Shown here: positions 1 through 64,000 of the stretch, piece by piece | How the letters are laid out: each line of letters starts with the position of its first letter | How positions within the stretch are numbered: the stretch's first letter is position 1 | NCBI GenBank assembly: GCA_963693095.2 | Contig: OY843768.1 | Coordinates: 96,001-160,000 of the forward strand | Direction of reading: 5' to 3' | From: Cenarchaeum sp. | GTDB lineage: Archaea; Thermoproteota; Nitrososphaeria; Nitrososphaerales; Nitrosopumilaceae | DNA length: 64,000 bases | The notes under the pieces: model-generated | What the model saw: the letters and a program-made list of their open reading frames with translations, nothing else | Databases searched by the model: none | What the model was told of the DNA's origin: nothing | Program-made: the position numbers and the translations under genes

Positions 1-87
1 GCAAACTTTATCGAGGCGGTGAAAAAGGTCTTTGAGCAAAAGAACCTAAAGATCGAGCCAAAGGCCATGATGCAGTACGTCTCGTAG
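1..87 (+). CDS. 3' end of an unidentified CDS (partial, runs off window)
   Basis: Frame 1 reads ANFIEAVKKVFEQKNLKIEPKAMMQYVS* with host-like codons; too short to assign. Confidence 0.55.
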   Translation, partial: ANFIEAVKKVFEQKNLKIEPKAMMQYVS

Positions 88-173
88 GGCCAGCAACACT
101 GGCGCATGGCGCGCCACACAATTGTGAAATCATCAGGCACAGATGGCTGTGCGCTGGCGGGATGGTCCCTGCG

Positions 174-515
174 CTACCCGCCCTTTAGGAGCATTATCGC
201 GCGCGCAAGCTCGCCGTCTGACTCGGCGAGTGCCTCGCGCGCCCTCTCGGCGTCGACTCCGGCCTGGTCGCACACTAGCTGCACGTCCTCATCCGAAAAG
301 ACGGGCACCTCGAGCTCGCGCTCCTCGTATGACTCGGCAGTTATGGTGAATATCGAGCTGTCCTTTGCGACCATCTCGGCGACTTGCGGCTTTGGTATGA
401 CGATCTCCTTCTTGTCAGTCTTTATGATGACCTCCTGCACGTTGGACATCTCCTTCATGTCGATGCCCATCTTGTCGAACATCCTGCGCGCCTGGCGGTT
501 GCCGCCCCTCATCAT
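174..515 (-). CDS. nac: Nascent polypeptide-associated complex protein (archaeal NAC)
   Basis: RRMFDKMGIDMKE..VQEVIIKT..KEIVI..PQV NAC domain plus C-terminal UBA-like DVQLVCDQAGV..AREAL..GELARAI. Confidence 0.92.
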   Translation of the reverse strand: MMRGGNRQARRMFDKMGIDMKEMSNVQEVIIKTDKKEIVIPKPQVAEMVAKDSSIFTITAESYEERELEVPVFSDEDVQLVCDQAGVDAERAREALAESDGELARAIMLLKGG

Positions 516-988
516 TGCGCGTCACCTGCCACATCGCGACCTTTTAAACTGTTCCTGACACGCACGGCAACTCCGCGCCCGAGCGTCATTATGAGCTCGT
601 GCGGAACGACGGCACGGCCCACGGCGATGACGCGCCCGCCGTTGACCACTGCGACGTCAGACGATGCGCGAACGTCCTTGCCGCATCTCGTCACGTGCCT
701 GCAAAAGACTGACCTGCCCTCGGAGATGAACCCCGCTGCGTCATCGCCGACCTCCACGCACGATCCGGCAAACGCGCGCGACTTTAGGAGCATCTGCGCA
801 AAGCGCACCGTGAGCGCAATCCCGCCGTCTATGCGCAGCGTGCAGAGGAGCTCGCCGTCATGGAAGACTGACCTGATGCGGCCGTTCTTTCTTGAGCGCT
901 CGAGCTCGACGCCGCGCGGGAGGTGGCGCGAGACGCCCCTCCCAAAGAGCGCATCTAGCGTGAGCCTGACCTTTAGCTCCCCGTCCAT
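512..988 (-). CDS. PUA-domain RNA-binding protein (archaeosine TGT C-terminal-like)
   Basis: SRKNGRIRSV...LR.DGG and GRSVFCRHV...DVAVV...AVGRA...GVAVRVR; overlaps nac by 4 nt. Confidence 0.8.
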   Translation of the reverse strand: MDGELKVRLTLDALFGRGVSRHLPRGVELERSRKNGRIRSVFHDGELLCTLRIDGGIALTVRFAQMLLKSRAFAGSCVEVGDDAAGFISEGRSVFCRHVTRCGKDVRASSDVAVVNGGRVIAVGRAVVPHELIMTLGRGVAVRVRNSLKGRDVAGDAQ

Positions 989-1117
989 GGGTGCGCCGGC
1001 GCCGGCGGGTCGCTAAATACCGTTGCGCGCCGCCCGTGCCTAGCGTGGTGCCTGCGCCTTGCGCAGGCGTGGATTCTGCCATAGCTTTTTATAATTGCGC
1101 CTGCGCGTGTGCCACAA

Positions 1118-1468
1118 ATGGCAACTGAACAGCTCCAAAAGCTCGTCTCGGTCACCCCAAAGGCGGCCGAGAAGATAAAGGAGTTCATGTCCCAAGAGGC
1201 CGAAAAGCCCCAGTACCTGCGCGTCTACGTGCAGGGCGGCGGCTGCTCTGGACTCTCGTACGGCATGGGCTTTGAAAAGGAGCCAGAGGAGGACGACAAG
1301 GTTCTAGAGGAGGCCGGAGTAAAGCTGCTCGTTGACAGCTATAGCATCGACCACCTCAACGGAGCCAGCGTTGACTATATCGAGAGCCTCATGGGCTCGG
1401 GGTTCAAGATAAACAACCCCAACGTCACAAAGTCGTGCTCCTGCGGCCACTCCTTTAGCACGGAATAG
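1118..1468 (+). CDS. erpA: Fe-S cluster assembly accessory protein (IscA/ErpA/HesB family)
   Basis: LRVYVQGGGCSGLSYGM and NPNVTKSCSCGHSF; TTTTATAA box at ~1087-1094; ATG 1118 preferred. Confidence 0.92.
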   Translation: MATEQLQKLVSVTPKAAEKIKEFMSQEAEKPQYLRVYVQGGGCSGLSYGMGFEKEPEEDDKVLEEAGVKLLVDSYSIDHLNGASVDYIESLMGSGFKINNPNVTKSCSCGHSFSTE

Positions 1469-1503
1469 GCCAACGCGCCAAGAACGTGCATTGTTTTAAC
1501 TCC

Positions 1504-4206
1504 CTAGGGGGAGGCCATGCCGGCCGAGATGGCAGCCTCCCAAGGTGCGGCCAGCGCCACACCGTTTCTCCACGCAAACACCTGCGCAAACCGCTCCCCA
1601 CCGCCGTCACCGTCCCACATGATGGATGCGCGAAGCCTGCCGTCGCCCCCGATGGTGTGCTCTTCGGCGATTATGCGCCCTACGATGCCGTCCTTGCTGA
1701 CAACCTGCACGACAAGCTCAAACTCCGTTCCGGCAGCGCCGGTGAGGCCGACTGCGATGCGCTCGGTTCCTTGCGCATTCCCGAGGATCTCGACTCCAGA
1801 GATGGCAAGTGGCATGGTGCGGCCTGCCACGCGCGGCGACTCGTCACCGGCCACGTCAGCCGTGCCGCGGCTGTCAGCATAGTCCGCATACGTTATGCCG
1901 ATCTTTGCCCTCGCCGTGCTCACCGGACGCGCCGACTCGCCGTCGCACCACTCTTGTGGCACGCGCAGCTGGCCGACAAAGACGCCAGTCGCCGTGCCAG
2001 TCTCAAGAAGCGAGAGGCTCGGGCCTGGCGCGGGGCAGCCGGGCCTGTCTGTCCACTGGATGCCGTTTAGCGTGAGGACGAGGAGGCCGCCGCCTACCGG
2101 TCCCACGCGGTATGACTCGGCAGTGTCCTGATTCGTGTTTAGGTCAGCATCGCGCAGCGTCACAGTCACCGTGTCTGACGTGCCATACTCGTCACGATCA
2201 AAGGAGACCGAGCCGGTGTGCGAGGCCGTGCTTGCCATTCCCGAGACGATCCTCCTCGAGCCGTCAGCGGCACGGTCATCATATGTCATCGTGATGTCCT
2301 CGCCTCCGTCGACTGCGATCATTGATGCGCGCTCGCCTATTGTCGCAAGGTCAGCATACGTTGCCGCATCAGCTATGCTGAGCTGGTTTGCGAGTGTGTA
2401 CTCTAGCGTGCCAGCAAACGTTCCGGTGTCAGTGCCCGTCTCCTCGAGCTCCAGCCTGACGACCTGGTTGGCCACCCTCTGCCCGTCGGCGATTCCAAAG
2501 GAGAAAATGTCAGCCACCATGGCGATCGTGCCCCCCGGACCCACGGGCCGGCCCAGGTCAAACTCGAGGCCAAGACCCGTGCCGGCAAGCATCGCCTCTA
2601 CTGCGGCGTGCGGGATCTCGACGAGGCCGCGCGCCGGTCCAGAGGCCACGGCCACCCTCTGCGCGCCGGCCACGGCGTAAATGTCGACGGCCGTCGCGCC
2701 AGTCGAGCGGACGTCATAGTTGAGCAGGTTCGTCACCGTCCGTGCCGCATGGACGGGCACGCGCGCCTGCCCATAGTCGACTGCCAGGCTCGCAATGGGG
2801 CCTGCTGGCGTGACTAGTGCCCTTGCCCCATGCGCGTCAGTCTCGTGCGCAAGCTCCACAGGCTGCCCGCCGGCGTCCTGCGCGCTGATGGCCACGGCGT
2901 CGATGAGCGTGAGCGGCTCGCCAGTCACGATGGTCGGTATCGCCGCGCCCGCATCGGCGACGTCGAGGGTCTCGCGCTGCCGGCTGTTCTGGTTTGCGTC
3001 CGTGTCGCTGAGCGTCACATCAGCGCGCGTCCCTGACTGCCATGCGCCGCCTGCGCCAAGGTCGAGTGAGGCGTCCCCGTGGCCGATCAGTATGCTGCGC
3101 GCCGACCCGTACGAGACTGTCATCGCGACGCCGCGTGAGGCATCACGCGACACCTTTAGCGATGATGCGTTGGCCGAGTCGTATGACGCAAAGATTCCAG
3201 TGTTAGGACCGGTCTCGACTAGCGTGATGATGCCGCCAGAACTGCCGCTTCCGTCAAGCGAGCTCTTGCCGTTTCTGTTGGATACTGTTTCCAGTGCGCC
3301 GCCGCCCATGTCTATGCTCAACGAGCACGTCTCGTCGCAGCCGAGCGCACCAAACGAACCTGACACATCAGAAACGTTTCCCGTCGGCTCACCGCGCGAG
3401 TCAAACGCGCGGTATATTGCGCGCCCAATGCTGTCACCTTCGAGATCCCACGTCCACGAGTCCTCATCAGTGGGATCGACGTTGAGCCACGCGTCTGACA
3501 ACTCAATGTGGACATCGGCTCCCGGCGGATACACGCTGCGGTCAAGCGCAAGTGCTGCCACATCGCGCGTTGTCCCATACTCGAGGCGAACACTGTCATC
3601 CTCGTGTTTGACCTCGACGTTCCTTCCGAGGTCATAGAGCTGTATAAACGGCCACACACCTGAAGCTGAAGCGCGCGCATCATCGGCGCGCACACTCTGC
3701 CCTATGCCGAATGCCAAGTTTGCCGGCCGATCGTTGCGCAGGACCGACATTGCGCGCACGCCGTCCCCGTATCCCTCCGCGCATCCGCCGCCGAGTGGAA
3801 ACGCGACACCGTCAGTGTCGGCAAAATAGTCCTGGTCCGCACCGGTGAGCTGCGCGAGCAGCGTGTTTGCCTCCGAGTCGCCCCCGCAAATGGTGCCAAA
3901 GTCCAGGCCGGCGCCGTCTGAGCCCACAGTGGCCTCTGCGGCCCGTGCGGCCCGCGCGTCGGCAAAATATGCGTGCCACCTCGAATCGGCCCCCTGGACC
4001 ATCCTGAGCTCCATGGAGCCAACCGTCACGGTCGGCTCACCGGCCGGCTCGGCAGTCTCGGCCCCATCATCGACGGTGACGCGGATCACCTGCGCGCCGG
4101 CGACTATGCCTCCGGGCGCCCCGTCGGCTGACACCCAGAGCTCGGCTCCGGCGGTTCCTGTGAGCGTCGAGGCGACGGCTAGGGCTAGGATGGCCACAGT
4201 CTCCAT
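1504..4206 (-). CDS. Secreted S-layer-protein-like surface protein
   Basis: Signal peptide; repeated LxETGxxTGxF and D.D.N motifs typical of thaumarchaeal S-layer proteins; TTAAATA box at ~4229-4236 favours ATG 4206 over 4230. Confidence 0.7.
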   Translation of the reverse strand: METVAILALAVASTLTGTAGAELWVSADGAPGGIVAGAQVIRVTVDDGAETAEPAGEPTVTVGSMELRMVQGADSRWHAYFADARAARAAEATVGSDGAGLDFGTICGGDSEANTLLAQLTGADQDYFADTDGVAFPLGGGCAEGYGDGVRAMSVLRNDRPANLAFGIGQSVRADDARASASGVWPFIQLYDLGRNVEVKHEDDSVRLEYGTTRDVAALALDRSVYPPGADVHIELSDAWLNVDPTDEDSWTWDLEGDSIGRAIYRAFDSRGEPTGNVSDVSGSFGALGCDETCSLSIDMGGGALETVSNRNGKSSLDGSGSSGGIITLVETGPNTGIFASYDSANASSLKVSRDASRGVAMTVSYGSARSILIGHGDASLDLGAGGAWQSGTRADVTLSDTDANQNSRQRETLDVADAGAAIPTIVTGEPLTLIDAVAISAQDAGGQPVELAHETDAHGARALVTPAGPIASLAVDYGQARVPVHAARTVTNLLNYDVRSTGATAVDIYAVAGAQRVAVASGPARGLVEIPHAAVEAMLAGTGLGLEFDLGRPVGPGGTIAMVADIFSFGIADGQRVANQVVRLELEETGTDTGTFAGTLEYTLANQLSIADAATYADLATIGERASMIAVDGGEDITMTYDDRAADGSRRIVSGMASTASHTGSVSFDRDEYGTSDTVTVTLRDADLNTNQDTAESYRVGPVGGGLLVLTLNGIQWTDRPGCPAPGPSLSLLETGTATGVFVGQLRVPQEWCDGESARPVSTARAKIGITYADYADSRGTADVAGDESPRVAGRTMPLAISGVEILGNAQGTERIAVGLTGAAGTEFELVVQVVSKDGIVGRIIAEEHTIGGDGRLRASIMWDGDGGGERFAQVFAWRNGVALAAPWEAAISAGMASP

Positions 4207-4360
4207 CGCATTGTGGGCTCGCATGGCCATATTTAACGCTGGGGAGCCACGTGCGGCACCCCACGCCTGAAATGGGCCTCCAAATGGACCAATCCTCCAT
4301 TAAGGTCATATATGGGTAGGTGGACGGGGTGGTGTTGAATCTTCAGGAGTTGAGCTCACA

Positions 4361-5665
4361 TTGCCTTCATCAGGCATCATCAAGTATCATGTCAGGCTAT
4401 CGTATGATGTGGACGGCCTAGTTGGCAGAACCGACATAATCGGTGCCATCTTTGGGCAGACCGAAGGTCTGCTCGGGCCGGATATGAACCTCAACGAGCT
4501 CCAAAAAATATCCAAGATCGGACGCATAGACGTCACCACAAAGACGACTGCGCACGCCACGACAGGCGAGGTCCTCATACCCATGAGCACGGATATCGAC
4601 ACATGCTCGCTAGTCGCCGCCTCCCTTGAGAGCATCGACAAGGTGGGCGCCTTTGACAGCAAGTTCAAGATGCTCTCGATCGACGACATCCGCGCGGCCA
4701 AAAAGGACGACATTGTAAAGCGCGCCAAGGAGATAAAGCGCAAGTTTGCCATAAAGGCCGTGAGCGACGGTGACACGATGCGCCGTGACGTTCACGAGGG
4801 CACGCCGTCAAACTCGCGTGTCTCCTCGTACGGGCCCTCAAAGCTGCCGTGCGGCTCTGGCATGCTCGACTCGCCATGGATAATACTCGTCGAGGGCAGG
4901 GCAGACATCGTCAACCTGATCCGCGCCGGATACGACAACACGCTTGCCATTGACGGCGCGCGCGTTGACGAGTCGATAAAGGTCGCTTGCAGATCAAAGA
5001 AAAAGATCGTCGCGTTTCTTGACGGTGACCGCACCGGCGGCGCGCTAATGCGCGAGCTAAAGATGATGGTTCCCGTTGACGTCGAGCTGCGCGCAGATGA
5101 CGGTGTCGAAGTTGAGGAGCTCACGCCACAGCGCGTCGCCGAGCTGCTCGATCCCGCAGTCGCCGAGATCAAGGAGCAGTTTGCCGGCCAGGAGCTCCCG
5201 CGCCATGACGGCGGAAGAAACGGGCGCAACAGGGGACGTGACCGTGACAGGGGACGCGACAGGGATCGTGACAGGGGAAGAGACAGGGGACGCGGACGCG
5301 AGGATCGCCGCGATCGCGACGTCGAGATCCCCGAGCCAAAGCCTGCAGAGCCAAAGGAGGAGGATCGCCCGCTAATCACGCTAATCACGCCGGTCTACCA
5401 GAGGCTAAAGGACACACTAGAGGCCACCGCGCTCGACTCTGAAGGCAGCGAGGCGTTTCGCGTTCCGGTCAGCGAGCTAGTCTCAAAGCTAAAGGAGCAG
5501 GGCGGCGGCGTGCAGTGCATCGTCATGGACGGGATCATAACTGGTCGCCTCCTAGAGGCCGCCAAGGGAATCGGCGTCGAGACGATCGTGGGCAACCGCG
5601 CAGCGCACATCGAGGATGACATGGGCGTGCGCCTCAGGTCGTTCTCGGAGCTAGGCGTCTTCTAG
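4361..5665 (+). CDS. dnaG: Archaeal DnaG (TOPRIM primase/exosome-associated) with Arg/Asp-rich insertion
   Basis: DIIGAIFGQTEGLLG, IILVEGRADIVNL, AFLDGDRTG TOPRIM motifs. Confidence 0.93.
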   Translation: MPSSGIIKYHVRLSYDVDGLVGRTDIIGAIFGQTEGLLGPDMNLNELQKISKIGRIDVTTKTTAHATTGEVLIPMSTDIDTCSLVAASLESIDKVGAFDSKFKMLSIDDIRAAKKDDIVKRAKEIKRKFAIKAVSDGDTMRRDVHEGTPSNSRVSSYGPSKLPCGSGMLDSPWIILVEGRADIVNLIRAGYDNTLAIDGARVDESIKVACRSKKKIVAFLDGDRTGGALMRELKMMVPVDVELRADDGVEVEELTPQRVAELLDPAVAEIKEQFAGQELPRHDGGRNGRNRGRDRDRGRDRDRDRGRDRGRGREDRRDRDVEIPEPKPAEPKEEDRPLITLITPVYQRLKDTLEATALDSEGSEAFRVPVSELVSKLKEQGGGVQCIVMDGIITGRLLEAAKGIGVETIVGNRAAHIEDDMGVRLRSFSELGVF

Positions 5666-6346
5666 TTGGCATCGCGCACGCTAGAGGCGCGCCACGTGCC
5701 CACACTCGCATACCTCCTCTCGCGCGGCGCTCGCGCGGGGTATGTGCGGATCACGACGTCTGAGCTCGGCAGGAGCATATCGCGCTCGCAGCAGGCCGCC
5801 TCTGACCACCTCCGCGAGCTCGAGCGCGACGGCCTCGTGAGGCGGACGGTCCAGGGAAGGTCGCTCTCGGTCCTAGTCACGCCGGAGGGCTACTCGAGGG
5901 TCCTGCACCTCTACGAGTCGCTGCGCTCGTCGATCGAGTCGGCTCCCTCGTCGATGAACCTTGCCGGAAGGGTCGTCTCGGGCTCTGGCGAGGGCCGCTA
6001 CTATATGGCCCTGCGCGGGTACACGAGGCAGTTTCGCGCAAGGGTCGGCTATGTCCCGTTTCCCGGCACGCTCAACGTGCGCCTTGATGCGGCGTCTGCA
6101 TCAGAGGCCGAGCGCCTTGACTCGGCGCGCGGAACGATGATCGAGGGGTTCTCTGATGGCGCGCGCACGTACGGATGGGTTCGCTGCCACGCCGCAACGA
6201 TAAACGGCCGCGTGCCGTGCGAGCTCATCCGCCTCGAGCGCACGCACCACGAGCGCTCGATAGTCGAGCTCGTTGCCGCAACAAGCCTGCGCCGGCGGCT
6301 GCGCGTTACAGACGGCTCGCGCGTCACCGTCTCGGTATTTCCGTGA
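5666..6346 (+). CDS. ribK: CTP-dependent riboflavin kinase with N-terminal wHTH
   Basis: SQQAAS..L.ELE HTH; GRVVSGSGEGRYY, PFPGTLN, ERTHH motifs. Confidence 0.9.
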   Translation: MASRTLEARHVPTLAYLLSRGARAGYVRITTSELGRSISRSQQAASDHLRELERDGLVRRTVQGRSLSVLVTPEGYSRVLHLYESLRSSIESAPSSMNLAGRVVSGSGEGRYYMALRGYTRQFRARVGYVPFPGTLNVRLDAASASEAERLDSARGTMIEGFSDGARTYGWVRCHAATINGRVPCELIRLERTHHERSIVELVAATSLRRRLRVTDGSRVTVSVFP

Positions 6347-6928
6347 CTATATGCCGTGTATCGTCTTGCCGTACGCCTTTTCTATCTCGCCACTCGACAT
6401 CTCGGGGTCAGTCGCGTCTAGCCTGACGACTTCTGCGCCAATGCCGACGCGCGAGCATCCGGCCACGACATAGTCGACCTGGTGGGCCTGGTCGTAGCCA
6501 AGCGCGATGGTGTCCGGCGATATCTTTTTGACGGTGTTGAACATGTCGAGCTCATCGCCTATGACGCACGTGTCGACCATCTCGAGTGACCTGACGAGAT
6601 CCTGCCGCTGGACCTGCGTGTGGAGCGGCGTGCGCCGCTTCATCTTTACTGCCGTGGCGTCAGTGGCGACAACGACGATGAGCACGTCGCCTAGCGCGCG
6701 CGCCTGCCTAAGCGTGTGTATGTGCCCAGGGTGTATTATGTCAAACACGCCGCCAGAGAGGACCACGCGAATGGTCCTTCTCCCGCGCGCCGTGAGTGCC
6801 GTGCGCGAACTGTCGACTAGCCCGTCCACGACTAGCCGGCCGATTGCGCCCACGCTCGCGCGCGGCTCCTCGCCTAGCAGGCCTCCAACGTACACGGCGC
6901 ACAGCGCCTCTATCCTCGGGGATCTCAA
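6347..6928 (-). CDS. ribL: FAD synthase (cytidylyltransferase family)
   Basis: GGVFDIIHPGHIHTL (HxGH), PDTIALGYDQ; adjacent to ribK. Confidence 0.85.
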   Translation of the reverse strand: MRSPRIEALCAVYVGGLLGEEPRASVGAIGRLVVDGLVDSSRTALTARGRRTIRVVLSGGVFDIIHPGHIHTLRQARALGDVLIVVVATDATAVKMKRRTPLHTQVQRQDLVRSLEMVDTCVIGDELDMFNTVKKISPDTIALGYDQAHQVDYVVAGCSRVGIGAEVVRLDATDPEMSSGEIEKAYGKTIHGI

Positions 6929-8001
6929 TGCGCGCCACCCTCGCTGCCCTCCTTTATGCGCTCCCCCGCGTCACGCTCTAGGCCTGCGGCGACTCGCAGC
7001 GAGTCGACAAGGCCGTCGGCATAGCCGATGCTGAGTATGGCAAGCTCGTCCCTGTCGCACCTCAGGAACTCCTCGGCGTCAGCAACATAGTCCTGTGCGC
7101 AGTCTAGCACGCGCGCGACGCCCTCGCCGCCCCCGCGCAGGCGCGCCTCGCCTATGGCCTCGCCGACCATGGGGACATACTTTGCTATCATGCGGTGTGA
7201 CTCTTTTCTTGACGAGTCGGCGTTTGCGCGCGGCTCTCCGATGCAGCGTGTCAGGACGCGCAGCGCGTCGGCCTCTGTAAAGTGGAGCGAGCCGGGCACG
7301 ATGATGCTGTGCGGCGCCTCGCCAAACTCCTCGCCAAGGAGGCTCCCGACGTCCCCGCCCACCATCGCACAGTCATCACGGCCAACCCTTGAGGCTATGA
7401 CCGCAAACGTCTTGCGCGTGAGCGCAAGCTGGCGCCTCTCCTCCTCTATTGCGAGGAGTGACTCTAGCGCGCTGCGCGGGTCCAGGAACATGCCGGCGTC
7501 CTCGTCGTACTCGAGGAGGAGGACGGTGTGGCACCCGCGATCGAGGTTCTCCTGGATTATCGCGTATGGAGTGCTCGCCTCAGCACGCGTGACTGTCGTC
7601 GTTCGCCCGACCTTGTACTGGTGCAGGCCGCACTCGCCGACCATGCTAGTCAGCGCAGACGCCGCATGGACACTGCGCGTCGTCGTGCCGGCTGCCGCTG
7701 CGCGCGCACGCAGCTCAATGTGCGTCGTTGCGACATACGGATCCCCGTAGCAGACTAGGGCGACATCGCCGCTAGCGGCCGCACGCAGTATCTCGCCGCC
7801 GTCCTCAACGACCCACCTCGGCACGGTCCTAAATGTGGCGCCGCCGCCCTCTGCTATGCGCCTGAGCTCCCCGACCTCTGCGTCTGAGACGGGGCTCGTA
7901 AAGCGCTCCATGTAGACTGCGCCTGATGAGGCGATCGCCGCGCGCGCACCTTCGCCCATGGCTCGCGCGCCGCCGACTCCGATGCCGACAAAGCTCAGCA
8001 C
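6925..8001 (-). CDS. dph5: Diphthine synthase with C-terminal DUF357-like domain
   Basis: LSFVGIG, GDPYVATTHIELR, GLHQYKVGR, HTVLLLE, LHFTEADAL; GTG 8001 overlaps lysK stop. Confidence 0.9.
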   Translation of the reverse strand: MLSFVGIGVGGARAMGEGARAAIASSGAVYMERFTSPVSDAEVGELRRIAEGGGATFRTVPRWVVEDGGEILRAAASGDVALVCYGDPYVATTHIELRARAAAAGTTTRSVHAASALTSMVGECGLHQYKVGRTTTVTRAEASTPYAIIQENLDRGCHTVLLLEYDEDAGMFLDPRSALESLLAIEEERRQLALTRKTFAVIASRVGRDDCAMVGGDVGSLLGEEFGEAPHSIIVPGSLHFTEADALRVLTRCIGEPRANADSSRKESHRMIAKYVPMVGEAIGEARLRGGGEGVARVLDCAQDYVADAEEFLRCDRDELAILSIGYADGLVDSLRVAAGLERDAGERIKEGSEGGAH

Positions 8002-9161
8002 TGGGCCTGTCCCCTGTCGTGAAGGCGCTTTAGGTGGCGCAGCGTGGACTTTAGTATCTCTATGGACTTTAGGTACTCGGCGATCGAGACGTGCTCGTTG
8101 GACATGTGGGCCAGGTGCGGGTCTCCGGGCCCCCACGTCACGACGGGTATGGCCAGCGTGTTGCCAACGACGTTCATGTCGCCTGTTCCGGTCTTTAGAA
8201 CGGGCATGGGGCTCGGCGAGCCGGACTCGACGGTCCCGATCTTTAGCGCGCGAACGAGAACCGAGTCGGCCTTTGCCTCAAAGGGCTCTGTCTCATCAAG
8301 TATGGAATAGAACGCCTCGACTCCCCGTTCGGCTGCAGTCTCCTTTACGCAAGAGGCGATGTCCTGCTCGACGTTCTTGCATGACATGGCCGGCGGGACG
8401 CGCACGTCCATCGTCGTCTCGCACTCTTGTGGCATCATGTTGTGGCTCGAGCCGCCCCTGATCTCGGTGACAGTCGCCGTGAGCGCCTTGATCCGCCTCT
8501 CCTCGGCGCTTCCGGCCTCGAGCTTGCCCTTTAGCGCAGAGATGAACATGGCGGACTCCTCGATGGCGTTCTTTGAGAGCCATGGCGCGCCGGCGTGGCC
8601 GCTGTTGCCAACGTCGACCTTGAGGTTAATGGCGAGGCGGCCCTTGTAGCCGACAGTTATCTTGCCGATCCCGCTAGGCTCGCCAAACATCGCATAGTCG
8701 AGCCTTATGGGCTGCCCCGCGCGGTCGCGCACGCCGTTCTTTGCTAGGCTCTTGGCGCCGGCTGCGTTTCCCTCCTCGTCTACTGCGCCCACAAAGACTA
8801 TCGTGCCGCCGTTCTCGGCTGCCGCTGCTGCCCCAAAGAGCATTGCCATGAGCGGGGCCTTTGCGTCAGACGCGCCGCGCCCGTACAGCCTGTCGCCCTC
8901 GCGCCTCACGCGTATCTTGCCGGGAACGGTGTCCATGTGGCCGCAGAGCATGGTCACGGGCCGGCCAGTCCCCTTTATCGCCACGACGTTGCCGACCTCG
9001 TCGTCTATGCGTATGTCGCCAAATCCCAGGTCATCGCACTTGTCGGCCAAAAACTCGGCCATGGGCCTCTCTGATAGCGAGACCGTATAGAGGCGAAGGG
9101 CCTTCTCGAGCATCTTTACGGCGTACCTGTCCGTCACGGGCACTTCCACATCGGAGCTCAT
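7995..9161 (-). CDS. lysK: [LysW]-lysine/[LysW]-ornithine hydrolase (M20)
   Basis: LCGHMDTVPG, GRGASDAKAP, VDEEG, KTGTGDMN, WGPGD; within LysW cluster. Confidence 0.9.
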   Translation of the reverse strand: MSSDVEVPVTDRYAVKMLEKALRLYTVSLSERPMAEFLADKCDDLGFGDIRIDDEVGNVVAIKGTGRPVTMLCGHMDTVPGKIRVRREGDRLYGRGASDAKAPLMAMLFGAAAAAENGGTIVFVGAVDEEGNAAGAKSLAKNGVRDRAGQPIRLDYAMFGEPSGIGKITVGYKGRLAINLKVDVGNSGHAGAPWLSKNAIEESAMFISALKGKLEAGSAEERRIKALTATVTEIRGGSSHNMMPQECETTMDVRVPPAMSCKNVEQDIASCVKETAAERGVEAFYSILDETEPFEAKADSVLVRALKIGTVESGSPSPMPVLKTGTGDMNVVGNTLAIPVVTWGPGDPHLAHMSNEHVSIAEYLKSIEILKSTLRHLKRLHDRGQAQC

Positions 9162-10003
9162 TCCCGTGACGCCTCCAGGACGTGCGCGATAATGAGGGCT
9201 GGTATGTCGACGCCGCAGACCCTGACGGTGTTCTTGAACTCTGTCGTGTTGTTGATCTCGTGGACGAGGAGGCCGCGCTCGTCATCCTCCATGATGTCGA
9301 CTCCGACGATCTCGCCGTGAACCGCATCGCGCGCCTTTATGCAAATCTCCTCCATCTCGCCGGTGACCTTGCACTCCTCGGCATGGCCCCCGAGGGCCAT
9401 GTTCGTCTTCCAGTCACTCGATGACCTGTATATCGCCGCGACGACTGCGTCACCTACGACTATGGCGCGAATGTCGCGCGGGGGCCTCTTTACAAACTCC
9501 TCGACATAGTGGATATGGTACAGTGGATGCATCGCCTCGCGCATCTCGAGTATGCCCTCGGCCGCATCCGCGTCACTGAGGCGCGAGACCATGCGGCCCC
9601 AGCTCCCGACTGTGGGCTTTATGACGCACGGATAGCCGATAGAGTCGGCAGCCTCGAGGGCCGCCTCCCTCGAGAACGAGACTGCGGCGCGCGGGGTGCG
9701 CACGCCGGACTTTTTGAGGAGCATGTGCGTGTAGAGCTTGTTGCCTGCGAGGATGCCTGTCTGCAGGCAGTTGATGACGCGCGCGCCCATTCCCTCAAGG
9801 GCCGCTGTCGAGTGGACATTCCTGTAATAGCTCACGCAGCGCTGCAGTATGGTGCCGTATCCGACCGCCTCGCCGTCAGTCTGCAGCGCGATCTTGCGGC
9901 AGTCAAGAACCTGGATCTCTGCGCCGGCCCTCTTTGCGGCCTCTGCGAGGGCCTTCTCCTCCCACCGAACAGTGTCGTAGAGGATTGTCGCAGCAGGGGT
10001 CAC
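9158..10003 (-). CDS. lysX: Alpha-aminoadipate--LysW ligase (RimK-like ATP-grasp)
   Basis: RWEEKAL, KPTVGSWGR, PPRDIR, WKTNMALGG, EINNTTEFK; GTG overlaps lysW stop. Confidence 0.9.
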   Translation of the reverse strand: MTPAATILYDTVRWEEKALAEAAKRAGAEIQVLDCRKIALQTDGEAVGYGTILQRCVSYYRNVHSTAALEGMGARVINCLQTGILAGNKLYTHMLLKKSGVRTPRAAVSFSREAALEAADSIGYPCVIKPTVGSWGRMVSRLSDADAAEGILEMREAMHPLYHIHYVEEFVKRPPRDIRAIVVGDAVVAAIYRSSSDWKTNMALGGHAEECKVTGEMEEICIKARDAVHGEIVGVDIMEDDERGLLVHEINNTTEFKNTVRVCGVDIPALIIAHVLEASRE

Positions 10004-10170
10004 TGCCCCCAATCCTCGCCCACGCTCTGCGCGGGCTTTAGCGTGAGGGAGTCGCCGGTCCCCTCGAGCTCAAAGCTCGAGCCGCACTCGGGGCATGTCA
10101 CGATCTCGCCGGCCATCGCATTGTCCGGAAGCCCTATCGTCGCGTCGCACTCGGAGCACTTGGCGGCCAT
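10000..10170 (-). CDS. lysW: LysW carrier protein copy 1 (C-terminus EDWGQ)
   Basis: Not in ORF track; hand translation MAAKCSECDATIGLPDNAMAGEIVTCPECGSSFELEGTGDSLTLKPAQSVGEDWGQ*, two CxxC. Confidence 0.92.
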   Translation of the reverse strand: MAAKCSECDATIGLPDNAMAGEIVTCPECGSSFELEGTGDSLTLKPAQSVGEDWGQ

Positions 10171-10171
10171 A

Positions 10172-11356
10172 TCAGCGTCCCCGGCGCGCGCGGCGGCTAT
10201 TTAACCTTCTTTCAATCCTGTCCTCCAGCGGCATCTCCAGGACGTCGCCCATGCGAAGCGACTTTAGGCCGTCGGCCAGGCTCCTTGCCTGCTCGTCATC
10301 TGCGCGCAGGCCGAGTATCGCTGCCAGGTGGGCAGCACCGGCGCGGCCGGCGAGCTCGCCGAAGACTATGGTCCGGCGGTTGCCCACTGCGTTTGGCGGT
10401 ATGGGCTCGTATGCTGCCGGATTGTTCAGGACTGCGGCCAGGTGCGTGCCGGCCTTGTGCTTGAATGCCGACGAGCCGACTAGCGGCGCGGACTCGTGCG
10501 TCTTTATCGGCGTGTACGCGTCTATTAGGCGCGAGAGGTCGCCTAGCATGTCGAGGTGGAACGAGTTCTTTAGCCCATAGAGGTAGTGTATCGCCGTTGC
10601 GACCTCGGCGAGTGCGGGTATGCCCGTTCGCTCGCCGATGCCGTTTATCGTCGTGTGTATCTGGTCAACTCCGGCCTCGCATGCGGCAAACGCGTTGGCT
10701 AGCGCAAAGCCGACGTCATTGTGGACATGGACGTCAAGGGGAACGTCACCTATTGCGTCACGGACGAGTGCGACATACCTGCGCATTCCGTGGGGAAGCA
10801 TAGCCCCTGCAGTGTCCGGCAGGCTTATCCTGTCGACTCCGGCGTCCCTGACTGCGGCGCACACGCGCACAAGGAACTGCGGATCGGCCCTGCTCCCGTC
10901 CTCGGCGGTAAAGCGAATCTTTAGGCCGTGGGCCTTTGCGTACTCTACTGCCTTTACTGCGCGCGAGATGGCCTCGTCGTGGTCTATGCGCAGCTTGTCC
11001 CTCATGTGAACCTCGGATATCCCGAGATACACCGCACACCATTTCGCGTCACAGTCGATTATCTTGTCAATGTCGGCCACTAGAGCGCGACCGTGCGCGA
11101 CAATGTCTGCGGCAAGGCCCTGCCTTATTATCGTGCGCGTCGCCTCCTCGTGGTCAGCGGATATGACCGGCGATATCTCTATCTGGTCGACGCCAAAGTG
11201 GTCAAGCTCCCACGCTATCTGTATGCGCTGCTTTACGCTAAAGGAGATGCCGGGGTGCTGCTCCCCCTCGCGAAGCGTGCTGTCGAGTATGCGTATCTTT
11301 GACGGGCCTGTCACCATTGCGTTGTACTCGTCGGCCCTGCGGTTTGCCTTTTCCAT
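10172..11356 (-). CDS. Homocitrate synthase (LeuA family, no regulatory domain)
   Basis: LDSTLREGEQ, HVHNDVG, NGIGERTG, AFKHKAGTH; position in lysine cluster. Confidence 0.82.
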   Translation of the reverse strand: MEKANRRADEYNAMVTGPSKIRILDSTLREGEQHPGISFSVKQRIQIAWELDHFGVDQIEISPVISADHEEATRTIIRQGLAADIVAHGRALVADIDKIIDCDAKWCAVYLGISEVHMRDKLRIDHDEAISRAVKAVEYAKAHGLKIRFTAEDGSRADPQFLVRVCAAVRDAGVDRISLPDTAGAMLPHGMRRYVALVRDAIGDVPLDVHVHNDVGFALANAFAACEAGVDQIHTTINGIGERTGIPALAEVATAIHYLYGLKNSFHLDMLGDLSRLIDAYTPIKTHESAPLVGSSAFKHKAGTHLAAVLNNPAAYEPIPPNAVGNRRTIVFGELAGRAGAAHLAAILGLRADDEQARSLADGLKSLRMGDVLEMPLEDRIERRLNSRRARRGR

Positions 11357-11471
11357 TCCACGGTATGGGACTGCCGGGGCGTTATAAGGATAATCGTGCG
11401 TTTGTCGGCGTTTTTGGGCATTATGCGCTGATTTATGGCGTTTTACGCATATGGCACGCCGAATAGCGCAC

Positions 11472-11888
11472 CTACTCGTATGTCCGCAGTATTATCGTCG
11501 TGTTCGTGTTCGTCACGCCCTGTATCTTGCGCAACTGGTCAATGCTCTCATTGACGTTCAGTATGCCCTGCGCGCTAAGCGAGGCGATGATGTCATAGCT
11601 TCCGGTTATCTCGTGAACCGTGACGACCCCGTCGAGCTTCATTATGCGCTGCGAGACCTTGGCGACGTCGGTTCCGGACTCGACGGTCACAAACGCGACG
11701 GCCTTTGTCATGCCCTCATCGCCCATCTCGACGGTAAATCGCTTTATCGCCCCAGAGTCGAGGAGCGTCTTTATTCTCCGCCGGACCGCTGACTCTGAAA
11801 GGCCAACCTCCTTGCCGATCTCGCTGTGCCCCATGCGCGAGTCCTTTTTGAGCAACGCAATTATCTTGCGGTCCTTTTCGCTATGCAA
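11472..11888 (-). CDS. lysM: Lrp/AsnC regulator LysM
   Basis: DRKII..LKKDSR...SESAVRRRI HTH plus RAM domain; TTG 11888 likely start (track start 11924). Confidence 0.82.
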   Translation of the reverse strand: MHSEKDRKIIALLKKDSRMGHSEIGKEVGLSESAVRRRIKTLLDSGAIKRFTVEMGDEGMTKAVAFVTVESGTDVAKVSQRIMKLDGVVTVHEITGSYDIIASLSAQGILNVNESIDQLRKIQGVTNTNTTIILRTYE

Positions 11889-13059
11889 CTCCTCTCCTTG
11901 CCTCCTCTGCGCCGAGGAGGTCATCTAGGACGCCTAAAACCCTTGCGACGTCAGCGGAGCCGACGACGAGCGGGGGCAAGAGGCGCAGTATGTTGCGCCC
12001 CGAGTAGAGGAGGAGGACGCCCTGCTCTATGCCGCCCATGATGATGTCGCGCACGTCAACCTTTAGCTCCACTCCCACCATGAGGCCGCGCCCCCTGACC
12101 TCCCTGATGATCGCGTGCTTTTCTGCCAGCGCACGCAGTCCAGAGATGAGCTCATCGCCCACGCTTGCCGCATTGTCGACTAGGCCGTCAGTCACCAGTG
12201 CGTCAAGTGTCGCCGTGCCGGCCGCGCACGAGAGCGCATTGCCGCCAAACGTGGAAGAGTGCTCGCCCTTTGACATGCTCGCGATGATCTCCGGCCTTGC
12301 GAGCGTGACGCCCATGGGAACGCCGCCGGCTATTCCCTTTGCGAGGCACAGTATGTCCGGTGCCGTGGAGTCATGGTCACACGCCCACATCTTTCCGGTC
12401 CTTCCGAGGCCCGCCTGTATCTCGTCGAACGCGAGGACGACGCCGCGCTCGTCGCAGACGCGCCGCACGTCGCGCAAAAACCCGTCAGGCGCAACGTGTA
12501 TGCCGCTCTCGCCCTGTATGGGCTCGAGTATCACCATGCCAGTCTCCTCGGTGATGGCCTCGCGCAGCGCGTCAATGTCGCCAAATGGCGAGAACGAGAC
12601 GCCGTCGAGGAGCGGCCCGAAGGCCTTGCGGTACTTTGGGTTGAACGTCAGCGAGAGCGCGCCCATGGACTTGCCGTGGTACGACCCGCGCATTGCCACC
12701 ATGTGGGACTTTTTGGTGAACTTGCGCGCGAACTTTATTGCCGCCTCGACGGCCTCTGCGCCGCTGTTGTTCAGGTGCGCGCACGTGAGGCCTTTAGGGG
12801 CCAGCGAGACTATCTTTTCGAGAAACCTCGCGCGAACATTGCTGTAGAGGGATCCGTGAACCGTGACGATCCTGTCGACCTGTTCCCTTATTGCCGCCGT
12901 GACGCGCTCGTTGCGGTGGCCGACTAGCGCTACGCCGTACCCGCCCATAAAGTCAAGGTACTCCTTTCCGGCCGTGTCCCACACGCGCACTCCCTGCCCG
13001 CGCTCGACGGTCACGGGGAACCTCTGGTACAGGCCGCCCATTATGGCATCCTCGCTCAT
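11881..13059 (-). CDS. lysJ: [LysW]-aminoadipate semialdehyde/glutamate semialdehyde transaminase
   Basis: NSGAEAVEAAIK, EPIQGESG, FDEIQAGLGRTG, LAKGIAGG class III PLP motifs. Confidence 0.9.
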   Translation of the reverse strand: MSEDAIMGGLYQRFPVTVERGQGVRVWDTAGKEYLDFMGGYGVALVGHRNERVTAAIREQVDRIVTVHGSLYSNVRARFLEKIVSLAPKGLTCAHLNNSGAEAVEAAIKFARKFTKKSHMVAMRGSYHGKSMGALSLTFNPKYRKAFGPLLDGVSFSPFGDIDALREAITEETGMVILEPIQGESGIHVAPDGFLRDVRRVCDERGVVLAFDEIQAGLGRTGKMWACDHDSTAPDILCLAKGIAGGVPMGVTLARPEIIASMSKGEHSSTFGGNALSCAAGTATLDALVTDGLVDNAASVGDELISGLRALAEKHAIIREVRGRGLMVGVELKVDVRDIIMGGIEQGVLLLYSGRNILRLLPPLVVGSADVARVLGVLDDLLGAEEARRGVA

Positions 13060-13859
13060 TGCCGGATCACCGTGCAGCGCTCATGCGCCATGGCCGCCGA
13101 TATTGGCCCCTCCCTCTTTCCGCTCGCGATGATCGCCTCTCCGACGCCGGCGTCTAGTGCCTCAAGTGCGGCGATGACCTTCTTTTCCATCCCCGCCCCT
13201 ATCCGCGGGCGCATCTCGCGCGCCTCAGCGGCGCTGATCCCCTCGACTAGCCTGTCATCCATGATTATCCCGTCGACATTGGTGACGAATATGACGCGAC
13301 TGGCGCGCATGGCGCCGGCAACACTGGCCGCCGCCCTGTCGCCGTCGACGTTGAGAAACTCGTTCTCCTCGCTGAGCGCAACGGGGGCGATGACTGGCGT
13401 AAAGCCTGACCCGATGAGCGAGGATATGAGGGCAGAGTTTACGTGCGATATCTTGCCCGTGTACCCGCCGTCGATCGCCTGCTTTCTGCCGCGCTCGTTG
13501 ACTATGAGGAGCCTCTTTTTCCGGTCGGCGCGAATGAGCCCGCCATCTATGCCGCACACGCCCACGGCGTTGACTCCGCCGGCCTGCAGCGAGCGCACTA
13601 TGGACTTGTTGACGCGTCCGGCCATGACCATCGTGAATATCTCGGCCGTCTCTTTGTCAGTATAGCGGCTCCTCACGCCGCTCGGTGACGTGATAAAGCG
13701 CGGCTCGTGGCCGAGGCGGCCCGACACGTCAGTCACGTCGCGCCCGCCGCCGTGGACGACTATGACGCCACCCTCGGACTCGGCTGCCTGCCGTATGTCC
13801 GCAATTGCCGTCTCGTGCAGGTCGCCGACCACGCTCCCGCCTATCTTTATCGTGATCAT
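13056..13859 (-). CDS. lysZ: [LysW]-aminoadipate/[LysW]-glutamate kinase
   Basis: IKIGGS, VHGGG, SRYTD, GGYTGKI, LNVDGDRAA. Confidence 0.92.
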   Translation of the reverse strand: MITIKIGGSVVGDLHETAIADIRQAAESEGGVIVVHGGGRDVTDVSGRLGHEPRFITSPSGVRSRYTDKETAEIFTMVMAGRVNKSIVRSLQAGGVNAVGVCGIDGGLIRADRKKRLLIVNERGRKQAIDGGYTGKISHVNSALISSLIGSGFTPVIAPVALSEENEFLNVDGDRAAASVAGAMRASRVIFVTNVDGIIMDDRLVEGISAAEAREMRPRIGAGMEKKVIAALEALDAGVGEAIIASGKREGPISAAMAHERCTVIRQ

Positions 13860-13865
13860 CGTGGC

Positions 13866-14921
13866 TCACACCGGTGTGAGCGGCGAGTATAGCAGCCCCT
13901 CGGTCTCCTCGCCGCCTAGCATGACGTTCATGTTCTGTATCGCAGAACCCGCCGCGCCCTTCATCAGGTTGTCTGATGCGGAGAGCGCAATGAGCCTGTT
14001 GTTTGCGGGGTCGAGGTCAAAGCCAATGTCGCAAAAGTTCGATCCCACGACGAACTTTGGGTCAGGAAACTTGTAGAGTCCCTTTTTGTCGCGAATGAGC
14101 CTGATGAACCTCTCATCCCCATAGCGCTCGCGGTATATCCTCCAGATGTCCCTCTCATCGACGTCGCGCTCGAGGAACGTGTGGCTAGTGCAGAGTATGC
14201 CGCGCACGACGTCGACTGCGTGCGGGCTCATCGAGACGGGTATCTTTGAGCCGGCTGCCTCGGAGAGCTCTTGCTCTATCTCGCCGGTGTGCCGGTGCAT
14301 CGCCGGCTTGTACGGGCGTATGACGCCGGCCCTCATCGCGTGGTTTGTGCCGGCCTTTCCGCCCGCACCGGCGCCCGAGGAGCCGATCTTTGAGTCGACG
14401 ATTATGTGCTTTTTGTCGATGAGGCCCTCCTCCACTAGCGGGCGAAGCGCCAGTATCGACGTCACTGCCATGCAGCCCGGACACGAGACGAGCCTTGCGG
14501 TGCGTATGGCCTCGCGGTGGATCTCGGGCACGCCGTAGACTGAGCCCTTGAGGCCACCTGGGTTTGTGTGTGTCCAGCCATACCACCTGTCATAGTCGGC
14601 GGCGTTGTGGAGCCGATAGTCGGCGCTCAGGTCTATGACGCGCACGCCGCGATCGAGGAGCTCCTGGACGATGTCGACTGCGGTCCCGTGGGGGACGGCC
14701 GTAAAGACAATGTCGCACGCCTCGGCCATGCGGTCATAGTCGAGCTCGCTGAACTTTATGTCCCCGATTAGGCCCTTTAGGCTAGGCTGGACGCGGTGGA
14801 CATAGTCGCCGGCGTGCTGCCTCGAGGTGACCATGGCTATCTCGGCGCGCGGATGGCCCACTAGGAGACGCAGGACCTCCCCGCCAACATAGCCTGATGC
14901 ACCAACGACGCCGGCCTTCAT
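13866..14921 (-). CDS. lysY: [LysW]-aminoadipyl/glutamyl-phosphate reductase (ArgC family)
   Basis: GASGYVGGE, IDLSADYRL, PGCMA, DNLMKGAAG; start at MKAGVVG. Confidence 0.92.
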   Translation of the reverse strand: MKAGVVGASGYVGGEVLRLLVGHPRAEIAMVTSRQHAGDYVHRVQPSLKGLIGDIKFSELDYDRMAEACDIVFTAVPHGTAVDIVQELLDRGVRVIDLSADYRLHNAADYDRWYGWTHTNPGGLKGSVYGVPEIHREAIRTARLVSCPGCMAVTSILALRPLVEEGLIDKKHIIVDSKIGSSGAGAGGKAGTNHAMRAGVIRPYKPAMHRHTGEIEQELSEAAGSKIPVSMSPHAVDVVRGILCTSHTFLERDVDERDIWRIYRERYGDERFIRLIRDKKGLYKFPDPKFVVGSNFCDIGFDLDPANNRLIALSASDNLMKGAAGSAIQNMNVMLGGEETEGLLYSPLTPV

Positions 14922-14967
14922 GCCGGTGGGCTTGCGCGCGCATAATTTATACTCAATGCGCGCAGCG

Positions 14968-15825
14968 TCATCCCCTCGCCGTGCGCGCGGCAAACTCGAT
15001 AATGGCCCCCGGCACGTCGGCCTGCCCAGTGCTTGCCATGCCCCTGAACTCGACTGTGTTGTTGACCTCGTGGACGACGATCCCGCGCTCGGCGTCCTCC
15101 ATCATGTCCACGCCGAGGACACCGCCGCCGACGGCCTCTGACGCTCGCGCGGCGAGCTCCCCGATCTCCGGCGTGATCGCGCATGGCTCGGGCCTGGCTC
15201 CGGCGGCAACGTTTGTCCTAAACCCTCCTGACTCGCGGTACATTGCGGCGACGGCCTCGCCGCCAACGGTTATGACGCGAATGTCGCGCGGCGGGCGCCT
15301 TATGCGCTCCTGGAGATAGTATAGGCGGTCATGCGGCGAGTCAGTCACCGCACGAGCCTCCATTATCGCATCAAGCGTGTCGCGATCATTTACGCTCATC
15401 ACTCCACGGCCCCAGCTTCCGACGAGCGGCTTTATGACGAGCGGATAGCCCTCGCGCCCAAAGCAGTCCACTGCACCCTCGGCCGAGAGCGCAAAGTGCG
15501 TTCGCGGCGTCGGCACGCGCGCCTTTTGGAGGAGGAGCGTCATGAACATCTTGTTGCCGCAGCGCGAGGCCACATCAAGGCTGTTTATCGACGTGACTCC
15601 GGCAAACTCGGCTATGGCAGTAAAGCACATTCCCCTGTGATAGCTCACGCATCTCTCTAGGACGACATCGCCGAGGCCCAGTGAGGCAGCACTACTCTGC
15701 GTGCTCGCGCTGACTGACTTTGCGTCGACCATGTGGGCCTCATGCCCCCTCTCTGAGGCGCTCTTTGCCAGCATCTTTTCCTCCACGCGGAGTCGGTCGT
15801 AGGCTATGCTTATTCTAACCATCAC
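14968..15825 (-). CDS. argX: Glutamate--LysW ligase (second LysX paralog)
   Basis: KPLVGSWGR, PPRDIR, FRTNVA, EVNNTVEF; coupled to second lysW and argG; ArgX specificity inferred from context. Confidence 0.78.
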   Translation of the reverse strand: MMVRISIAYDRLRVEEKMLAKSASERGHEAHMVDAKSVSASTQSSAASLGLGDVVLERCVSYHRGMCFTAIAEFAGVTSINSLDVASRCGNKMFMTLLLQKARVPTPRTHFALSAEGAVDCFGREGYPLVIKPLVGSWGRGVMSVNDRDTLDAIMEARAVTDSPHDRLYYLQERIRRPPRDIRVITVGGEAVAAMYRESGGFRTNVAAGARPEPCAITPEIGELAARASEAVGGGVLGVDMMEDAERGIVVHEVNNTVEFRGMASTGQADVPGAIIEFAARTARG

Positions 15826-15986
15826 TCGCCCCAGTCTTCGCCGACCTTTTCAGCCCTCTTTAGCTCCACCTCGGAGCCGCTTCTAGAGACCTCATAGTCG
15901 GCCCCGCAGTCAGGGCATGTGACAAGCTCGCCGGACATCGCGTCATCTGGAACGCTTAGGCCTGCGTCGCACTCGGGACACTTCAC
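15822..15986 (-). CDS. lysW: LysW/ArgW carrier protein copy 2 (canonical EDWGE)
   Basis: GTG start; MKCPECDAGLSVPDDAMSGELVTCPDCGADYEVSRSGSEVELKRAEKVGEDWGE*. Confidence 0.92.
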   Translation of the reverse strand: MKCPECDAGLSVPDDAMSGELVTCPDCGADYEVSRSGSEVELKRAEKVGEDWGE

Positions 15987-17178
15987 GGCGCGCCGCACGC
16001 GATCCTTGTAATTTAACCGCTTCTGTGGACTGGAGGCCCCAGAGCTCCACAAAGCCCGTGGCACGCCTCTGATCAAACGTCGAGCCGCGCCCATACGTGG
16101 CCTCCTCGGCGCTGTATAGCGAGTTTGGCGACGAGCGCCCGACGACCCTGACTGCGCCCCTGTGGAGCCTCAGGCGCACGGTCCCGCTGACGGGCTCCTG
16201 CGAGCGCTCGATATACGACTCGAGGCTTGCGCGCAGGGGATCCTCCCAAAGTCCCGAGTATGCCAGCCACGTCCACTCGGCGTCAACTGTGCCCTTGAAG
16301 CGCGTCTCGTGCTTTGTGTGGACCATCTTTTCGAGGTCGGCGTGGGCCTCGATGACGCATGCTGCCGCCGGCGCCTCATAGACCTCCCTTGACTTTATCC
16401 CGACGGTGCGATCCTCTATGTGGTCGACGATTCCGACTCCTGCCCTGCCGGCCACTGCGTTGAGGCGCTCGATTAGCGCGCGCGCGCGCATTCTCCTCCC
16501 GTCAAGGGAGACGGGCACGCCGCGCTCAAAGCCGATCCTGACATACGTCGGCCTCGCCGGCGGGCTCGTGCTGACCCACTCAAAGGCGTCATCTGGCGGC
16601 TCGGCGGCCGCATCCTCGAGCACGCCGCCCTCTATGGCGCGCCCCCAGAGGTTCTGGTCAATGCTAAACCTTCTTGCGACGTTCTCTATGCGCACGCCGT
16701 GCTTGCGCGCAAAGTCCAGCTCTGTCGGGCGATCAAGGTTCATGTCGCGTATGGGCGCGACTATGGGGAGCGATGATGCGGCCCTCATCGTTACATCAAA
16801 GCGCACCTGGTCGTTTCCCTTTCCGGAACAGCCGTGCGCAAGTGATGTTGCGCGCTCTTTTCTTGCGACCTCGATGACCTTTTTTGCGATTAGTGGCCTG
16901 GCCAGCGCAGTGGCGAGGTTGTACTTTGACTGGTATAGCGCGTTTGCCTTTATGGCGACGAGCACATAGTCGCGCACAAACTCATCACGCGCATCTAGCG
17001 TGTAGTGCTTTTTGACGCCGAGCGCCCTGGCGCGCCGCCCAATCTCGGCACTGCTGCCGCCCTGGCCCACATCGACTGTGACAGTCACGACGTCCATGTC
17101 AAGATCCTCCTGGAGGTACTTTACGACGACTGACGTGTCTAGCCCGCCCGAGAACGCGAGAACTGCCTTGCCTGACAA
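15943..17178 (-). CDS. argG: Argininosuccinate synthase
   Basis: AFSGGLDTS, HGCSGKGNDQVRF, SIDQNLWGR, GIKSREVYEAP. Confidence 0.95.
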   Translation of the reverse strand: MSGKAVLAFSGGLDTSVVVKYLQEDLDMDVVTVTVDVGQGGSSAEIGRRARALGVKKHYTLDARDEFVRDYVLVAIKANALYQSKYNLATALARPLIAKKVIEVARKERATSLAHGCSGKGNDQVRFDVTMRAASSLPIVAPIRDMNLDRPTELDFARKHGVRIENVARRFSIDQNLWGRAIEGGVLEDAAAEPPDDAFEWVSTSPPARPTYVRIGFERGVPVSLDGRRMRARALIERLNAVAGRAGVGIVDHIEDRTVGIKSREVYEAPAAACVIEAHADLEKMVHTKHETRFKGTVDAEWTWLAYSGLWEDPLRASLESYIERSQEPVSGTVRLRLHRGAVRVVGRSSPNSLYSAEEATYGRGSTFDQRRATGFVELWGLQSTEAVKLQGSRAARREVSRVRRRPKRSR

Positions 17179-17515
17179 CGCGCGCGCGTGCGTATGCCTT
17201 GTGATTTATCTATTGCGCGTGGATCGGCATAATGTCAGCACCCATGCCCGTTCATGCCGGTGCAGGCGCTGCTGCGGCGAGTGGGCCGGGCCCGATGCCA
17301 CCATTTGGCCAAGTGGGCAAGAGGCGTGCCGGCCTAATGCCTGGGTTGGCCGCAAGCCGTTAAATATGCGCCTTGGGCACGCCTGCCATGTCGGCAGCAG
17401 TCGTGCTGGCGCCAGCCGTGCCAGCACTTTTCATGCAGTCGTTGGCCATTGCGAGCCAGCTCGGCATCATTTCAGCGTGGGAGAACACCATGCGCACGAT
17501 GGGGGATCCACAACA

Positions 17516-19504
17516 ATGATTCGCGTGCTTGCCGCCATCTCGATCGTTGCGGCCTGTGCGACCATTGCGGGTTACGGCGTGTTGTCCTGGGATGCAGGTG
17601 GGACTGTTGAATATGCCGACGTCGTGCCCGGCGCAGAGGCTGTGGACGACGGGGAGGTGTGGGGAACCGTCGAGCATTACGCGCAGCGCGCCGCCGAGCT
17701 GTACGCAAAGCGCACGCACGGGGAGCATCCGGAGGAATTTCCCGCAATTCGCACTGACGCCCTTGCGGACGGCATTGTGGAGCTGTACTGGGAGGTGCAG
17801 CGCGACGACGATCTGCGCCTCCGGCTGCCAGAGAGGCTCAGGGTGTCCATGGATGCCGCGAATCCCGACGAGCTGGCATCAGGGCTCATCGACCTGCACA
17901 ATGCGGTGCAGAGCGACGACGAGCTGCACCGCATGCTGCCCGAGGAGTTTCGCGTGCCGCTAAAGGCGGTTCGCTATTACTTTGCCACCGAGGCTCCGTT
18001 CTGCCTTGGGGATCCTTTTTGCGCTGATGTGGATTACATGGCAGGTTATCACGGTGCCGACGACGAGAGCTACCTTAGATCGTCCACGGAATCCATGGAG
18101 CCCTGGAACGAAGACAATGGCGTGCGCAAGATGTGCGAGGCTGCCCGCGATGATCTCACAGGGCAGCTTCCGTGGCTGGAGGGGGACGCAGAGTGGCTCT
18201 TTTTTATGGACATATGCAGGGACTGGCACAGCAGGCACGTCTCCTATTCCATCGTGGCATACCTGACCGAAAACGTCTCTGAGCGCTGCAGGAACCTGAT
18301 AGACTCCGGGTGGGTGGTGGGCAACAGTGGCGACTTTTATCGTCCAGGGGCGACCCCTCACGAGACGCGGCAAGAGTTCTACCCCGACGAGGTTCTGGAT
18401 CCTGAACACGATTACGGAAACACCTTGTTTAAATCAAGATGCCTGCCGTCAGGATTCCCGCCCTCCGAACTTCTCCTCCGCCACCCCCCAGAAGTAGAGC
18501 CGGTAGGTTGGGCTTCTGACCCTGCCGACGTCGTGCCCGGCGCAGAGTCCGAGGGGGACGACGGGGAAGTGTGGGGAACCGTTGAGCATTACGCGCAGCG
18601 CGCCGCCGAGCTGTACGCAAAGCGCACACACGGGGAGCATCCAGAGAAATTTCCCGCAATTAGCCCTGACGCCCTTGCGGACGGCATTGTGGAGCTGTAC
18701 TGGGAGGTGCAGCGCGACGACGATCTGCGCCTCCGGCTGCCAGAGAGGCTCAGGGTGTCCATGGATGCCGCGAATCCCGACGAGCTGGCATCCGGACTCC
18801 TCGACCTGCACAATGCGGTGCAGAGCGACGACGAGCTGCACCGCATGCTGCCCGAGGAGTTTCGCGTGCCGCTAAAGGCGGTGGTCTATCACTTTGATGC
18901 CCCGACCGTGTCTTGCTCTTTCTGGTATGTCTGTCAGGATGAGTTTGTGAGCGTCTATTCTGGTTCTGATGACGAGAGCTATCTTCGATCCGTTCAGCAC
19001 ACCACGAAGCTTTGGCAAGACAACAAGCAAAAAGTGTGCAGGGCCGCTAACGACAAGCTTGTGGGACAGCTTCCATGGCTGGAGGGCAACGCGGAATGGC
19101 TCGTGTTTATGGGCGGATGCGAGCACTGGCACAGCAAGCACATCTCCGAGTCCATCGTGGCATACCTGACCGAGAACGTCTCTGAGCGCTGCAGGGACCT
19201 GATAGACTCCGGGTGGGTGGTGGGCAACAGTGGCTCCTTTTATCGTCCAGTGATGCCCCACTACGAGCGGTGGCAAGAGTTTCTGACAAACATATTCACG
19301 CTGGGCTCCACGACGGTCACGTGCACGGAGACTGACGAGTCGGGCAAAACGGGCCGCGCCGCGTTCAGGGTGACTGTGAGCTCTACGGACGTCGTGCCGC
19401 CGGTGATCACGCTGTCGGCTGACATGTCGATTCCGGCGACGTCAAGCGTCGGCGCAACGGAGACGTTCACGGTGACTGCCCGCGGCGTAGACGGGGCAGT
19501 CTAG
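17516..19504 (+). CDS. Secreted protein with two ~300-aa tandem modules and HYR-like C-terminus, interrupted by TAG
   Basis: Start MIRVLAAISIVAAC (signal/TM); duplicated module; TVTCT..D..G..F.VTV..D..PP HYR-like motifs; HYR frame continues past the stop. Confidence 0.7.
   Translation: MIRVLAAISIVAACATIAGYGVLSWDAGGTVEYADVVPGAEAVDDGEVWGTVEHYAQRAAELYAKRTHGEHPEEFPAIRTDALADGIVELYWEVQRDDDLRLRLPERLRVSMDAANPDELASGLIDLHNAVQSDDELHRMLPEEFRVPLKAVRYYFATEAPFCLGDPFCADVDYMAGYHGADDESYLRSSTESMEPWNEDNGVRKMCEAARDDLTGQLPWLEGDAEWLFFMDICRDWHSRHVSYSIVAYLTENVSERCRNLIDSGWVVGNSGDFYRPGATPHETRQEFYPDEVLDPEHDYGNTLFKSRCLPSGFPPSELLLRHPPEVEPVGWASDPADVVPGAESEGDDGEVWGTVEHYAQRAAELYAKRTHGEHPEKFPAISPDALADGIVELYWEVQRDDDLRLRLPERLRVSMDAANPDELASGLLDLHNAVQSDDELHRMLPEEFRVPLKAVVYHFDAPTVSCSFWYVCQDEFVSVYSGSDDESYLRSVQHTTKLWQDNKQKVCRAANDKLVGQLPWLEGNAEWLVFMGGCEHWHSKHISESIVAYLTENVSERCRDLIDSGWVVGNSGSFYRPVMPHYERWQEFLTNIFTLGSTTVTCTETDESGKTGRAAFRVTVSSTDVVPPVITLSADMSIPATSSVGATETFTVTARGVDGAV
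17614..19249 (+). repeat. Intragenic direct repeat, two units ~0.9 kb apart
   Basis: 17614-17970 nearly identical to 18523-18882; 18248-18346 nearly identical to 19151-19249; divergent middle. Confidence 0.95.
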
Positions 19505-19720
19505 GTCGGCTGCTCGCATGCCAGCGGCAGCACGTTCAGCGCCGGCGCCACGACTGTCACGTGCTCGGCGACAGACAGCGCGGGCAACTGCGATAGCGCC
19601 CCGTTCACGGTAACCGTCAACGCGCTAGACACGGCGCCTGCGCGCTCGCCACGCGGACAGGTGAGGTGCTGCAATGGCAAGCGGAGAGACAGGATCACGC
19701 ACTCTGGCCAGATGGGTTGA
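19505..19720 (+). pseudogene. In-frame continuation of HYR-like domain after premature TAG
   Basis: VGCSHASGSTFSAGATTVTCSATDSAGNCDSAPFTVTV follows VDGAV* in the same frame. Confidence 0.7.
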
Positions 19721-19785
19721 GAGTGCTGATCTCGCAGTGCGCGCAATCAAAAACCTATATAGGCAGAGCGTCTACTGTGCCAACG

Positions 19786-21378
19786 ATGGCGCGAAGGGTG
19801 AGAATATTTGACACGACACTGCGTGACGGCGAGCAGACACCGCGCGTTGCCTTTTCCCCGGCCCAAAAGGTAGAGATAGCTAGCGCGCTCGACGCGCTAG
19901 GCGTGGATGCCATCGAGGCCGGATTTCCAGTGGTGTCAGCCGGAGAGCACGAGGCCGTTTCGGCGATTGCGGCGGCCGGACTCGGGGCGGACATATTTGG
20001 ACTTGCGCGCTCGACGCGCAAGGACGTCGATGCCATAGTGGATGCCGGACTGCAGTGTGTCCACACGTTCATCGCAACATCTGCAATCCACGCAAAGGAC
20101 AAGCTCGGCATGTCGCAGCAGGCCATACTCGATGCCGCAATTGATGCCATCGAGTACGCAAAGTCACGCGGCCTTGTCGTAGAGTTCTCTGCCGAGGACG
20201 CGACGCGCTCGGACCCAAAGTACCTGCACCGTGTCTACTCGGCAGCAGCACAGGCCGGCGCTGACAGGGCAAACATACCGGACACGACGGGATACTCGAC
20301 GCCTGAGCACATGGCGCAACTAGTCAGGAATGTCATCGACGCGTCCGGGCTTCCAGTTAGCGTGCACTGCCACAATGACTTTGGCCTCGCGACTGCAAAC
20401 ACGCTTGCCGGAATCGACGCTGGCGCCGCATCGGCACACGTGACGATAAACGGGATCGGCGAGCGCGCCGGCAACGCGTCACTGGAGGAGGTCGTCTCGG
20501 CACTCGAGTTCCTTGATCCCGAGTCGACTAGCGCCGGCGGGCATCCGCGATCGCGCCCACGGGGAGTTACGGGAATAAAGACGCGTCGCATATACGAGGT
20601 CTCACAGCTCGTATCGCACATGGCGCGCATGCAGGTGCAGAACAACAAGGCCATAGTCGGCGAGAACGCGTTTGGCCACGAGTCTGGCATACACACGCAC
20701 GGAATAGTGAAAAACCCGCTCACGTACGAGTCACTCGACCCGCGCCTCGTTGGGCGCAAGAGGTGGTTTGCGGCCGGCAAGCACGCCGGCACGCACGGTG
20801 TCGAGACGACGCTCTCCGAGTACGGGATGTCGCCCTCAGGCGACGAGCTTGCCGGGATACTCGAGCGAGTCAAGGAGATGGGCGACTCGGGCGCAAACGT
20901 GTCTGACATGCAGGTCGTCACGATCGCATCCGAGATTATGGGCAAGGATCCGCCAAAGAGGCTCGTGAGGCTGCGCGAGCTTGACGTCTCTACGAACGCG
21001 AGCCAGACGCCGCACGCCTACGTAAAGCTCGCCATAGGGGAGACTGACCATGACGAGACGGCATCTGGCGTGGGTCCGGTCGACGCCTCGCTTGCGGCCA
21101 TACAGGAGATAGTCGGCGGGATATACGAGACGCGCATAGCCGACTATTCGATAAACGCCGTGTCCGGGGGATCTGACGCGCTGTGCGAGGTGACCGTAAA
21201 GGTCGAGGACGCGCGCGGCAACACTGTGCGCGCAAAGTCAGTCGGCGAGGACATTGTCGTGACTAGCGTCAGGGCAGTCATCGAGGGAATAAACGAGATT
21301 GCGCTCCGGCGCGGTGCCGAGAGCTCGCCGCGCCCACGGCGCACGCGCAGCGCCGGCAGCCGGCGCAGGCGCGCCTAG
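19786..21378 (+). CDS. leuA: 2-isopropylmalate/citramalate synthase
   Basis: FDTTLRDGEQ, HCHNDFG, GIGERAGN, AFGHESGIH, C-terminal regulatory domain (GVGPVDA); start MARRV. Confidence 0.88.
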   Translation: MARRVRIFDTTLRDGEQTPRVAFSPAQKVEIASALDALGVDAIEAGFPVVSAGEHEAVSAIAAAGLGADIFGLARSTRKDVDAIVDAGLQCVHTFIATSAIHAKDKLGMSQQAILDAAIDAIEYAKSRGLVVEFSAEDATRSDPKYLHRVYSAAAQAGADRANIPDTTGYSTPEHMAQLVRNVIDASGLPVSVHCHNDFGLATANTLAGIDAGAASAHVTINGIGERAGNASLEEVVSALEFLDPESTSAGGHPRSRPRGVTGIKTRRIYEVSQLVSHMARMQVQNNKAIVGENAFGHESGIHTHGIVKNPLTYESLDPRLVGRKRWFAAGKHAGTHGVETTLSEYGMSPSGDELAGILERVKEMGDSGANVSDMQVVTIASEIMGKDPPKRLVRLRELDVSTNASQTPHAYVKLAIGETDHDETASGVGPVDASLAAIQEIVGGIYETRIADYSINAVSGGSDALCEVTVKVEDARGNTVRAKSVGEDIVVTSVRAVIEGINEIALRRGAESSPRPRRTRSAGSRRRRA

Positions 21379-21420
21379 GCCGGAGATGGCCGTGCGCGGC
21401 TGCTGCGCGGGGCGACCCGC

Positions 21421-22422
21421 ATGATCATAGTCGACGAGGCGCGCATGCGCGATGAGATACGCAGGCGCAATCCGGCATCAGTGGCCCTCAACGGCCCGGA
21501 CGGCATGCTCCCGCAGGTTCAGGCCGCGGCCTCGCGCATCTCGGCCGAGTTTGGCATACCGGCGTACGTGCTCGCTGACACGACGTGGGGATCGTGTGAC
21601 ACAAACCACCTGGGCGCCAAGGTTCTCGGCGCCGGCGTTCTCTTTAACATTGGCCACACGATAAGCATGGGCGAGCTCGAGGGCGGCGACGTCATCATGG
21701 TCGACGCCTTTGATGACATTGAGTTTGACCGCGTCGCCGAGGAGTGCGCGCGCATGCTCGCCGGCCGGCGCGTCTCGCTGCTCACCGACAGCCAGCACCT
21801 GAGGCAGGTTGATGCTGTCCGCACTATCCTCGAGGAGGGCGGCGTGGACGTCGTGATCGGTGCCGGAAGCGGCCAGCTCAACGACGCGCAGGTGTTTGGG
21901 TGCGAGTTCTATCCCGCAGTTGCTGCAGTTGCCGAGGGTGCCGAGGCCAATGTCTTTCTGGGCCAGAGCGTCTTTCATGCGGCCGGAGTCGCGCTGTCGA
22001 CTGGCCTGCCAACATATGCGCTGGACCCGTACTTTGGCGAGGTTCGCGACGTCACCGAGTTTGCGCAAAAGACGCAAAAGCGCACGACTGCGGCAATCTA
22101 TGCGGCTTCAGAGGCGCGCACGTTTGGGATCATAGTAGGCCTCAAGGAGGGACAGCTCTCAAAGGTGACGGCCCTGCGCCTGCGCCGCGAGCTGGAAGCC
22201 GAGGGCAGGACGGTCCAGATGTTTGCGATGACGAGCATCACCTCGGATCGCCTCGAGTCACTCACGGGCATCGACGCGTTCATCCAGGTCGCGTGTCCGA
22301 GGATATCGACTGACAACCCGTTCCCAAAGCCGGTCCTCTCGACGCCGCAGGCAAACGCGCTCTTGCGCGTGATGCGCGGGGGCGAGCCCGAGGAGTACCT
22401 TCGCGTCCCGCACTGGCTCTAG
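21421..22422 (+). CDS. dph2: Diphthamide biosynthesis enzyme Dph2
   Basis: WGSCD, QVFGC, GLKEGQ, VACPRIS Fe-S cysteines. Confidence 0.92.
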   Translation: MIIVDEARMRDEIRRRNPASVALNGPDGMLPQVQAAASRISAEFGIPAYVLADTTWGSCDTNHLGAKVLGAGVLFNIGHTISMGELEGGDVIMVDAFDDIEFDRVAEECARMLAGRRVSLLTDSQHLRQVDAVRTILEEGGVDVVIGAGSGQLNDAQVFGCEFYPAVAAVAEGAEANVFLGQSVFHAAGVALSTGLPTYALDPYFGEVRDVTEFAQKTQKRTTAAIYAASEARTFGIIVGLKEGQLSKVTALRLRRELEAEGRTVQMFAMTSITSDRLESLTGIDAFIQVACPRISTDNPFPKPVLSTPQANALLRVMRGGEPEEYLRVPHWL

Positions 22423-22480
22423 CGCAAATTCTGCAATGCGCCTCTAGACTCTTATTTGTCATGCAAGGCCACCGTCGACC

Positions 22481-24985
22481 ATGCGCGTGCTTGCTTTCCT
22501 GGCCCTTTTGTCTGCCGCCTTGGCATTACCTGCAGTGGCGTTCGCTCCTGCTGTCGCTGAGATGGACGTGTTTGACCCTGATGCCATGGATATGGGCGTG
22601 TTCGACCCTGTTGGCATGGAACCAGACGAGTCCCCTATTCGTGCTGAGAGGATCCACGATCTCTACGCGGCACACAAGGATCTAACGGGCATAATGGCAG
22701 CACAGTCAGCAGGCGACTATGACACACCGGACTATCCATTCGTCATGACGTACGTCGACGAGGAAAATGAGGAGCTAGTCGTGATGATGCACGTGATTGC
22801 CGCACTGGCCGGCATAGAGTACGAGGAGCGCGAGCTCCAGATTGCGCTGGACAGTGATGTTGATATTAAAATAATTTATGGCGTCTTTGAGTTTGACTCT
22901 TCACACGCCTCCATTGAATCATGGGAGCAGTACTATGCCATGCACTGCACTCCGTTATACGAGATGGGCTACGAAGATGCCTGCGCGCTATATGCGAAAA
23001 CCCTGCGCGAGCATGGCGTGCATCTGGAAATGGCAGACATTACTGATATCCCCATGAAACCCGACATATATGATAACTCCACTACGCACAATATGCCCGT
23101 CGACCAGAAAGCACTTGCTGTGTACGTCACCGGCGCCTCGCAAGTCTCCATTACGTCATGGGAACAGTACTATGCCATGCGCTGCACGCCATCACACGAG
23201 TATGGCTACGAGCATGCCTGTCTTATACATGAAAAAAACCTCCGCGAGAATGAGGGACGTCCAACGTCCGCTGACACTCCCGTAACGCCCAAAACTAAGC
23301 GTAATGATCACCCTAACTGGCCATTTATCTGGTGGAGCGCACTTGAGCTGCAAAAGCCCCCATATGCCAGATCGGCTCCTTCTCTGCTGCCTCCCACAGT
23401 CTATGTCCCCAAGAACATATTTGTGACGGCCGCGCCGGATTCCAAAGTGCAAATAATGTTCACGTCCGTGGCACATGACGCTATGGGCAACACTATAGAG
23501 CCAGTCTGCCTGCCGCCCAGCGGGGCCACGTTTGGCTTTGGCTCTGGATATGTCATATGCACGGCTACAGACGCGATGGGAATCCAAAGTAGCGCAACAT
23601 TTGATGTCGTCATGACGCCCGAACCCCTTCAGGAAGCGGCCTTTTTGACCCACTTTGAGTATGGCATCGGGTGGTGGAATGAAGTAATCCGGACAGAGGG
23701 GGCAGACGCGCCCGTTTACGGGGAGACCAACTGGAGAGTTGTCGTGCATGATGACATGATCCCCTGGGGACGTCACCAGCTAAACAGGGCTGCTGAGGCC
23801 TATGACTGCCCTGGCGGGTGCGCAATAGAGACCAAGCCCACGATGGATCTCTCGAATAGGACTAATGCAACGCTAAAGTTCGCGTGGCATGCTAATGGCC
23901 CGCTGGGACGCGATGACTCTCTATCTGTCCAGCTGCACAAGAATGGCTCATGGCATACCGTCTACAGGTGGTTCGACGCGCCGGGCGGTGATCACCAGTG
24001 GGCGCACGTGACATATCCACTCGATGGCTTTATGGTGGACGACTTTAAGTTGCGCTTTGTTGCCCATCTGAGCACGCATGGTCGGACTATTGCCGTAGAC
24101 AGCGTCATGGTCAGGCCGTTGGCGGAGATTCCTGGCATTGTGCAGCGTCCTGCGATGCAGCCAGTGTACAAACTGTATGACTCGTCCGAGAGAACACACG
24201 AGTCACCGATCGAACTGCTGCTTCATGGGGGCTCCCAATTGGAGGTAACGGTGCCATCATCAGACGCATACGTGTCCCCACACATGGTCAACGCAGTGGC
24301 CAGCCTGGTCATAAATCACAATGACACCACGGCCATCCTTGTGCCATCCCATGCCATCGACATCACTGGGGCGTCAGACCAGAAACCTCCCAGCATTGCG
24401 CTTGCGGGCTCTGATGCCGAGGATCCTGGTACCGTCGTTGCCAACTCTGTTATTGCTACTACTGACGTCATGACAAACCACAAGGTGTTCTCTGATGCGG
24501 CACTTGTGAAGGTCTTGCCCGAGCGCTCAGTTGAGGTTGACACAGTCCGAAGTGGCACGCGTGTAATCGCCCTGGACGCCTTTGGTGCGACCGGGGATAT
24601 AAATGGCAGAACAGCTGAAATCTTTGGCGCCGGGCCAAAAAGCTCCGGAGACATACTCTCAGCCACCATGACTGTGCGTGCCACAACTGGGCAGATGGAC
24701 ACCACGCTCATAGACCAGGCTATGGCGACATACAGGTCTACAAAGGGCGACAGCGGCTCGCCGGTTCTCCATGTTGATGACGGTGGCGCCTCGGCGTTTC
24801 TTGGCATGCACATAGGGCGCATCCAGGTATTCCTGGGGGATCCTGCAGGTGTGCCGGCAGGCCCTGTGCCCACAGTTGATGATAACGACAATTCACTGCA
24901 GTTTGGCGTGTTCTCCAAGTGGGAGCACATTAGCCGTGATCTTGGGCTGACCTGCATGTCACTCTGCAATCCGGGCATCTCCTAG
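22481..24985 (+). CDS. Secreted multidomain protein: Cys-pair repeats, HYR-like domain, beta-sandwich, trypsin-like serine protease
   Basis: Signal peptide; PVCLPPSGATF..GYVICTATD HYR-like; triad candidates VPSHA, SDAAL, GDSGSP. Confidence 0.72.
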   Translation: MRVLAFLALLSAALALPAVAFAPAVAEMDVFDPDAMDMGVFDPVGMEPDESPIRAERIHDLYAAHKDLTGIMAAQSAGDYDTPDYPFVMTYVDEENEELVVMMHVIAALAGIEYEERELQIALDSDVDIKIIYGVFEFDSSHASIESWEQYYAMHCTPLYEMGYEDACALYAKTLREHGVHLEMADITDIPMKPDIYDNSTTHNMPVDQKALAVYVTGASQVSITSWEQYYAMRCTPSHEYGYEHACLIHEKNLRENEGRPTSADTPVTPKTKRNDHPNWPFIWWSALELQKPPYARSAPSLLPPTVYVPKNIFVTAAPDSKVQIMFTSVAHDAMGNTIEPVCLPPSGATFGFGSGYVICTATDAMGIQSSATFDVVMTPEPLQEAAFLTHFEYGIGWWNEVIRTEGADAPVYGETNWRVVVHDDMIPWGRHQLNRAAEAYDCPGGCAIETKPTMDLSNRTNATLKFAWHANGPLGRDDSLSVQLHKNGSWHTVYRWFDAPGGDHQWAHVTYPLDGFMVDDFKLRFVAHLSTHGRTIAVDSVMVRPLAEIPGIVQRPAMQPVYKLYDSSERTHESPIELLLHGGSQLEVTVPSSDAYVSPHMVNAVASLVINHNDTTAILVPSHAIDITGASDQKPPSIALAGSDAEDPGTVVANSVIATTDVMTNHKVFSDAALVKVLPERSVEVDTVRSGTRVIALDAFGATGDINGRTAEIFGAGPKSSGDILSATMTVRATTGQMDTTLIDQAMATYRSTKGDSGSPVLHVDDGGASAFLGMHIGRIQVFLGDPAGVPAGPVPTVDDNDNSLQFGVFSKWEHISRDLGLTCMSLCNPGIS

Positions 24986-25108
24986 CCGCCATTGCCGGAT
25001 TTGGAGACTCTTGCCCGCAGCTCCCGCACCGCTGGGTGCCCTTGCATGCCCTGCGCGTCGGCTCGAGTGCCCAACAGTTATAACAATAGGCGCAGACACG
25101 CGCGCGCG

Positions 25109-25654
25109 ATGGCCAACGAGCACGTCTTTCCGGGGGATCGCCTAGCCTCAGTCGAGGAGTATGGCGTGGGCCATGGCGCCTTTGATGACGGCGAGCGCAT
25201 ATGCGCCGCAGTCGTTGGCACATCAGAGATAGACTCTGAAAAGCACACCGTCAGCGCAGTCGGCCCGCAGGTTCCGGTTCCCGTCGCCGGCGACATTATC
25301 ATCGGCGAGGTCGCCGCAACGCTCTCCTCTAGGATCGCCGTGTCGATACGCTACATCAATGGAAGGCAAGTCACGAACAACGTGGAGTGCATGCTCTCGA
25401 CGAGAAACCTGCGCATGAGGCTCGTCGCGCTAGTCGGTGACATTATTGCACTGCGAATCGTCGGGACGCTCAACGGCGACATACACGCCGAGGTCAACGA
25501 CCCTTCCCTCGGCGTGCTCTTCACAAAGTGCCGTCGCTGCGGCGATCGCGTAATGCTCCACCGTGATGTCGTAAAGTGCATCGAGTGCGGCTGGGTCGAT
25601 GAGCGCAAGCTCTCAAGGGACTTTGGCAAGGATGACTTTGCCAAGGCGCCGTGA
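25109..25654 (+). CDS. csl4: Exosome subunit Csl4
   Basis: VFPGDRL..EEY..G.G, S1 domain, C-terminal Zn ribbon KCRRCG...KCIECG..DERKLS; start MANEH. Confidence 0.9.
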   Translation: MANEHVFPGDRLASVEEYGVGHGAFDDGERICAAVVGTSEIDSEKHTVSAVGPQVPVPVAGDIIIGEVAATLSSRIAVSIRYINGRQVTNNVECMLSTRNLRMRLVALVGDIIALRIVGTLNGDIHAEVNDPSLGVLFTKCRRCGDRVMLHRDVVKCIECGWVDERKLSRDFGKDDFAKAP

Positions 25655-26463
25655 GCGCATTGAGGCGCGTGTCCTTTCAGGGCGAGCACGGAGCATACAG
25701 CGAGGGCGCGGCCCTTGCGCTGTTTCCTGACGCAAAGACGATTCCATGCGAGTCATTCGCCACCGCAGCTCATGCGGCCGAGTCAGGCGAGGGCGACTGT
25801 GCGCTCATCCCCGTGGAGAACTCGCTGGCCGGAAGCGTCGGGGAGAGCTATGACATACTGCGCACGACTGCGCTGCGCATAGTCGGCGAGACGTACCACC
25901 AGATCAGGCACTGCCTCATTGGGCGCGGATCCCTTGAGGACGTGCGGACAGTCTATTCGCACCCGCAGGCCCTGGGCCAGTGCAGGAGGTTCATCGAGTC
26001 GCGCCACATGCGCCGCGTTCCGACATATGACACGGCCGGAAGCGTGCGCATGGTCATGGAGATGGGAGACGATGCGGCCTGCATTGCCAGCGCCGAGGCC
26101 GCGCGCCTCTGCGGCATGCCAGTCATCATGGATGAGATTGCCAACGAGCCGCAAAACCACACGCGCTTTGTCGTTCTGTCGCGCGACGGCGTGCCGCCAG
26201 AAGGGGCAAACAAGACGTCCTTTATCGCCTCGATGCGCCACGAGCGCGGCGCGCTCCACGCGCTCCTTGGCGTCTTTGAGTCCCATGGCATCAACCTGAC
26301 GAGGATCGAGTCGAGGCCAAAGAGGGAGGGCACGTGGGAGTATGACTTTTTCATCGACGCCGAGTGCGATCCTGCGCTCGCAGCGGCGGCGACTGCGGGC
26401 GCCGTGGCCATCACGGCGGGCATAAAGTCACTTGGCTCGTACGTTGCGGCCCGCGCGCCCTAG
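25651..26463 (+). CDS. pheA: Prephenate dehydratase
   Basis: FQGEHGAYSE, PVENS, SHPQALGQC, NHTRF, INLTRIESRP. Confidence 0.93.
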   Translation: MSALRRVSFQGEHGAYSEGAALALFPDAKTIPCESFATAAHAAESGEGDCALIPVENSLAGSVGESYDILRTTALRIVGETYHQIRHCLIGRGSLEDVRTVYSHPQALGQCRRFIESRHMRRVPTYDTAGSVRMVMEMGDDAACIASAEAARLCGMPVIMDEIANEPQNHTRFVVLSRDGVPPEGANKTSFIASMRHERGALHALLGVFESHGINLTRIESRPKREGTWEYDFFIDAECDPALAAAATAGAVAITAGIKSLGSYVAARAP

Positions 26464-26918
26464 AACCCGCGCGGCTTGCGCTTTCCAAACCCTGCGCTAA
26501 AGCCCATGATTATGAGGCCCGATATCATGACAAACGCGTCGTACACCACGAATATCCAGTCAGTCTGCGAATAGAGCGTGCCGGCCACGGCGAGCTCAAA
26601 GCCGCTAGATACCATTAGCGTTGACCTGCCTGATGGGCCGTGTGCCCACTCCATGGTGTGGCCCCCCTCGTGCGGCGTGGTCACCTCGCCGTCCTCTGGA
26701 GTGGCGAGTGTGATCTCGAATGACTCGGCCGTTATGTCCAGGGACTGAACCGTGCCCTCTGGCGCAGTCAGGTCAAATGGCGCAATGGACACGCCAGGAT
26801 CGTACACCTCGTCGATCGTAAACTCGCGCAGCCCGAGGTTTGAGATGAGCGAGGCCGCACCAAGCGCAAGGACGACGGCCCCGATTGCAGTGCCCACTAT
26901 TGCGCGCCTTGCTGCCAT
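26460..26918 (-). CDS. Hypothetical membrane protein (N- and C-terminal TM helices)
   Basis: Hydrophobic termini; directly downstream of guaB. Confidence 0.75.
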   Translation of the reverse strand: MAARRAIVGTAIGAVVLALGAASLISNLGLREFTIDEVYDPGVSIAPFDLTAPEGTVQSLDITAESFEITLATPEDGEVTTPHEGGHTMEWAHGPSGRSTLMVSSGFELAVAGTLYSQTDWIFVVYDAFVMISGLIIMGFSAGFGKRKPRGF

Positions 26919-26921
26919 GAC

Positions 26922-28349
26922 TCACACCACCGTGACGTCGTGCGGCTGGCTCTCGGCAAAGCCGGCGCGCGACATCCTGATAAACTCGGCGTTTTTCTGC
27001 ATCTGCGCAATGTCATGCGCGCCACAGTAGCTCAGTCCGGAGCGCAGCCCGCCGGCAAGCTGCGCGAGTATGTCCGTCACGCTCCCCTTGTACGGGACGA
27101 GGGCCTCGACGCCCTCGGCGACATAGTCGTTGATGTCAACGTCATCGCGGCCCTCCTTTGCGCGCCTGCCCATCGATGCAGCAAGCGAGGCCATGCCGCG
27201 ATACACCTTGAACCTCTTTGAGTCCTTTGTGATGACAGTTCCCGGCGACTCGTCGGTTCCGCCGAGCAGCCCGCCTAGCATGACTGAGGACGCGCCGGCG
27301 GCGAGGGCCTTTGTGACGTCACCGGACGTGCGCGTCCCGCCGTCTGATATGACCGGTATGCCGTGCTTGCGGCCGACAGCGGCGCAGTCAACGACGGCGC
27401 TGAGCTGCGGCACGCCCGAGCCGGTGATGACGCGCGTTATGCAGATGGATCCCGAGCCGACACCGACCTTTACTGCGTCGACTCCGGCCTTTATGAGAGC
27501 CTCGGCGCCTGCCGCAGTCGCCACGTTGCCCGCTATTATGTCGGCATCGGGAAACGCCTTTTTGAGGTTGCGAACCGCCGAGAGCGCGTTCTCGCTGTGA
27601 CCGTGCGCAATGTCGACGACGATGACGTCAGCGCCTGCGGCCAGGAGCGCCTCGGCGCGGTCCATAAAGTCGTCCTTTACGCCGACTGCAGCGCCCACTA
27701 GGGGCCGGCCCTTTTTGTCCTTTGATGCGTCCGGATACGCCTCGGTGTCAAGTATGTCAGTGCTAGTGACGAGGCCCGCCACGCGGCCGTCTGCGTCGAC
27801 TAGGGGGAGCTTTTCTATGCGATTGTCATGCAGCGTGCGCTTTGCCTCCTCGAGGTCGATCCCCGCCCTGCCCGTGACGACATTGGTGGTCATGACGTCG
27901 CGCACAAGCGCGTTGCGGTCTGGCGCCAGGACAATGTCGCGCCCCGTTATGATTCCTACAAGCTTTCGCGTCTGCGCGTCAGTGACGATGAGTCCCGAGA
28001 CGCCCATGTCGCGCTCGTAGGCCAGCGCGTCGGCGATCGACTGGTCAGGCGAGACGGTATAGGGGTTCTCGATCATGACGCTTCCTGACCTCTTTACCTT
28101 TAGGATCTCGTCGGCCTGCGTCTCTATGCTCAAAAATCGGTGGACTATGCCGATCCCGCCCTGGCGCGCCATGATCACTGCCATCGAGTGCTCGGTGACT
28201 GTGTCCATGTTCGCCGAGATGAGCGGCATGTTGATCTCGATGTTTCGCGTCAGGCGCGTTCGCAGGCTCACCTGCGAACGGCTCGCAATGTCCGAATACT
28301 TTGGAACTAGCAGCACGTCATCAAACGTAAGTCCTTCCCTGATCTCCAT
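26922..28349 (-). CDS. guaB: IMP dehydrogenase
   Basis: GLTFDDVLL, CBS pair, GVGSGSICITR, YRGMAS, EGVE; start MEIREG. Confidence 0.96.
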   Translation of the reverse strand: MEIREGLTFDDVLLVPKYSDIASRSQVSLRTRLTRNIEINMPLISANMDTVTEHSMAVIMARQGGIGIVHRFLSIETQADEILKVKRSGSVMIENPYTVSPDQSIADALAYERDMGVSGLIVTDAQTRKLVGIITGRDIVLAPDRNALVRDVMTTNVVTGRAGIDLEEAKRTLHDNRIEKLPLVDADGRVAGLVTSTDILDTEAYPDASKDKKGRPLVGAAVGVKDDFMDRAEALLAAGADVIVVDIAHGHSENALSAVRNLKKAFPDADIIAGNVATAAGAEALIKAGVDAVKVGVGSGSICITRVITGSGVPQLSAVVDCAAVGRKHGIPVISDGGTRTSGDVTKALAAGASSVMLGGLLGGTDESPGTVITKDSKRFKVYRGMASLAASMGRRAKEGRDDVDINDYVAEGVEALVPYKGSVTDILAQLAGGLRSGLSYCGAHDIAQMQKNAEFIRMSRAGFAESQPHDVTVV

Positions 28350-28424
28350 CTGAAGCCTTGCGCACGCGGCGGCCAATTCGTTATAAGCTTTTGTGCGCGA
28401 TCAGGATCCACAGCGTCCGCTGGG

Positions 28425-28462
28425 GGATAAAGAGAAAAAACGACCCCTATCGGAGCCGTAGG
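28425..28462 (-). terminator. Probable amoC terminator (weak hairpin plus T-rich tract)
   Basis: Minus strand CCTACGGCTCCGATAGG GGTCG TTTTTTCTCTTT shortly after the amoC stop. Confidence 0.5.
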
Positions 28463-28472
28463 TTGGTGTTTC

Positions 28473-29036
28473 CTATGGGATTGACCGACTGTACAGCTTG
28501 CCCTCGAGGGCCATCTTGTACATCTCGGCAACATAGGGGTTCTCACCGGGTGTCTCAGCACCGAGCTCGACGAGTCTTGCATAGACCCTGACCACGTAGG
28601 CCAGTGCGCCCATGAAGGCCACGACGACGCCCATGTTGAACATCCAGTGGTTTGGCACCGCAAATATCTCCTCGACGAACCAAAAGTGCCACATCTCATT
28701 GACCCCTATCGTAAACATCGTTGCGAGATAACCAAGGATGGTCATCTTTAGCCCCGTGTTTATCGAGTTGTTCGGGCCCCTGAGAACGGGTACCTTTCTG
28801 TCGTAGATCGCAGCCGCACCCCAGCCTAGAGGCAGGGCGACAAAGTGCGAGTAGAGCCACCAGTGGGCAGGCGTGAACGCGCTGTCCCTAATTGATGTCT
28901 GGTGTAGTGACCCGTCTACAAAGTTGTCCACTTCGACAGATGCTGCGGTGGATCCCATTGCGATTACGATGAGCCAGATTTTCTTTAGTCTCTGGATCTC
29001 GACCTCTTTTGGGATCAATGCCGGCATTTGTGCCAT
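28473..29036 (-). CDS. amoC: Archaeal ammonia monooxygenase subunit C
   Basis: MAQMPALIPKEVEIQRLKK, VDGSLHQTSIRDSAFTPAHWW, NEMWHFWFVEEIFAVPNHW; characteristic AOA AmoC. Confidence 0.97.
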   Translation of the reverse strand: MAQMPALIPKEVEIQRLKKIWLIVIAMGSTAASVEVDNFVDGSLHQTSIRDSAFTPAHWWLYSHFVALPLGWGAAAIYDRKVPVLRGPNNSINTGLKMTILGYLATMFTIGVNEMWHFWFVEEIFAVPNHWMFNMGVVVAFMGALAYVVRVYARLVELGAETPGENPYVAEMYKMALEGKLYSRSIP

Positions 29037-29058
29037 TGTTACATACCTATACGTCGAT

Positions 29059-29073
29059 CTCCTATAAAAGGAG
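29059..29073 (-). promoter_or_regulatory. amoC TATA box inside a short inverted repeat
   Basis: CTCCT-ATAAA-AGGAG on + strand (TTTTATAG on - strand) ~25-33 nt upstream of ATG. Confidence 0.6.
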
Positions 29074-29192
29074 GGGGTTTTTTGGGTGCGGATTTTTCTG
29101 TAATTTCTATATCATAAATGGCAATATTCACAAAATCTACCATACCTGCATAGATTATGTGGCCTTTTGCGCACTGGTTGCGGATATGGGTC

Positions 29193-29220
29193 TAATGCTA
29201 ATCATTAATGATTATCATTA
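29193..29220. promoter_or_regulatory. 28-bp near-perfect palindrome, Fur-box-like
   Basis: TAATGCTAATCATTAATGATTATCATTA with one mismatched pair; function inferred only. Confidence 0.4.
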
Positions 29221-30081
29221 GGCGTGAACACTGCCCTGCAACGCCGCCAGCGCCTCGCGTGTCCTGGCCACATTGTGCGTGCGAATGGCCGCGGCTCCAT
29301 TGGCCACGGCGACGACCTCGGCGGCCAGCGAGCCGGCCATGCGCTCTCCGGCCTCGGCTCCTCCCATGATGCGCCCCAGGAAGGACTTGTTTGAGACCGA
29401 GACTAGGATCTCTGAGCGTGTGCCTGCGCGCAGCCCCTGCAGCCCACCGAGGACGAGGAGGTCGCGCGCAACCCAGTCCATCTCGTTGCGCGTAAAGAGG
29501 CCCCCGCGGCCTGTCCTTCTAAAAAAGCCGATGGCCGGATCGATGGCCGTCTGCGAGGCCGGAACGCCACACGAGGCAGCAGTCCGGAGGCTCTCTGCGA
29601 GTAGGCCTGCTGCCTGCGCGACAGGCTCTCCGCCCGCAAGGCGCGTCTCCGAGTGCGCACAGACGATGAGCGAGGGTGAGTGGGCCCTGACTGTCTCCCT
29701 CATGCGCTCATCATGCCGGAGGCCGGTGATGTCGTTGACTATTGATGCGCCCTCAGCCATGGCCGCCTCAGCCACGCCCCCCCGGCACGTGTCGACTGAT
29801 ATTGGCACGGCGGTGCTGCGCACGGCCGCACGGACCGCGGCGGCCACGCGTTCTACCTCTGTGCTCTCAGGCACCATCGTCGCAGCATACGGCGCGCTTG
29901 ACATGCCGCCGATGTCTATGATATCGGCGCCCTCGGCCTCCATGCGGGCCGCCGCGCGCGATATTGCCTGCGGCGTGGTACTCACCGAGGAGCGCAGGAA
30001 CGACTCGGGGCTCGCGTTGAGTATGCCGACTATTCTTGTGGGGTTGGAGCCGCCAAGGCCGACGCTCCCCAGCCTGATCAT
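29218..30081 (-). CDS. folP: Dihydropteroate synthase
   Basis: GILNASPESF, GADIIDIGG, ISVDT, NDITG, SNKSF, IRTHNV. Confidence 0.92.
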   Translation of the reverse strand: MIRLGSVGLGGSNPTRIVGILNASPESFLRSSVSTTPQAISRAAARMEAEGADIIDIGGMSSAPYAATMVPESTEVERVAAAVRAAVRSTAVPISVDTCRGGVAEAAMAEGASIVNDITGLRHDERMRETVRAHSPSLIVCAHSETRLAGGEPVAQAAGLLAESLRTAASCGVPASQTAIDPAIGFFRRTGRGGLFTRNEMDWVARDLLVLGGLQGLRAGTRSEILVSVSNKSFLGRIMGGAEAGERMAGSLAAEVVAVANGAAAIRTHNVARTREALAALQGSVHA

Positions 30082-30116
30082 AATGGTTTATGAGACGGGC
30101 CGATAATTTTAGTGAT

Positions 30117-30860
30117 ATGGTGCTGCGGGGGTGGTATGCGAGGTATGGCGAGATTCTCGCCGAGTTTGGATACAGCAGGGCGCACGATGCGGCGTCTGCG
30201 AGCACCCTGCATGCCATTCTGCGTGGGCGCTCGGCCATGGCGCGCCTGCGCCCCCTCGTCTCCTCGCGCGATGTCCTGGTTCTTGGCGCCGGCCCCTCTG
30301 CGCGAGCCGGCGCGGACGTGATGGCAAGGCACCCGCGCGCCACGCGCGTCGTGGCCGACGGTGCTGCAGCCGAGCTCGTGCGCAGGAGAATGCGCATAGA
30401 CGTCGTTGTCACCGACCTTGACGGCGACAGTCGTGCGCTGGGAGCCGCGGCCCGCTCGGGCGCAGTCATGGTGGTCCATGCGCACGGCGACAATGTGGAC
30501 AGGCTCGACATGGCCGCCGGCTATGCGCGTGTCGTGGCAAGCACGCAGGGTCGCCCCGTGGGGGGCGTACGCAACTTTGGCGGGTTTACCGACGGGGACA
30601 GGTGCGTCTTTATGTCACACGAGCTGCATGCGCGCAGCATTGTGCTCCTAGGGATGGACTTTGGGGGGCGCATTGGAGCACACTCGCTCACGACGGCGGC
30701 TCACCGCCCGACAAAGCTTAAAAAGCTGCGCCGTGCGCGCGCACTCCTAGAGTGGGCAGCGCCGCAGATGGCGCGACGCAGCAGGCTCTGCACGGCCTCG
30801 GGCAGAGTTGCGGGCTTTGAGGGGGTGTCGACGGCAGATGTGGCCAATATTTTGCTGTAA
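30117..30860 (+). CDS. mptE: 6-hydroxymethyl-7,8-dihydropterin pyrophosphokinase
   Basis: GAGPS, ADGA, VTDLDG, VHAHGDN, NFGGFTDGDR, GMDF; divergent from folP. Confidence 0.88.
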   Translation: MVLRGWYARYGEILAEFGYSRAHDAASASTLHAILRGRSAMARLRPLVSSRDVLVLGAGPSARAGADVMARHPRATRVVADGAAAELVRRRMRIDVVVTDLDGDSRALGAAARSGAVMVVHAHGDNVDRLDMAAGYARVVASTQGRPVGGVRNFGGFTDGDRCVFMSHELHARSIVLLGMDFGGRIGAHSLTTAAHRPTKLKKLRRARALLEWAAPQMARRSRLCTASGRVAGFEGVSTADVANILL

Positions 30861-30927
30861 CCGGATCTAGTGGGCATGTGTTGCGTTAGGAGCACACATG
30901 CTATACATTCTACTGTCTGTGCAAATA

Positions 30928-31392
30928 TTATGCAGATGGTGCTACGTTCACCAGCACAGCAGCAGCAGCAATAACCCCTGCCATGAATCCTACCGTTGTT
31001 AGGTATGACCATTTCATACGACGAATCTTGCGACCGAGATTTGCCTCGTTCTCTCCTATATCTTTTGCCAATACCCATGTGAGGTGATTTATTACCATCT
31101 CTTTATCCTCTGACGGTTTTTTAATATCGTTGCTTATTGGGTTTACTCTTGGTCCCGGACTTATATCTTGCATATGTAATACTCTGAATGATGCTGTTAT
31201 GGGCAGTGCAGCAATCACGGTTACTATGATTTTATACTGTGGGGTAAAAACGTCTGTGGGGCTTATGATAACTCCTGCTATTAATGCCATTACAATCGAT
31301 AAAAAGACTGATGCTCGTGTGTTCACACCAGCCCATATTTGGGCAAGTATTGCATTTTGGGCCACAAGATATGTTAGTATCTCATTCGTCAT
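30928..31392 (-). CDS. AT-rich three-TM hypothetical protein
   Basis: Sharp drop in GC; three hydrophobic segments. Confidence 0.65.
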   Translation of the reverse strand: MTNEILTYLVAQNAILAQIWAGVNTRASVFLSIVMALIAGVIISPTDVFTPQYKIIVTVIAALPITASFRVLHMQDISPGPRVNPISNDIKKPSEDKEMVINHLTWVLAKDIGENEANLGRKIRRMKWSYLTTVGFMAGVIAAAAVLVNVAPSA

Positions 31393-32216
31393 AGGTCATC
31401 GCCGGGCGGCGCAAATAACGGCCCCCGATTATCAATTATGAATCCGCCCACCTTCGCACGTTTTCCTCTTGGTATGGGCACCACCACTTTCTCCTCTTCA
31501 GTCATTGCCCACCCTATACCTAGTGGACTTTAAAAGCCTTGTCCACTATTGGCTCTGTCCACGAATGCGCACAGGCAGAGAACCCGATGCATTGTACGGC
31601 ACAAAATTCTTGTCCTGCAGAATTAGGTCGCGTCTCACCGCCACGGCCGGATTGATAATGGACACTTCGTCACCAGGCGCCAAACGGTAATATCATGTGG
31701 CTACAGCAGCCGACGGCACGAACGCCCAAAATACTGTTGACTTGGTTCCGGCGATGCTGATCGGGTGCCGCGATGACGTGGGAGCCGGTGGCCGACACCG
31801 GAGGGGGCATGCCTGCCTGTTGCATACGGGTGCCGTTCGGAGAATCCATGGCCGACTCTACCTGCGCCGACACTGGCAAGGAGAACCACTGCAATGACCG
31901 GCGTCGACTGGTGGGAATTTGCCTCGTGGGTCCTTATCTCATTCTCGTACCCGCTAATACCTGTCTTTTTAGGCCTTAGAATACTGTATCCCTACAGTGA
32001 TAACAAGCCTCGCCACGCAAAGCCTGACACATGATTGTGAAGCGTGCCCACGCATGGCACATGACGCGTCTTGCGTATACTGCCTAACGCAGAGCGCGAG
32101 ATTGGCCGGACAGACTGGCATGATCACGCCCATTTGGCCAAGCGGAATTGTGAGGGTGCTGATTCCATACCGCGTACGTCGCGCGCATTTTAATATGCGG
32201 GCAGGGGCGTTGCGGC

Positions 32217-32453
32217 GTGGACTTCACTGATGAATGTGTGCTCGATATGCTAGAGACTACACCTGAGCGCGCGTGGCGCAGAATTGCCATACCAGCCTCG
32301 CCCTCCAAAAAACCCGGAGAGCGCGGCAATAACCCTGCCCCCTCGTGCGATATGCGCAAGGGCGCAAGAGTGATCCACGAGACTGTCATCAAAAATTATC
32401 ACAACGGCCTAGAGGATGGCGTGCGCTATCGAGGTTTCGAGTCGCATGGTTGA
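32217..32453 (+). pseudogene. Decayed, internally deleted duplicate of the 32811-33395 gene
   Basis: Same 18-bp promoter block and three collinear homologous peptide blocks. Confidence 0.75.
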
Positions 32454-32810
32454 CATATGGGACGATTTCCTTGTGGGCTTTTTTCAAGGGTTCACGTGTC
32501 CGTATTTTGCGTTTATGTTTGGTCTGTATGCGCGCCTTGCGCGAACCCGGCTGCGCGAGCGTCGACGTCGCCTGCGCGGGGAAGGCGCCTAGCGGAAACT
32601 CGAATGGTGCCGGACATGGAACTTGACACATCGTGCCGCCATGGCGGGACTGCGCAGTTGCGCTGATCGGGTGCCGAGACGGCGTGGACGCCCGTGGGTG
32701 ACACGAGCAGGGGTGCGCCTGCCCGTTTGGCCAGATGTGGCCATGTGGGCGCTGATCCAGTCCCCTGCCCCACCGCGTGCGTTTTAATATGCGGGCAGGC
32801 GCGCCTTGGC

Positions 32811-33395
32811 GTGGAATCCACCGACGAGCGCACGCGCGACATACTCGAGATAAGGGAGCACCTCGCAAAGGAGGCCGAGCGATACGAGACTGCCCTAGAG
32901 TACACGCGGCGCAACATTGCCATACTGGACTCGCTCCTCATAAAGTCAAGCTTTACGAGGGCGTCTGACATCAAGCGCGGGCCTGATGAGCCGCCGCGCG
33001 AGGATGCGGCGCCAGAGGAGCCTGCCGCAGATGATGCGGAGACAGACGGCGCGATTCCGATAATGGCCGACTCGGAGACAGTCGCGCACGCGCGAGTCAC
33101 CCCCGATGAGGTCAGTGTGGCCATCGCAGACGGCGTGCGCCTGACTGCTGACACGCCCCCGCTGCGCACGTTCTTTGTGGAGAGGATCATCGCCGGAATG
33201 AGGGCAAAGGACGACGCGCGCGCAAAGTCCGGCGAGATTGACGCTGACTCGGTCATCACTTGTGACATACGCGAGGATGCCGGCGCGATACGCGAGATTG
33301 TCGTCAGGAACTATCGCGACAAGCCGAGGGCCGACGAGATAGTCGCATCCGTCTCGTGGTCACTGGCGCGAATGGTGGAAAACTCTGCGGGATGA
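32811..33395 (+). CDS. Hypothetical protein upstream of guaA
   Basis: GTG start ~25 nt after TTTTAATA box; host-like codons; 4 nt before guaA. Confidence 0.75.
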   Translation: MESTDERTRDILEIREHLAKEAERYETALEYTRRNIAILDSLLIKSSFTRASDIKRGPDEPPREDAAPEEPAADDAETDGAIPIMADSETVAHARVTPDEVSVAIADGVRLTADTPPLRTFFVERIIAGMRAKDDARAKSGEIDADSVITCDIREDAGAIREIVVRNYRDKPRADEIVASVSWSLARMVENSAG

Positions 33396-33399
33396 CACA

Positions 33400-34923
33400 A
33401 TGGACACGATCGCAGTCCTGGACTTTGGCTCCCAGTACGCGCACCTGATCTGCAGGCGAATACGCTCGCTCTCTGTGCGCGCGGATCTAGTTGCGCATGA
33501 CACAAGCGTCGATGACCTGCGCCGTCGCGGCGTTCGCGGGATTGTGCTCTCTGGCGGCCCGTCAAGCGTGTATGACGAGGGCGCGCCGCGCCCCGACCCC
33601 GCAATATTCTCCATGGGCGTGCCGATACTTGGCATCTGCTATGGTCACCAGCTAGTCGTCGACGCGTTTGGCGGCCGCGTGCGCCGCGCCAACCGCGAGT
33701 ATGGCTCCTCCGAGCTGTCAGTGGACTCGGCCGACGGCCTCCTCGGCGGAATTGGCCCCTCGGTGCGCGCGTGGATGAGCCATGGCGATGAGGCCGAGCG
33801 CGTGCCAGACGGATTTGAGGTCATTGCGCACACGCGCTCCTCGAATGCTGCGGCCATTGCGGATGCGGCACGCTCAGTCTACAGCGTCCAGTTCCACCCC
33901 GAGGTCACGCACACCGAGCGCGGAGTCGACATTCTTGGCAACTTTGCGCTGCGCATATGCTCGGCAGGCGCTGACTGGACGATGGGCTCCTTTGTCGAGT
34001 CGCAGGTCCGGCGCCTCTCGTCGATCGAGGGCGGCGTCCTGTGCGGCGTGAGCGGCGGCGTGGACTCTACGGTCGTGGCGGTCCTCCTCCACAGGGCCAT
34101 CGGGGACCGCCTGCGCTGCGTCTTTGTCGACAATGGCCTCCTGCGCGAGGGCGAGGCCGACGAGGTCCGCTCGATCCTTGCGGGAGCCGGAGTCGAGAAC
34201 CTCGAGGTCATCGACGCCTCTGAGCGCTTTCTTGGGCGCCTCGCCGGCATTACCGATCCTGAGAAAAAGCGCCACGCCGTGGGCGACGAGTTTGCGCGCG
34301 TATTCACCGAGGCCGCACAGTCCGGTGCGGGATGCAAGTGGCTCGCGCAGGGGACGCTATACCCTGATGTCATCGAGAGCGGATCGACGCACGGGCCGGC
34401 TGACGTCATAAAGTCGCACCACAATGTCGGCGGACTGCCCAAATGGCTTGGCATGGAGACAGTCGAGCCGCTCCGCGAGCTCTACAAGGACGAGGTTCGC
34501 CGCGTCGCCGGCATACTCGGGCTGCCCGAGCGCGTTGTGTCGCGCCACCCCTTCCCCGGTCCGGGCCTCTCGGTGCGCGTCATGGGCGAGGCAACGCGCG
34601 AAAAGATCGAAATCGCACGAAAGGCTAGCGCCATAGTCGAGGCCGAGCTTGCCGCCGACGGCCTCCTCGCCTCGGTCTGGCAGGCCTATGCGGGAGTCGG
34701 CGATGACAGGGCCGTTGCCGTGATCGGCGACGCGCGCCTCCACGGGCGCGTCGTCATCATCAGGATTGTAGAGTCGACTGACGCAATGACTGCGGACTGG
34801 TCGCGCGTGCCCTATGACACGCTTGCGCGCATGAGCAACCGCATAACAAACGAGGTCGAGGGTGTCGCACTGGTGACATATGCGATATCTAGCAAGCCGC
34901 CTGCGACAATAGAGCTAGAGTGA
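33400..34923 (+). CDS. guaA: GMP synthase (glutamine-hydrolysing)
   Basis: LDFGSQY, GICYG, QFHPEV, SGGVDS, IKSHHNVGG, KPPATIE. Confidence 0.96.
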   Translation: MDTIAVLDFGSQYAHLICRRIRSLSVRADLVAHDTSVDDLRRRGVRGIVLSGGPSSVYDEGAPRPDPAIFSMGVPILGICYGHQLVVDAFGGRVRRANREYGSSELSVDSADGLLGGIGPSVRAWMSHGDEAERVPDGFEVIAHTRSSNAAAIADAARSVYSVQFHPEVTHTERGVDILGNFALRICSAGADWTMGSFVESQVRRLSSIEGGVLCGVSGGVDSTVVAVLLHRAIGDRLRCVFVDNGLLREGEADEVRSILAGAGVENLEVIDASERFLGRLAGITDPEKKRHAVGDEFARVFTEAAQSGAGCKWLAQGTLYPDVIESGSTHGPADVIKSHHNVGGLPKWLGMETVEPLRELYKDEVRRVAGILGLPERVVSRHPFPGPGLSVRVMGEATREKIEIARKASAIVEAELAADGLLASVWQAYAGVGDDRAVAVIGDARLHGRVVIIRIVESTDAMTADWSRVPYDTLARMSNRITNEVEGVALVTYAISSKPPATIELE

Positions 34924-34929
34924 GGCAGG

Positions 34930-36546
34930 CTACCCTGGGGGCATTCCGCCGCCGCCTGGGGGCGCGACGGATATGACGTCATCTATGCGAAGTATCATGC
35001 ATGCGGCCTCTGTTGCCGACTTTATGATCTGCTCCTTTACGACGACGGGCTCGACGATGTTGATCGAGAGCATGTCGGCAACCTTTGTGTTGCGCGCGTC
35101 GACTCCGACCCACTTTTTGCCCTGGGCCTGCCTTGAGCGCAGCGTCGCCATCGTGTCTATCGGATCCATTCCGGCGTTCTCGGCTATCGTGAGGGGTATG
35201 GCCTCTAGTGCCTCGGCGTACTTTTTGACTGCGAGCTGCTCGCGGCCATCAAGGCCGTCAGACCAGTCCTTTAGCTTCATTGCGATGTATGACTCGGGTG
35301 CGCCGCCGCCGCCGACTATTCTGGGGCTCTCGATGACGTCCTTTACGACCATGAGCGAGTCGTGCATTGAGCGGTCGACCTCGTCGACGACCCTCTGCGA
35401 GCCGCCGCGTATGAGTATCGTGACTGCCTGCGGGTTGCGGCATCCCTCGACAAAGACCCACTTGTCAGACTCTACCTTTCTCTGCTGGACGGTCTGGGCA
35501 GCGCCAAGGTCCTTTTCACCAAGATCCTCAATGTTCGTCGTTATGCGCGCGCCAGTGGCGCGTGCGAGCTTTGTCATGTCGCTCTCCTTTACGCGCCTTA
35601 CTGCAAGTATGCCGTGCTTTGCGAGATAGTGCTGCGCAATGTCGTCGATGCCCTTTTGGCAGAGGCAGACATTGGCGCCGATCTCGTGCAGCTTGTCGGC
35701 CATTGACTTTAGCATGCGGTTCTCCTCCTCGAGGAACATCTGCATCTGCGTTGGGTCGCTTATCCTAATCTCGGCGCTAAGCTCGGTCTTTTCGACCTCT
35801 AGTGCGCAGTTGAGGAGCGCTATCTTTGCGGACTCTGCCTTTTGGGGCATGCCGCTGTGGACTATCTCCTTGTCAAGGACGACGCCGGTGATGAGGCGCG
35901 TGTCCTGTATGGAGCCGCCGGACTTTTTCTCGACCTTTATGTTCTCAAGGTCGACTGTGTGGCCCGTCTCCTTTTTGGTCGACACCTTTAGGATGGCGTC
36001 AACGACTATCTTTGCGAGCGGGTCGCTGTCCTCGGATATGAGCTTTGACTCCATGCTCGTCTTTGCGACGTTTGTGAGTGCCTCGCGGTCATCGGCCTTT
36101 ACGTCCTTTGCGATCTCGGCGAGGAGCTCGAGGGTCTTTTCAGAGGCTGCCTGGTACCCGTCTACGATGACTGATGAGTGGACGTCCTTTTTGAGGAGGC
36201 TCTCGGCGTTTGCGATCAGCGCGCCGCCAAAGACCACCGAGGACGTCGTCCCGTCGCCGACCTCGTTGTCGACGGTCTTTGATATCTCGACCATCATCTT
36301 TGCGGCCGGATGCTGCACGTCGATCTCCTTTAGTATCGTCGCGCCGTCGTTCGTTATCGTCACGTCCCCTAGGGAGTCCACGAGCATCTTGTCGAGGCCA
36401 CGTGGGCCCAGGCTTGACTTTACGAGGTCTGCTATGAGCTTTGCAGCCGCAATGTTGTTCTGCTGCGCATCGCGGCCCTTTTGCTGGAGCGCGCTCTCCT
36501 TTAGGACGAGAACCGGCCCCTGTGGCGTTTGCTGAATTGATGCCAT
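34930..36546 (-). CDS. ths: Thermosome (group II chaperonin) subunit
   Basis: LGPRGLDKM, TITNDGATIL, VGDGTTS, ILRIDD. Confidence 0.96.
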   Translation of the reverse strand: MASIQQTPQGPVLVLKESALQQKGRDAQQNNIAAAKLIADLVKSSLGPRGLDKMLVDSLGDVTITNDGATILKEIDVQHPAAKMMVEISKTVDNEVGDGTTSSVVFGGALIANAESLLKKDVHSSVIVDGYQAASEKTLELLAEIAKDVKADDREALTNVAKTSMESKLISEDSDPLAKIVVDAILKVSTKKETGHTVDLENIKVEKKSGGSIQDTRLITGVVLDKEIVHSGMPQKAESAKIALLNCALEVEKTELSAEIRISDPTQMQMFLEEENRMLKSMADKLHEIGANVCLCQKGIDDIAQHYLAKHGILAVRRVKESDMTKLARATGARITTNIEDLGEKDLGAAQTVQQRKVESDKWVFVEGCRNPQAVTILIRGGSQRVVDEVDRSMHDSLMVVKDVIESPRIVGGGGAPESYIAMKLKDWSDGLDGREQLAVKKYAEALEAIPLTIAENAGMDPIDTMATLRSRQAQGKKWVGVDARNTKVADMLSINIVEPVVVKEQIIKSATEAACMILRIDDVISVAPPGGGGMPPG

Positions 36547-36569
36547 TTTGCGCCCCCCCTCGGCCCGCC

Positions 36570-38360
36570 CTATTTTAACCTACGAGCAACCGTGGGCACC
36601 CTCCGGCGTGCCCTTACGTCGACTAGGCCGCCGTGGAGGAGGCGAACCGACGGGAGCGCAAGAAAGGGCAGAAAGAGGGGCACGAGGTGCGCACGCCCAA
36701 ACCTGCAGCCCGAGTCGGCCATCTCGCCGTCGATGCGCCCTAGGCGCGCGCCGGCCTCCTCGAGGCCCAGGTTCGAGACGATGCCGCAAAAGGGCAGCGG
36801 CAGGCTGGCCACAATGCGCCCGCCCCTGGCCACGGCGATCCCGCCGCCGCCAGAGGCCGCCTCGTTTGCGGCGGCTGCCATGTCGGCTGTTCCCGAGCCG
36901 ACGACTATGGTGTCGTTCTCGTGAAAGCTCCACGTTGAGGCGATCGCAGCATCAAGGCTCCCGATGCCCTCGACGAAGGCGACGGCCCCGCCGCGCGAGG
37001 CGCCTGACCTCCCAAAGGCCGCGGCTCTTGCCACCTGCTCGCCATCAAGCCTGCCCTCGCGCGCCCCGAGCCTTGCGCTGCCGAGCTTTGTGACGATCTC
37101 TGTTAGCATGACTATCGTGTTGACCTCGGCGCCGCCGGCGCCGCCGGCGCCGCCGGCCACCTCAAAGTCATCGCTCCTGAACGGCCGCCTCGAGCTGACC
37201 ATGCGTGATGCCCATGCCGGCGCCCTCTTTTGTGGCCATGCTGCCACAAGCTTGCCGTCGATGACGGTGGGCCGGCCGCCGACATAGACGTCGCGTACCG
37301 CTGCAGACTCTAGTGATTCCAGCATTACAATGTCAGCTAGCCTGCCCGGTCCTATGCCGCCGAGGTCATGGCCCATCTCGTAATAGTCAAACGCGTTCCT
37401 TGATGCTATCGTGTACGCCCTTATGGGATCCATCCCGAGGCGCACGGCCTCGCGCACACAATGGTCAATGTGGCCATGGCTTGCCATGTCGGCCGGATTG
37501 ACGCCGTCCGAGCAGAACATTAGGCGACTCGTGTCTATATTGTGCGCAAGAACGTCGGTGACTATTGCTGCGAGATCGCGCCGAATCGAGCCCTCCCTTG
37601 CCATGACCCACATGCCAAGCCGCAGCCGCTCGACTGCCTGCGCATAGTCGACTGGCTCGTGGCATGACAGTATGCCAGATGCGACGTACGCCTGGAGCTT
37701 TTTGCCCGATGCGCCGGCGGTGTGGCCGTTTATCGCGTGTCCTCCGTCTAGCATGCGCTCCAGCTGGCGCATCGTGCCGGCATCGCGTCCCGTCACGCGC
37801 GTCCACGAAAAGACCTCGCCGAGGCCGACGACGTCATTGCGCCGCAGCGCGGCCTCCTCGTGCGCGCGCGTGAGCGTGCGCGCCGTGCTAAACTTGCGGT
37901 CAACGGGAAGGCCGCCGGGCACAGAGTTGAATATCCTCGCCGGTGCGCCCTCGCACTGGCGCAAAAACTCGCCGAGGCCGCGCGCGCCGGCCACGCTCAC
38001 GATGTCTATGGGGTCAGAGAAGAGCGACGTCACGCCGTGGAGGACGGCGTGCGAGGCGAACTCGCGCGGCATGACAAACTGGTCGATGTGCGTGTGCGGG
38101 TCGGCCATGCCCGGCACGGCAAGGGCCCCGCGCGCGTCAACAGTCCTCGTCGACTCGCCGGCCGTGTGCGAGGCGTCCGGCCCCACATAGGCGATGCGCT
38201 CGCCGGCGACGGCTATGTCGATGCCCTCCTGGAGCTCGCCCGTGTAGACGTTGGCAAGCCTCGCGCCCCTGATGATGAGGCTCGCGTCTGCCTCGCCCAT
38301 GGCCACTGCGTTGAGCCTCCGTATGGAGCCGCCTAGCGCGCCCATGCGCGGGGTGCGCAC
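36570..38360 (-). CDS. ade: Adenine deaminase
   Basis: DPHTHID, GLGEV, INGH, SCHE, REGS, CSDG, GRLADIV; exact start uncertain. Confidence 0.85.
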   Translation of the reverse strand: MRTPRMGALGGSIRRLNAVAMGEADASLIIRGARLANVYTGELQEGIDIAVAGERIAYVGPDASHTAGESTRTVDARGALAVPGMADPHTHIDQFVMPREFASHAVLHGVTSLFSDPIDIVSVAGARGLGEFLRQCEGAPARIFNSVPGGLPVDRKFSTARTLTRAHEEAALRRNDVVGLGEVFSWTRVTGRDAGTMRQLERMLDGGHAINGHTAGASGKKLQAYVASGILSCHEPVDYAQAVERLRLGMWVMAREGSIRRDLAAIVTDVLAHNIDTSRLMFCSDGVNPADMASHGHIDHCVREAVRLGMDPIRAYTIASRNAFDYYEMGHDLGGIGPGRLADIVMLESLESAAVRDVYVGGRPTVIDGKLVAAWPQKRAPAWASRMVSSRRPFRSDDFEVAGGAGGAGGAEVNTIVMLTEIVTKLGSARLGAREGRLDGEQVARAAAFGRSGASRGGAVAFVEGIGSLDAAIASTWSFHENDTIVVGSGTADMAAAANEAASGGGGIAVARGGRIVASLPLPFCGIVSNLGLEEAGARLGRIDGEMADSGCRFGRAHLVPLFLPFLALPSVRLLHGGLVDVRARRRVPTVARRLK

Positions 38361-38415
38361 AGTGCCCCAATTTAAGATTCAATGCTTAAATTACGGCAAT
38401 CGCGCGCGCGCGCCG

Positions 38416-38697
38416 TTGAAGTACCCAAAGGCGATAATGCGCTACTGCCCCAAGTGCAAAAAGCACACGTCGCAAAAGGTCTCGCTATACAAGGCCGGCA
38501 AGCGCCGCGCCTCGGCCATAGGCGAGAGGCGCCACGCCGAGGACAAAAAGGGCTATGGGGGCCAAAAGTTCCCAAAGCTCGCAAAGCCGGCCAAGGTCAC
38601 CAAAAAGTTCACCCGTATGCTCTCGTGTCCTGACTGCAAGAAAAAGTTCAACATGTACGGCATTCGTGTCAAAAAGTTCGAGTTGGTGGCAGTATGA
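38416..38697 (+). CDS. rpl44e: 50S ribosomal protein L44e
   Basis: K.PK..RYCPKCKKHT, GYGGQKFP, KVTKK..C..C; TTG start. Confidence 0.95.
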   Translation: MKYPKAIMRYCPKCKKHTSQKVSLYKAGKRRASAIGERRHAEDKKGYGGQKFPKLAKPAKVTKKFTRMLSCPDCKKKFNMYGIRVKKFELVAV

Positions 38698-38897
38698 AGA
38701 AGGATCACGTTCCAGTCCCAAAGCCCTCTAGCAAGTTTCTGCGCGTAGAGTGCTCCGAGTGCAACGAAAAGCAGGTAGTCTACTCACACGCCTCGACTGC
38801 CGTCACGTGCAACTCGTGCGGCAATGCGCTAGCCACGCCGACTGGCTCGCTTGCGCAGATTCACGGCTCGATTGTGGATCCGGACACGAGCTCATAG
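38694..38897 (+). CDS. rps27e: 30S ribosomal protein S27e
   Basis: PKPSSKFLRVECSEC...VTCNSCG..LATPTG. Confidence 0.95.
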   Translation: MKKDHVPVPKPSSKFLRVECSECNEKQVVYSHASTAVTCNSCGNALATPTGSLAQIHGSIVDPDTSS

Positions 38898-39460
38898 TCG
38901 CTCACGGTGTTGACGCCGAGGCATATCCTCCTGTCATCTAGCACGCGCTGTGTCTCCCTCACGTGGGCGCCGCCGCGCGCGAGGCTTGCGTTGACCACGG
39001 AGACTCCGGTATAGCAGCACTCTCTCTCACCCACATTCACGAAAAACTCTGGCGTCGCGCCAAGCGACTCGGCAAACCTCCTAGTCGCGACGACTGCCAT
39101 CCACGCGCCACTGTCATCGTAAAGTGTCGCTGCCCTGCGCAGGGCTGATGCGTCAAGGAGCGCAAGGTCTCCGGGCACGACCATGACGTTGCCCTCCAGT
39201 GTCGACATTGCGGCGCACACGTCAGCCGCATATCCCTCGCCGGCAGTCTCTACCACGTCGATGCGCGCATCATTGCGCAAGAGTGCGGCAGTGCGCGGCG
39301 CGTTTGGGCTAGTTGCCGCGACGATGCGCGTGTACATGCCCGAGTCCTCCATTGCGCCAATGACCCTGCTCACTATTGGCGTCTCGCCACCGAGGATTAG
39401 CTTTTCTCCCATTGCGCGCATGCGCGTCCCGCGCCCGCCGGCCATGACGAGGCCGATCAT
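38861..39460 (-). CDS. cobY: Adenosylcobinamide-phosphate guanylyltransferase
   Basis: MAGGRGTRM..EK NTP-transferase; within cobalamin cluster. Confidence 0.85.
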   Translation of the reverse strand: MIGLVMAGGRGTRMRAMGEKLILGGETPIVSRVIGAMEDSGMYTRIVAATSPNAPRTAALLRNDARIDVVETAGEGYAADVCAAMSTLEGNVMVVPGDLALLDASALRRAATLYDDSGAWMAVVATRRFAESLGATPEFFVNVGERECCYTGVSVVNASLARGGAHVRETQRVLDDRRICLGVNTVSDYELVSGSTIEP

Positions 39461-40191
39461 TGCGCTCCCACCAGCACTATTACTGCGGCAATCCTTGCGA
39501 GCTCGTTGGCTGCCCCTAGTGAGTCACCGCGCAGCCCACCGAGTCCCCTTTCAGAGGCGACGCCGACTAGGAGCGCGACGATGATTGCCGCAACTGCTGC
39601 CCCGATGGCCGCCACGCCCGAGACGCCGATCGATATGGCCATCGCGACTGCGACGGTGGCGGCCACTGCGCGCCAGTTCGCCGCGGCGCGCACAAACGGC
39701 TCGGCCGTGCTGCCGTGCGCTGCCCTGCGGGCCCTCATCAGGATGACCATGGCGAGCTTTGCGATCACCTCGGCTGATATTACTGCGGCCAGGATGCCCC
39801 AGGGGCCGGCCGGATATATCGCAGCAACGAGTGCCATGAGCGAGATGGCAACAGCTGCGCTGCCTGCCGTGCCTGTGGCGTGGTCCTTTAGGGCCGCGAT
39901 CCTGCGCTCGCGCGACCCGCGAACCATGAGGGCGTCGGCCAGGTCGGCTAGCCCGTCGAGGTGGTGCATTCCGGTGAGGAGCGCGAGTGCGGCGACTGCG
40001 CAGACTGCGGCGAGGAGCGGCTCCAGTCCGGCAGCCATCGCGCCGGCACCGACTGCGCCGGCGACGGCCCCCACGGCGAGTCCGGCGAGCGGGAACGCCC
40101 AGAGGGCGCCGGCCGCACCCTCGAGCGTCGTGCGCCCTCCCTGCGGGATCACCGTGAGGAGCGCAAAGACTGCGCCCACGCGCTCAAGCAT
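39457..40191 (-). CDS. cobS: Cobalamin synthase
   Basis: TGMHHLDGLADLADAL, ALKD..TG, GGLRGDSLGA. Confidence 0.92.
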   Translation of the reverse strand: MLERVGAVFALLTVIPQGGRTTLEGAAGALWAFPLAGLAVGAVAGAVGAGAMAAGLEPLLAAVCAVAALALLTGMHHLDGLADLADALMVRGSRERRIAALKDHATGTAGSAAVAISLMALVAAIYPAGPWGILAAVISAEVIAKLAMVILMRARRAAHGSTAEPFVRAAANWRAVAATVAVAMAISIGVSGVAAIGAAVAAIIVALLVGVASERGLGGLRGDSLGAANELARIAAVIVLVGAQ

Positions 40192-41152
40192 GGGACCACC
40201 ACACCGGCGCGCCGGCGGCCACCAGCGCGAGGGAGACTGCGCCAATGGCGGCGACCAGGATCACCGAGCCGACGAGCATGACCCTCCTTGCAGCATCAAC
40301 GTCGCGCATAGTCGGCTCTGCGCCGCCCTCGCATATGACATAGTGGCCAACCTTTTCGAGGCGCACGCCGAGCGCGCCGGCCATCGCCGACATTGGGTAT
40401 CCCGCATTGGGGCTTGCGGTGACCGCATGGTCGCGCCGGACGCATGCGAGCGCACCGCGCCAGTCCAGGCCCATGATCATTGCGGCTGCGACGATGAGCC
40501 CCGCTGTCATCCTTGCGGGAACATAGCCGAGCACGGTGTCACATGTCGCGCCAAACCACCCAACCCTCTCGAGCTCGCGCGTCCTATAGCCGGCCATCGC
40601 GTCGATCGTGTTGATCGCGCGATAGACGAGCGCGCCGGGAGCGCCGGCGAGGGCAAAGTATGCCAGGGGCGCGATGACGCCGTCTGACATGTTCTCGGCG
40701 ATAGTCTCGACTAGTCCGGAGAGTATGTGCGCGCGCCCGAGGCTGCGCGTGTCGCGCTTTACGACCATTGCGAGCCTGTGCCTTGCGGCCGTCAGGTCAT
40801 CCTCGCCGAGGCGCGAGGTCACGGCCTCCACATGCTGTGACATTGAGCGGATCGATATTGCAGCAAAGAGCAGGAGCGCGCCGGCCATGGCCCACACGAT
40901 GCCGCCCCACGCGCCGAGCGCGCCGATTGCCGCATGCAGTACGGCTAGCGGAACGATGACTGCGCCGCACACGCCGAGGACGACGGCGACGCCGGCGGCA
41001 CGCTCGTGCGCACTAGCGCGCGCCGCAACGACGAGGCGCGCAGTGAGCCGGCCCATCCAGACTGTCGGGTGCAGGCGGCGCGGCGGCTCGCCGAGTCCAA
41101 TGTCCATGGCGAGCGCAATGGCCGCGGCCAGCGCTACTGCGATCAGCGGCAT
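40184..41152 (-). CDS. cbiB: Adenosylcobinamide-phosphate synthase
   Basis: GEPP..LHPTVWMG, ETIAEN.SDG, YRAINTIDAM.GY, SPNAG. Confidence 0.92.
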   Translation of the reverse strand: MPLIAVALAAAIALAMDIGLGEPPRRLHPTVWMGRLTARLVVAARASAHERAAGVAVVLGVCGAVIVPLAVLHAAIGALGAWGGIVWAMAGALLLFAAISIRSMSQHVEAVTSRLGEDDLTAARHRLAMVVKRDTRSLGRAHILSGLVETIAENMSDGVIAPLAYFALAGAPGALVYRAINTIDAMAGYRTRELERVGWFGATCDTVLGYVPARMTAGLIVAAAMIMGLDWRGALACVRRDHAVTASPNAGYPMSAMAGALGVRLEKVGHYVICEGGAEPTMRDVDAARRVMLVGSVILVAAIGAVSLALVAAGAPVWWSHA

Positions 41153-41973
41153 GCGTCCACCAGCGCGCCGACGTCGATGCGCTCCTCAAGGGCGCGCGCG
41201 AGGCGCGAGCACGCGCGACTGATCGTGTCCCTGCGCGGCATCGTCGCGCTCGCCGCGCGCGCGCCAAGCGAGTCCTCCTCGGGAAGGCCGACTTTGAGCA
41301 TGGGAATCGTGCCAAGAACGGGCTTTTTTGTGATTCGGCTCAGCGTGGGGTAGCCGCGCGCAAGTATCCTCTCATCGCCGCGAAACTTGTTGATGATGAC
41401 GCCGCGCACGAGGCGCCTGTGGCGCGCCTCTAGGAGCGCGATCGTGCCTACGATCGAGGCAAAGGCGCCCCCGCGCTCAATGTCGGCGACGAGTATGACC
41501 TGGGCCCGCGCGGCCTCGGCGATGGCCATGTTGGCAATGTCGCCATCACCAATGTTGATCTCGGCCGGCGAGCCGGCGCCCTCGATGACTACAATGTCGT
41601 GCGCGGCCTCTAGGCGGCCCAGTGCGGTCAGGGCGACGCGCAGGCCCCGGCGCCTGGCAAACGCATAGTACTCGCGCGCTCGCATGCGCGCCTTTAGCGT
41701 GCCGTTGACATGGACGTCTGAAGAGTCATCGCCGACGGGCCGCAAGAGTATGGGATTGAGGTCGACTCTGGCCTCGCACCTGGCGGCGATCGCCTGGACC
41801 GCCTGCGCGCGCGATATGCGCCCTCCCCGAACGGCGTGTGAAAAGCGTGACATGTTCTGTGCCTTGAACGGCGCCACGCTGTGCCCGCGATCCGAGAGTG
41901 CGCGGCAGAGCGCGGCAACTAGCGTTGTCTTGCCCGCGCCCGATGACGTCCCCTGGACCATTATTGCCCTCAT
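41143..41973 (-). CDS. cobQ: Cobyric acid synthase, synthetase domain only
   Basis: QGTSSGAGKT, PFKAQNMS, NPILL, EGAGSPAE, DIERGG, INKFRGD; no glutaminase domain. Confidence 0.88.
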   Translation of the reverse strand: MRAIMVQGTSSGAGKTTLVAALCRALSDRGHSVAPFKAQNMSRFSHAVRGGRISRAQAVQAIAARCEARVDLNPILLRPVGDDSSDVHVNGTLKARMRAREYYAFARRRGLRVALTALGRLEAAHDIVVIEGAGSPAEINIGDGDIANMAIAEAARAQVILVADIERGGAFASIVGTIALLEARHRRLVRGVIINKFRGDERILARGYPTLSRITKKPVLGTIPMLKVGLPEEDSLGARAASATMPRRDTISRACSRLARALEERIDVGALVDACR

Positions 41974-43061
41974 ATCGACTCGATCGCCCTCATAAAGTGC
42001 ATGTTCTCCTGGTGCGTGCTCACCGATATGCGAATGTGGTCATCACCGAGGCCGCCAAAGGACGCACAGTCGCGCACCAGCATGCCCTTCTCCAAAAGCC
42101 TGTCGCGAACCTCGCGTGACGTGTGCCCGCTCACCCTTACCAGGAAAAAGTTTGCCGCGTGATGGCGCGTGCACTCAAACCCGTCGATCATGTCTATCTC
42201 CCTGCGCAGGTAACGCGACTCTTTTTGGCATATTGCGCGCAGCTTTGTGATGTGTGCGGCCTTTGACCTTGACACAAGCAGCGGCGTTGCGGCCCTGGCG
42301 ACTTCCTGGGCGATGCCAGAGACGGTCCACGGAATCCTGGCCTCGCGAAGTGCCGATGCCATGTGCGCGTTGCCGATGCCATACCCGACGCGCACGCCGG
42401 GAACGCCAAACGTCTTTGTGTACGAGTGGACCACATAGAGATTGTCACAGTCGGCCACGTCCCCGATGACAGACGCCTTGCGCGACGGGAACTCTATGAA
42501 CGCCTCATCCACTAGTACCTGCGCGCCGACCTTTGATGCGGAGCCGACGATCTCGAGGATCTCCCTGCGCTCTAGGAGCTCGCCAGTTGGGTTGTTTGGG
42601 TTGCACACATAGACGCACCCGCCGTGCGGAATCTTTGAGACCAGTCCGCCAATGTCCTCGCCGAGCTCCATCGTGGCAAACTCCTCTACGCGCGCGCCGC
42701 ACAGCCTTGCCGCTGAGGCATACTCGGAGAATGTCGGGGACTGCATGAGCACGCCCATATGCGGCGTGACTAGCGCCCTGGTCCAGTCATGGATGAGCTC
42801 GGATGCGCCGCAGCCGAGGACGACCTGCGCGTCATCGACCTCCCTGGCGCCTGCGATGAGTGAGCGCAGGGCAGCATAGTCGGGGTCCGGATATGAGAGC
42901 GACGCGTCGACCCCGCGCTCGATGGCCGTGATGACCGGCCCGGGCGGCCCGAGGGGGCCGACGCTGGAGCTAAAGTCCATGACGCTGCGCGCGATCCCCC
43001 CGCGCACCGAGTGCGGCCCGCCGTGCTCGGCCCGCGTGTGCGTGAGAACCTCCCTTCGCAT
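41970..43061 (-). CDS. cobD: Threonine-phosphate decarboxylase (HisC-like PLP enzyme)
   Basis: HGG, DFSSSV, YPD, CNPNNPTG, VDEAF, SYTK..G.PGVR.GY; cobalamin context. Confidence 0.82.
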   Translation of the reverse strand: MRREVLTHTRAEHGGPHSVRGGIARSVMDFSSSVGPLGPPGPVITAIERGVDASLSYPDPDYAALRSLIAGAREVDDAQVVLGCGASELIHDWTRALVTPHMGVLMQSPTFSEYASAARLCGARVEEFATMELGEDIGGLVSKIPHGGCVYVCNPNNPTGELLERREILEIVGSASKVGAQVLVDEAFIEFPSRKASVIGDVADCDNLYVVHSYTKTFGVPGVRVGYGIGNAHMASALREARIPWTVSGIAQEVARAATPLLVSRSKAAHITKLRAICQKESRYLRREIDMIDGFECTRHHAANFFLVRVSGHTSREVRDRLLEKGMLVRDCASFGGLGDDHIRISVSTHQENMHFMRAIESI

Positions 43062-43182
43062 AGTCACCGGCCGCGCGCGAGCCCTCCCCGTGTTTAGACT
43101 TTTGTGCCTGCGCGCGGCCCCCCACGCCACGCCGCCTGGCCTGAATAACGGTTATTAACGCGCCCGGGTTCACTGGCGCAAC

Positions 43183-44262
43183 ATGAAAAAGCGGGTCGCC
43201 ATAGTCGGCGTCACGGGAATCGTGGGCCAAGAGTTCGTCCACGCGCTAGACGAGCACCCGTGGTTTGCCGTCACGCAGATCGCAGCATCTGAGCGCAACG
43301 CGGGCAAGACGTATGCCGAGGCAGTCTCGGATGACCCAAGCGGCATCGTCGCCTGGGACGGGAGCGGCAAGATACCGGGGTATATCGCCGACATGAAGAT
43401 ACGCTCAATCGACGAGCTTGACCCGTCAGAGCTCGAGCTAGTATTTTCTGCAGTCGAGTCACAGGCCGCGCGCGACATAGAGACGCGACTCGCCGCTGAC
43501 GTTCCGGTGATCAGCACGAGCTCGGCGTACAGGTACGAGACTGACGTGCCCATACTCATACCGGGAATAAATGATGACCATGCCGAGCTCCTAGACGTGC
43601 AGAGCAAGAACCGCGGATGGAAGGGCTGGGTCGCCCCGTTGCCAAACTGCACGACTACGGGACTAGTCATCACGCTAAAGCCGCTTCGCGACTCGCATGG
43701 GGCAAACAAGGTGGTGATGACATCGATGCAGGCGCTCTCTGGCGCGGGTCGCTCGCCCGGCGTGAGCGCGATGAACATTACGGACAATATCGTGCCCTAT
43801 ATCCCAAAGGAAGAGGGCAAGGTTCGCATAGAGACGCGCAAGATACTCGGCACGCTAAAGGGTGACAGGATTGAAGAGGCAGACATTCGAGTCAGCTGCA
43901 CATGCACGCGCGTTCCGGTCATAGACGGGCACACCGAGTCGGTTCTCGTGGGAACCGAGCGCGAAATTGACGCAGAGTCAGCAAAGATGGCATATGACAA
44001 GTATGGCAAGGAGATATCGACTGTTGGCCTGCCGTCAGCGCCAGATGACTATTTTGCGGTCCATGATGACCCGATGCGCCCGCAGCCGCGCATAGAGCGC
44101 GACGTCGGTGACGGGATGACTACCACGATCGGGAGGCTAGAGGCAGATGACATGCTCGGCCACGGGATAAAGTACGTCCTCTTCTCGCACAACAAAAAGA
44201 TGGGCTCGGCCAAGGGGGCGGTCCTGCTCGCCGAGATGCTCCATAAAAAGGGCAAAATCTAG
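43183..44262 (+). CDS. asd: Aspartate-semialdehyde dehydrogenase
   Basis: GVTGIVGQ, PNCTT, QALSGAG, CTRVPVIDGH. Confidence 0.94.
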   Translation: MKKRVAIVGVTGIVGQEFVHALDEHPWFAVTQIAASERNAGKTYAEAVSDDPSGIVAWDGSGKIPGYIADMKIRSIDELDPSELELVFSAVESQAARDIETRLAADVPVISTSSAYRYETDVPILIPGINDDHAELLDVQSKNRGWKGWVAPLPNCTTTGLVITLKPLRDSHGANKVVMTSMQALSGAGRSPGVSAMNITDNIVPYIPKEEGKVRIETRKILGTLKGDRIEEADIRVSCTCTRVPVIDGHTESVLVGTEREIDAESAKMAYDKYGKEISTVGLPSAPDDYFAVHDDPMRPQPRIERDVGDGMTTTIGRLEADDMLGHGIKYVLFSHNKKMGSAKGAVLLAEMLHKKGKI

Positions 44263-44309
44263 CGCACAATTGGGAATATTCCAAGAATAGACTTTTAAGC
44301 TCTCAAAAA

Positions 44310-44795
44310 GTGGACGCGCCGGTGTCATCGCAGGAAGGCGCAGACGATCTCGACATGAGCATACTGGCGGGTCTTGCCGCCGATGCGTCAGTCTCGGTTC
44401 CCACGCTTGCGCGCGACATTGGCACAAACCCGTCAGTCGTGTACTCTCGCATACGGCGCCTCGTAAAGAACGGCCTCATCGAGCGATACACCATAGTCAT
44501 CAACGAGCGCAACCTCGGCTATACGGTAAAGGCCCTAGTCGGCATCAACATGGACAGCCGCGAGCGCGATGCGATAATCGGCTCGCTTTTGGCGACAAAC
44601 GGCGTCGGGCGCGTCGCCGAGGTCACCGGCAGGTTTGACATACTCGTGACCGTGTATGCGAGGACGCTTGATGACATGCACGAGATTGTGTCCGAGCGCA
44701 TCGGCAAGATTGACGGAATTGTGTCTTCAGAGTCGTTCCTCGAGATGAAGTCAGTCTCCAAGGACATGCCGCACGTGACGGCGGGGGCTGCCTGA
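44310..44795 (+). CDS. Lrp/AsnC family regulator
   Basis: HTH VYSRIRRL..GLI plus EVTGRFDI RAM domain. Confidence 0.88.
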   Translation: MDAPVSSQEGADDLDMSILAGLAADASVSVPTLARDIGTNPSVVYSRIRRLVKNGLIERYTIVINERNLGYTVKALVGINMDSRERDAIIGSLLATNGVGRVAEVTGRFDILVTVYARTLDDMHEIVSERIGKIDGIVSSESFLEMKSVSKDMPHVTAGAA

Positions 44796-44796
44796 G

Positions 44797-45723
44797 TTGC
44801 AGAGGCAGGGTTCGGCCTCGCGCGTGGCCGTGTATTACGAGCTCACAAAGCCAAAGATATGGTACCTACTTGCGTTCACCGCCTTTGGCGCGACGATAAC
44901 TGCGTCCAACGTGTACGGTGTTGACGTGTCAGGCGTGACGTGGGCGCTCGTGCTCGGCAGCGTGATTGCAGGCTCTGCTGCTGCCAACACGCTGACAAAC
45001 TATCACGACAGGGACATTGACGCGATAATGGAGCGCACGCGCGACCGGCCAATCCCGTCAGGTCGCATAACGCCCGAGAATGCGCGCAACTTTGGCCTCG
45101 TCCTAGCCGTAATGTCAGTTGCCATGGCATTTGGAATATCGGCGACTACGACACTCGAGCAGGGCACGTGGGCCGCTGCGTTCATTGCATTCGGATTGCT
45201 CAACAATATTCTCGTGTACTCTTATGGGCTAAAGCGCCGCAGCTGGACCAACATTATCCTGGGGGGCATATGCGGTGGCTCACCACCCATGGTCGGCTGG
45301 GTTGCAGTAACAATGTCAGATCTCTGGACGATGGGCCTTGTCATGGCCGGCCTTGTCTTTATCTGGATACCGCTGCACATTTGGAGCCTGACGCTGCACT
45401 TTAAATCCGACTATAATGCAGTCGACGTGCCGATGCTCACTGCGGTGAAATCCGAGGGTGCGTCTGCGCGGATTATTGCGGCCTCGACGGTGATTATGGT
45501 GGCCTTTAGCGTCGTGCCGTTCTTTTTGGAGCTAGAGGGCGGCGAGCCGATGACCGGCCCCGTCTATCTCTGGACCGCGATTGCGTCTGGCGCACTCATG
45601 GTGGCACTCTCGGCGTGGGTCGTGGCGCGGCCGTCGGAGAGCTCGTCGTGGGTTCTCTTCAAGTTCTCTAGTCCGTACCTGGCAGTCCTGTTCATCGCCC
45701 TCATGGTGGATTCGGCGCTGTAG
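44797..45723 (+). CDS. cyoE: Heme o synthase (protoheme IX farnesyltransferase)
   Basis: LTKPKI, DRDIDAIMERTRDRPIPSG, LKRR, WIPLH.W. Confidence 0.93.
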   Translation: MQRQGSASRVAVYYELTKPKIWYLLAFTAFGATITASNVYGVDVSGVTWALVLGSVIAGSAAANTLTNYHDRDIDAIMERTRDRPIPSGRITPENARNFGLVLAVMSVAMAFGISATTTLEQGTWAAAFIAFGLLNNILVYSYGLKRRSWTNIILGGICGGSPPMVGWVAVTMSDLWTMGLVMAGLVFIWIPLHIWSLTLHFKSDYNAVDVPMLTAVKSEGASARIIAASTVIMVAFSVVPFFLELEGGEPMTGPVYLWTAIASGALMVALSAWVVARPSESSSWVLFKFSSPYLAVLFIALMVDSAL

Positions 45724-45819
45724 GGACTAGAGTCTGCAGTCACAAGACTGGCTATCGTGCATGCGACAACTCTAGTTTCGGTCTTGAAACGCGTCTAGTC
45801 CGGTCTCGCTGGGAGCCTA

Positions 45820-46919
45820 TACTGCCGATCAAAAGTCCGTGCCGCATTCCAGCGACGTCCGGCCCAGGTATGCCATCACGTCGAGCCGGTACCTCGTGTG
45901 CCTGAAGTGCCGTGACACCGCCGTCCGCATATCCACCATGGTGGGGTAGTGCTCGGAGACCAGCAGCGCCCGCTTTGCCTGCCGCCACACCTCCTCGATC
46001 GCGTTGAGGTACGGCGAGCCGGTGGGCAGCTCGATCAGCCTCACCGCCCTGTGGGCGCGAAGATAGTCCTTCACCGCCGCGGCCCTGTGCTGCGGCGCCC
46101 TGTCGACGATCACGGCGACCCTGCCGAACTTCCTGTGCATGTCGCGCAGGAACGCGACAAACGTCTCCGCATCGAACCTGTCGTGCACCCGGAAGATCTG
46201 CTTCCCGTCAGTGGAGATCGCGCCGTACACCACGACCCTCCTGTGTCCCCCGGTGTACGGGGCGACGACGGGGACGCCCACGCGCGACCAGTACTTTGAT
46301 CCGTCGGCTGCGCCGTGCACGGCGATGGTCTCGTCCTGCACCACGATGGTGAATCCCGCGCGCCTGAGGCGCCTTATCTCGCGCCGCACCCGGCGCCGCC
46401 AGCCGGCGACAGTCGGCCCGTCGGCCCTGTTCACGTGCACCAGGCGCGTCCGCTTGGCGGAGAGGCCGGCCCTGCGCATTATTTTCCTGACGTGCGACAT
46501 GTGGAACCTCACGCCGGTGGCCCGCTCGATCTCCAGCATGACCTCTGCGGGCGTGACGCGCCCGGGCATTCGGCCAATCAGGCGGCCAAGCTTCTGCCGC
46601 GCGACCAGCGGCGGCCTGCCGGGGCGGGGGCGGTCCCGCAGGGCCTCGACACCGCCACTCCGGTAGCGCGCGACCCACTTGCCGACCCACCTGGGGCACT
46701 GCACGAGCGCAAGTGCGACCTCCTCGCGCGTCATCCCCAGGTTCTCGTGCATGTTGACCGCGGCAAACCTGTACCTGACGTCGCCGTCCCTCTCGTCGCG
46801 GAGTGCCCTGCGGAACGCTTCCAGCTCTTGGCCTTCCATGCGGGGCGTGGGGAGGGGCGATCCATATAGCATGCGGGTCGGGAAAGTTTGATCATGGCAC
46901 GAACTTTTGCTCGTCAGTA
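45820..46919 (-). mobile_element. IS630-family insertion sequence, 1100 bp, apparently intact
   Basis: TIRs TACTGCCGATCAAAAGTCCGTGCC (45820-45843) and TACTGACGAGCAAAAGTTCGTGCC (reverse complement of 46896-46919), 21/24 identical; TA at 45818-19 and 46920-21. Confidence 0.92.
45829..46872 (-). CDS. IS630 DDE transposase
   Basis: HTH W..RY..GG...L.DRPRPGRPP, VQDET, IVDRAPQH, PTGSPYLNAIEEVW; start ATG 46872 or 46839, inside the TIRs. Confidence 0.92.
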   Translation of the reverse strand: MLYGSPLPTPRMEGQELEAFRRALRDERDGDVRYRFAAVNMHENLGMTREEVALALVQCPRWVGKWVARYRSGGVEALRDRPRPGRPPLVARQKLGRLIGRMPGRVTPAEVMLEIERATGVRFHMSHVRKIMRRAGLSAKRTRLVHVNRADGPTVAGWRRRVRREIRRLRRAGFTIVVQDETIAVHGAADGSKYWSRVGVPVVAPYTGGHRRVVVYGAISTDGKQIFRVHDRFDAETFVAFLRDMHRKFGRVAVIVDRAPQHRAAAVKDYLRAHRAVRLIELPTGSPYLNAIEEVWRQAKRALLVSEHYPTMVDMRTAVSRHFRHTRYRLDVMAYLGRTSLECGTDF

Positions 46920-47050
46920 TAGCTCTTATCCTCAAACTCTTCCGGGAGCTCGGCTATGTATCATAGTCTGAGAGGGATATGCCTACGGCTGGAACGCTTA
47001 TCACGACGATCTATCCCTGATATTTCAGTAGATTGGATGTGTAATGTTTT

Positions 47051-49759
47051 TTATCGATCAGCATACTTTTTGATTATGATGTGAACATCATCTGGATCAT
47101 ACGCTACGTCCCACTCCCATTTACCAAACCTACCATCTGCATTCACTGTTTCAATCCATTCTTTCAATGCATCGTGTTTTTTTGTAGTTTGTTCATTATG
47201 TTGTCCTTTAATCTCTAAAATTAACGTGACGTTATTTTCTAGCTGGACAAGATAATCAGGATTATAATCATGAATCTCTCCTTTAAATTGATATTTCACA
47301 TTGAATCCAGATATGTAGTTTTTTACCCATGAGATGACTCTTTCATTTTTGTCTAATTCTTTGCTAGCTTGCTCTTCCCATTTATTATCGCATGGGCTAG
47401 GATTAATATGTGATTTTGTTGCGTTGACAACTTTTTTTGTAGTGTACCATGCTTGCATATCGTTAGTTGATTTTTGTTGTTTTGTGTTGCCAAAAATTAT
47501 TTTTTTATATTTTGTGTTATCAGCTCGTATGAAATCATGTATGTATATGACAATAGTTTTCATGTTGAACATGATCGCTAATTGTTTTCTTATTTTTAAC
47601 TTATCAGTTAAATTTAAAAATTTAATTTTATCTAATTCGATAAATTTCTCAACAATTTTAACAATTTGAAAAAAAAGATAGTTCTTATTTCCTGACCATT
47701 CTGGGATTGTTATATGATCATAAATATCACTTACAGTCTGGAAAATTATTGTTTGCATTCGTAATTTGTTGTAGGATTTCTGCAATGTTATCTCTGAAGC
47801 ACGACTAATGTCTAATTTTGAATCTAGCATTGGGGCTACGTGTATAGTTGTGGTGACTTTTGATCTAATCCTCAATGTTGAAACTTTTTTCCAGTTGATT
47901 TTTAAAACTGGTGTGATTATGGTTTCGATTCTAGCTATGTTTGGCCAGCTTATCTCGTGTTGAATATTGATTGGATCACACGCTATGCGTGTTTTCGTCT
48001 TTTCCTTTCGAATCTTACCTGGTGTGTTCTCATGTGGCAGAAATGAAAACGGTACTCCGAGTATATTGACATATTCTTTATCTAACAAACCAGTTTCAGG
48101 ATCTATTTCATATGATAAGCGGCGTAAACCTCTGCCTACCACTTGTTCACATAAAAGTTGACTAGTAAATGCACGTAACCCCATTATGTGAGTGACATTT
48201 TTTGCATCCCATCCTTCAGACAGCATTTGTACTGCAATAATATTCATTATTTGTTCTCCGGGTTTATCTTTTTGACCCACCGTGTTGATTATTTCACGAA
48301 TGGCATCAGTTTTAGCAGATTGTTTTTCCCCACGTTCAGATTTTAAAACACTTGTATCTATACGACACATTCTATTTTCATCTGCCAGTTCCCCAAATTT
48401 ATATATACTATTCTTAAAAAAATGTACTACTCTGGCTGATGTATGTACACTATTACACACAGTAATCATTACTGGGATTATATTTGATTTTTTCAGCTCT
48501 TTTCGTTTCATCGCCCAATCATTTCCGAGTAATATGTATGCATTACGGACTAAATCGGGTAGTGTCGTTTCGGGTTTTTTTGCGCCTTTTAGATCGCTTT
48601 TTACTTTATCATTGTCGTATATATGATAATATTTGGAACGATCTCCATACTTGAGTGATTTGCCATCATCACCTGCAGGCATACGTGGAGTTTTTACAAG
48701 GCCAGATTCTATAGCATCGTTAAGTGAAAAATCAGAAATTATCCATTTGAATAAAATATCATCGTTTGGCTTATTTTTGCTTGGAATAAACGGCGTAGCT
48801 GTAAAATCAAAGCATGTGACAATAGTTCGTGCTCTATCTAATTTATCAAGTCCTTCGATCCATAATGTGGCCATCATCTCATCCATGTTTGATTCAAAGT
48901 CTGATTGTTCTTCATAGTCATTTTTAAGTTTTCTCCAAGCATGATGTGCTTCATCATTTATCACTATTATGTTATCATAATTATGCTCCAAAATCCTTTT
49001 CGCGAATGCTTCATCGCTTTCAACTCCTCTACGAACCACACTATGAGGTTGATCTTCTGCTGGTTTCAGCGTGTGCCAATTATGAATTTTTAATTTCCCA
49101 TGTCTTAGATTTTCATACATTGAATCTGGTATTATCGAATAAAGATGGTAATAACTGTTTTCTTGATCAGGTGGCCATAGCACTTGCAGTCGTGATTTTA
49201 CAGTAAGTCCTGGAGCAACAACCACAATGTGTTTTGAAAATCTTTTATCTTGTGGGTATGACACTTTGTTTAATATTTGCCATGCGATTACCATTGCCAT
49301 TACTACTGTTTTCCCTGTCCCCGTTGCCATTTTTGAACACAATCTTTTGAACAGTCCACCATCAGTGCCTAGCCCGAGTTCCTTTTTTTCTGATTCGGGA
49401 GACTCTATCATCCAAATTATTGTTTCTATAGCTTCTAATTGACAAAAGAAAAAACGATGTGCTTGACGCATAGATGGATCGTTCCAAAACTCTAGGAGTT
49501 GCCTTGTTATTCCTGTGACCCCGGGATAACCTTTGTCTCTCCATCGATCTACTCGCTCTCTTATGATATTTACAGATTGTATAGGATAAAATGCGCCAGG
49601 ATCATCAATAGAATTGTTTTCTGGAGATGCAATTATGTATCCTGCTGGCCTCCTTTTTCCAACAATGCGTTCGGGCTTGCGTGTCTCGAGATTAAACTTC
49701 CAGTACTCTTTAGGTTTTTCATACGGGTTGCATATTATCAATTGATCGATTTCGTCCAA
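47051..49759 (-). CDS. res: Type III restriction enzyme Res subunit
   Basis: MATGTGKT, INDEAHH, LSEGWD, EQVVGRGLR, PDYLV...LEIKG nuclease motif; AT-rich. Confidence 0.9.
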   Translation of the reverse strand: MDEIDQLIICNPYEKPKEYWKFNLETRKPERIVGKRRPAGYIIASPENNSIDDPGAFYPIQSVNIIRERVDRWRDKGYPGVTGITRQLLEFWNDPSMRQAHRFFFCQLEAIETIIWMIESPESEKKELGLGTDGGLFKRLCSKMATGTGKTVVMAMVIAWQILNKVSYPQDKRFSKHIVVVAPGLTVKSRLQVLWPPDQENSYYHLYSIIPDSMYENLRHGKLKIHNWHTLKPAEDQPHSVVRRGVESDEAFAKRILEHNYDNIIVINDEAHHAWRKLKNDYEEQSDFESNMDEMMATLWIEGLDKLDRARTIVTCFDFTATPFIPSKNKPNDDILFKWIISDFSLNDAIESGLVKTPRMPAGDDGKSLKYGDRSKYYHIYDNDKVKSDLKGAKKPETTLPDLVRNAYILLGNDWAMKRKELKKSNIIPVMITVCNSVHTSARVVHFFKNSIYKFGELADENRMCRIDTSVLKSERGEKQSAKTDAIREIINTVGQKDKPGEQIMNIIAVQMLSEGWDAKNVTHIMGLRAFTSQLLCEQVVGRGLRRLSYEIDPETGLLDKEYVNILGVPFSFLPHENTPGKIRKEKTKTRIACDPINIQHEISWPNIARIETIITPVLKINWKKVSTLRIRSKVTTTIHVAPMLDSKLDISRASEITLQKSYNKLRMQTIIFQTVSDIYDHITIPEWSGNKNYLFFQIVKIVEKFIELDKIKFLNLTDKLKIRKQLAIMFNMKTIVIYIHDFIRADNTKYKKIIFGNTKQQKSTNDMQAWYTTKKVVNATKSHINPSPCDNKWEEQASKELDKNERVISWVKNYISGFNVKYQFKGEIHDYNPDYLVQLENNVTLILEIKGQHNEQTTKKHDALKEWIETVNADGRFGKWEWDVAYDPDDVHIIIKKYADR

Positions 49760-49762
49760 ATC

Positions 49763-52335
49763 TCATGGCTCCATAATTCGTAATGTTTCTATTCCTCTGT
49801 CATCAATTATTTTAACTGCAATTTTTTTATTTGTTCCCAATTTAAACGGTATAGATAATATTCCTGAATATTTCTCCAACAAATATTCTTCAACATATGG
49901 TTTTAATGTTTTTGCTATTTTATTCCATGAGCTTTGTACATCCAACATTGGAAAAAATACTTGTTGTGGGTATATGCTTCGCCCATCATAATCTGTATCT
50001 AACATCCACATAGCAATACGCGTTGGATCGCCGGGTTCAACCTTATTTGTTATTGTATTGTAATAATCAAACTCCTTAACCATTACTTCCCATTCATTTT
50101 TTTTCTTTTTAAGCTCCACGTCAGGTTGACCTATTAACATGAATGATTCATTTTTTATTTGTTTATTTTTTAAATCACTCGTAAACAAATCGCCATTTAT
50201 CTGAGCTTTTAATATTACAATACCGGGCCATCTGAGTTCGTCTATGTCTTTTGCTGCTTCGGGATCAAACTGCAACGCTGCAAAAATCACCATTGCGGGT
50301 TTTTCGCCTAATTTACGAACCTCTTGTATCGCATTTTCAACCTGACGTTGTTCAAGAGGTGTATGTGCTGATCCAAACGATATTAAAACAGTTTTTGTTT
50401 CCTTTTCGTTTGTTTTAGCTTTTGCATGTAACCACCTGGTTGTTGGATGTGGATCTACACTTAGAAATTTTATTTTTTGCTTGTTTTTACCAACAATTCC
50501 AGTTTTTAACAGCTCTTGGCGCCAATCAGACTGTCTTTTACTTTCGTTGTTTTCTAGATCTGATTCTTTATATTGATTAACATACATTAGATCTAATGAC
50601 TTGGACGTTGGTGATGGTACTGCCTCTACTGTGAACGGGCCTGATACTCTCGTCTTTGACGAATCTTTGTCTGGACAATCGTACAAAATTACATTGTTGG
50701 GTTCTTCATCATGTGATATTGATTTTTGAGTTATTTGTTGTATTTTTTTATATGAAAATCCAGCATCAATACCTTGGCCGGGGTTTTCTAATTTATAATA
50801 TTTATAAGTCGCAGTCATTAATCTTCTTTTTGTTAATGCAATTGCCACGCGTGATGTGTCACATGTAATCCAACGTCTCCCAAATTCTTCTGCTACGAAT
50901 GCGGTTGTCCCAGATCCGCAAGTAGGATCTAATATGAGATCACCTGGATCGCTAGTCATCAATATGAATCGACGAATTACTTTAGCTGTGGTTTGAACAA
51001 CATATATCTTGTTTTCAAATCCCCCACTACTTGTGTCATCCCACATATTCTGGAGTTCGGCGTATTCAAAATCATTGAAATAGCGCACATATGATAACCT
51101 GTTACCATTTTTCATAATTCGATTTTTTGTGATCAAGTATTTCATGCCTTTAAGTGATGCCTTCCAATGACTATGCTGACCAGGTGTGAACACTTCACCG
51201 TCAAATATGAGAGAATCGTCACTCTTTGACTTGCCCGGAGATGTTGTGGCAGCAAGCCTATAAATTTTTGATTCTGATGGTATGCTAAGTGGGTTATCTC
51301 TTTGCTCCTTTGTCATTCTTATACGTTCGCCCTCTTTTAATTCTAAATATTTGTAATTCGGATCGTTGATGGGCAATTCTTTTTTTGTATACAGTTTGTG
51401 AGATTTTAACAGTTTTTTATTTTTTGCATACCATACAATATAATCAAACACCACTGAAATATGCGTACTTGTAGAATTTGATGTTTTTCTAAATGAGATC
51501 ACGCTTACAAAATTCTCATACCCAAACACTTCATCCATTATTATGCGTACATAATGCAAATTATCATCAGAAATTTGTACCCCACAACTTCCAGTTTCAT
51601 TTAATAGCTCTTTTGCTAAAATTAACCGATCGCGCAAGTATCCCAAGTATGAATGAATTCCATGCTTCCATGTGTCTCTAAATGCTGTCACCATTTCTGG
51701 TTCCTGTGTGAGATCATCATCATTACGATCTTTAACATTCATTTTATTTACAAACGGTTGAAAGTTTGACTTATATTCAATACCGTATGGCGGATCTATG
51801 TATATTGTTTGAATTTTTCCTGCAAAATTTTCTTTTTGTAATAGGGAGTTCATAACTAACAGAGAATCTCCGGCAATTAATCGATTTGACCAATTATGTG
51901 AATGTTGATAAAATTGCAATGCTTCTCGTAACGGAAGATTGTATTCATCATGATCAAAATGAAGGGTAATTTTTTGTTGGATGTGAGTCTCTGGCTTCAG
52001 AATTTTATCAATAATTGTTATAGGATCAATACGTTCATGTTGATGTAGCGACACTGTATCGATTTCAAAATTTCCATCTTTTTGCTTCTCAAACCAGACT
52101 AATACCGGGTCTAAATGAGGGTCATATTCGTATTTGGTTGGATCATGATCACGATCTGTGTTGGGATCAACAAGCCCTACGGGTGGGTTATTTGGTCGTG
52201 CGCTACTGTGATAATACTGCTGAATGCGTTCTCGTAGCTTGGGTTCTGACTTTGATGCTTTTGTGGCTTTATTTTTTGACTTTTTGCTGGGGGGGGGGGT
52301 CGTCGTGTTCCTATTTTCGTTTTAGTCAACGGCAT
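49763..52335 (-). CDS. mod: Type III R-M Mod subunit (amino-methyltransferase, probably N6-adenine), frameshifted at a C11 tract
   Basis: IYIDPPY and LDPTCGSGTT motifs; long frame open to 52321 without a start before GTG 52054; ATG 52335 joins it only with C9 or C12. Confidence 0.88.
52289..52299 (-). repeat. Homopolymer C11 (G11 on + strand) in the 5' coding region of mod
   Basis: + strand gct-GGGGGGGGGGG-tcg inside an otherwise AT-rich island. Confidence 0.95.
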
Positions 52336-52643
52336 ACCCCCACTATAACCACACGGCTTGCGTTGTTATATGTAAAACACATAGTGTTGACATACTTATA
52401 GAGTTGAGTGCTCCAATAGCATTCTTTCTGGGTCATTGCTAACGCCCACTCGCAAGTTATTTTCTATATATAGGTACCAGCGCATATTGGTCATATTCAC
52501 TGTGTTTTCTACAGGGTGGATGTGATTCTTCAGACGACTATTATTTCTGGCGTATTCTATGGTTTTACGTTTTGTCTGATCTGCCAGGGTAATAGTTCTG
52601 TACGCCTAGGCATTAATATGGCTCCCACCCGACGCCCGCCTGA

Positions 52644-53498
52644 ATGGCAAAGGCGACAGTCGGCATATCCATAGTCGGGCGTGACCACGAGGGAGTCGTG
52701 GCCGCCTTCACGTCATACGCGTTTCAGGGCGGGGCCAACATTGAAAGGATCACGCAGAACGTCATAAAGGGCCTCTTTGGCATGTACCTCGAGGTCTCAT
52801 TCTCCCGTCCCCCGGACCGCAAGTCATTTGACGCCGGGCTGCAGAAACTCGCCAAATCGCACGGCATGGAGGTCAGCGCGCACCACGAGGACGGCTCTAC
52901 AAAGCAGATCGCAGTCTTTGTGACTCGCGAGCCGCACTGCCTTGAGGCCATACTCGCCGCACAAAAGTCACTGCACGGTGGCAAGGTCGCAGTTGTTGTG
53001 GGAACCACACGGTCACTTGCGCCAATGTGCAAAAAGGCACGCGTCCCGTTCATGACCATCGAGGAGCGCAACCAGGAAAAGGCCGAGGCGCGACTGCTGA
53101 AAATCTGTAGGGAAAAGAACATTGACGTTATCGTCCTGGCCCGCTACATGCGCATACTCACGCCAAACTTTGTCTGGCGCTATCCAAACCGCATCATCAA
53201 CGTTCATCCCTCACTCCTGCCTGCATTCCCCGGCGCATCGGCATACGCGCAGGCGCACGAGCGCGGCACAAAGATCGCCGGAGTCACCACACACTATGTG
53301 ACCGAGAGCCTTGACCAGGGCCCGATAATCGCACAGCGCTCATTTGAGATTCGCGCAGACGATGCGCTTGAAAAGATAAAGGTTGCAGGCCAGAGGCTAG
53401 AGGCGCGCGCGCTCCTAGAGTCACTAAAGCTGCACCTTGCTGGCAGGCTCGAGGTTCGATGGCGAAAGGTTCACGCAAGGACGACACGGCGCAAATAG
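52644..53498 (+). CDS. purU: Formyltetrahydrofolate deformylase
   Basis: N-terminal ACT domain, VLARYMRIL, INVHPSLLPAF.GA, LDQGPII. Confidence 0.9.
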   Translation: MAKATVGISIVGRDHEGVVAAFTSYAFQGGANIERITQNVIKGLFGMYLEVSFSRPPDRKSFDAGLQKLAKSHGMEVSAHHEDGSTKQIAVFVTREPHCLEAILAAQKSLHGGKVAVVVGTTRSLAPMCKKARVPFMTIEERNQEKAEARLLKICREKNIDVIVLARYMRILTPNFVWRYPNRIINVHPSLLPAFPGASAYAQAHERGTKIAGVTTHYVTESLDQGPIIAQRSFEIRADDALEKIKVAGQRLEARALLESLKLHLAGRLEVRWRKVHARTTRRK

Positions 53499-54226
53499 CA
53501 TCAAAGGCCGATGCTGCTGCGCTGCGCGCGCTGCGCAGGCGAGTCGCCGTCCTTCCAGTCGGCGCAATAGAGCAGCACGGAGCGCACCTGCCTGTCTCTA
53601 CTGATGCCGACATTGCCACCGAGATATCTCGCAGGCTCTGCCAAATCTCCGGCTATGCGCTCCTCCCGACGTTCTCGTATGGCTCGTCACTCGAGCACGC
53701 GCCGCGACTCAACATGAGCCTGCGCGGCCCCACGCTGCGGGCCGCCGTGCGCGATATCGCCGCCTCGGCCGCTGACGCCGGCGCGACTGCGCTCATCGTC
53801 CTCAATGCGCACCACGGAAACAGGGCACACCTAGCGCGCCTCCCGGGCCGCATACGCGGCCACTCGGGCGGCCGGACGGTCCGCTGCATCGTGGTCCACT
53901 ATTGGCACCTCATGGACGCCGAGATGGGCCACGCCGGCCACACCGAGACGTCGATCATGCTCGCGCTCGGCTCAGCAGACATGGCCAGGGCCCGCCGCGG
54001 GTACGTCGAGCCGGCCTCGATGACTGCCCGCCAGAGGGCCGCGGCAGCCCGCCTCTCCTCGAGGTCGTTTCTGGCTGTCGCCAAAAACGGCGTCTGGGGC
54101 GACCCCAGGGGAGCCACGCGCAGTGCAGGCGAGTCGCTCCTCGCCGAGATCGCAGGCAACGTCGCTGACGAGTGCGCCAGGCTCCTGCGGGCCGCCCCAC
54201 GCACGCGCAGACGCCAAAAACGATGA
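53459..54226 (+). CDS. Creatininase-family amidohydrolase
   Basis: PVGAIEQHGAHLP..TD, SLEH, NAHHGN, HAG..ETS, NGVWGDP; start uncertain. Confidence 0.85.
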   Translation: MAKGSRKDDTAQIASKADAAALRALRRRVAVLPVGAIEQHGAHLPVSTDADIATEISRRLCQISGYALLPTFSYGSSLEHAPRLNMSLRGPTLRAAVRDIAASAADAGATALIVLNAHHGNRAHLARLPGRIRGHSGGRTVRCIVVHYWHLMDAEMGHAGHTETSIMLALGSADMARARRGYVEPASMTARQRAAAARLSSRSFLAVAKNGVWGDPRGATRSAGESLLAEIAGNVADECARLLRAAPRTRRRQKR

Positions 54227-54276
54227 AATTTTAATATACTACGGCCCTGGCCATGCGTCTTGGAGCAGATGCAGAT

Positions 54277-54513
54277 TTGTCCGTAGACATGGCAGTAAAG
54301 GTTCTCGATGAGAGCATAAACAAGGTGGTCCTGATCAAGATAAAGGGCAACAAGACGATCAGGGGCAACCTTTTGGGCTTTGACCAGCACATGAACCTCC
54401 TCCTCGACCAGGCCGAAGAGTCCGCAGCAGGCGGCGAGCCGGTGAGCCTGGGCACGATCGTCGTGCGCGGCGACAATGTCATAATGATATCGCCGTCACT
54501 CACGGAGGGATAG
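54277..54513 (+). CDS. Sm-like (Lsm) RNA-binding protein
   Basis: [23 protein letters not shown]; TTG start MSVDMAVK. Confidence 0.92.
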
Positions 54514-54517
54514 GCAG

Positions 54518-54685
54518 ATGGTCAAGGGCACCACCTCTATGGGAGGCTTTACGCGCAAAAAGACCCACATCCGCTGCCGCAGGTGCGGCAAGAACGCGTT
54601 CCACAAGCGACACGGCCGGTGCGCGAGCTGTGGCTTTCCGGATCCAAAGATCAGGCGCTACTCGTGGATAAAGTGGTACACATAG
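54518..54685 (+). CDS. rpl37e: 50S ribosomal protein L37e
   Basis: Not in ORF track; [55 protein letters not shown]; follows Lsm. Confidence 0.95.
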
Positions 54686-54689
54686 GGCC

Positions 54690-55613
54690 ATGTCCGTCGA
54701 GCTCTTTCTTAGCGCCGTTGCGGGGGCAGCAACGGCTGCTGCCGCCTCTAGGCTATCGCTCTTTCGCGCGCGTGTCCCGCGCATCGGCGCCAGCCCTCGC
54801 ATAGGCGCGCAGGTCCGCTCACTAGAGTCACAAAAGCGCATCCTCGAAAAGTCGATCGCGCGCATCAACACCGGAAGCATGGGACTGACCGATGGCCAGC
54901 GTGACGCGTTGCTTGCCAAATACCAGCGCGAGCTCGGCGAGATCGGCACGCGCCTAGAGGGCCTAGAGGAGGCCTCAAAGCACCCAGACCTTGGCGCACT
55001 CGGCGACGGTCTGGTGACCATTATGGACCAGCGCCTCTCCGAGCTCGACGGCAAGTTCGGCGAGCTCTCTGCGCGCATTGCCTCTGCGCAGGCCGAGCGG
55101 GCAGAAAGGCCAAAGCCATCGCGTCAGTCCACGCCGCCGCGCGAGGCGCCGCGTCCGGCACCAGTGGCGCCGCAGCCGCGCAAGACGCAGGCTAGCATGG
55201 AGCTCACAACGCTCACGCAGGTTCCGGCCGGTGCGGCACCGCAGCCGATTGCGCCGATCGCTCCGCAGGGCACAGCTCCTGCGCCGCTCACTCCGTCCCC
55301 GCAGCCCCCAAAGGCTCCTGACGTGGCACCACCTGTCGTGCCCGCCGGACCAATGACAGTTCCCGAGGTGCAGCCTGTGGTCCATCCGCCCAAGCCATCA
55401 ACGGTTCCGGACACGCCGCCGGCCACGACGGTTCCCGAGGTGCAGCCTGTCGTGCCGAGGCCAGAGGGCGCGCCACCGCCGCCACAGGTCGGCACGCCGC
55501 CCATAGAGGAGATCAACATTGACGATGATGACGCTGATGAGGACGACCTCGCAAAGATAAAGCGCGACATACTAAAGACGCTCAACAGGCTGGACCAGGC
55601 AGAGGTGGAGTAG
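54690..55613 (+). CDS. Hypothetical protein: N-terminal anchor, coiled coil, Pro-rich linker, acidic tail
   Basis: In operon between rpl37e and rpiA; TVPEVQPVV occurs twice. Confidence 0.78.
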   Translation: MSVELFLSAVAGAATAAAASRLSLFRARVPRIGASPRIGAQVRSLESQKRILEKSIARINTGSMGLTDGQRDALLAKYQRELGEIGTRLEGLEEASKHPDLGALGDGLVTIMDQRLSELDGKFGELSARIASAQAERAERPKPSRQSTPPREAPRPAPVAPQPRKTQASMELTTLTQVPAGAAPQPIAPIAPQGTAPAPLTPSPQPPKAPDVAPPVVPAGPMTVPEVQPVVHPPKPSTVPDTPPATTVPEVQPVVPRPEGAPPPPQVGTPPIEEINIDDDDADEDDLAKIKRDILKTLNRLDQAEVE

Positions 55614-56372
55614 GTGGCCTTTGAGAAGGCCATCGCAGCAGTGGCGACTGACGCAATGCGTTTTGTGAATGCCGGCGATACCATTGGACTTGGAAGCGGA
55701 AGGGCCGCGACTGCGTTCGTGCGCGCACTAGGCAAGCGCGTCGTGACCGACGGCCTTGACGTGCGCGGCATACCCACGTCGATGCAGATACGCCTAGTCG
55801 CCGAGGACGCCGGCGTGCCGCTCATCGACGCCGGCCAGGCCGCCTCGATAGACGCCGCCTTTGACGGGGCCGACCAGATAGACGCGCGCGGCAACATGGT
55901 AAAGGGCGGCGGCGGGGCGCTCTTGCGCGAAAAGATACTCATCTCGGCGGCGCGGCGCGTCATCATCATGGCAGATCGCACAAAGTTCTCGCGCCACCTC
56001 TCGATTCCAGTCCCCGTCGAGGTTCACGCGTCTGCGCGCTCGCATGTGGCATCGCGCGTGGAAAGACTCGGCGGAGCGCCGTCGATCAGGCGCGACGCGC
56101 GCGGCTATCCGGCGTTCACCGAGAACGGCAACATTGTCCTAGAGTGTGACTTTGGGACAGTGCGCGAGCCTGCCACACTGGAGCGCTCGCTGGGCCACAT
56201 CGCCGGCGTCATGGAGTCGGGCCTCTTTACGTCGCGCACGGCCGCAATATACAAGGCCGGTCCGCGCGGCGCCTTTGAGGTCACTGGAGCGGCGAGACGA
56301 GGCGCCCGTGCCCCGCCGGCCCGACGACCTCTGAGCCGTCGGCGACAAGCACGCCGCGCACAATCGTCTTGA
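55614..56372 (+). CDS. rpiA: Ribose-5-phosphate isomerase A
   Basis: IGLGSG, FDGADQ, KGGGGALLREK, TENGN. Confidence 0.94.
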   Translation: MAFEKAIAAVATDAMRFVNAGDTIGLGSGRAATAFVRALGKRVVTDGLDVRGIPTSMQIRLVAEDAGVPLIDAGQAASIDAAFDGADQIDARGNMVKGGGGALLREKILISAARRVIIMADRTKFSRHLSIPVPVEVHASARSHVASRVERLGGAPSIRRDARGYPAFTENGNIVLECDFGTVREPATLERSLGHIAGVMESGLFTSRTAAIYKAGPRGAFEVTGAARRGARAPPARRPLSRRRQARRAQSS

Positions 56373-57669
56373 CGGGCCAGCCCTTTAGCGACATCCCGTC
56401 ATAGACGCTATAGTCAGAGTGGCCGCCAAACATGGCGTGGTCGAGCCTTCGCTCTAGGCGCGTGTCTATTATGGCGATATCTGCGTCGAATCCGGCCTCG
56501 ATTGGGCCCTTTTGCGGCGAGAGCGCAAATATGCGCTCGGCGTTTGCGCTAGTCAGCTCGGCGAGGCGGTTCAGCGTGAGCCTTCCGCGGTTGAGTCCCT
56601 CGCTCAGCAAAAGCGGGAGCGATGCGCCAATGCCGGGAAATCCGGCAAGCGCGCCCCACACGTCGCTGCCTGCGAGCTTTGCGTCGCGCGTGTTGGCGAC
56701 GTGGTCGGTCCCTATCGTGTCTATCTCGCCTTTTGCGATGGCGTTCCAGACGGCATCAACGTCAGACTGCGAGCGCACCGGTGGCATGACCTTTGCGAGG
56801 TATCCATCGCGGCCCTCGTGCGAGAGCGCAAGATAGTGCGGGCACGTCTCGACATGTATGCGCGTCCCGCGCGACCTCTCGAGGCGGATCTGCTCGAGCG
56901 CGCGCGCCGAGCCCACATGCACAAAGTACATCGTGCAGCCGTGGCGCCTTGCCATCTCGCAGACGCGCGCAATTGCTGCGGCCTCGTACTCGGGCGAGCG
57001 GCTCTCTGACCACGCGCGCAGGCCGTCGTTGCCGGCCGCACGCGACTCGCGCATCGAGCACGCGCATGACTCATAGTCCTCGGCATGAACGCAGACTGGC
57101 AGGCCGGTCCGCGAGGCCTTTTTGACCACCTTGTCGACTAGCGCGTCGGTGACCTCGACGTCGGCCATCTGTGGTGCGCCGGCCCCGGGATCGAGATCCA
57201 TGTGAACGTGGCCAATCTCGCCGCCGAGGTTCATGTAGACCTTGAAGGACGATATTCCGGTGACTGCCGTCTCGTACATCTCCTCGGCCTGCGCGTCATT
57301 GAATATCGAGGCGTGGACTCCATAGTCGATGTGGTGGGCCTTTGCGCTCGCCTCGAGCTGGGGGCCAAGTGAGCTCGAATAGGGGTCGACCCTGCGCAGC
57401 ATGCGCATCATTGTCGTCACGCCGCCGATGGCAGCAGCATGCGACTCGGTCGCCGCAGCCCTGTCTATGGGCGTGTACACGCCATAGTGGACGTGCGTGT
57501 CTATGGCGCCCGGAAGCGAGACTAGGCCGTCGGCCCTAATGCGCGTCTCGCACGCCGGCTCGTCGGCCGTGACTGCGGTGACCTTGCCGCCGTCTATGAC
57601 GATGTTGCGGTCCATGACGCCCTTTGGCGTGATGACGTGCGAGCCCGTTATGACCATGTCGTGTGCCAC
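56281..57669 (-). CDS. Cyclic amidohydrolase (dihydroorotase/hydantoinase/allantoinase family)
   Basis: IDTHVH, GGVTT, SFKVY, VHAE, ETCPHYL, PPVR, GTDH. Confidence 0.85.
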   Translation of the reverse strand: MAHDMVITGSHVITPKGVMDRNIVIDGGKVTAVTADEPACETRIRADGLVSLPGAIDTHVHYGVYTPIDRAAATESHAAAIGGVTTMMRMLRRVDPYSSSLGPQLEASAKAHHIDYGVHASIFNDAQAEEMYETAVTGISSFKVYMNLGGEIGHVHMDLDPGAGAPQMADVEVTDALVDKVVKKASRTGLPVCVHAEDYESCACSMRESRAAGNDGLRAWSESRSPEYEAAAIARVCEMARRHGCTMYFVHVGSARALEQIRLERSRGTRIHVETCPHYLALSHEGRDGYLAKVMPPVRSQSDVDAVWNAIAKGEIDTIGTDHVANTRDAKLAGSDVWGALAGFPGIGASLPLLLSEGLNRGRLTLNRLAELTSANAERIFALSPQKGPIEAGFDADIAIIDTRLERRLDHAMFGGHSDYSVYDGMSLKGWPVKTIVRGVLVADGSEVVGPAGHGRLVSPLQ

Positions 57670-57839
57670 TGTGGCGCCCGCCTGCGCCTGCGTCTCTATA
57701 TTCCTTTTAGGCCGTGGGCGCGCCTGTGGGGCGCCCTGCGGCTTTTGTGCCTAATTCCCCGCCACGGGTGGCGATTGGGCACAGTTGCAATGGCAATCTT
57801 CATATAATGTTGGTATATGCCATCCCGCCGTTGGAATTC

Positions 57840-58001
57840 ATGGTGACAAGAAGGATTGTAAGCGGCGGACGGTCTGCTAGGCGTGGTGTCGGTGCCGTGC
57901 GCGCAGGCGAGGCCGTGTATGGCCGCCACGTCAAGGCGTGGCGCGCCATAGCGGACAGGGCGCTGGCCAAAATAGGCTGCACGGCGGGGGCGAGGCCCTA
58001 A
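57840..58001 (+). CDS. Micro-ORF A1 (paralog of 59115-59336)
   Basis: MVTRR...RHVKAWR; CATATAA box at ~57801; TAATG coupling to next ORF. Confidence 0.6.
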   Translation: MVTRRIVSGGRSARRGVGAVRAGEAVYGRHVKAWRAIADRALAKIGCTAGARP

Positions 58002-58249
58002 TGACCGAGACGATCACGCGCAGGCGCCCGCGGGTCACGTACCATCCCGACCAGGTGAGGCGCGGCAAGGACATACTCGCCTCGATGCCCGAGAAGGAGC
58101 GCGAGTGGTACCTCGCCAAGGTCAGGGACGGCACGTTCACGCTCGCCGAGACGCATGGTATGCTCGCCGTGGGCGAGTCCATGAGGCTCGGCCGCGAGGA
58201 GGGCACAAGGCGCCGCAACGTGCGCGTGGGCCTGGAGGCGCTGTCCTGA
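58001..58249 (+). CDS. Micro-ORF B1
   Basis: RPRVTYHPDQVRRGKDIL..M..KEREWY...GLEALS; paralog of B2 and B3. Confidence 0.72.
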   Translation: MTETITRRRPRVTYHPDQVRRGKDILASMPEKEREWYLAKVRDGTFTLAETHGMLAVGESMRLGREEGTRRRNVRVGLEALS

Positions 58250-58398
58250 TGGCCGCAAAGCTGGCGCGCGTGTGCTCGCACTGCCACGGCACCAGGCACG
58301 GTGAGTCAGTGGGCACGCTCAAGGGCGGCTTTCACTGGGTGCATCATATGTGCCTGACCGGCTACCTCACCGACCACCCGGAGGCGGTCGAGACGTGA
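58249..58398 (+). CDS. Micro-ORF Z1, Cys/His-rich (Zn-finger-like)
   Basis: MAAKLARVCSHCH...HWVHHMC; TGATG coupling; GGAGG upstream. Confidence 0.62.
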   Translation: MAAKLARVCSHCHGTRHGESVGTLKGGFHWVHHMCLTGYLTDHPEAVET

Positions 58399-58646
58399 CC
58401 CACCTGCCACCCACCACCAGGGAGAGGAATTTCCCCAGGGTAAAGTGGCCCGAGCAGGACCCCGAGGCCGTGAGGCGCGGCAGGGAGGTGCTCGCGCGAC
58501 TGCCGCCCGAGGAGCGCGAGGGGATCATCGATGACGCCAGGACAAACGGCGAGCCCGAGGACGTGATGCTCGCCTCGCTGTACGCCGCGTCCCGCCTGCA
58601 CGAGGCGCTCAACCCCGGCGAGGCCGGGCGGGAGGCCAAGCAATGA
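58395..58646 (+). CDS. Micro-ORF B2
   Basis: FPRVKW..DPEAVRRGREVLARLPPEERE; GTGA coupling; GGAGG upstream. Confidence 0.65.
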   Translation: MTHLPPTTRERNFPRVKWPEQDPEAVRRGREVLARLPPEEREGIIDDARTNGEPEDVMLASLYAASRLHEALNPGEAGREAKQ

Positions 58647-58876
58647 CCAACGGCGCCGAGTCCGTGGAGGAGCTGAACCCAAAGCTCGTCCCCGTCAGGG
58701 GCGACGACGACCTCATCGGTGGCGAGGGCACCGCCATGCACCACCGGTGCAGGATATATGGCTGCAGCTCAACGTGGCCGGTCGGCGACGCAAAGGCTTA
58801 CGACATCATCTACGGCCGGTGGTGGTGCCAGTCGCACGTGCCGGGCGCAGAGCACACCAGGGAGGTGTTGCACTAG
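58643..58876 (+). CDS. Micro-ORF Z2, Cys/His-rich (CxxxxC...CxxH)
   Basis: CRIYGC...WWCQSH; ATGA coupling; GGAGG upstream. Confidence 0.65.
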   Translation: MTNGAESVEELNPKLVPVRGDDDLIGGEGTAMHHRCRIYGCSSTWPVGDAKAYDIIYGRWWCQSHVPGAEHTREVLH

Positions 58877-59113
58877 ATGGCGGGAACGGCGCAGGTGCGC
58901 CAAAGGCCACGGATCATATACGACTCCGACGTGGTGAGGCACGGCAAGGCCATCTTTGACAGGATGACCGATGATGAGCAGGAGTGGTACCGTCGCAGCC
59001 TCGCCCATGGCCTCACGCTCGACGACGTGTACGGCTCACTCGCCGTGACCGAGGCCATAGCCCGCGGCAACGCGGGACGCAGCGTGCGCGAGGGTCTGGA
59101 GGCGATCTCCTGA
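58877..59113 (+). CDS. Micro-ORF B3
   Basis: RPRIIYDSDVVRHGKAIF..M..DEQEWY...VREGLEAIS; GGAGGTG upstream. Confidence 0.72.
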   Translation: MAGTAQVRQRPRIIYDSDVVRHGKAIFDRMTDDEQEWYRRSLAHGLTLDDVYGSLAVTEAIARGNAGRSVREGLEAIS

Positions 59114-59114
59114 C

Positions 59115-59336
59115 ATGGTGAACTGCAACTGTGGCAACGGTTCGGCTCCGCACAAGGTGTGGTGCGCCATCCGCGCCGGACAGCGCGAGAGGCGTGTGAC
59201 GCAGGCAGTGCGTCCCGAGAAAAAGATGACAAAGGCGCAAAAGCGGCTCGCAGACCATGACCGGCACGTCAAGGCGTGGCGCGAGGTAGTCGAGAGGGTG
59301 CGCAACAACCTGGACAGCAATGCAGAAAAGTCCTAG
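59115..59336 (+). CDS. Micro-ORF A2
   Basis: MVNCNC..H..WC...RHVKAWR; shares 19-bp CACGTCAAGGCGTGGCGCG with A1. Confidence 0.62.
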   Translation: MVNCNCGNGSAPHKVWCAIRAGQRERRVTQAVRPEKKMTKAQKRLADHDRHVKAWREVVERVRNNLDSNAEKS

Positions 59337-59471
59337 ACGGCCATCATGGCCAGCCTGCGTGATTGACTGCCTGTCAGATCACCGCGAGGCCAAAAAGGAC
59401 GAAACGGGGGCGAGAATGTCGCCCCATGCGCGCGCCCAAGATCGCAGACATGACAACAGTGATATAATCAT

Positions 59472-60068
59472 GTGAGACTCTGTGGCCTGTTGAATAAAAC
59501 ACGTGCCGATCCATTATCCGTCCCAGAGTCACTCCTTGCCGCCTCCATGCGCAATGTGCCGCATCGGGGCGCGTTGCCCCTCACTCCGGATATCTTTCCG
59601 CCGATCCCTCAGAGCCGCCCCAAGAAGATCCGCAAAAAGTCAGCCTTGCCAACACCTGACATCGCCTCGTCTATCCTTGCCGCCTCCATGCGCAATGTGC
59701 CGCATCGGGGCGTCCCTCCGTTCACGGTAGCCTCGTATATGTCACGGCAGCAGCACCCCTCTGGGAATCTGCCTGGTAAACCAATGGTGCCCTCCTCACG
59801 CTTTGACACGGTGGACACTAGCACGGCAAACTCCGTGTCCATTGAGGAATCGCATGGGCGAGGCCGCGTCGCGGCCAATTCGTTCTCCAAGGGAATCGTT
59901 TTCCTGATCGCCGCGGCGCTTTTCATCTATCTGGTCTACCGTAAATACCGCCGTCATCGTGTAGAACGTCAAAAACGCCGTGAGCTGAGCATTCTCAAGA
60001 ACGAGCGCCGTGCAGGACGCCAAGAGCTCAAAACGCGCAAATCAAAGAGCCGCAAACAGCGGAAATGA
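59472..60068 (+). CDS. Hypothetical membrane-anchored protein or fragment with internal repeat
   Basis: LAASMRNVPHRG twice; one TM then basic tail; start unclear. Confidence 0.4.
   Translation: MRLCGLLNKTRADPLSVPESLLAASMRNVPHRGALPLTPDIFPPIPQSRPKKIRKKSALPTPDIASSILAASMRNVPHRGVPPFTVASYMSRQQHPSGNLPGKPMVPSSRFDTVDTSTANSVSIEESHGRGRVAANSFSKGIVFLIAAALFIYLVYRKYRRHRVERQKRRELSILKNERRAGRQELKTRKSKSRKQRK
59533..59712 (+). repeat. 39-bp perfect direct repeat (59533-59571 and 59674-59712)
   Basis: TCCTTGCCGCCTCCATGCGCAATGTGCCGCATCGGGGCG twice, 141 bp apart. Confidence 0.92.
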
Positions 60069-60129
60069 CGGCAATGCCACCGTATGCAACGCGCCCTTGC
60101 CAATCACCCTGGTGCGGCGCACGCACCCT

Positions 60130-60414
60130 ATGTTCGCGGCTGGATGGTTGCATTTGAGCTATCATTGGGGCGCGCCGGTACAGGATCACCCTGTAACATC
60201 GTACATATGGGAAGAGTTTTTCTGGGTCACGTTTGATGTCACGACATGGCTGATCCTCCTCATCGTCGTTGGGATCAGCGCGCGATTTGTGCGGATCAGT
60301 GTGCGCGAGCGCCGCGTGTCCGAGGGCACAGAGGACATTTCACGGGGAATGGAAGAGAACATTCGCGACATTCTGCGCGAGACCTATCTGTTCCTGTTTC
60401 CGTGGACCAGATGA
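60130..60414 (+). CDS. Small membrane protein
   Basis: Hydrophobic WLILLIVVGIS segment; start uncertain. Confidence 0.4.
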   Translation: MFAAGWLHLSYHWGAPVQDHPVTSYIWEEFFWVTFDVTTWLILLIVVGISARFVRISVRERRVSEGTEDISRGMEENIRDILRETYLFLFPWTR

Positions 60415-60453
60415 CGCCGGCGCCCTGCTGCGCAATGTGGCGCACCGCGCGCA

Positions 60454-61392
60454 CTAGGTGATGATGACTGCTGACATGGCGGGGTCAATGGATGCCCCCA
60501 TGGCATAGCGCGCGCCAATCCTGCACTCGCCGCCACTGTTGCCAATGATGACCTCTAGGGTGCTCAGTGCCACGCTGACCGAGCCCCTTGCGGCAACGAG
60601 CACGCTGTCCCAGCCCGTGCCCGCCGCGTCCCCAAACGCGGGGCTCACCACCACGCTCACCCCGTCGACCTCCATCTCTCCGGCCCACAGGTCATTGCTG
60701 TCAAACAGCAGCCTTGCCTGCCTTGGGGAGGCCACGCAGAACAGCCCGTGCGGAAACCTCGTGCCGTGGTTGGCGTCAGCTATTGCCCGTGCGGCCCTTA
60801 GGACATCGGCGCCCTCTAGCGCGCCGCTCTCGCCGACATCACGGGTTCTCCTCTTGTCGTCCATGCGCAGCGTCCTTGCGAGCATTGGCCCGTCTGAGCG
60901 AATCAGGCTGGAGCGAACCGCGCGCTCGACGTCGAGGAGAACCTCGTCACGTATGGACGCGAGCATGTCGCGCGCCACGTTGGAGCCGTCCTCAGCCAGG
61001 GCATCCTGGCTGACATTGTGCCATATGCCCTCCTGCACGGAGAACTCGGTCTCCACGACACGGTGCGTCCTCGTGCCGGCCTTGACCCCGAGCGCCTCGC
61101 GCGTCCTGTGCGGGGCACCGAGGGCTATGCGACCATGCGTTCCGTCGGCGTTCACGCCCACCTCAGTCACGCTGGCATGGTCGATCACCGAGTCGCGTGC
61201 CGTGGGCATTATGCGCCCAATGGGAACCTGCCACGAGACGGCGCCTCCCTCGCCGAGCTCCCCGGCCCCATCGCCGAGTATGCCCCTGACGGCAGGCCAC
61301 ATGGGCTCGCCGCTCCTGAACGCGCCTGTGATCGAGTAGCATATTGCGTCCCATCCTGCGCTACTGTCATCCTGTCCCTCCATTGCGGACAC
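60454..61392 (-). CDS. Capsid-like protein (probable HK97 fold; viral MCP or encapsulin-like)
   Basis: Motif order recognised by eye: VSQDALAE..NV, long helix, DVLRAARAI, CVASPRQ..LL, GVSVVVS, GSVSVA..LEV, ARYAMGASIDP..AVII. Confidence 0.5.
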   Translation of the reverse strand: MSAMEGQDDSSAGWDAICYSITGAFRSGEPMWPAVRGILGDGAGELGEGGAVSWQVPIGRIMPTARDSVIDHASVTEVGVNADGTHGRIALGAPHRTREALGVKAGTRTHRVVETEFSVQEGIWHNVSQDALAEDGSNVARDMLASIRDEVLLDVERAVRSSLIRSDGPMLARTLRMDDKRRTRDVGESGALEGADVLRAARAIADANHGTRFPHGLFCVASPRQARLLFDSNDLWAGEMEVDGVSVVVSPAFGDAAGTGWDSVLVAARGSVSVALSTLEVIIGNSGGECRIGARYAMGASIDPAMSAVIIT

Positions 61393-61498
61393 TGCGCACG
61401 GGGCATATTTGAACCATGGCCGCAGCTCTGGCGCGCAACGCCGTGCGCACGATGCGGGGTAAATGGTTAAAAGAAGCGCACCCTCGCCGGCTGCGCAC

Positions 61499-61573
61499 GG
61501 GCCAGTGGTTTAGTGGTATAATGCCGCGTTCGCAACGCGGAAGTCAGGGGTTCAATTCCCCTCTGGTCCACCA
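61499..61573 (+). tRNA. tRNA-Ala(CGC) with encoded CCA
   Basis: Acceptor stem GGGCCAG/CTGGTCC with G3:U70; anticodon arm CCGCG-TTCGCAA-CGCGG; T arm GGTTCAATTCC; TTAAAA box upstream. Confidence 0.95.
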
Positions 61574-61585
61574 CATGATCTACGC

Positions 61586-62983
61586 CTAGGCGCCGGCTGC
61601 GCACCTGTTCGGACCGGCCTCGAGGTCGGGGATCATTGCGGGGTTTAGCGGCATCGAGCCGCGATTGAAGCGGATTATCATCGAATAGTTTGGCGGCTTT
61701 GGCGGGATCGATGCCGTCACCCTCTTGACAAACTCTGCCCTCTCGGCACCATAGAGCTCGCCTGACTTTAGCGCACCGACGCCGATGCCGTACGAGCCGT
61801 CTGGCGACGGCGTGGCGTCCTCTGACCTGTGTGACGGGAGTATGAGCGTGCCCTCGGGCAGCGCGCCGAGCCTCGAGTGGATTGTGTCATGCAGCTCGCC
61901 GGCGGCGGACTCGGCGTCCTCGTGGAGGTCAGGCCTCCCGACACCGCCGGCAAACGCCGTGTCGCCGCAGAACGCAAGGCTTTCGGTGACATATGCCATG
62001 CTGCCCGGCGTGTGGCCCGGCACGCGCATCGCGCGCAGCTCGCCCTCGCCAAACCGTATCGCATCACCGTCGCCAATGCGCTCGCACTCTATGTCGTATT
62101 TCTCGCCGGCGCTAAGGTAGAGCTTTGCGCCAGTCGATGCCGCAAGCTCCCTTGATGCCGATATGTGGTCTGCGTGGCAGTGCGTGTCGGCGACTGCGAC
62201 GATCTCGGCTCCGGCGTCAGCGGCAATCCTCGCGTACGCGCCGACGGGGTGCACTGCGTCGATGACTGCGGCCTTGGCCCCGCTTGCGACAATGTACGAG
62301 AGGCAGCCCTTGCCGACCTTTTCGACCTGGATGACCTCCACGCTGCCACTCGATATCTTTTTGGGGACAAGAACCTGGCTCCAGCCGGCCATGCCGCCGT
62401 CAAGTGACGTCGACTCTATGCCGTTTCGCGCAAGCGCAAACGTGGCGACCATTGAGCGGTTGCCATGCGAGCATATCGTGACGACCTTTTTGTCCCTCGG
62501 TATGGCATCACACGCGCCCTTTTCAAAGAGCTTTGCCAGCGGCACGTTGACTGCGCCGTCGATCATGTGGGCCGCGCACTCGTCAGGCTCCCTGACATCG
62601 AGGAGAAACACGTCACTGCGGCTCTGCCAGAGCTCGTCACCGGAGATGAGCGGGCTGTGCGAGCCCTTTACGGTCTGGCCTGCCCAGCCGGCCATGCCGC
62701 CCTCGAGGTGGTGCGCGTCGATGCCAAACTGGGCCATCATGCCGGCGTTGCGAGACGACTCTGCCCCGTCGGCGTCGATGAGGACCACCTTTGAGCCGCG
62801 CGGCATCTTTGCCATGATGATCTGCTTTTGCTGCATCGAGCCGCAGCGCGCGTTGGCCGCGCCCCTCACGTGGCCGGCCACATAGTCGTCAGCAGGCCGC
62901 ATGTCGAGTATCATCGTGCCGTCGCCTGCGGCGATGATCGACTCTAGGTCGCCTGCGCTGATTCCCGTGCCCATTGCGGGCAT
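61586..62983 (-). CDS. Double rhodanese plus MBL-fold hydrolase fusion (persulfide dioxygenase-like)
   Basis: LDMR..GHVRGA, LDVREP..CSHGNRS, THCHADHIS, PGHTPGS, GDT.F..GVGRPDL. Confidence 0.88.
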   Translation of the reverse strand: MPAMGTGISAGDLESIIAAGDGTMILDMRPADDYVAGHVRGAANARCGSMQQKQIIMAKMPRGSKVVLIDADGAESSRNAGMMAQFGIDAHHLEGGMAGWAGQTVKGSHSPLISGDELWQSRSDVFLLDVREPDECAAHMIDGAVNVPLAKLFEKGACDAIPRDKKVVTICSHGNRSMVATFALARNGIESTSLDGGMAGWSQVLVPKKISSGSVEVIQVEKVGKGCLSYIVASGAKAAVIDAVHPVGAYARIAADAGAEIVAVADTHCHADHISASRELAASTGAKLYLSAGEKYDIECERIGDGDAIRFGEGELRAMRVPGHTPGSMAYVTESLAFCGDTAFAGGVGRPDLHEDAESAAGELHDTIHSRLGALPEGTLILPSHRSEDATPSPDGSYGIGVGALKSGELYGAERAEFVKRVTASIPPKPPNYSMIIRFNRGSMPLNPAMIPDLEAGPNRCAAGA

Positions 62984-63131
62984 GGCGATTCATGCCAAAT
63001 TTAGCGTTTTGCCATGGGCTGCCTGTGGCTTGACGGTATGCGCACACGCGTGCCTGTCCGGGGCCGTCGGCACCGTGCGTGCGCGCGGCTGCGGCGACAC
63101 GATTTTACAAGGCGCAGCCCGTGCGCGCCCC

Positions 63132-64000
63132 ATGCGGCCCGCGCATGTCCTCCTCGTGCTGGCGATCCTGGTGATCCCGTGCGCAGCGTCTGCGCAGATC
63201 ATCTCGCCGGGCGACCCCGTCGAGCCCCCGCGGGGCCAGCAGGGCACGCCTGGCCTTATCCCCGATCCGGTCGGGCGCACCGGCGCACTCTTGCCGACGC
63301 CGACCCCGCAGGGAGGCGCACAGGACGGCCCTGCGGCGCAGGGCCTCTGGGTCTCGCACGCGCGCATGTCAGTCGCGCGCTCTGAGGTCGCCGTCGTCGC
63401 AGTCGATGACACGGTCTACGTTATCGCCGGACTCGACGCTGACGGCCGCGCGACGCGCACGCTGGAGGCATACGACACTGTGTCTGGAACGTGGAGCACG
63501 CGCGCACCGGCCCCCGATGCGCTGCACCATGCGGCCGCCGCGACTGATGGTGCGCTAGTCTATGTCGTTGGCGGATACACGCCCTTTGGCATTCCGTCAT
63601 CATCGCTATACGTGTATGATCCGCTCGATGACTCGTGGTCGTCCGGCCCAAACATGCCAACTGCGCGCGGGGCGCTCGCCGCCGCGTTTGTTGGCACGAG
63701 CCTGTATGCGCTTGGCGGTGCGGCATACGGCAGGGCACTTGACACCGCCGAGGTGTATGACACGTCGACGGGAACGTGGGACACGATCGCGCCCATGCCG
63801 ACTGCACGCGACCATCTTGCGGCAGCCACACTTGACGCGCGCGTGCATGCGATCGGCGGGCGCAACATATCGCTCTCATCGAACACCGGTGCGCACGAGG
63901 CGTACAGTGCGGCACTCGGAGCCTGGGAGGAGCTAGACGGCCTGCCCACGCCGCGCGGCGGGCTGGCCGCAGCGTCCATCGGCGGCAGCATATTTGTCAT
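63132..64000 (+). CDS. Secreted Kelch-repeat protein (partial, runs off window)
   Basis: Not in ORF track; signal MRPAHVLLVLAILVIPCAASA, Pro-rich linker, repeats with VY(V/A)(I/V/L)GG...YD...W..MPTAR. Confidence 0.88.
   Translation, partial: MRPAHVLLVLAILVIPCAASAQIISPGDPVEPPRGQQGTPGLIPDPVGRTGALLPTPTPQGGAQDGPAAQGLWVSHARMSVARSEVAVVAVDDTVYVIAGLDADGRATRTLEAYDTVSGTWSTRAPAPDALHHAAAATDGALVYVVGGYTPFGIPSSSLYVYDPLDDSWSSGPNMPTARGALAAAFVGTSLYALGGAAYGRALDTAEVYDTSTGTWDTIAPMPTARDHLAAATLDARVHAIGGRNISLSSNTGAHEAYSAALGAWEELDGLPTPRGGLAAASIGGSIFV

Follow-up and report, generated by a model that had tools for sequence, protein, structure and literature searches.

The mod gene of a type III restriction-modification (R-M) system in an ammonia-oxidising archaeon carries a run of 11 C residues (C11) close to its start codon, and this run probably serves as a heritable and reversible slipped-strand ON/OFF switch of the gene. 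In the window (the whole 64-kb stretch of DNA that was analysed), mod is assembled in the OFF phase, as the earlier note on this DNA had stated, since C11 puts the frame of the start codon out of the Mod frame. The length of the repeat varies between samples, and both ON and OFF alleles are present. The features discussed here are listed in Table 1.

Table 1. Features of the mod-res locus and its surroundings, in window positions
Feature	Position	Strand	Basis
ATG start codon of mod	52333..52335	-	sequence re-read
C11 homopolymer (G11 on the + strand), starting at codon 13 of the ATG frame	52289..52299	-	sequence
52-codon frame read from the ATG when the tract is C11 (OFF), closed by TAG	52177..52335	-	ORF listing
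Type III Mod reading frame, stop to stop, 852 codons + stop	49763..52321	-	translation
GTG, first possible start codon of the Mod frame (codon 90, probable internal Val)	52052..52054	-	translation, alignment
TTTTACATATAA, TATA-box-like element ~30 nt upstream of ATG 52335	52366..52377	-	by eye
res gene, 902 codons, TTG start, intact	47051..49759	-	Pfam, NCBIfam
Low-GC island with mod-res, GC 0.36 vs 0.62 around; borders approximate	46950..52400	.	composition
IS630-type transposase ORF with DDE_3 and HTH domains, flanking the island on its res side	45829..46935	-	Pfam

The family assignment made in the earlier note, a type III mod followed by res, is borne out by profile searches. Mod matched Pfam PF01555 (6.6e-31) and the PADLOC model MTase_III (PDLC03632, 7e-138), and Res matched Pfam ResIII (1.1e-10), PADLOC REase_III (2.4e-11) and the NCBIfam BPTD_3080 family restriction endonuclease (928.7 bits, cut-off 800). 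The res gene shares the frame of mod and starts at a TTG two codons past the mod stop; a GGAG precedes this TTG by 9 nt. The core of Mod is that of a beta-class N6/N4 methyltransferase, in which DPPY (residues 176-179) precedes DPTCGSGTT (465-473), and D176, P177, P178 and Y179 are invariant in the Mod alignment. Moreover, the best PDB matches of Mod were themselves Mod chains (6k0w, 9e-19; 4zcf, 3e-15). The type III systems EcoP1I and EcoP15I (Mod structure 4zcf) likewise have a beta-class Mod with motif IV before motif I, and their mod-res operon and helicase-domain Res are also found in the archaeal system; against 4zcf the methyltransferase core alone aligns (query 140-307 to chain 89-256), and a sequence search among solved structures gave no match for the N-terminal 140 and the C-terminal 340 residues of Mod. 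The mod + res pair is thus a type III R-M system, whose cleavage and methylation activities are predicted from the genes. Its island has a GC content of 36% in a host genome of 60%. The presence of AmoA in the genome identifies this host, correctly taken for an archaeon beforehand, as an ammonia oxidiser; a methanogen reading was rejected because McrA is absent. Going by its records, the host is uncultured.

On re-reading of the minus strand, each element around the tract was found where the earlier note had placed it: ATG 52335 is followed by CCG TTG ACT AAA ACG AAA ATA GGA ACA CGA CGA, then by C11 and by AGC AAA AAG, and in the C11 state this frame does stop at a TAG after 52 codons. The Mod frame is open from 52321 to 49766, with its stop codon at 49763-65 and a TAA at 52324-52322 bounding its 5' side. 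Its translation contains YYH, RPNNPPVGLV, YEYDPHLDPVLVW and DTVSLHQHERIDP, which had been recognised from the letters as the family N-terminus and which the homolog alignment also places there. A scan of the Mod frame for ATG, GTG or TTG between the TAA and GTG 52054 found none, in agreement with the first reading, and the conserved Mod N-terminus can be reached from one start codon only, ATG 52335. Codon starts fall at 0 mod 3 in the ATG frame and at 1 mod 3 in the Mod frame; therefore, a change of -2, +1, +4 or +7 C's fuses the two. By this arithmetic C9 and C12, the lengths named originally, are ON states together with C15 and C18, and C10, C11 and C13 are OFF. In an ON allele, Mod residues 12-852 would join MPLTKTKIGTRR(P)n. 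The TATA-like element TTTTACATATAA recurs unchanged in G004, a sister species with an independent assembly (the genome under study is G000), and, judged by eye, is read as a putative mod-res promoter.

The mechanism and rate of switching that we infer are those of a hypermutable simple-sequence repeat lying 12 codons into type III mod, in which slipped-strand mispairing at replication would alter the length of the C run. At lengths that are multiples of three (C9, C12, C15, C18), ATG 52335 would read MPLTKTKIGTRR-(Pro)n-SKKSKNK... into Mod, giving the full product of about 857-859 aa; Mod would then methylate its target sites and, together with Res, foreign DNA would be restricted. At other lengths, as assembled, translation would end at 52 codons and no Mod would be made. 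Type III systems have a Res that depends on Mod to find DNA, so Res would presumably be harmless in the OFF state. Control of a regulon by Mod, which the term phasevarion implies, is speculative.

Conservation bears on where translation of mod begins. We aligned 41 Mod homologs (745-917 aa) with the query, giving 42 sequences, and all 41 homologs keep the N-terminal part of Mod that would be missing with a GTG start. Residues 36-90 hold six invariant columns and a further 14 conserved at >=90%, and V90 itself is a nearly invariant Val within the motif TVSLHxHERI. The earlier note had set against the switch an active Mod made from GTG 52054 regardless of tract length; this codon does open a 763-codon ORF, but its product would lack these 20 columns, and it is not likely a start but an internal Val codon, with no promoter-like element seen ahead of it by eye. 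The listed homologs have a short basic leader followed by xQYxH..NNPPVGLV, and in the nearest full-length ones listed, P0004 and P0006 (68% and 60% identity), Met-x(5-9)-PPP(P)-K/R-rich stands at the place equivalent to the tract. The shortest N-terminus listed (P0036, MEQYTH...) begins at about the ATT codon of ...ERIQQYYH and might speak for a non-canonical start there, but an ATT start is unsupported, and in G017 and G037, two other ammonia oxidisers, the homolog has a plain in-frame ATG start ~12 codons before QYxH. Expression of Mod independent of the tract, from the GTG or the ATT, is thus very unlikely.

The presence of the tract in orthologs, proposed earlier as a check, held in part: the G004 copy and a G019 homolog both have C11, whereas the G017 and G037 homologs have no tract. 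The tract is therefore not needed for the function of the Mod family. A search of the genus for the mod 5' region matched G000 and G004, and G002 weakly (G001 and G003 are 72% and 91% complete). A related-locus search of genome contigs yielded seven loci, namely G004 and six bacterial MAGs at 40-51% identity, and an N-terminal motif scan matched 4 of 11 loci (L001, L005, L006 and L007).

A run of this length is hardly expected by chance. C11 is the sole G/C run of at least 9 in the window; when the whole window, which is GC-rich, was shuffled by dinucleotides, nine-mers averaged 0.35, and 4 of 100 shuffles reached the observed 3. With the base composition of the 5.4-kb island (C 0.19, G 0.17), the number of runs of at least 11 expected under an iid model is 7e-5. 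The remaining G/C runs in the island are all of length 5 or less, and the description of C11 as the only long run of an AT-rich island is accurate.

Across the genome, G/C runs of lengths 5, 6, 7, 8 and 9 number 2010, 428, 43, 4 and 0, followed by 15 runs of 10-21. The distribution is bimodal, and the long-tract class stands apart. Eleven of the 15 tracts lie at R-M genes, a peptidase gene or giant ORFs. The R-M genes are both type III mod genes and those of a GmrSD type IV enzyme and a C5 methylase; the peptidase belongs to DUF4344, and the giant ORFs are six surface-protein genes of 1316-1399 aa. Six tracts lie 30-55 nt upstream of the TATA-like box of giant surface-protein genes, and we know of no archaeal promoter described with this arrangement. 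The second type III mod (Mod2; PADLOC 1e-114, its Res 1e-145) is split by G11. A paralog in G004 (C26) and the G019 homolog (C11) share the layout of an ATG, few codons, poly-C and a basic leader. Among eight orthologous tracts of G000 and G004, five differ in length, one has the same total but is interrupted and two are identical; the differing tracts are 17/21, 17/18, 19/18, 19/7 and 16 vs C13TC4. Neither MutS_V nor NucS was found in a search of the 99.55% complete genome. In G010, tracts adjoin housekeeping genes and show no clear connection with R-M or surface genes. The mod switch would be one of about 15 such tracts in the genome. Our tentative reading, somewhat short of probable, is that this ammonia-oxidising archaeon and its relatives carry genome-wide hypermutable poly-G/C contingency loci, with the mod switches possibly being archaeal phasevarions; the set would comprise both type III R-M systems, GmrSD, the C5 methylase and at least six giant Ig-like surface proteins.

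We also compared the length of the mod tract across genomes and samples; the earlier note had proposed to do so with accurate reads or amplicons. As read from assembled contigs, which may carry homopolymer errors, the tract is C11 in G000, in G004 and in a contig of run X1 from another study, C18 in a contig of run X5 and C10 in one contig of run X2; the tract-spanning contigs come from two studies, and a best-matching run may be the source from which one of the assemblies was made and would then not be independent of it. The X5 contig (1284 nt, depth 498) has 7 extra G, which brings it into frame. Twenty base differences from the window are listed for it, and all of them fall on the 21 positions at which G004 differs; the C18 ON allele thus sits on a G004-matching haplotype, while G004 itself is C11. 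The X2 contig has a depth of 32.6 of 348.8 (~9%) and could be a product of library or sequencing slippage; two haplotypes are present in this run. In runs X2 and X6, the listed contig pieces stop at 52298 or 52274 and restart at 52301, leaving the tract itself without cover. An exact-pattern scan of metagenome contigs with both tract flanks and a variable gap returned no match. The recurrence of C11 in three data sets could mean a stable allele. Among the assembled contigs the tract is not uniformly C12 or uniformly C11, outcomes that the earlier note had named, for accurate reads, as arguing against a switch.

The same data bear on a homopolymer miscall, in which the true genome would be C12 (ON) and the frameshift an assembly artefact. 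Long-read consensus errs most often by indels in homopolymers, and here one added base restores the frame. All four independent tract-bearing mod loci (the mod studied here, Mod2, the G004 paralog and the G019 homolog) are out of frame in their assemblies, an outcome with a chance of about 0.2, and three of them (C11, C26 and C11, respectively, without Mod2) are restored by +1 nt. However, two separate assemblies and the X1 contig give 11 and another contig gives 18, and we regard a miscall as improbable. Even if true, it would leave a polymorphic repeat in the 5' end of mod, and therefore the main conclusion stands.

Recoding at a slippery C run is the main rival to a switch, though an unlikely one. 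Long homopolymers provoke transcriptional slippage, and RNA polymerase could add a C or ribosomes could slip by -1, since on C CCC CCC both tRNA-Pro can pair anew; a C11 allele would then yield full-length Mod constantly at a low level, with the tract acting as an expression attenuator. The four out-of-frame loci fit this reading, as three of them need exactly the +1 nt that corresponds to a -1 ribosomal shift, and so do the C11 shared by G000, G004 and the X1 contig and the purifying selection (see below) in two genomes that are both OFF. On the other hand, the G004 haplotype also occurs with an in-frame C18, Mod2 is restored by -1 or +2 nt and not by +1, and four loci are too few for significance, with at least three of four being of one kind having a chance of about 0.3. 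Recoding can also coexist with length switching, in which case it would make the OFF state leaky.

Selection on the two genes was examined between G000 and G004. For mod, dS was 0.159 and dN 0.019 (dN/dS 0.12); for res, dN/dS was 0.085 over 498 codons; restricted to mod codons 12-89, the comparison contains 5 differences only. No other stop or frameshift was found in the 852 mod codons or in res in either genome. Because dN/dS is low and no stop is present while both copies are OFF, mod appears to have been translated through most of the divergence of G000 and G004. A decaying pseudogene, in which the frameshift would be fixed and the island, gained by horizontal transfer, on its way to being lost, might be suggested by the AT-rich island with a transposase ORF at its flank and by the G004 copy, which a public source gives only as a 696-aa truncated protein. 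This reading is already disfavoured by the intact frames, by the dN/dS values at dS 0.16-0.18 and by the existence of an in-frame allele, and it is the least probable of those considered here.

The slipped-strand switch has close parallels in bacteria. Phase-variable type III mod genes include modA of Haemophilus influenzae and Neisseria, modH of Helicobacter pylori and modM of Moraxella. As in these, a 5' simple repeat in the mod ORF sets the frame, with res downstream, more than one repeat-bearing mod is present per genome, the assembly is OFF and the length differs between isolates. In contrast, the host here is an ammonia-oxidising archaeon and switching is putative; the archaeal Mod is long (about 857 aa), Res belongs to the BPTD_3080 family, and the repeat is a poly-C that encodes a proline run in an unconserved basic leader. 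Such genes of host-adapted bacteria were surveyed by Atack et al. 2018 (PMC5909438), and a term search of the main text of that survey gave no match for archaea. Our literature search likewise found no paper describing an archaeal phase-variable type III mod, in line with the earlier note, which knew of no such case.

The wider set of tracts resembles the poly-G/C contingency loci of Campylobacter jejuni and H. pylori, in which about 15 long tracts per ~2 Mb genome occur at R-M and surface-protein genes. The lack of a detected MutS-type mismatch repair is a further shared feature, whereas the position of six archaeal tracts ahead of a TATA-like box of surface-protein genes sets the two apart. 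The bimodal distribution of G/C runs is also shared (for part of this comparison, see PMC539331). Among archaea, homopolymer runs are likewise mutation hot spots in two organisms without MutS/MutL, in which they are described as a mutational property and not as switches in R-M or surface-protein genes. In Pyrobaculum aerophilum, whose genome paper appeared in 2002, mononucleotide runs are reportedly unstable. For Sulfolobus acidocaldarius, frameshifts in short runs are reported in PMC4471258.

Phase variation of R-M and surface genes through simple repeats is regarded as characteristic of bacterial pathogens adapted to a host, and the genus Cenarchaeum is known from marine sponges. In passages of a 2025 review (PMC11868660), whether multi-locus phase-variable genomes are restricted to pathogens is posed as an open question, and surveys across archaeal phylogenies are called for. 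The mod tract and the 14 others constitute a concrete archaeal candidate for multi-locus phase variation in an ammonia oxidiser, and natural ON and OFF mod alleles can be directly compared in metagenomes. Since annotation pipelines call such genes truncated, as with the 696-aa G004 copy, active archaeal R-M systems would be undercounted. If confirmed, the switch would indicate that slipped-strand defence switching works with archaeal replication and TATA/TFB-type transcription, and it would offer a way to test DNA methylation as a gene regulator in archaea. If the genome-wide reading is true, this would be the first multi-locus phase-variable archaeon, outside pathogens, and a symbiont would use stochastic switching of both its defence and its cell surface, with the surface-gene tracts placed upstream of the TATA box.

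The genome that carries the window (G000; 2.0 Mb in two contigs, 60% GC, 99.55% complete) has rRNA genes fitting the archaeal SSU and LSU models and an archaeal AmoA (389 bits), and a search for McrA found none in it; it therefore belongs to an ammonia-oxidising archaeon. Its closest complete relative is the sister species G004 of the same genus (public title 'MAG: Cenarchaeum sp.'). Cenarchaeum lives as a symbiont of sponges. In the part covered here, a survey of archaeal restriction-modification (R-M) systems counts 25 R-M loci, including two of type III, in C. symbiosum A (PMC10609329). The long minus-strand frame of the window had been described as a type III mod gene, and this identity holds: it carries a PF01555 N6/N4 methyltransferase domain (6.6e-31), matches the PADLOC type III methyltransferase model PDLC03632 (7e-138), and has type III Mod chains as its best solved relatives (6k0w, 9e-19; EcoP15I Mod 4zcf, 3e-15). 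Motif IV (DPPY, residues 176-179) lies ahead of motif I (DPTCGSGTT, 465-473); type III Mods have this beta-class order. The product of the downstream gene, res, has a ResIII helicase domain and scores above the cut-off of the NCBIfam equivalog 'BPTD_3080 family restriction endonuclease' (928.7 bits against 800), and an IS630-type transposase ORF adjoins res. Together, mod and res form a complete operon, and the island that bears it was acquired horizontally.

The 5' end of mod was re-read on the minus strand (table). After the ATG come eleven sense codons (CCG TTG ACT AAA ACG AAA ATA GGA ACA CGA CGA) and the C tract, and the long Mod frame is closed upstream by TAA 52324-52322. By the coordinates, the two frames join on loss of two C or gain of one, four or seven, so that C9, C12, C15 and C18 are in frame (ON) and C10, C11 and C13 are out of frame (OFF). 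The elements reported in the earlier note (the ATG, the C11 run, the end after 52 codons, the TAA, GTG 52054 and the fusion at C9 or C12) were all correct, as was its statement that the assembled state is OFF, the C11 frame ending after 52 residues.

Features of the mod locus and of related tracts and sites. Coordinates without prefix refer to the window; C1 of G000 is the 1.98-Mb main contig of the genome carrying the window; G004 is the sister species; L047 and L081 are locus labels
Feature	Coordinates	Strand	Remarks
Putative TATA-like TTTTACATATAA	about 30 nt upstream of ATG 52335	-	by-eye reading
mod start ATG	52335-52333	-	sequence re-read
C11 tract	52299-52289	-	begins precisely on a codon boundary; AGC AAA AAG next
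Short ORF from the ATG	52177-52335	-	52 residues, TAG end; translation in the C11 state
Long Mod frame, 852 codons	52321 to 49766; stop 49763-65	-	one base out of register with the ATG frame
GTG, codon 90 of the Mod frame	52054	-	first ATG/GTG/TTG in the frame; no earlier start codon found
res	47051-49759	-	TTG start two codons past the mod stop, same frame, GGAG nine bases upstream
Mod2 G11 tract	G000:C1:285034-285044 (L081:4039-8300)		about 97 codons after the ATG, just behind DPPY; outside the window
Putative type III exchange site	G004:C1:277574-280106 (L047) vs G000:C1:283560-285549		common flank 93% identical
G10, in frame			5' end of a 996-aa DUF4344 putative metallopeptidase gene of G000
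C11	G000:C1:1812968-1812978		between TATA-like box and ATG of a GmrSD_N type IV restriction enzyme
G12	G000:C1:813399-813410		225 nt upstream of a C5 cytosine DNA methylase
Six poly-G/C runs, 14-21 nt	G000:C1 337054, 493170, 515985, 766200, 776010, 1324331		upstream of giant ORFs

A start of Mod that is independent of the tract is disfavoured by the conserved N-terminus. The best 120 Mod homologs listed are 696-917 aa long, and nearly all span 94-100% of the 852-residue frame. In 13 of the 15 homologs inspected, a short, poorly conserved, K/R-rich leader precedes xQYxH..(K/R)xNNPPVGLV; the remaining two are a truncated G004 copy (P0003) and P0005, which starts MGLV directly after the NNPPV motif. 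Residues 36-90 include six invariant columns (G49, Y64, P72, L74, W76 and K79) and 14 at 90% or more in an alignment of 42 sequences. A product begun at GTG 52054 would be without these conserved residues, and V90, which this GTG encodes, is a nearly invariant internal valine in TVSLHxHERI. The homologs of two other ammonia oxidisers (G017 and G037) lack a tract and begin with an in-frame ATG some 12 codons ahead of QYxH; the corresponding stretch of the G000 gene has no start codon. It appears that the conserved N-terminus can be translated only from ATG 52335 via the tract. The nearest full-length homologs inspected, P0004 and P0006 (68% and 60% identity in the same alignment), have the leaders ...MKQKRNMTPAPPPPKKRKTASRKK... 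and MSKNEILDPPPRKSSKKPRSGKR..., respectively, the layout that an ON allele would give in G000 (MPLTKTKIGTRR(P)nSKKSKNKATK...). Several homologs from low-GC sources carry a lysine run at the extreme N-terminus (such as MKIKKKKKIV... in P0008 and LVVKKKKKPL... in P0009), and the called start of P0007 and P0009 is a Leu codon; poly-A runs may often encode the leader of this Mod family and could be repeat switches elsewhere.

The Mod frames of G000 and G004 differ at 114 nucleotides but only 37 amino acids, and neither contains a stop codon; Nei-Gojobori estimates are dS 0.159, dN 0.019 and dN/dS 0.12 for mod and dN/dS 0.085 for res (498 codons compared). Purifying selection has acted on the ORF behind the frameshift throughout the divergence of the two genomes, both of which are assembled OFF, and the frameshift is therefore either transient and reversible, or bypassed. 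An old pseudogene is ruled out by the purifying selection on the mod frame. In the same comparison, dS is 0.02 in codons 12-89 and 0.18 in the rest of mod, and window positions 52054-52700 (the mod 5' end and upstream) are about 99% identical, unlike 49763-52053, which suggests recent recombination or conversion around the tract.

The C11 tract is the sole G/C run of at least 9 nt in the 64-kb window. Dinucleotide shuffles of the window gave a mean of 0.35 nine-mers, and the three overlapping matches observed were reached in 4 of 100; as the window has 62% GC, shuffling it as a whole is not decisive. The surroundings of the tract are a 5.4-kb island of 36% GC, in which an iid model expects 7e-5 runs of eleven. 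All other G/C runs of the island are five or shorter, in agreement with the earlier description of the tract as the only long one in an AT-rich island. The G000 main contig has 2010, 428, 43, 4 and 0 G/C runs at lengths 5 to 9, and then 15 of length 10 to 21. This bimodality is not a product of base composition.

To compare samples, assembled contigs (not reads) of four public runs were aligned to window 51700-52900; the contigs that span the tract come from two studies, and one of these runs may be the source sample of an assembly. G004 has the island at the same position, with about 99% DNA identity around the tract. A 649-nt contig of run X1 (study P1, depth about 6) crosses the tract gap-free, and run X5 (study P2, depth 498) yielded one 1284-nt contig with seven extra G, which is in frame. 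One contig of run X2 (study P2) is one base shorter, at a depth of 32.6 of 348.8 (9%), and may be a slippage artefact or the second haplotype of X2. Variation in tract length across samples, as anticipated, was thus found at the level of contigs: C11 (G000, G004 and X1), C18 (X5) and C10 (X2). G004 differs from the window at 21 positions between 51700 and 52675, and the 20 base differences listed for the X5 contig coincide with 20 of them. A single haplotype thus bears C11 in G004 and C18 in X5, and about 970 flanking bases are free of any listed difference. An ON allele is therefore present in nature, and the tract changes more quickly than the sequence flanking it. Pure assembly error in tract length is an unlikely alternative, as two assemblies and one contig all give 11, and even if true it would leave the nature of the tract unchanged.

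The placement of the 15 long tracts of G000 is not random. Two of them lie in the two type III mod genes, each as an 11-nt G/C run that leaves the gene out of frame. Mod2 (a 524-codon frame; PADLOC MTase_III, 1e-114) is split by its G11 and would be restored by G10 or G13; together with Res2 (841 aa; REase_III, 1e-145) it forms a second complete type III system. Each of the six giant-ORF tracts precedes a TATA-like box (TTATATAC / ATTATATA) by 30-55 nt, and the ATG follows about 20-25 nt past the box. These ORFs encode 1316-1399 aa with hydrophobic N-termini, and a Big_5 Ig-like domain is above the Pfam cut-off in one and a sub-threshold match in a second. The genes for the GmrSD_N enzyme and the C5 methylase (table) add to the defence genes associated with long tracts. 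Four of the 15 tracts adjoin ORFs without a family. In bacteria, contingency loci classically comprise R-M genes and giant surface proteins; we know of no precedent for a repeat upstream of an archaeal core promoter. Directly after the poly-C runs at 1324331 and 1328123, in gene orientation (G000:C1:1324290-1324330 and 1328080-1328122), stands CG(C/A)GATCAGGGCCTGATCG. Within this element lies the palindrome GATCAGG/CCTGATC, and a protein may bind it next to the tract. Other long repeats of this contig are (TGCC)34 at 1747265-1747400, (GGCGTCTC)12 at 33829-33924, (CCAGAGCG)7 at 712050-712105 and (CGCCGCAA)17 at 1790912-1791047; they are intergenic or at ORF 5' ends, with unit lengths never divisible by three. 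MutS (PF00488, MutS_V) and NucS (PF01939) were not found in the 99.55% complete G000, and control genomes responded; this fits high repeat instability and is no proof of it.

G004 has at least 14 tracts of this kind. Among eight orthologous tracts, five differ in length between G000 and G004 (17/21, 17/18, 19/18, 19/7, and 16 versus C13-T-C4), one has the same total length with a T interruption, and two are identical; around the 19/7 tract, 89 of 90 flanking bases are identical. At the chromosomal site of the shorter Mod2, which looks like a hot spot for R-M island exchange, G004 has another type III mod instead; it shares 44% identity with Mod1 (the mod of the window), and its 5' end reads ATG ATG AAG ACC GTC G and then C26, out of frame. 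A homolog in another genus (G019; 36% identical) has ATG, ten codons and C11, also out of frame. As to the tract in orthologs, a support proposed earlier, it is present as C11 in the G004 ortholog and the G019 homolog, but absent from the G017 and G037 homologs. G/C runs of ten occur in 5/5 genomes of the genus, 7/20 in other genera of the family and 2/16 outside the family (one match per strand each), a comparison confounded by the low GC of many relatives. Contig C1 of G005, a genome of a sister genus with 53% GC, has ten G/C runs of 10-13 nt (L082-L091). Nine of them have the 5' end of an ORF of more than 830 aa no further than about 360 nt away, and Ig-like (Big_12), HYR, FG-GAP, beta-propeller or subtilase domains occur in seven of these nine ORFs; thus the trait is wider than one genus.

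All four independent tract-bearing mod loci in the assemblies are out of frame, and three need +1 nt. This pattern fits the main rival, recoding, in which RNA polymerase would slip or ribosomes would shift by -1 on C CCC CCC; C11 alleles would then be leaky, and recoding may well coexist with slippage in replication. The pattern also fits a one-base undercall. With four loci it is within chance, and neither the in-frame C18 allele nor Mod2 (which needs -1 or +2) fits it.

The best-supported reading, which we consider fairly probable, is slipped-strand mispairing that switches mod and the type III system ON and OFF. Mispairing during replication of the C run would change the tract length and toggle mod, and hence the whole system. 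Type III Res depends on Mod for DNA recognition; in the OFF state, a 52-residue peptide would be made and Res would be inert. The proposed mechanism is that of bacterial phase-variable type III mod genes and of the poly-G/C contingency loci of Campylobacter and Helicobacter. The switch proposed in the earlier note is supported as far as sequence goes, through a live mod, a polymorphic tract, the in-frame C18 and selection.

The note had also known of no archaeal case, and our literature search likewise found no repeat-switched archaeal R-M gene described, although supplementary tables (notably of Atack et al. 2018) lay outside it and may hold an unremarked entry. A term search for archaea had no match in the main text of PMC5909438 as far as covered, and no such gene appears in the parts covered of PMC10609329, PMC13076061, PMC2831843, PMC3315296, PMC11868660 and 10.1101/2025.10.21.683753. 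In these parts, the archaeal R-M survey has no word on phase variation in archaea (PMC10609329), a 2010 survey gives a statistical treatment of short poly-A/T runs in 18 archaeal genomes (PMC2831843), the preprint cites for archaea a 1987 paper whose title concerns simple repeats in archaebacterial genomes (10.1101/2025.10.21.683753), and a 2025 review calls the archaeal distribution of phase-variable loci an open question (PMC11868660). It is a known kind of switch, here in a domain of life in which we found none described.

That Mod methylation also controls other genes, as in a phasevarion, is improbable in our estimation. As far as sequence goes, the data support a live type III mod gene in which a polymorphic poly-C tract sets the frame, with the OFF state in G000 and the ON state in a different sample; the genome has a full complement of comparable tracts. 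The wider reading, that of a multi-locus phase-variable archaeal symbiont, would be the more interesting claim.

Follow-up and report, generated by a model that had tools for sequence, protein, structure and literature searches.

Ammonia-oxidising archaea are difficult to cultivate, and their conflict systems and micro-proteins are, to our knowledge, almost undescribed. Points of comparison exist in better-studied groups: the ParD-, MazE- and KacA-type antitoxins are ribbon-helix-helix (RHH) antitoxins, and small zinc-finger micro-proteins have been reported in haloarchaea. Archaeal acr and aca genes occur among small unannotated genes behind strong promoters, as described in the accessible text of PMC11065993. 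'Dark matter islands' and the cryptic integrated elements of Thaumarchaeota consist, in the accessible parts of their descriptions, of small genes that evolve fast, have a narrow distribution and lie close to a tRNA gene and to virus-like neighbours (PMC4158269; PMC6563490).

The locus described here lies in a 64,000-nt stretch of a Cenarchaeum sp. genome (contig OY843768.1, positions 96,001 to 160,000), referred to below as the window. Seven micro-ORFs span 57840-59336 on the plus strand in the order A1-B1-Z1-B2-Z2-B3-A2 (Table 1), where A and B denote two sets of paralogues and Z the Cys/His-rich proteins. As in type II toxin-antitoxin operons, the array consists of small overlapping genes in which a helical protein of about 80 aa comes first, B evolves fast and has toxin-antitoxin chains as weak structural neighbours, and the locus sits in an island-like variable slot; unlike in these operons, B has no sequence or profile relation to known antitoxins, the downstream Cys/His micro-proteins belong to no toxin family, the pairing is not obligate (A1-B-A2 and Z2'-Z1' arrangements exist) and the A genes have no counterpart there. 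The array resembles the acr/aca clusters of archaeal viruses, in which small anti-defence genes accompany a conserved small regulator, as far as the accessible text of PMC11065993 goes, in its small unannotated genes, putative strong TATA promoter, mixture of variable and conserved small genes and narrow spread, but it is chromosomal, sits at one and the same position in two species and lacks an integrase, the only virus-like gene nearby being one with an HK97 fold. Dark matter islands and cryptic integrated elements share with it the traits listed above; however, at 1.5 kb (3.8 kb if the neighbours are included) the array is far smaller, lacks an integrase and att repeats, and has internal repeats (three B, two A) and a shuffling that the accessible parts of PMC4158269 and PMC6563490 do not describe. 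Integron cassette arrays likewise have a single promoter and a row of small exchangeable cassettes whose order differs in close relatives, whereas here the neighbouring genes include no integrase, the cassette ends carry no attC-like inverted repeats, and the genes are joined by stop/start overlaps with Shine-Dalgarno sequences. Finally, the haloarchaeal zinc-finger micro-proteins are comparable in size (49-77 aa) and in their two Cys/His ligand pairs, but those of this locus are encoded within a variable slot, in an array where their genes are coupled to B and A genes.

Table 1. Features of the array and of the slot that contains it (positions in the window).
Feature	Position	Strand	Description
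TATA-like box	57802..57807	+	ATATAA, about 35 nt upstream of the A1 start; from the sequence
A1	57840..58001	+	53 aa; Arg/Gly-rich N-terminus, one helix with an RHVKAWR motif common to A2
B1	58001..58249	+	82 aa; basic N-terminal arm, then three helices
B1 3' end	58202..58251	+	matches the sole B 3' end of G004 (BLASTN)
Z1	58249..58398	+	49 aa, Cys/His-rich; CxxC ... HxxC-type pattern, from a single sequence
B2	58395..58646	+	83 aa, GTG start; most diverged B paralogue, without the GLEALS-type C-terminus
Z2	58643..58876	+	77 aa; Cys/His core C-x4-C-x20-C-x2-H
B3	58877..59113	+	78 aa, B paralogue
B3 3' end	59066-59115	+	matches the same single B 3' end of G004 (BLASTN)
A2	59115..59336	+	73 aa; N-terminal knuckle C-x-C-x6-H-x3-C, helix with the RHVKAWR motif
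Amidohydrolase gene	56281..57669	-	left slot border; Pfam PF01979; syntenic in G004, G002 and G003
Variable segment	59337..61432		2.1 kb; missing in G004 and some co-occurring lineages, joint 59326 to 61433
198-aa ORF	59472-60068	+	internal 141-nt direct repeat; inside the variable segment
HK97-fold gene	60454..61392	-	312 aa, lone; capsid-/encapsulin-like (ESM Atlas, Foldseek)
tRNA-Ala (CGC)	61499..61573	+	right slot border; Rfam among bases

The seven coupled ORFs of the original prediction were all recovered, with overlapping or abutting stop and start codons: the successive junctions are TAATG, TGATG (B1/Z1), GTGA and ATGA (B2/Z2) overlaps, followed by one abutment and a 1-nt gap (B3/A2). 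Judging from this arrangement, the seven genes are a single genuine operon with coupled translation, and a polycistronic transcript would cover them all. The predicted start of the array, 57798, takes in the promoter box; the first gene begins at 57840, a start that is supported because relatives carry 1-nt frame-breaking indels upstream of it. A GGAGG ahead of most ORFs had also been proposed and is found 12-17 nt upstream of five of the seven starts, including the downstream start in each of B1/Z1, B2/Z2 and B3/A2; B1 has instead GAGG at -9 and A1 has none. GGAGG occurs eight times within the 1.5-kb array, against 0.95 per kb over the whole window. The single upstream TATA-like box is present as well, and its block CTTCATATAATGTTGG shows no difference when the window is compared with the congener G004; a second nearby TATATG is not conserved in that genome. 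The ATATAA at 57802 is thus probably the single promoter of the array and would give a very short leader. A sigma-70 and terminator scan, which is not built for archaea, returned nothing relevant, and the tRNA alone was matched in an Rfam scan.

The coding nature of the array is supported because its base composition is gene-like and because A1 and A2 have dN/dS ratios against G004 of 0.13 and 0.12, respectively, within the range of three neighbouring genes (0.05-0.30). GC3 (0.77-0.93) and GC2 (0.45-0.49) of the B, Z and A2 genes are like those of adjacent genes, antisense ORFs overlapping the array have a GC2 of 0.64-0.69, and gene-typical values are confined to the plus frames of the array. 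It is hardly credible, therefore, that these are chance ORFs in GC-rich DNA and not genes. High GC does yield many long ORFs on both strands, and an antisense one of 310 aa spans the locus in G004; nevertheless, the reading frame is kept in the three B paralogues plus three further B sequences, the Cys/His core of Z2 is kept in the protein P0018, and substitutions in A1 and A2 with respect to G004 cluster at the third codon position.

The two outer genes are paralogues (E 3e-6) and share the 19-bp repeat that had been noticed previously, with exact plus-strand copies at 57927-57945, inside A1, and 59265-59283, inside A2. The repeat sits within a 45-nt region of 80% identity between the two genes, and 15 of its nucleotides (CACGTCAAGGCGTGG) are invariant across the four A genes, two from the window and two from G004. 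Of 53 residues in A1, 51 are identical in G004, and nine codons changed synonymously; purifying selection acts on A1 as well as on A2. The knuckle of A2 is kept in G004 and in the protein P0016. Pfam and NCBIfam scans recognised no HTH or RHH domain in A1 or A2. Sub-threshold matches of A2 to DUF7365, a Val-tRNA-synthetase arm and an IS5 transposase model (E 0.01) were dismissed, and weak matches at six places in genomes G090 and G168 (E 1e-3 to 7e-3) were rejected as chance, one inspected place falling within a 513-aa ORF.

Paralogy of the three B genes, also part of the original prediction, is significant for B1-B3 (E 3e-17, 33/77 identical residues) and B1-B2 (E 3e-7); the match of B2 to the B profile (E 4.9e-32) is a self-match by construction, B2 being part of the profile alignment. 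Comparison of B1 with its G004 orthologue gave an overall dN/dS of 1.01, with a dS (0.20) the same as in the neighbouring genes, and a dN/dS of 1.32 over 68 ungapped codons; the excess on these codons over five genes (A1, A2 and three neighbours) is significant (Fisher p ~1e-6). B is thus the fastest-evolving component of the array and A1 and A2 are the conserved ones, which reverses the notion of B as the constant partner. A dN/dS near 1 could reflect relaxed constraint instead of an arms race.

The AF2 monomer model of B1 (pLDDT 79) predicts a coil arm and helices at 16-28, 31-42 and 48-81. When the B model was compared with 48,161 PDB representatives (VIA), seven of the best ten rows were, by entry title, chains of toxin-antitoxin complexes, and one more of the ten, 7etr, we take to be such a chain, which would make eight. 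The toxin-antitoxin matches cover model residues 11-82 with Z scores of 4.4-5.5, and all B structural matches stay at or below 5.5, under the level that the tool states as meaningful for helical proteins. Foldseek with the same model had no match in PDB or BFVD at E<=0.001; there was no relevant match for B among PDB sequences and no usable one for B1 in the ESM Atlas. The sole match in a Pfam scan of six B sequences (E<=10) was a sub-threshold one of B2 to GPP34 (21.5 bits, cut-off 29.1), which was dismissed.

These structural neighbours bring to mind a strictly serial type II toxin-antitoxin locus, in which each B would be the RHH antitoxin of the zinc protein encoded next (B1-Z1, B2-Z2, B3-A2). 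The coupled gene order, with the antitoxin-like gene first and overlaps of 1-4 nt, the fast evolution of B and the island-like slot are consistent with it. However, a profile comparison (hhalign) of B with an 18-sequence alignment of RHH_1 domains from relatives assigned a probability of only 0.29%, that is, no relation, and by sequence B belongs to no recognisable DNA-binding antitoxin family; the Z and A2 proteins had no toxin-family match in Pfam, NCBIfam or PADLOC, A1 is left unexplained, and B1, B3 and the B of G004 have similar C-termini despite differing downstream genes. Together with the occurrence of Z2' next to Z1' without a B (see below), this makes a strictly serial toxin-antitoxin locus unlikely.

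Z1 and Z2 are not similar to each other. For Z1 we found no homologue in four congeners, and a copy about 87% identical on contigs of co-occurring relatives; matches in five of 401 family genomes, with per-genome E values of 2.8e-5 to 8e-3, were rejected as chance-level, the best being interrupted by stop codons. The sole relative of Z2 in a set of 5.8 billion proteins is P0018 (57% identity), which keeps the Cys/His core and has an unrelated N-terminus. An IMG/VR match to Z2 (L026) spans residues 3-25 alone, antisense to a 493-aa ORF, and was likewise rejected. Four Cys/His ligands, arranged as two pairs, are present in Z2, where P0018 keeps them, and in A2, where G004 and P0016 do; the two Z proteins and the A2 N-terminus probably bind zinc.

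The 3' ends of B1 and B3 both match the G004 B 3' end and therefore bound the Z1-B2-Z2-B3 segment, which is present here and absent from G004. A search for other arrays had been suggested, and contigs of co-occurring relatives indeed show further orders. In one form, 58251 is joined directly to 59120, giving A1-B-A2; in a second, 58844 is followed by 9 nt and then by 58245, so that Z2' runs straight into Z1' with the TGATG overlap kept; in a third, 58393 is followed by 64 nt and then by 59148, placing A2' after Z1'; and in a fourth, the middle of B is swapped for 139 unlike letters. Reading the loose ends of the joined contigs by eye identified parts of P0006, P0018 and P0016, the last two of which, both on 48,898-nt contigs, are taken to share one contig. 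One lineage thus has Z2'-Z1'-A2' without a B in between, and the protein sets contain no B on its contig, which argues against obligate B-Z pairs. Together with the A1-B-A2 of G004, which lacks Z, and the profile of B, unrelated to RHH, this arrangement leaves unsupported the proposal of serial pairs in which a constant B accompanies variable zinc-binding peptides. The gain, loss and reshuffling of parts among very close relatives favour a small module of conflict or mobile-element type over a housekeeping role.

The slot between the amidohydrolase gene and the tRNA-Ala differs among congeners. It is empty in G003, with 80 nt from the amidohydrolase start to the tRNA, is occupied in G002 by a gene for a HATPase_c_3 (GHKL-ATPase) protein, and contains just A1-B-A2 in G004; in the window it holds the seven genes plus 2.1 kb that include the HK97-fold gene, 1.1 kb downstream of the array and absent from the G004 slot. 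The HK97-fold protein has an ESM Atlas score of 0.96 to phage capsid clusters. Its AF2 model is of low confidence (pLDDT 57) and had 212 Foldseek matches in PDB at E<=1e-3, the best rows being, with few exceptions, capsids of phages or archaeal viruses, encapsulins or similar shells, with encapsulins matching equally well; no match was found in Pfam, PHROGs, IMG/VR or GenBank phages. Its paralogues are solitary, among OLD-family, AbiJ and GmrSD genes, and not in proviruses.

The locus could be the remnant of a provirus or integrated element, the array being its early or anti-defence region, with A1 and A2 as regulators and B and Z as variable inhibitors of host systems. This reading is possible but doubtful. 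A hallmark gene (HK97-fold) and an empty site (G003) beside a tRNA are present, the strong-looking TATA box is single, and small orphan genes (49-83 aa) with fast turnover lie between conserved small ones. Similar surroundings, small unannotated genes and strong promoters, are described for acr/aca genes in the accessible text of PMC11065993. However, none of the ORFs from 54.7 to 64 kb resembles an integrase, the slot contains no terminase, portal or any further viral gene, and of att repeats we found none at the left border and none longer than 14 nt near the tRNA (61392/61491, 61485/61591). In addition, G004 keeps A1-B-A2 without the HK97-fold gene, the paralogues of this gene lie outside proviruses, A1 and A2 lack a recognisable HTH or RHH domain, and both show purifying selection and keep a fixed chromosomal position across two species. 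PHROGs and PADLOC gave no homology of the array proteins to known Acr or Aca proteins. A viral or plasmid origin, for which the original prediction had suggested profile searches of IMG/VR, found no backing there: in searches that reach close relatives only, neither B1 nor Z2 had a match in IMG/VR, nor Z2 in GenBank phages. The more general idea of a mobile or conflict-related locus fared better, with the variable slot by the tRNA-Ala, the HK97-fold gene, the cassette differences, the dN/dS of B and the weak structural matches in its favour. No virus or plasmid relative of B1 or Z2 was identified in these searches.

As anticipated, no family could be recognised: none of the seven proteins has a match above threshold in Pfam, PHROGs, NCBIfam or PADLOC. 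Nor does B have one in PDB sequences, Foldseek PDB or BFVD. B occurs in 2/61 and 2/401 family genomes (G000 counted), and the array genes were not found in the 399 other family genomes searched. In the set of 5.8 billion proteins, B forms five clusters and A2 finds itself and P0016; among 1.84 billion proteins there are two B-like representatives, the remaining eight of ten matches of this search (E<=1e-3; 219-6527 aa, 3-8 matched stretches) being taken as repeat or low-complexity sequence. In searches of billions of proteins, B, A2 and Z2 thus have relatives in no more than a handful of nearly identical lineages. The locus of P0006 was not found in genome and metagenome contigs. A literature search, weak because there are no gene names to search by, found no description of the array.

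This distribution bears on whether the array encodes host regulatory micro-proteins, that is, zinc-finger or helical DNA- or RNA-binders serving the cell's own physiology, as in haloarchaea. Small zinc-finger proteins have been reported in archaea, A1 and A2 evolve under purifying selection, and codon make-up and GC content are native, the latter being equal to that of the genome and therefore giving no sign of recent arrival. Nevertheless, the genes were not found in the other family genomes searched, the slot is empty in G003 and carries another gene in G002, cassette content varies among co-occurring lineages, and dN/dS of B is at least 1; we therefore regard host regulation as quite improbable.

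We tentatively prefer to see the locus as a lineage-restricted, mobile-element-derived conflict module, with fast-evolving B binders and Cys/His proteins framed by the conserved A genes. The latter would be a stable 'bookend' core enclosing exchangeable B and Cys/His cassettes, whose gain, loss and changes of order would be due to recombination, both at the short junctions conserved between genes and at the 3' ends of the B genes; the module may have been left by, or be exchanged via, mobile elements. B would act as a small binder or neutraliser, antitoxin-like and possibly DNA-binding, whose target may be the zinc micro-proteins, through putative B-Z or B-A contacts, or something outside the array. 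Pfam, NCBIfam and PADLOC revealed no downstream protein resembling a known toxin or defence protein. The lack of an integrase, of att repeats longer than 14 nt and of further viral genes in the slot, and the native GC content, also weigh against this preferred reading. A bolder and rather improbable version is an undescribed archaeal conflict system, a recombining array in which A genes frame swappable B neutralisers and Z effectors, and in which close symbiont lineages of one habitat would carry different combinations as a strain-level immunity or incompatibility code.

Within 1.5 kb, the array combines three orphan families with contrasting selection, a natural series of cassette variants and a defined slot beside a tRNA. 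Should B and Z turn out to be pairs of neutraliser and effector, or else anti-defence proteins, the catalogue of archaeal defence and counter-defence would gain new families, and a marker of strain-level dynamics would become available; if they are ordinary regulators, their interest would be modest. As to the 2.1-kb variable segment, a 38-nt repeat of its 198-aa ORF occurs just twice in the genome and is therefore not a dispersed element.

Seven plus-strand ORFs lie between a divergent amidohydrolase gene and tRNA-Ala(CGC) in a genome of 2.0 Mb and ~62% GC that encodes an archaeal AmoA, and the organism is therefore an ammonia-oxidising archaeon. As originally predicted, the array (two A and three B paralogs, plus two Cys/His-rich Z micro-proteins) is coupled through its stop and start codons, with junctions consisting of overlaps of 1–4 nt (TAATG, TGATG, GTGA, ATGA), an abutment and a 1-nt gap. 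The motif GGAGG, also anticipated before most starts, is found 12–17 nt ahead of five of the seven genes, while B1 is preceded by GAGG and the first gene, A1, has neither motif; there are eight GGAGG in the 1.5 kb of the array, vs. 0.95 per kb across the window. The single TATA-like box expected upstream corresponds to ATATAA and is conserved in the congener G004. This organization points to a single promoter, a near-leaderless A1 and probable coupled translation of the remaining six genes. Another conserved AT-rich box, TCTCTATATTCC (57693–57708), lies on the opposite strand ~25–40 nt upstream of the amidohydrolase start and is probably the promoter of that gene, so that the two promoters would be divergent within ~170 nt.

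Coordinates of the array, its borders and other genes discussed in the text (positions in the window, except for the paralogous loci)
Feature	Position	Strand	Remarks
DDE_3 (IS630-type) transposase gene	45829–46935		adjoins the type III restriction-modification pair
Res, type III restriction-modification	47051–49759	-	in low-GC island
Mod, type III restriction-modification	49763–52054	-	in low-GC island
Amidohydrolase gene	56281–57669	-	left border of slot
ATATAA box	57802–57807		~35 nt upstream of A1 start, within a 16-nt block invariant in G004
A1	57840–58001	+	ORF
B1	58001–58249	+	ORF
Z1	58249–58398	+	ORF
B2	58395–58646	+	ORF
Z2	58643–58876	+	ORF
B3	58877–59113	+	ORF
A2	59115–59336	+	ORF
312-aa ORF, HK97-fold (capsid- or encapsulin-like)	60454–61392	-	ESM Atlas, Foldseek
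tRNA-Ala(CGC)	61499–61573	+	right border of slot
HK97-fold paralog	L039, 10025–11044		inspected locus
HK97-fold paralog	L037, 9833–10852		inspected locus
HK97-fold paralog	L038, 9497–10666		inspected locus

The proposed relationship among the three B genes is significant (E 3e-17 for B1 vs. B3; E 3e-7 for B1 vs. B2) and A1 aligns with A2 (E 3e-6), while pairwise comparison of Z1 and Z2 gave no alignment. Codon changes with respect to the G004 counterparts were 9 synonymous and 2 non-synonymous for A1, and 16 and 7 for A2, with dN/dS values (Nei-Gojobori) of 0.13 and 0.12, in the same range as the flanking genes (amidohydrolase, 0.16; RpiA, 0.30; rhodanese-MBL, 0.05). The composition of the B, Z and A2 genes (GC2 0.45–0.49, GC3 0.77–0.93) is like that of neighboring genes, vs. 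a GC2 of 0.64–0.69 for the antisense ORFs overlapping the array. Additionally, the C-x4-C-x20-C-x2-H core of Z2 is kept in its sole relative, P0018, and the knuckle C-x-C-x6-H-x3-C of A2 is retained in G004 and in its relative P0016. On the grounds of paralogy, low A1 and A2 dN/dS, gene-like composition and conserved Cys/His cores, we therefore rejected that these are chance ORFs. Z1, Z2 and the N-terminus of A2 each contain four Cys/His in two pairs, and may bind zinc. The 19-bp repeat previously noted in both A paralogs is exact and resides in the DNA for a common helix with RHVKAWR; all four A genes of the two genomes have 15 of its nucleotides in common, and this conservation could stem from codon preference, from gene conversion or from a binding site.

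The B proteins had been envisaged as a constant partner, a view not sustained by our comparisons. B1 and the G004 B show a dS of 0.204, the same as neighboring genes, and are thus orthologs of the same age; their dN is 0.206, giving a dN/dS of 1.01, or 1.32 over 68 ungapped codons (22 amino-acid changes, 5 purely synonymous), values for which positive and relaxed selection are inseparable with two sequences. Set against five genes, namely A1, A2 and three neighbors, the non-synonymous excess is significant (Fisher p ~1e-6), and B thus evolves faster than any other part of the array; nine columns are invariant across six sequences. The AlphaFold model of B1 from these six sequences (mean pLDDT 79) has a basic coil arm (residues 1–15), helices at 16–28 and 31–42 and a long helix at 48–81. 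Foldseek retrieved nothing for it in PDB or BFVD. Structural comparison with PDB representatives placed, by entry title, chains from toxin-antitoxin complexes in seven of the best ten rows (5ceg, 6xrw, 5zgn, 7ycs, 6a6x, 7ycv, and 4me7); an eighth, 7etr, is presumably another, and MatP and a ribosomal chain occupy the remaining two rows. The best 50 include four further antitoxin entries at lower ranks. We take the toxin-antitoxin chains to be ribbon-helix-helix (RHH) antitoxins, as one entry title says. However, every match had Z ≤5.5, rated by the search tool as possibly a common helical arrangement, and the B profile, compared directly with RHH_1 domains of relatives, showed no relation to them (probability 0.29%); therefore, that B may be an antitoxin-like small helical binder is a lead and not a finding.

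Comparison with congeners revealed that the slot is variable. In G004, the slot is occupied by A1-B-A2 alone, and the tRNA follows after 0.4 kb; DNA similarity extends from the left flank through the end of B1 (58251) and resumes at 59066, in the last 50 nt of B3, and 2.1 kb (59337–61432) are missing from G004. The 3′ end of the single G004 B is matched by those of both B1 and B3, so that a single recombination between B genes accounts for the Z1-B2-Z2-B3 difference, with gain or loss alike possible. In G003 (L030, G003:C26, 265–420) only 80 nt separate the amidohydrolase start from tRNA-Ala, an empty site, while in G002 (L029, G002:C170, 3–1190, minus strand) the array is replaced upstream of the amidohydrolase by a HATPase_c_3 (GHKL ATPase) gene, whose 396-aa product is truncated by the contig end. 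Within this genus, the slot is therefore a hot spot for recombination or integration. Neither an integrase nor a convincing att repeat was found to bound it. A2 shows a dS of 0.47 against G004 (L005, 7274–7498), over double the values for A1 (0.21) and flanking genes (0.10–0.19) and similar to the one for B3 vs. the G004 B (0.48). This may be noise, as the comparison comprises only 49 synonymous sites, or the right half of the array could derive from a more distant allele.

Contigs from four public metagenome runs matching 56800–61700 at ≥80% likeness contained the arrangement of the window as well as variants. One joint (58251 to 59120) places A2 directly after B; another contig matches the end of A1 and start of B, then, after 139 unlike letters, the end of B3 and start of A2, and the loose ends of this contig correspond, by eye, to the start and an internal part of the B-like protein P0006. 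A back-joint (58844, nine letters, 58245) contains, by eye, a Z2-like gene ending exactly like P0018 with a TGATG overlap with the Z1 start; another joint, in which 64 letters connect 58393 to 59148, gives Z1′ then A2′, with P0016 spelling, and a joint from 59326 to 61433 is devoid of the 2.1-kb segment. These joints, on short assembly contigs and needing confirmation on long ones, point to at least four arrangements in closely related lineages of the same runs, including Z2′-Z1′-A2′ without an intervening B. We tentatively favor a conflict-type module that would have originated from a mobile element and been retained in a slot prone to recombination. Its conserved A genes would enclose interchangeable B and Z cassettes, B being a small, rapidly diversifying binder or neutralizer and the Cys/His micro-proteins its partners or effectors. 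Strict serial toxin-antitoxin pairs would fit the gene order but appear improbable, given their poor fit to the Z2′-Z1′ and A1-B-A2 forms and the similar C-termini of B proteins despite different downstream genes.

None of the seven proteins exceeded the threshold in Pfam, PHROGs, NCBIfam or PADLOC, in agreement with the original prediction that no family was recognizable. The B profile found three copies in its own genome, all within the array locus, and, with the own genome counted, matched two of 61 relatives and two of 401 family genomes. Among 5.8 billion proteins it retrieved five clusters (B1, B2, B3, the G004 protein and P0004, 89% identical to B1), and among 1.84 billion representatives only two B-like matches, P0005 (B2 itself) and the new P0006; eight further matches were set aside as long multi-stretch proteins. 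Apart from themselves, A2 retrieved only P0016 (69%) and Z2 only P0018 (57%), each on a 48,898-nt contig that we took to be the same; P0006 and P0004 are on contigs of 80,761 and 154,788 nt. No relative of Z1 or Z2 was found in four congeners, and Z1 gave only chance-level matches among 400 other family genomes. This patchy presence does not fit host regulators, a reading agreeing with the purifying selection on the A genes and, in our view, more improbable still than serial toxin-antitoxin pairs.

The nearest rival to a conflict-type module, an anti-defense or early-gene remnant of a provirus, is only slightly less probable. IMG/VR and GenBank phage searches gave negative or spurious matches only. 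The 312-aa ORF had no match in Pfam or PHROG; ESM Atlas grouped it with phage capsid clusters (score 0.96), and a PDB search with its low-confidence model (pLDDT 57) gave 212 matches (E ≤1e-3), almost all of the highest-ranking ones being HK97-fold capsids of phages and archaeal viruses, encapsulins and related shells. Paralogs occur in 3 of 301 family genomes (two copies each in the own genome and G004, one weak match in G090), a small family of lone genes confined to this genus. The three inspected paralogs are surrounded by defense-type genes (OLD-family ATPase, AbiJ, GmrSD, DUF4145) and TPR genes, and neither a terminase nor a portal gene was seen there; the lone HK97-fold genes could be provirus relics, encapsulins or used in defense.

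Literature searches returned no report of this array. It could fall within the general categories of integrated elements of Thaumarchaeota (PMC6563490), anti-defense genes of archaeal viruses (PMC11065993) or archaeal "dark matter islands" (PMC4158269), in the consulted passages of which it is not described. We regard its antitoxin-like or anti-defense-like layout as one known for small island genes that evolve fast; the array consists of three orphan families and has an unusual internal repeat-and-shuffle structure.

Also within the 2.1-kb segment missing from G004, a plus-strand 198-aa ORF (59472–60068) has a predicted membrane-like C-terminal part and, internally, a direct repeat of 141 nt whose 44-nt cores are located at 59528 and 59669; the 38-nt core is found at just these two places in the genome. 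Positions 45829–52054 form an island of 35–36% GC (vs. ~62% elsewhere) that looks like a recent horizontal arrival. Finally, downstream of the rhodanese/metallo-beta-lactamase gene, a plus-strand gene (62901–63998, continuing past the window) encodes a eukaryote-like Kelch-repeat protein conserved in G004.
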